A stretch of DNA of 15,113 bases, from positions 1 through 15,113 of the forward strand of contig CAYFOB010000038.1 in assembly GCA_964344525.1 (NCBI GenBank). Reading direction: 5' to 3'. The notes under the pieces were generated by a model. That model was not told the DNA's origin, ran no database searches, and saw only the letters and a program-made list of their open reading frames with translations. Each line of letters begins with the position of its first letter. Positions within the stretch are counted from its first letter, which is position 1. Below are positions 1 through 15,113 of the stretch, piece by piece. Origin of the DNA: an uncultured Thiomargarita sp. Its GTDB lineage: Bacteria > Pseudomonadota > Gammaproteobacteria > Beggiatoales > Beggiatoaceae. A program made the position numbers and the translations under genes.

Positions 1-441
1 TAATTTTTTCTTCCTCTTTTTCAAGGGCGAGTTCTTCGGCTTTTTGAGCCAAGCGCAGTTTTTCATCTTTGGCTTGTTTTGCCAAAATAATTTTTTCTTC
101 CTCCAATTCAAGGGCGAGTTCTTCGGCTTTTTGAGCTAAGCGTAGTTTTTCATCTTTGGCTTGTTTTGCCAAAATAATTTTTTCTTCCTCTTTTTCAAGG
201 GCGAGTTCTTCGGCTTTTTGAGCCAAGCGCAGTTTTTCATCTTTGGCTTGTTTTGCCAAAATAATTTTTTCTTCCTCCAATTCAAGGGCGAGTTCTTCGG
301 CTTTTTGAGCTAAGCGTAGTTTTTCATCTTTGGCTTGTTTTGCCAAAATAATTTTTTCTTCCTCTTTTTCAAGGGCGAGTTCTTCGGCTTTTTGAGCCAA
401 GCGAAGTTTTTCATCTTTGGCTTGCTTAGCGAGCTGAATTT
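1..441 (-). repeat. Near-perfect 87-bp tandem repeat (about 5 copies in window, alternating A/B variants giving a 174-bp super-period) inside the coiled-coil coding region of the SPFH protein; probably continues past the left edge
   Basis: gccaaaataa recurs at 81, 168, 255 and 342 (period 87). ttcctctttttcaagg is at 11, 185 and 359, alternating with ttcctccaattcaagg at 98 and 272. ccaagcgcag alternates with ctaagcgtag. The copy from about 355 to 441 starts to diverge (gcgaag, cttgcttagc). The period is 29 codons, so the reading frame is preserved. Confidence 0.9.
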
Positions 442-1633
442 TCTCATTTTCTTGGGTAATGATTAATTCTTCTTCTTTTTTTGTCTGCGTAGTGGTTAAT
501 TCAATGGCTAAATCTTTTTCTTTTTTTGCCAGCTCAATTTTCCGCTCTTCAATAACGAGCGCTAATTCTTCCGTTTTTTGAGCGAGGCGCACTTCCATAT
601 CTTTTTCAACCTGCGCCAGTTGAATAGCCTTATCCTTCTGAATTAAGGCTAATTCTTTCTCTTTTCTCGCTAATTGTGTTTTTTTTTCCTTTTCAATTTG
701 AGCCAAATGAATTTTTTGATCTTCCCAAACAAGGGCTAATTCATCTGCTTTTTCATTCGCCTGTATATCAAAACGTTTTCTATCAGCCAACAGCTTTTCC
801 AGTTCTGGTTCAGGCTGAGGTACGCCCAGAGTCACTTGTATCACGTCAATGCCATAATCTACAAGCGATTTTTTATCTAAACGCTCAATTTCGCCTCGAC
901 TATTTTTAACGGGCACAGTTTTCCATATTTTCAGGTTCGTTGTGGAGTCTGTCGAACCTAACACTGCAACATCCCTGCGTCGAACATCAAATACTTGGCG
1001 TTTGGTTTTATAAATACCATTTTGAAGTTGATCTTCCAGCGCATCTCTAAATTGATTTAAGCCGCCTTGAATAAATTCTTCACCTGTGTACTGGGTTGCG
1101 GTAATGCCCATCACATCTGTAGAAACGGGAATCAACATGGCATCAACCAGCTTCTCATGAGTGGTAAAATCTCGATGAATTCTTTCAAGACGATCTGGTG
1201 CGCTTGGCAGTTTATAACGAAAAGTGGCTGAAATTTGGGCTGTGTAATTATCGGCAAAACGGAGAGTAATCGGCTTTTTATGGCGCCGGATTTGTGCGCC
1301 AGTGAAACCTGTGCCAAAATCAACGATCCAAACTTGTTTGTAACGTGTCACCGATGAAAATGGAACTTTGAAGTGAAATCCCGGCTTTTGGTACACTTCA
1401 AGTTTGCTGGTTAGCATATTGTCATAAAGATAAAGGTAGCCCGATTCTGTTATAAACAAAAATTGGGTTGCTATAAAAAACACTATAAATCCAAAAATGC
1501 CTAGGAAGATCAATAATTTTGCAGGGAAACTAAGGACTTTTTGGGTCATTTTCCGCAAATCCTGATAAAGCATTTTTGGGACTGACTCTTTTGTTTCTCC
1601 CTTTTGAGGTATAACATCTTCTTGAAACGACAT
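1..1633 (-). CDS. SPFH/band-7 (flotillin-like) membrane protein; N-terminus in window, C-terminus runs off left edge; C-terminal coiled coil made of 29-aa tandem repeats
   Basis: Reverse-strand ORF starts at ATG (plus 1633..1631) with GGAG 7 nt upstream. I translated it codon by codon to position 1 with no stop (MSFQEDVIPQKGETKESVPKMLYQDL...). It has an N-terminal hydrophobic helix (LLIFLGIFGFIVFFIATQFLFI), then an SPFH-type core (YQKPGFHFKVPFSSVTRYKQVWIVDFG...ITLRFADNYTAQISATFRYKLP), then a long E/K/A/L-rich coiled coil (LAQIEKEKKTQLARKEKELALIQKDKAIQLAQ...) ending in the repeat block KQAKDEKLRLAQKAEELALEKEEEKIILA. It is absent from the supplied ORF track only because no stop codon lies inside the window. 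Confidence 0.8.
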   Translation of the reverse strand, partial: MSFQEDVIPQKGETKESVPKMLYQDLRKMTQKVLSFPAKLLIFLGIFGFIVFFIATQFLFITESGYLYLYDNMLTSKLEVYQKPGFHFKVPFSSVTRYKQVWIVDFGTGFTGAQIRRHKKPITLRFADNYTAQISATFRYKLPSAPDRLERIHRDFTTHEKLVDAMLIPVSTDVMGITATQYTGEEFIQGGLNQFRDALEDQLQNGIYKTKRQVFDVRRRDVAVLGSTDSTTNLKIWKTVPVKNSRGEIERLDKKSLVDYGIDVIQVTLGVPQPEPELEKLLADRKRFDIQANEKADELALVWEDQKIHLAQIEKEKKTQLARKEKELALIQKDKAIQLAQVEKDMEVRLAQKTEELALVIEERKIELAKKEKDLAIELTTTQTKKEEELIITQENEKIQLAKQAKDEKLRLAQKAEELALEKEEEKIILAKQAKDEKLRLAQKAEELALELEEEKIILAKQAKDEKLRLAQKAEELALEKEEEKIILAKQAKDEKLRLAQKAEELALELEEEKIILAKQAKDEKLRLAQKAEELALEKEEEKI

Positions 1634-1700
1634 GTTGCGCTCCTATAATTGTATCAAAAAATCTCATTTTAAATGATTATTACGGTTTTTTCAATCGCAC

Positions 1701-1730
1701 TTGACATTTTTTTTGGAGTCCCGTTAAAAT
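1701..1730 (+). promoter_or_regulatory. Sigma70-like promoter upstream of the cobalamin riboswitch (-35 TTGACA 1701-1706, 18-nt spacer, -10 TAAAAT 1725-1730)
   Basis: Consensus -35 hexamer and near-consensus -10, with an AT-rich spacer, immediately 5' of the riboswitch conserved core. Confidence 0.55.
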
Positions 1731-1736
1731 TGCTCA

Positions 1737-1905
1737 CCTTGTTTAGGTGCTCAACGAGATAAACGGGAAATCGGTGCAAGCCCGATACTGCCCCCGCAAC
1801 GGTAAATAAGTTAAGGCCAATCATTTTAATTAAGTCACTGCGCTTGGCGTGGGAAGGCGATTGGTTTATGTGCAGATATGCCAGCTTATGAGTCCGGATA
1901 CCGGC
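1737..1905 (+). promoter_or_regulatory. Cobalamin (AdoCbl/B12) riboswitch in the btuB leader
   Basis: Conserved aptamer core AAACGGGAAATCGGTGCAAGCCCGATACTGCCCCCGCAACGGTAA (1760-1804) matches the cobalamin riboswitch consensus GGGAA..GGTG.AA.CC...C.G.CCCGC.AC.GTAA. Downstream are a B12-box-like GTCACTG (about 1836-1842) and GGGAAGGC (about 1851-1858). A roughly 110-nt expression platform follows, containing a pyrimidine tract (TTCTTTCCTCTGC, about 1971-1983) that could pair with the SD GAGGAG at 2002-2007. Boundaries are approximate. Confidence 0.75.
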
Positions 1906-2015
1906 CTAAACATTTTTTGATGTGTGTCGCGGAGGGCGACGGGCATGCAGGCGCTTGTGCCTGTTTGTCATTCTTTCCTCTGCAATTTATTTTACATGTG
2001 AGGAGAAAATCCATC

Positions 2016-3833
2016 TTGAATTATTTTCCCCGATTGACCAGCCTATTGTTATTTGTTGTTATTTGTCCATTCTCAAAAGCTGCTGAAGAGCCCCTGTCAG
2101 AGGTTGTCGTCACTGCAACCCGCACTACCCAAACGACGGATAGTTTGCTTTCATCAGTCACCGTGCTTACCCGCGAGGATATTGACAATAGTCGCGCACT
2201 CACTTTGCCCGATATTTTGCGCAGTGTGCCTGGTTTAGATATTACCACGAATGGTGGTTTAGGTAAAACAACATCTGTATTTATGCGCGGCACCAATTCT
2301 GATCATGTTTTGGTGTTGGTGGATGGGGTTAAAATCGGTTCAGCGACTGCGGGTGCGGCAACATTTGAGCATTTGCCCTTGTCACACATTGAGCGCATTG
2401 AAATTGTGCGCGGTCCCCGTTCTAGTTTATATGGCTCTGAGGCTATTGGTGGCGTAATACAGATTTTTACCCGTCGAGGCAAGGGTAAAAAAACAAATGT
2501 GAGCCTTAGCGGTGGCATTGGTGAGGATAATACTTCTCAATTAACTGCCGGGTTGTCGGGCTCTATTAATAATAGTTGGTATAGTTTCTATGCTGATTAT
2601 TTAGAGACGGATGGCTTTGATGTTTATCAGGGCATAGAGCCTGATGATGATGGTTATGATAATACCTCGTATAGTGCACGCTTGGGTCATCGCTTTGGGA
2701 ATGTGATCAATCTTGAGGTCCATGCGCTGCGAGCGCAAGGGCATAACAAATATGATTCTACTGATCCCACTTATCCGAGTAATAACGAGGAGGATTTTTT
2801 ACAGCAAGTCTTTGGTTTAAAAACAGAGATTTTTGTCAACGATTGGTGGCAAATGATTTTGAATGGGGGTAAAAGCTTTGATGAAACCGATAATTTTGGT
2901 AATACTGCGCCAAAATCCTTTTTTCATACCCATCGCAAAACGGCGTCTTTTCAAAATGATTTTTTGTTTTCGGGTAACAATATATTGACAATCGGTTATG
3001 ACTACCAAAAGGATGAGGTGGGTAGTAGTGAAGCTTTTGCGGTGGATTCCCGTGAGAATCATGGTTTATTTGTGGAATATCAAACTCAGTTGGGTTCTGT
3101 TAATTTGATAGGGGGCTTACGCCAAGAAGATAATGATCAGTTTGGTGATCACACAACAGGTAATATCGCCTTAGGTTATGCGCTTGCTCCAACAAAACGT
3201 TTTGTTATTTCTTATGGGACAGCCTTTAAGGCGCCTGCATTTAATGAGTTGTATTATCCAAACTATGGTAATCCTAATATTGTCCCTGAGGAGTCTGAAA
3301 GTGTTGAAATTGGTTTAATGGGTGAACAAGCCAATTATCGATGGTCGTTGAATGCCTACCGCACTAAGATTGATAAGTTGATTGCTACCAACTTTGATCC
3401 AGCAACAAGCAAGTATTTTGCTGATAATATCAACAAAGCAAAAATCAAGGGTATAGAATATTTCTTGGAATTGCGCGATGGTGGTTGGGAATTTAATGCG
3501 ACGGCTTCTTGGTTAAAGCCCGAAGATGATACAACAGGCAAAATATTACCACGCCGCGCAGAAAAAAGTGCACGGGTTGAATTGGCGGAAAGACGGGGGC
3601 GTGCGCGTTTAGGAATCAGTTGGTTAATCCAAGGTGACCGTTATGACGATGCGCCTAATACTCAACGTTTAGAGGGTTATGAGATATGGAATCTCGCGGG
3701 TGATTATTTTTTCGACAAGCATTGGTTTTTGCGTTTTCGTGTGGAAAATGTGGGTGATGAAAAATATGAAACCGCCCGTTTTTATAATACAGCAGGACGG
3801 TTTTGGTTTACGAGTCTTCATTATCAGTATTAA
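2016..3833 (+). CDS. btuB: TonB-dependent outer-membrane receptor, vitamin B12/cobalamin transporter BtuB family
   Basis: Signal peptide (NYFPRLTSLLLFVVICPFSKA/AEE), TonB-box-like EVVVTATR, plug-domain motifs (IEIVRGPRSSLYGSEAIGGVIQIFTR), a long beta-barrel region, and the C-terminal aromatic terminus (...FTSLHYQY) typical of TonB-dependent receptors. It lies directly downstream of a cobalamin riboswitch. Start is placed at TTG 2016 (SD AGGAG 2001-2005, 10-nt spacing). An in-frame GTG at 1998 (MRRKSILNYF...) is an alternative. The ORF-track start at 1878 would translate the riboswitch and is rejected. Confidence 0.85.
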   Translation: MNYFPRLTSLLLFVVICPFSKAAEEPLSEVVVTATRTTQTTDSLLSSVTVLTREDIDNSRALTLPDILRSVPGLDITTNGGLGKTTSVFMRGTNSDHVLVLVDGVKIGSATAGAATFEHLPLSHIERIEIVRGPRSSLYGSEAIGGVIQIFTRRGKGKKTNVSLSGGIGEDNTSQLTAGLSGSINNSWYSFYADYLETDGFDVYQGIEPDDDGYDNTSYSARLGHRFGNVINLEVHALRAQGHNKYDSTDPTYPSNNEEDFLQQVFGLKTEIFVNDWWQMILNGGKSFDETDNFGNTAPKSFFHTHRKTASFQNDFLFSGNNILTIGYDYQKDEVGSSEAFAVDSRENHGLFVEYQTQLGSVNLIGGLRQEDNDQFGDHTTGNIALGYALAPTKRFVISYGTAFKAPAFNELYYPNYGNPNIVPEESESVEIGLMGEQANYRWSLNAYRTKIDKLIATNFDPATSKYFADNINKAKIKGIEYFLELRDGGWEFNATASWLKPEDDTTGKILPRRAEKSARVELAERRGRARLGISWLIQGDRYDDAPNTQRLEGYEIWNLAGDYFFDKHWFLRFRVENVGDEKYETARFYNTAGRFWFTSLHYQY

Positions 3834-3872
3834 GCGCTTTTTTTGTTTGAATCAATATTTTTAGAATAAATG

Positions 3873-3928
3873 CCTTATCACCTATTACGTCAAATTGTTT
3901 GGCAAAATATCACAATAGGTGATAAGGA
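3873..3928. repeat. 14-bp perfect inverted repeat (CCTTATCACCTATT ... AATAGGTGATAAGG) with a 28-nt spacer, between btuB and the next gene
   Basis: Arms at 3873-3886 and 3915-3928 are exact reverse complements. It lies 40 nt after the btuB stop and about 75 nt before the ATG at 4004. Confidence 0.6.
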
Positions 3929-4003
3929 TAAAATAAATATTTGAGGTTTTATTCTGTTTCTTGTCAAATTTTTTTGATTCAAACAATTTTTCGGAGAAAA
4001 ACA

Positions 4004-4732
4004 ATGCTTGATACCTTTCGGATTTATACAGAGCTCAAAGAAGGCATGGAAGCCGCAGCTGCAGAAAAAATAGCCAGTATGATAGGCTTGCTATATGATG
4101 AGCTGCGCCAAAGCGTCACCAAAAATGAGTTTAATGACTTAAAAGCTGTTGTTAAGGATTTGGCTGAGGCTCAAAAAGTCACAGAAATGCGATTAGCAGA
4201 GTTGGGTGTGGCTCAAAAAGCCAGCGAAAAACGATTAACACGCCTTGAAGAAGTTATTACAGAGTTGGGGGATACCCAAAATCGATTAGCCAAAGCTCAA
4301 GAAAAAACGGAAAAAACCGTTCAGCAATTGGCTAGACAAGTCGGTGGTTTAAGTGATGTGGTGGGTGGCGATTTAGAAGAGATTGCCTATATTGTGTTGC
4401 ATGACGTGTTAAAACGAGAATTGGGTTGGCAAGTCGGTGTTCTTGAACGAGCCTGGCAAACTTGGGGACAAGAACCAGAGGAGGTAGATATTTTTGGTCA
4501 AGCAAACGATCCAAAAGAACCCAGTAAAACCATTTGGATTGTTGGTGAAGCCAAACACAATATTTCTATAAAAGAGGTGAAAAAGTTCATCAAGCAAGTT
4601 GAACGGGCGCGAGAACATTTAAGCTGTGAAATTTTTCCCGTTGTTTTTTGCTATCGCGCTCGTCCAGAAGTACAACAAATGATTATTGATAGTGGTATTC
4701 GGTTGGTTTTTTCTTATGGTAAATTGTTGTAA
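4004..4732 (+). CDS. Hypothetical protein: N-terminal coiled coil (about 130 aa) plus a C-terminal PD-(D/E)xK-like (restriction-endonuclease-fold) module
   Basis: ATG at 4004 has GGAG (3993-3996) 7 nt upstream; the track's longer start at 3941 has no RBS. The coiled coil contains degenerate 15-residue repeats (AEAQKVTEMRLAELG / VAQKASEKRLTRLEE / LGDTQNRLAKAQEKT). The C-terminal segment has D...E.K spacing (VDIFGQANDP ... IWIVGEAKHNI) followed by a helix (KKFIKQVERAREHL), typical of the PD-(D/E)xK core. The family assignment is from pattern only. Confidence 0.65.
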   Translation: MLDTFRIYTELKEGMEAAAAEKIASMIGLLYDELRQSVTKNEFNDLKAVVKDLAEAQKVTEMRLAELGVAQKASEKRLTRLEEVITELGDTQNRLAKAQEKTEKTVQQLARQVGGLSDVVGGDLEEIAYIVLHDVLKRELGWQVGVLERAWQTWGQEPEEVDIFGQANDPKEPSKTIWIVGEAKHNISIKEVKKFIKQVERAREHLSCEIFPVVFCYRARPEVQQMIIDSGIRLVFSYGKLL

Positions 4733-4834
4733 TTTTCCTTCATGCCCAAGATTCCAAAAAGCCTATTTCCATGCATGCATAAATAAATATGGCAACGAAC
4801 CAAATCCTCCTATAGTTTTTCATAGAAATTTACC

Positions 4835-4867
4835 AGAAACCAGGTTTTTGGCAAAAGCCTGGTTTCT
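4835..4867 (+). terminator. Hairpin AGAAACCAGG-(13 nt)-CCTGGTTTCT; possible terminator or attenuator between the PD-(D/E)xK gene and the sensor gene
   Basis: 10-bp perfect stem (4835-4844 / 4858-4867). The U-tract is displaced (ATGAAATCATTTTT), so it is weak as an intrinsic terminator. Confidence 0.3.
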
Positions 4868-4916
4868 ATGAAATCATTTTTCTGAACATCTATTAGTAAA
4901 AACCAAAATCAATATT

Positions 4917-6611
4917 ATGTCTATAAAAAAACTACTTATTATCAGCTATTTTTTTATCATTTTCGGTATTCTCATTTTGGGCATGCTCAGTATTTTGTTG
5001 GTCCAAAATGATAAGGCACTCGCCGCCAAACAAGAGCAACGTTATCAGTCCAACTTGCTTGCTGATCAACTTCGACAAAGTTCTGATGATTTGACGAGAT
5101 TAGCCAGGACTTATGTTGTCACAGGGGATGCGCAATACGAAAACATGTATTGGGATATCCTTGCGATACGAAATGGCGAAAAAGCACGCCCTCAGCACTA
5201 TGATCGGATTTATTGGGATTTAGTGCTCACTTATGGCGATAAACCACGTCCTGATGGTGAAACGATTTCCCTACAAGAATTGATGAAAAGGACAGGTTTT
5301 ACTGAAGCTGAATTTGCCAAATTACGCGAAGCCCAAAACAACTCAGATGGATTGGTAACCACCGAAACGATTGCCATGAATGCCGTTAAAGGTTTGTATG
5401 ATGATGGCACCGGCAATTATGTTAAAAAAGGTGAGCCCGATTTTGAAATGGCAAGGCGCATTATGCATGATGTGCAGTACCATCAGGATAAAGCTGCTAT
5501 TATGAAGCCCATTGATGAATTTTTTGAGTTACTTGATGAGCGCACCAAAGGGCTAGTCCAATATCATGCCAAAAAAGCTGATTTTTTGTTTTTTCTTATA
5601 CAAATCGTAGTGCTGTTGCTAATCGTTTTTTCCGTTTTGATTGGCATTTTTGTAACCAAGCAAATTTTGAAACAAGTTGGTGGTGAACCGACTAAAATTG
5701 CTCGAATGACTAAACAAGTGGCGAGTGGGCAATTGGATGTACAGTTTGAATCACAATCAGCCACTGGTATTTATGCTGATGTGCAAACAATGGTTAATAA
5801 TCTCAAGCTGGTTATTAAAGATATTATCCAAGTGTCTGAAGGATTAGCTAAGGGTAATCTTCGTGTCACACCACAAGCAGAATATCAAGGCAATTTTGTC
5901 CAGATAAAAAATGCCCTAGAAACCGCTTTATCCAACCAACAACGGGTGGTTGAAGACATTGTTCAAGTTTCTCAAGGATTGGCAGCGGGTAAACATGTAA
6001 TTGCCCATGCAGAATACCAAGGAGATTTTGTGCAAATTAAGGAAACCTTAGAAACCGCTTCTCTCAAATTGGCAGAAGCAACAGCACAAAATGTTAAGCA
6101 AGATTGGTTGAAAACAGGGCAAGCGCAGTTAAGTGAATTGATGAGTGGCGAACAGGAAATGACAGAGCTTGCTAAGAGAATTATTACTTTTTTGACGACT
6201 TATGTCGATGCGCAGGTGGGATTATTTTATTTGCTAACGGATGGGGATTCTCTGCAAGTCATTGCGAGTTACGCTTACAGTGACAATTTATCCAACCAAT
6301 TTAAAGTTGGAGAAGGTTTGGTTGGAGAAGCGGCTTTGGAACAAAAAATGCTTATTCGTACCCACACCCCCGAAGAATTTAAACACATTACGCAGTCAGG
6401 CGTTGTTATGGCGATTCCCCGTCATGTCATTATTATTCCATTTTTGTACGAAAAAAGTGTGAAAGGTGTGATTGAAATCGGTTTTTCTAATCAGGAATCA
6501 ACGAAGCTTCAACAGGATTTCATACAGCAGGTGATGCCAAGTCTTGGCATTGCGATCAATACTGCTCAGTCGCGTAATCAGATGCAACGGCTTTTAAAGG
6601 GGGATGATTAA
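4917..6611 (+). CDS. Membrane sensor protein: TM - periplasmic CHASE3-like domain - TM - two HAMP-like units - GAF domain; no recognisable output domain
   Basis: TM1 is aa 5-29 (LLIISYFFIIFGILILGMLSILLV). The periplasmic region of about 190 aa has a CHASE3-like motif (LARTYVVTGDAQYENMYWD, compare the CHASE3 RGYLLTGD..YLEPY). TM2 is FLFFLIQIVVLLLIVFSVLIGIFV. There are two HAMP AS-2-like repeats (AKGNLRVTPQAEYQGNFVQIKNALETA and AAGKHVIAHAEYQGDFVQIKETLETA). A C-terminal GAF-like fold follows (ITFLTTYVDAQVGLFYLL...GEGLVGEAALEQKMLIRTH...). The protein ends at the stop at 6609-6611, directly followed by a terminator. Confidence 0.8.
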   Translation: MSIKKLLIISYFFIIFGILILGMLSILLVQNDKALAAKQEQRYQSNLLADQLRQSSDDLTRLARTYVVTGDAQYENMYWDILAIRNGEKARPQHYDRIYWDLVLTYGDKPRPDGETISLQELMKRTGFTEAEFAKLREAQNNSDGLVTTETIAMNAVKGLYDDGTGNYVKKGEPDFEMARRIMHDVQYHQDKAAIMKPIDEFFELLDERTKGLVQYHAKKADFLFFLIQIVVLLLIVFSVLIGIFVTKQILKQVGGEPTKIARMTKQVASGQLDVQFESQSATGIYADVQTMVNNLKLVIKDIIQVSEGLAKGNLRVTPQAEYQGNFVQIKNALETALSNQQRVVEDIVQVSQGLAAGKHVIAHAEYQGDFVQIKETLETASLKLAEATAQNVKQDWLKTGQAQLSELMSGEQEMTELAKRIITFLTTYVDAQVGLFYLLTDGDSLQVIASYAYSDNLSNQFKVGEGLVGEAALEQKMLIRTHTPEEFKHITQSGVVMAIPRHVIIIPFLYEKSVKGVIEIGFSNQESTKLQQDFIQQVMPSLGIAINTAQSRNQMQRLLKGDD

Positions 6612-6613
6612 AC

Positions 6614-6664
6614 TCTACAGCAAGGCGGAGTGGTGCGGAAATTTTTCTTGCTGTAGAGTTTTTC
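6614..6664 (+). terminator. Rho-independent terminator after the sensor gene
   Basis: CTCTACAGCAAG (6614-6625) pairs with CTTGCTGTAGAG (6647-6658) as a 12-bp perfect stem with a 21-nt loop, followed by TTTTT (6659-6663). Confidence 0.6.
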
Positions 6665-6707
6665 AGAGAAATATTGTTAACTATCTCAACAAAACAGGTA
6701 TCTTGCT

Positions 6708-14372: not shown

Positions 14373-14843
14373 ATGTCTGACGAAAAAAAACTTGCGATTA
14401 TCGCAACAAAAGGCAGCCTTGATTGGGCTTATCCGCCTTTTATTCTTGCCTCAACCGCGGCGGCATTGGGTTACGATACGCAAATCTTTTTCACTTTTTA
14501 TGGCTTAGTTTTGCTAAAGAAAAAGCTCAATTTGCAAGTCACCTCGTTAGGCAATCCAGCAATGCCTATGCCCATGCCCGTTCCAGTTGTCATGCAAACT
14601 ATGCCTGGTATGCAAGCCATGATGTCGAGCATGATGAAGGCGAAAATGAAGAAAAAGGGTGTAGCCAGCATTGAGGAATTGCGTGACTTATGTTTTGAAG
14701 CTGATGTCAAAATGGTTGCTTGCCAAATGACGGTGGACTTGTTTGACTTCAAAACAGATGACTTTGTTGACGGTATTGAGTATGGTGGCGCTGCGACTTT
14801 TTTTGAGTTTGCAGGCGAATCTGATGTTTGTTTGTATATTTAA
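14373..14843 (+). CDS. DsrE/DsrF-like family protein (DsrE2-type sulfur-relay partner of TusA) with a Met/Pro-rich insert
   Basis: KLAIIATKGSLDWAYPPFILASTAAALGYDTQIFFTFYGLVLL resembles the DsrE/DsrF-fold N-terminus. A conserved-looking Cys sits in KMVACQMT. SD GAGGGGG is 8 nt upstream. It is adjacent to and co-oriented with tusA, the arrangement known from rhd-tusA-dsrE2 loci of sulfur oxidisers. Confidence 0.8.
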   Translation: MSDEKKLAIIATKGSLDWAYPPFILASTAAALGYDTQIFFTFYGLVLLKKKLNLQVTSLGNPAMPMPMPVPVVMQTMPGMQAMMSSMMKAKMKKKGVASIEELRDLCFEADVKMVACQMTVDLFDFKTDDFVDGIEYGGAATFFEFAGESDVCLYI

Positions 14844-14854
14844 GTGTTAAAATT

Positions 14855-14883
14855 CAAACCTACGAGCTTGTCTCGTAGGTTTG
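14855..14883 (+). terminator. Hairpin CAAACCTACGAG-CTTGT-CTCGTAGGTTTG after the dsrE-like gene
   Basis: 12-bp perfect stem 12 nt after the stop. No clean U-tract follows on the plus strand; on the minus strand GAATTTT follows. Confidence 0.4.
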
Positions 14884-14956
14884 GCAGCTAAATAAAATGA
14901 TATTCAAAATAGAAAATTTAGGTATTATCAAACGAGCAGAAGTTAACCTATAGCTT

Positions 14957-14999
14957 TTCAGATAAATAATTTTGGTAGGAGTCTAAACTTATTTATCTG
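14957..14999. repeat. Inverted repeat TCAGATAAATAA-(19 nt)-TTATTTATCTGA
   Basis: 12-bp perfect arms at 14957-14968 and 14988-14999 in the 3' intergenic region. Confidence 0.6.
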
Positions 15000-15012
15000 A
15001 TGTTACGCATAC

Positions 15013-15077
15013 TCGTTCCCAACCTCTGGTTGGGAATGCCTGTGGCGCGGCTTCGCCGCGCGGGACGCAAAGCGTCC
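15013..15077. other. Cluster of three consecutive short tri-loop hairpins (TTCCCAACC-TCT-GGTTGGGAA; GCGCGGC-TTC-GCCGCGC; GGGACGC-AAA-GCGTCCC), GC-rich in an AT-rich context, followed by AAGGAGGAGGAAGG at the window edge
   Basis: Direct inspection of 15013-15033, 15044-15060 and 15061-15077. All three stems are perfect, each with a 3-nt loop. Confidence 0.5.
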
Positions 15078-15113
15078 CTGATGGTGGCAAGGAGGAGGAA
15101 GGTCATTTTCATC

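Follow-up and report, generated by a model that had tools for sequence, protein, structure and literature searches.

A long-tailed SPFH/Band 7 membrane protein with a near-identical 29-residue repeat array, a candidate cage-wall helix extended in whole modules

The window, a 15,113-bp stretch of DNA from an uncultured Thiomargarita sp. that makes up one whole NCBI contig, encodes on its minus strand (1633-2) the N-terminal 544 residues of an SPFH/Band 7 membrane protein with a long tail. The protein belongs to a subfamily typical of giant sulfur bacteria (Beggiatoaceae). The best explanation of the locus as a whole, which we consider probable, is that the tail forms the wall helix of an SPFH cage and has been lengthened by recombination or slippage of whole repeat modules. 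The role in a cage wall is proposed from the fold family and the periodicity of the sequence.

Results

The coding sequence occupies positions 1..1633 (minus strand) and is partial. Its assignment is based on the only open frame of six, a Band_7 match and homologues. The frame from 1633 to 2 holds 544 codons and no stop, compared to 21-43 stops in each of the other five. The start codon ATG (1633-1631) follows 6 nt after a Shine-Dalgarno-like AGGAG read from the sequence (1640..1644, minus strand), and further upstream a consensus scan returned a candidate sigma-70-like promoter, TTGAAA-17 nt-TAAAAT (1666..1694, minus strand), a pattern match with 10 of 12 consensus positions. This candidate promoter is divergent from the promoter of a riboswitch/BtuB unit, which is the upstream neighbor of the gene in the window, while the downstream side lies past the contig end. 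The contig end also cuts the gene itself, leaving the C-terminal cap domain and the stop codon outside the contig. A total of 201 homologues was retrieved at E <= 1e-5, with the best (62% identity) found in Beggiatoaceae.

The SPFH/Band 7 identity given in the first-pass annotation is borne out by sequence and structure. Band_7 (PF01145) matches residues 75-298 with E = 1.8e-16 and 61.1 bits against a gathering cut-off of 23.6. The AF2 monomer (mean pLDDT 78.5) comprises a single N-terminal hydrophobic membrane helix (residues 35-58; 1460..1531, minus strand; best 20-residue Kyte-Doolittle window 2.55), a globular SPFH domain (residues 59-269; 827..1459, minus strand; pLDDT mostly >90) and two helices at residues 276-379 and 397-543. 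Foldseek ranks the HflK/C chain 7vhq_G first (E = 1.9e-10) and gives a probability of 1.00 for HflK/C, erlin, prohibitin, flotillin, QmcA, stomatin and the shoulder of the vault protein. The additional label "flotillin-like" is not supported. Flotillin was rejected as the closest structural relative, as 9bq2_B ranks 18th (E = 3.9e-7), after HflK/C, erlin and prohibitin, and a Pfam search at E <= 1 of five full-length homologues brought up either Band_7 or nothing relevant, and no Flot domain. The C-terminus of the window protein itself is missing. The NCBIfam scan of the window protein yielded 0 families at E <= 0.01, hence no HflK or HflC equivalog match, and a sequence search of the PDB with the whole window protein gave 0 matches at E <= 1. 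The conserved C-terminal domain of the homologues has no Pfam match, and its profile retrieved from the PDB just a chance laminin match (E = 0.51). A reading as a defense system was dropped, since NCBIfam and PADLOC assign the protein to no family.

Four Lys/Arg residues flank the membrane helix on its N-terminal side and none on its C-terminal side. The same bias is present across 81 family members, with a mean of 2.57 before the helix and 0.54 after it, and a higher count on the N-terminal side in 69 of them. Read by the positive-inside rule, which is a rule of thumb for topology, this charge bias suggests an outward, periplasm-side location for most of the protein, as in HflK/C.

The repeat array covers positions 1..435 (minus strand) and consists of five 87-bp (29-codon) units: A (1-87), B (88-174), A (175-261), B (262-348) and A' (349-435). 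It encodes residues 400-544, in the order A'-B-A-B-A in the direction of the protein. Tandem Repeats Finder, run on the whole window, reports this single array (1-424, period 87, 4.9 copies, 94% matches, score 771). Base by base, positions 1-174 are identical to 175-348, an exact 174-bp duplication. Units A and B differ at 5 of 87 nucleotides, three of them adjacent and together swapping one codon (AAA Lys / TTG Leu), with the remaining two silent (CTG/CTA and TTG/TTA). The fifth unit, A', is A-like with one extra synonymous change (CTT), and its last 11 nt have diverged. The 29-residue unit reads KIILAKQAKDEKLRLAQKAEELALE(K/L)EEE, of which the unit quoted in the first-pass annotation is a correct circular permutation. 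The near-identity of the 87-bp units, their A/B alternation and the 174-bp super-period described there are likewise confirmed by Tandem Repeats Finder and the base-by-base comparison.

An older, diverged part of the tail precedes the array (residues 284-399; 437..784, minus strand). It keeps the 29-residue register in four degenerate units, including a conserved ELTTTQTKKEEEL motif, and its self-identity peaks at 32% at offset 29. Altogether, the tail that follows the SPFH domain comprises at least 268 residues and is predicted to be helical by AF2. The AF2 models break this helix at the conserved ELTTTQTKKEEEL motif. In the window protein a low-confidence stretch (380-396, pLDDT <50) separates the two helices, and in the full-length orthologue P0017 breaks occur at 369-388 and 471-491 (pLDDT <50). 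In the latter, the cap-domain region 603-629 is also at pLDDT <50, and this model was left out of the architecture. Because AF2 monomers break the tail into two or three helices, the helix is perhaps kinked or folded back instead of continuous.

The tail is made of 29- and 18-residue modules, corresponding to 8 and 5 alpha-helical turns, respectively. The period 29/8 amounts to 3.625 residues per turn, and the power of ILVMF plus Ala at this period is 2.99 in the array and 2.65 in the whole tail, with a 95th percentile of shuffled sequences of about 1.05. There is no heptad signal in the tail, the power at period 3.5 (0.01-0.11, with 0.05-0.11 for ILVMF plus Ala) being under the shuffle mean. 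The coiled-coil stalk predicted earlier therefore stands as far as its helical nature in AF2 is concerned, but not as a canonical heptad coiled coil. Plotted on a helical wheel, I2/L13/L24 fall at 99-124 degrees and L4/L15/L22, joined by L26 in B units, at 286-323 degrees. These two Leu/Ile seams are on opposite faces of the helix, about 190 degrees apart, with an Ala face at 335-50 degrees and a charged face opposite to the latter. A two-seam pattern of this kind would be expected of a helix in the wall of a single-layer SPFH cage; it is compatible with that arrangement and not a test of it.

Relatives from the Beggiatoaceae share the same 18- and 29-residue tail modules. Close relatives show exact gains or losses of 18, 29 or 72 residues that are confined to the tail: +18 for P0024/P0128 (otherwise 698/699 identical) and P0007/P0005, +29 for P0017/P0016 and P0005/P0004, and -72 for P0024/P0123. 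Because these differences are exact unit indels, the tail is a real, quantised length-variable region, and the variable length expected earlier is confirmed as whole-unit differences among relatives. Across the family, the end of the SPFH domain and the C-terminal domain are separated by as little as 101 aa, in short forms, and by as much as 318 aa. The in-frame arrays of relatives consist of 54-bp, 87-bp or 33-bp units at 67-91% identity only, making the window array the most homogeneous one seen. A literature search combining SPFH with tandem repeats or length variation returned no paper containing the SPFH term.

Discussion

We propose for the tail the role of a "wall helix" like those in the SPFH cages of HflK/C and flotillin. 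Numerous copies, standing next to one another, would form a single-layer, slightly right-handed barrel in which the two Leu/Ile seams contact the two adjacent helices, while the conserved C-terminal domain, present in homologues and missing in the window, would close the top of the cage. Whole modules could be added or removed in frame when near-identical 87-bp or 174-bp units recombine or slip during replication. Each 29-residue unit would contribute about 4.3 nm of helix and turn the downstream part by just about 20 degrees, and because of this small turn the wall could grow stepwise and still keep its packing register. Given five or more units, the window protein would be expected to reach a full length of at least about 730 aa, and no member of its family would have a longer wall helix, which would extend well past the 186 residues of flotillin.

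The SPFH cage formed by HflK/HflC around FtsH (PDB 7vhq, 7wi3, 9cz2) offers the closest parallel. In both systems one N-terminal membrane helix leads into an SPFH domain, which is followed by a helical wall region, and both occur as adjacent paralogues that could co-assemble, as is the case in the loci of relatives for the present subfamily. HflK/C have an N-in/C-out topology with the bulk of the protein in the periplasm, and the charge bias suggests the same orientation for the window protein. Unlike HflK/C, the window protein has a tail that is several times longer and carries 18-/29-residue repeats, and its subfamily has a distinct C-terminal domain without a Pfam or PDB match. The genes listed by Pfam for the relatives' SPFH loci include neither ftsH nor hflX. 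Similarly, no NfeD Pfam match, as expected for an operon of the QmcA-YbbJ or YqiK-YqiJ type, is present among the neighbors of the SPFH gene in five relatives' loci (L002-L006).

Flotillin-1/2 (PDB 9bq2) and bacterial FloT/YqiK resemble the window protein in that an SPFH domain is followed by a very long, non-heptad, charged, Ala-/Glu-rich helix. The flotillin wall is a right-handed single-layer helical barrel of non-heptad helices of 186 residues, and wall-helix length, which varies from 44 to 189 aa across SPFH proteins, has been proposed to set cage size (PMC11260169). In contrast to the single transmembrane helix and opposite predicted orientation of the window protein, flotillins are anchored to the cytoplasmic face by a hairpin or by acylation, and as far as the literature search found, they lack DNA-level tandem repeats of the kind seen in the window gene. 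Members with a short tail from Vibrio, Photobacterium, Shewanella and others (about 450-480 aa, annotated as "SPFH domain-containing protein") share 38-42% identity over the SPFH domain and possess the same conserved C-terminal domain as the long-tailed homologues, whereas their helical linker has about 101 residues versus at least 263 in the window protein. In P0087, the single linker of the short type that was tested, offsets of 18 and 29 residues are not prominent.

As in the window gene, in-frame near-identical intragenic repeats in streptococcal M and alpha-C proteins alter the length of a helical protein via recombination. Those proteins, however, form heptad coiled coils that are secreted, anchored to the cell wall and subject to immune selection, whereas the window protein would be an inner-membrane SPFH scaffold with a 3.625 periodicity. 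Unit-length indels show mutability and not selective tuning, as repeat recombination yields them whatever the function. The repeats may be neutral slippage products in a length-tolerant region, with a functionally meaningless copy number in a gene that is perhaps a redundant or decaying paralogue. Repeat recombination produces unit-sized indels by default, two of the five differences between A and B leave the protein unchanged, and relatives hold tandem clusters with up to six SPFH paralogues, including truncated copies of 293 and 297 aa and a 127-aa C-terminal remnant. We nevertheless hold neutrality to be somewhat unlikely, given that the modules equal whole helical turns (18 residues for 5 turns, 29 for 8) with the hydrophobic pattern retained in every unit, that the long-tailed form with an intact conserved C-terminal domain has been kept across several Beggiatoaceae genera, and that the frame of the window gene is intact and is preceded by a ribosome-binding site and a promoter-like site.

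Alternatively, instead of contributing to a many-subunit cage wall, the tail may stand free as a coiled-coil rod of few strands and serve as a spacer or ruler, setting the distance of the C-terminal domain from the membrane. Helical rods are known as spacers in the periplasm, and the great length and high charge of the tail, its predicted outward-facing orientation and the hairpin-like breaks in the AF2 monomer models would all suit such a function. Yet the heptad signal of a coiled coil is lacking, and the large hydrophobic residues are on two opposite faces, which suits side-by-side packing with two neighbors over a two- or three-stranded rope. In addition, all solved SPFH assemblies among the Foldseek matches are rings or cages (PMC11260169). 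On these grounds we regard a rod as unlikely and retain the cage wall as the preferred role of the tail.

Position 1 of the window is a contig end within the array. The array described as continuing past the window edge thus does reach position 1, but the edge at which it stops is the end of an assembled contig. Because the contig stops inside the array, the copy number of five units is a lower bound and assembler-dependent, and the assembly on which this number depends, as does even the perfect identity of the outer units, broke down at the array. The repeat is an assembly hazard, as was anticipated: not only the window contig but also three contigs of relatives (L010, L012, L017) end inside the tail. 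Units A and B could be real, with their number and perfect identity arising from a walk through a loop in the de Bruijn graph. The exact 174-bp duplication sits at the very end of a 15,113-bp contig that terminates within the array, the three short-read contigs of relatives likewise break off in the tail before any stop codon, and several of the database proteins that derive from this SPFH tail are partial. No second copy of the array was retrieved either. The invariant 30-nt core of the unit has 0 matches in genome_contigs and 0 in metagenome_contigs, with no second array or 3' half, and a protein search with residues 400-544 returned nothing among the candidates tested, and so no near-identical fragment, at E <= 1e-10, a threshold too strict to list distant repeats. 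A partial artefact is nonetheless distinctly unlikely, since the loop requires reads that join A' to B, B to A and A to B, and consequently at least about four units, the frame is open throughout the array, and homologous 29-residue units occur at the same tail position in complete genes of relatives, once in P0004 and P0035, twice in P0017 and three times in P0016. These one, two and three copies in complete genes indicate that unit expansion is real biology in this family.

The idea that wall-helix length determines cage size, drawn from recent cryo-EM of flotillin, HflK/C, prohibitin, erlin and stomatin, rests on distantly related proteins. The present subfamily forms a natural series in which SPFH base and cap domain stay the same and the walls run from about 100 to >320 residues in exact 18-/29-residue steps. 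Some members are otherwise 99.9% identical, and the series would allow a direct test of the wall-length idea. As the gene family breaks short-read assemblies (the window contig, L010, L012 and L017), tail lengths in metagenome-assembled genomes are untrustworthy without long reads. Far more speculatively, the clusters of long-tailed SPFH paralogues in giant sulfur bacteria might build unusually tall cages facing outward, to the periplasm or vacuole side, with a wall height that the rapid addition and removal of 18- or 29-residue modules would reset in 2.7- or 4.3-nm steps. If so, they would represent a compartment of naturally tunable size, possibly variable within a population or cell, and the expansion at the window locus would be the most recent of its kind, its wall helix being longer than in any other known SPFH protein.

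A vault-protein gene is located 5 kb from the SPFH gene in the window, and the first-pass annotation had pointed to two SPFH-fold proteins near each other. The vault-protein shoulder is among the Foldseek matches of the window protein. The linkage is not conserved: in L002-L006 no vault gene lies closer than 10 kb to the SPFH gene, and in L086-L088 the vault-protein gene has no Band_7 gene at a distance of up to 8 kb. A functional link between both proteins was rejected, since in relatives neither gene has the other nearby. ENA run ERR2281800 contains the species of the window at 99.9% identity. Elsewhere in the window, the DsrE2 region (14175-14990) is 99.88% identical to a 1,244-bp ENA contig (L001).

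Repeat Array of the SPFH Gene

The SPFH/Band 7 gene lies on the minus strand (1633..2) as a partial reading frame, which opens with an ATG at 1633-1631 and reaches base 2 after 544 codons without a stop; each of the other five frames over this region holds 21-43 stops. A Shine-Dalgarno-like AGGAG is read 6 nt 5' of the ATG on the same strand, and a pattern match places a candidate sigma-70-like promoter at 1694-1666 (minus). Tandem Repeats Finder reports a sole array in the whole window, at 1-424 (period 87, 4.9 copies, 94% matches, score 771). In a unit-by-unit base comparison, the A unit at 1-87 equals 175-261 and the B unit at 88-174 equals 262-348, and bases 1-174 are therefore perfectly duplicated with a 174-bp period. 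Five bases distinguish A from B: three adjacent ones constitute a whole-codon swap (AAA Lys / TTG Leu), and the remaining two are silent Leu changes. The innermost unit, A' (349-435, minus), is A-like with one extra silent change and a diverged boundary. Read along the protein, the units run A'-B-A-B-A, after which the sequence stops, and four older, degenerate 29-residue units precede the array (residues 284-399). The near-identical 87-bp units, A/B alternation and 174-bp super-period described in the first-pass annotation are thus correct in all details.

That annotation also had the array continuing past the window edge. The vault, HAMP-GAF, NACHT and DsrE2 proteins of the window are each found in NCBI on one contig of 15,113 bp, which is the full window length, and both edges are therefore contig ends; the assembly stopped inside the array, continuation is therefore not demonstrable, and the nominal copy number of five is an assembler-dependent lower bound. 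The contigs of three relatives (L010, L012 and L017) likewise stop inside the SPFH tail without a stop codon, and several database entries of this family are labelled partial. Regarding the other half of the gene, a 30-nt repeat core had no matches in either the genome or the metagenome contig collection, and a protein search with the array alone scored no near-identical fragment.

Protein Family and Fold

The proposed HMM search for Band_7 returned a Pfam match over residues 75-298 (61 bits). AlphaFold2, run with 81 homologues, gives a model (mean pLDDT 78.5) that consists of a membrane helix (residues 35-58), the SPFH domain (59-269, pLDDT mostly >90), a first tail helix (276-379), a low-confidence break (380-396) and a second tail helix (397-543). 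Foldseek against the PDB retrieved SPFH assemblies only, ranked as HflK/C (best hit 7vhq_G, 1.9e-10), erlin1/2, prohibitin, flotillin (9bq2_B, 3.9e-7), the vault-protein shoulder, QmcA and stomatin. The earlier label "flotillin-like" is not supported on family criteria, since a Pfam scan of five full-length homologues detected no Flot domain at E <= 1 and no NCBIfam model matches the window protein. The kind of protein is already known, and it is better described as an HflK/C-like SPFH protein with a repeat-extended wall helix than as a flotillin-like coiled-coil stalk. Around the membrane helix, K/R residues average 2.57 before and 0.54 after, the N side being richer in 69 of 81 sequences. 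These charge counts suggest that the bulk of the protein faces outward, an orientation like that of HflK/C.

A database search at E <= 1e-5 yielded 201 homologues, the closest (62% identity) in Beggiatoaceae (Parabeggiatoa, Marithrix, Thioploca, Thiomargarita), with shorter relatives of ~460 aa in Vibrio, Photobacterium, Shewanella and others. All full-length members share a conserved C-terminal domain of ~100 residues (...FEAAQFEAKA...IIYPNLKG..TMPHNIVNLG...LQTNLDVLSSFATIGVMEGLEKKA), the profile of which (A1) matched no solved structure; the window gene ends before reaching it. Between the SPFH domain and this domain, the helical stretch is 101 residues long in short forms, reaches up to 318 in Beggiatoaceae, and already counts at least 263 in the window protein; for the latter, the syntenic orthologues P0017 and P0016 lead us to infer a full size of ~730 residues or more.

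Tail Length Changes by Whole Modules

When close relatives are aligned in pairs, the variable-length tail suggested in the first-pass annotation is borne out, as whole units have been gained or lost. The difference is +18 residues for P0024 versus P0128, which match at 698 of the 699 remaining positions, and -72 residues (4 x 18) for P0024 versus P0123. It is +29 for P0017 versus P0016 and for P0005 versus P0004, and +18 for P0007 versus P0005. Every indel of 18, 29 or 72 residues falls in the tail, all others in these pairs being 4 residues at most. The 29-residue unit of the window occurs at the same place in the tail of relatives, in one copy (P0004, P0035), two (P0017) or three (P0016). 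At DNA level, the arrays of the relatives repeat every 54, 87 or 33 bp, with identities of 67-91%. The window array is the most homogeneous seen (94% for A versus B, 100% at the 174-bp period), and by this sequence measure it is taken to be the youngest or the most actively homogenised. Together, these comparisons establish an SPFH protein whose helical tail is modular and mutable.

Helical Geometry and Proposed Mechanism

A heptad coiled coil, as implied by the stalk of the first-pass annotation, is rejected for the tail: hydrophobic residues plus alanine have a power of 0.05-0.11 at period 3.5, versus 2.99 (array) and 2.65 (whole tail) at 3.625 (= 29/8), where the 95th percentile of shuffles is ~1.05. 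The large hydrophobic residues occur as Leu-x-Leu-Ala, and taken on their own they therefore give peaks at 9.67 and 2.23 residues. On a wheel of 3.625 residues two seams emerge, one at ~99-124 degrees (I2, L13, L24) and one at ~286-323 degrees (L4, L15, L22, plus L26 in B units), with an alanine face at 335-50 degrees between them and a charged face opposite. Two seams ~190 degrees apart would suit a helix packed laterally between two neighbours. This arrangement matches the flotillin wall, in which 186-residue non-heptad helices form a right-handed, single-layer barrel; across SPFH proteins, wall helices measure 44-189 residues, a length proposed to set cage size (PMC11260169).

Fold family and periodicity thus lead us to infer that the tail may serve as a cage-wall helix. 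If the 87-bp or 174-bp repeats recombine or slip against one another, the tail would change length, and with it the wall helix of a cage-forming scaffold would grow or shrink in fixed steps. An 18-residue unit equals five turns and a 29-residue unit eight, so one added unit would extend the helix by ~2.7 or ~4.3 nm, respectively, and rotate the downstream part by ~0 or ~20 degrees, keeping register. A continuous wall is weakened by the monomer models, which break the tail helix at low-confidence points, and functional length steps by the fact that repeats give rise to unit-sized indels regardless of whether length matters.

SPFH Paralogue Clusters

Beggiatoaceae carry SPFH clusters of up to six paralogues, comprising short, long and truncated forms and a 127-aa C-terminal remnant. 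Tandem clusters are present in L002 (674+619+489 aa, 9597-15685), L003 (664+518 aa), L004 (5264-16810, six genes with truncated copies among them), L005 and L006. In L004, the same 54-bp units recur in two adjacent paralogues, and the C-terminal ends of two are identical, which suggests gene conversion among the copies. In the literature searched, neither the long tail of giant sulfur bacteria, with its modules and variable length, nor their paralogue clusters appear to have been described.

The L004 paralogues (Parabeggiatoa) are also flanked by intergenic heptamer arrays (ACAATTC / TAACAAT) and by direct repeats of 100-180 bp, at 9762-9788 and 12216-12400. In a Thiotrichaceae MAG (L022), the SPFH homologue has a CRISPR-like array (10405-13437; 36-nt repeat GTTTCAATCCTTGTTGTACTGGATATAGCTTAAAAGC, ~72-bp spacing) within a few kb.

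Vault Protein and Other Neighbors

At 6708-9257 (plus) the window encodes a complete, 849-aa homologue of the major vault protein, matched by Vault repeats 1-4 (E = 6.7e-67) and by the shoulder domain (E = 3.3e-51). Its identity is 81-87% to Beggiatoaceae proteins (Parabeggiatoa, JGI) and ~70% to filamentous cyanobacterial proteins annotated by NCBI as "colicin uptake protein", a pattern suggestive of gene exchange between the two groups. Bacterial homologues have already been described, in a 2019 preprint listing Bacteroidetes, Deltaproteobacteria and Cyanobacteria, not Gammaproteobacteria (bioRxiv 10.1101/872010). The SPFH-like nature of the vault-protein shoulder, pointed out earlier, agrees with the Foldseek matches of the window SPFH model to vault structures; the pairing of the two genes does not hold, as they are not neighbors in the relatives' loci examined, and their proximity therefore looks coincidental.

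Divergent from the SPFH gene is a cobalamin riboswitch (RF00174, 1728-1923, plus, 96.9 bits) with a terminator-like hairpin (1938-1965), followed by a TonB-dependent vitamin B12 receptor (BtuB, TIGR01779, 1878/2016-3833, plus, 623 bits); L003 has the same divergent TonB-receptor neighbor. Two genes of the same strand separate BtuB from the vault-protein gene; they encode a 263-aa coiled-coil protein (3941-4732, plus; weak SMC-like or DUF3584 matches) and a 564-aa HAMP-GAF protein (4917-6611, plus). Adjoining the vault-protein gene on its other side, a 987-aa protein (9553-12516, minus) combines a NACHT NTPase domain with an FGE-sulfatase-similar region; a large FGE-sulfatase-domain protein is also encoded near the vault-protein gene of Parabeggiatoa HSG14 (L086 10170-13085). 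Siroheme synthase CysG is split into overlapping minus-strand ORFs, 13636-13995 (N-terminal NAD-binding part) and 12629-13672, by a frame shift near 13660-13680 at a site that is not a homopolymer run; the gene is either truly disrupted or misassembled there. Around DsrE2, window positions 14175-14990 are 99.88% identical over 816 bp to L001 1-816 (ENA metagenome contig ERZ930065, run ERR2281800, PRJEB17505). These 816 bp alone align though both sequences run on, which suggests one species whose two contigs differ by a local rearrangement or in assembly.

Follow-up and report, generated by a model that had tools for sequence, protein, structure and literature searches.

Genes and flanking features of the locus

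The window, by which we mean the whole stretch of uncultured Thiomargarita sp. DNA analysed here (15,113 nt), carries on its forward strand a complete gene for a transmembrane sensor without a kinase (4917..6611, +) and, downstream of it, the gene for MVP. The sensor ORF starts with ATG, encodes 564 aa and ends with the stop codon at 6609-6611. Both the MSIKKLL start and the position of the stop are common to this protein and its homologues, and the C-terminus, LLKGDD, lies at the same end point as in other short forms of the family described below. The ORF is free of frameshifts and internal stops, and the protein keeps 96 of the 97 conserved columns of its N-terminal part and 107 of the 122 of its HAMP-GAF part; the GAF domain shows four changes in conserved columns, all conservative, and most of the non-consensus residues fall in HAMP unit 1. 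The gene is intact and real.

The Pfam models HisKA, HATPase_c, GGDEF, PAS and MCPsignal found no match in the window sensor, even at E<=10. The protein has neither the HisKA/DHp domain with its phospho-accepting histidine nor the HATPase_c domain that define a sensor histidine kinase, and it lacks the MCPsignal domain (PF00015) of methyl-accepting chemotaxis proteins (MCPs), with which it shares the N-terminal sensor only. A preliminary description, made from the DNA letters and ORF translations, had reported that the protein ends after its GAF domain and had seen no kinase remnant 3' of position 6611, but it had left room for an unseen upstream frameshift. When five full-length paralogous kinases were compared with the window by tblastn (E<=10), the sensor gene was the sole match in any frame. 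Homology to the long kinases ends at nt 6599 and the window protein ends four residues later; with no kinase-like match in any frame, this points to a clean truncation and not to a frameshift. The end after GAF is thus genuine, and a hidden frameshift or kinase remnants within the window are ruled out.

The 184-bp spacer upstream of the gene contains promoter-like hexamer pairs in a consensus scan (4789-4816 and 4848-4877, +), the count of which is no higher than in shuffled sequences. At the other end, RNA folding revealed a terminator-like hairpin (6610..6663, +) that overlaps the stop codon. Its core is the perfect 12-bp stem that had already been noticed (6613-6624 / 6647-6658), with a 22-nt loop and a UUUUU tract at 6659-6663; the segment 6610-6661 folds with a dG of -25.7 kcal/mol (z -3.95), and none of 200 shuffles folded as well. 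The consensus terminator scan did not call this hairpin because of its unusually large 22-nt loop.

MVP begins at 6708, as first described, and matches the Vault repeat and shoulder families of Pfam strongly. Its gene lies on the same strand as the sensor, 96 bp away, an arrangement that would suit a functional tie in which the sensor controls, for example, vault production or assembly. We consider such a tie very improbable. The strong hairpin with its U tract stands between the two genes, none of three MVP homologues (79-84% identity) has the sensor upstream, and MVP is absent from all the sensor-homologue loci examined. The genes found upstream of MVP are unrelated: an OmpR-type regulator in Ca. 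Parabeggiatoa HSG14, small phage-like genes in a JGI metagenome and RNase R in a third assembly. The adjacency therefore looks incidental, and the lack of conservation largely refutes a functional link. The weight that the preliminary description gave in its title to the position upstream of MVP is not borne out, and there is no longer any ground to suggest that sensor and bacterial vault protein make up a unit.

The periplasmic sensor domain

Two hydrophobic segments (Kyte-Doolittle; residues 1-32 and 218-254) agree with the two transmembrane helices first proposed. TM helix 1 covers about residues 6-30 (4932..5006, +) and falls within a continuous helix (residues 3-69) of the AlphaFold2 model; TM helix 2 covers about residues 222-247 (5580..5657, +), within the model helix 186-254. 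Between them lies a periplasmic four-helix-bundle sensor of ~190 aa (about residues 31-221; 5007..5579, +). The model of residues 1-261 (pLDDT 90.4) is a helical bundle with helices 3-69, 72-85, 130-157 and 186-254, to which a 45-aa insertion (86-129) and a small beta hairpin (160-170) are added.

This domain had been described as CHASE3-like. The likeness holds for the fold class, since a periplasmic four-helix bundle between two transmembrane helices is the structural mark of CHASE3 (PF05227), and for one turn motif, TGD; it does not extend to family membership. No Pfam model matches the periplasmic domain, CHASE3 being absent even at E<=10, and hhalign against the CHASE3 domains of paralogues gave a probability of 2.9% (P 0.015), with an alignment that spans only TM1 and helix 1, where the TGD motif lines up with the CHASE3 motif. 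Membership of PF05227 is thus rejected. Foldseek returned weak matches only for the sensor-domain model, the best being 3VA9 (listed figure 13.0), followed by 4K0D (12.1), MCP2201 (11.8), Vc1313 (11.5), LytS (11.5), PcaY (10.6), NarQ (10.1) and McpN (10.1). 3VA9 is a CHASE3 domain, and the PilJ domain of McpN likewise finds its best match in it (PMC6381276), so that a match to 3VA9 marks a fold class and not a family. Compared with CHASE3 (PF05227; 3VA9), the window sensor domain is about 60 aa longer.

The domain is strongly conserved: across 20 diverse sequences, 42 columns are invariant. It is found at the N-terminus of many chemoreceptors (42-66% identity) of Desulfonema, Vibrio, Massilia, Duganella, Pseudomonas, Azospirillum, Leptospira and others. 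The likeness to these MCPs covers the N-terminal 300 residues, that is TM1, sensor, TM2 and the first HAMP; the MCPs then run into their signalling domain (PF00015), whereas the window sensor runs into HAMP-GAF and stops. It is a conserved, unannotated domain common to many chemoreceptors, and as such gives chemoreceptors in many Proteobacteria a highly conserved periplasmic sensor for which Pfam holds no model.

Twelve residues after TM1, the window sensor reads RYQSNLL, where the family consensus is an invariant R-Y-Q-S-Y-L-L stretch. This stretch resembles the P-box core R-M-Q-S-Y-R-L of NarX/NarQ, a candidate lead only. The nitrate-binding motif of the NarX/NarQ P-box is G-x-x-R (PMC8199190); at this position the window sensor family has Q-x-x-R (Q-x-x-R-Y-Q-S-Y). 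The window sensor also differs from NarX/NarQ in the 45-aa insertion in its bundle and in lacking DHp and CA domains. A search of the PDB with the sensor-domain profile (E<=10) found neither NarX nor NarQ, and with the G of G-x-x-R missing as well, homology to them was rejected.

HAMP units and GAF domain

The cytoplasmic part has the features expected of HAMP domains (PF00672 / PF18947), namely a profile match and a helix-connector-helix arrangement after TM2. HAMP_2 of Pfam matches residues 303-336 (E 2.5e-7; 31 bits vs a cutoff of 24.3). An internal duplication with a period of 44 aa places AEYQGNFVQIKNALETA at residue 321 and AEYQGDFVQIKETLETA at residue 365, the repeat units being identical at 24 of 39 positions over the aligned unit. 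The AlphaFold2 model of residues 248-564 (pLDDT 83.8) has long helices at 285-311, 327-356 and 371-409 with connectors between them, which indicates three concatenated HAMP units. The duplication noticed at first is thus real, but the model holds three units and not two. Unit 1 (about residues 248-298; 5658..5810, +) is divergent and is defined by the model helices and connector. Unit 2 (about residues 299-342; 5811..5942, +) is supported by the HAMP_2 match, the repeat alignment and helices 285-311 and 327-356, and includes the first repeat, AEYQGNFVQIKNALETA (nt 5877-5927, +). Unit 3 (about residues 343-386; 5943..6074, +), drawn from the model and the repeat alignment, includes the second, AEYQGDFVQIKETLETA (nt 6009-6059, +). 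Most short homologues with the same sensor have one additional 45-aa HAMP unit in the region of unit 3.

The GAF domain occupies residues 413-560 (6153..6596, +), as judged from Pfam, Foldseek and the comparison of end points. Both profile and fold support the GAF assignment (PF13185) made earlier: GAF_2 matches residues 413-547 (E 4.7e-13; 50 bits vs a cutoff of 28.6), and Foldseek against solved GAF domains gave E 1.9e-9 with TM 0.75-0.80. [quoted passage not shown] The domain contains no cysteine in its sequence, and it is therefore neither a free methionine sulfoxide reductase nor a covalent bilin binder; an enzymatic or bilin-binding GAF was rejected on this ground.

Short and long forms of the family

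The preliminary description had considered a membrane GAF protein without output domain to be unusual. For this family, that view does not hold. About ten short homologues with the same sensor (P0002-P0009, P0011, P0013; 51-66% identity, 533-623 aa) end within a few residues of the end of the window sensor, after ...NTAESRxxMQxLL. As had been expected, other relatives run on into kinase domains: the same-sensor long forms P0010, P0012, L014, L016 (a 1288-aa ORF, about 1270 aa as a protein) and L017 continue into a QSEELQ-type coiled coil, HisKA and HATPase_c, with two or three receiver domains at the C-terminus. More than 40 of the 120 best matches end within 10 aa of GAF, and in these proteins HAMP-GAF is preceded by periplasmic sensors other than that of the window protein (CHASE3, 4HB_MCP, dCache, MASE3 or PilJ). 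A search with the HAMP-GAF half against 1.84 billion representatives gave 10,183 matches, from which 136 diverse top representatives were aligned to the GAF end. Of these 136, 36 end no more than 20 aa past GAF, 78 run on for at least 200 aa and 22 are intermediate; 31 of the 36 have at least 200 aa upstream of the match. Where long forms were examined, they have the order coiled coil-HisKA-HATPase-REC.

Within a large sensor-kinase family of giant sulfur bacteria, the build that ends with GAF is a short form both common and conserved, and the window sensor stops, like the others, within about 20 aa after GAF. The family, found in Beggiatoaceae and neighbouring lineages, combines a variable periplasmic sensor, TM, poly-HAMP and GAF with an optional coiled coil-HisKA-HATPase-REC part. 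In a limited search of the literature, we met neither an account of the short form as a class nor anything relevant on Beggiatoa HAMP/GAF sensors or on output-less HAMP-GAF proteins.

Pairing of short forms with long kinases

In 9 of the 12 informative loci, a small sample of metagenome-assembled contigs that are partly non-independent phylogenetically, the short form has a long paralogous hybrid kinase no more than about 1.3 kb away. The spacer between the two genes is 11 bp in a Thiomargarita pair (L004-6) and in a second pair that has a receiver gene upstream (L007-9); one small gene separates the short from the long form at L001/L002/L012 and at L013, and the short form adjoins a long hybrid kinase at L023, L031, L034 and L062. 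In Halobeggiatoa (L097), two long forms, three short forms and an Hpt gene are found within 22 kb. HisKA, HATPase_c and REC domains are present in the long forms, and where the N-terminal sensor of an adjoining long form could be identified, it is 4HB_MCP or dCache. Three loci have unpaired short forms: L010/L015, L095 and the window, where the 15.1-kb contig has no long kinase within about 1.3 kb of the sensor and no kinase at all within 4.9 kb upstream or 8.5 kb downstream.

The preliminary description had taken homologues that end at one point beside a separate partner as the sign of an ordinary split system. A common end point and a separate partner are largely what we observe, but the partner is a complete sensor kinase and not a missing half; these loci therefore hold a pair of short and long paralogues and not a simple split gene. 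The pairing appears to be old, since short forms are more alike across genomes (64-78% identity) than adjacent short and long modules usually are (57-62%). L031 is an exception: here the short copy shares 75% identity with the long copy beside it and breaks off 18 aa into the coiled coil. This is a recent tandem duplication followed by truncation, and it illustrates how short forms originate. An example of the non-independence of the loci is given by L001 and L013, the short modules of which are 94% identical over the last HAMP and GAF.

Ancestry of the window copy

Domains were aligned separately, the mixed 105-sequence alignment being too heterogeneous. In sliding-window comparisons, the protein is a mosaic: residues 1-350 best match proteins with the same sensor, and from about residue 316 on it is closest to paralogues that have different sensors (P0057, L023, P0039, P0079, P0017), so that the switch starts around residues 316-350. 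In a neighbour-joining (NJ) tree, the window GAF falls outside the tight clade of short forms and groups with long forms. Simple orthology to the tight short clade is rejected by the tree and the sliding-window matches together. The mosaic fits a putative recombination, or loss of a unit, within the HAMP repeats. Given this position of its GAF domain in the tree, the window copy may be an independent, possibly younger truncation.

One could go further and suppose that the gene is what remains of a full-length hybrid kinase, cut short rather recently and brought beside MVP by a deletion or rearrangement, and that it is now functionless or decaying. The position of its GAF in the tree would agree with this, as would the presence of two long kinases, L014 (81%) and L016 (78%), among its closest N-terminal relatives over the sensor domain; the copy is unpaired, and L031 shows that such truncations happen. 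We nevertheless find this history unlikely. The window contains no kinase remnant, the stop falls exactly at the usual short-form boundary of the family with the terminator-like hairpin directly 3' of it, and the reading frame is undisturbed, with the conserved positions (96/97 and 107/122) almost all kept. Moreover, the protein is a mosaic of paralogue modules and not a degraded copy.

Proposed mode of action

We hold with moderate confidence that the window sensor is an intact co-sensor without kinase that works through a paralogous hybrid kinase, a mechanism that we infer. A periplasmic ligand would bind the four-helix-bundle domain, and TM2 and the three HAMP units would then relay the signal to a dimeric GAF module. 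In short forms, the spine is preserved as far as the C-terminal helix of GAF, and nothing able to phosphorylate is present; with no DHp or catalytic domain, a short form would act by protein contact. It would touch a long paralogue with the same HAMP-GAF spine, or hetero-oligomerise with it, and could either add a second input to the long kinase or damp that kinase. As read from gene adjacency and domain homology, short forms would signal through contact with another protein, the likeliest being the adjoining long paralogue; the adjacency of short and long genes is the only functional link for this partner model. The window copy is unpaired and has its own spacer and terminator-like hairpin, and its partner, if any, would be encoded elsewhere in the genome.

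Alternatively, the output could be the GAF domain itself: in response to the periplasmic signal, the sensor would bind or let go of a small ligand, or of a soluble partner other than a kinase, at the membrane, with no dedicated kinase paralogue. Stand-alone GAF proteins can work through contact with other proteins, as in the case of Staphylococcus NreA and NreB, and this precedent, together with the well-conserved scaffold residues of the GAF domain and the three short-form loci, including the window, that lack a nearby kinase, speaks for such an output. We think it rather improbable, as most short forms adjoin a long paralogue, no conserved non-kinase neighbour was seen at short-form loci, and the lack of cysteine takes away the free methionine sulfoxide reductase and covalent bilin-binding functions.

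Returning to the co-sensor reading, a more far-reaching and more tentative possibility is that short forms ending with GAF make up a dedicated, widespread class of kinase-less transmembrane co-receptors that form mixed dimers or arrays with paralogous poly-HAMP-GAF hybrid kinases. Tandem duplication, truncation at the boundary between GAF and coiled coil, and module shuffling would replenish such a class again and again. If this were true, giant sulfur bacteria would possess a combinatorial control in which several periplasmic inputs feed one phosphorelay. If short forms do partner long kinases, they would offer a natural and recurrent way to add or veto phosphorelay inputs without a new kinase, and a tractable system to study how HAMP-GAF spines recognize each other.

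The proposed logic has a parallel in RetS and GacS. RetS itself is a full-length hybrid kinase; the window sensor lacks any kinase domain, and the likeness is one of proposed logic only. In Pseudomonas aeruginosa, the kinase GacS is reported to be under the control of a second sensor protein, RetS, which contacts it heteromerically and disrupts its canonical kinase dimerization interface (PMC8498467). The analogy would be that a sensor in the membrane modulates a kinase by direct contact, without itself phosphorylating the regulator of the pathway (PMC8498467).

In terms of architecture, a close comparison is with kinase-associated poly-HAMP hybrid kinases, represented by the AskA type of Myxococcus xanthus and by fungal group III kinases (PMC13446029). 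Their poly-HAMP arrays lie upstream of GAF-DHp-CA-REC and signal along a continuous dimeric helical spine; AskA, with 21 HAMPs, is among the soluble poly-HAMP receptors (PMC13446029). As in the AskA type, a concatenated HAMP array feeds GAF in the window sensor, and its long paralogues have the same order of GAF, coiled coil, DHp, CA and REC. The window sensor differs from AskA in being membrane-bound, with a periplasmic sensor, three HAMPs and no DHp, CA or REC. What it has of an AskA-like module is the HAMP-to-GAF part, which is homologous to that of the long hybrid kinases, DHp-CA-REC being absent. In a PDB sequence search, the HAMP region of a paralogue matched the AskA construct 9trk.

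Sensor domain and short forms at other loci

The kinase-less sensor protein carries the heptapeptide RYQSNLL at residues 42-48 (window 5040-5060, + strand), 12 aa past TM1, where the family consensus reads RYQSYLL. This motif is similar to the P-box core RMQSYRL of NarX/NarQ, although the nitrate-binding glycine of the latter is replaced by glutamine, and a profile search of the PDB found no profile-level homology between the sensor domain and NarX/NarQ.

At other loci, short forms, which end after the GAF domain, occur beside long kinases. At one such locus (L031, 4809-10595), the short form (8514-10595) adjoins a long kinase, with 75% identity over HAMP-GAF, and ends 18 aa into the coiled coil; it is an apparent recent duplication followed by truncation. 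A signalling cluster of Ca. Halobeggiatoa HSG11 (L097, 1279-22211) comprises two long HAMP-GAF hybrid kinases, an Hpt gene and three short forms, whose sensors are of the 4HB, CHASE3 and MASE3 types, and is broken up by a type ISP restriction enzyme gene and a transposase gene. A pair of MazG-like and DUF2939 genes adjoins a short sensor at one Thiomargarita locus (L010, 7105-7909); in a different assembly, such a pair is found within a few kb of MVP (L094, 11789-12757). This is probably inconsequential local synteny.

Genomic surroundings

The gene at window 6708-9257 (+) encodes a full-length homologue of the bacterial major vault protein. It is 69-87% identical to proteins of Beggiatoaceae and of many filamentous cyanobacteria, frequently annotated as 'colicin uptake protein', and its gene neighbours are not conserved between homologues. 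Convergent to it, at 9553-12516 (-), lies a gene whose product joins a NACHT NTPase to an FGE-sulfatase-like domain. Ca. Parabeggiatoa HSG14 likewise encodes a large FGE-sulfatase protein on the opposite strand a few kb beyond MVP (L091, 10170-11085), and the two arrangements may represent partial synteny.

Upstream of the sensor gene, a 263-aa coiled-coil protein (3941-4732, +) has no family match: the family search returned only weak, sub-threshold coiled-coil matches, and its C-terminal part has no match of any kind in Pfam. The spacer 5' of the sensor gene contains a perfect 15-bp hairpin, AGAAACCAGGUUUUU / AAAAGCCUGGUUUCU (4835-4867, +; z -3.6), which may either terminate the preceding gene or belong to a small repeat element.

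A cobalamin riboswitch (1728-1923, +; Rfam RF00174, 96.9 bits) lies immediately 5' of the ORF listed for a TonB-dependent B12 receptor (1878-3833, +) and overlaps its listed start. The true start is probably later than 1878, since the family model match begins only at residue 54.

Finally, the siroheme synthase gene cysG (12629-13995, -) is broken into two ORFs that overlap but are read in different frames, one for the NAD-binding part (13636-13995, -) and one for the dimerisation and methylase part (12629-13672, -). The break is due either to a frameshift or to an error in sequencing.
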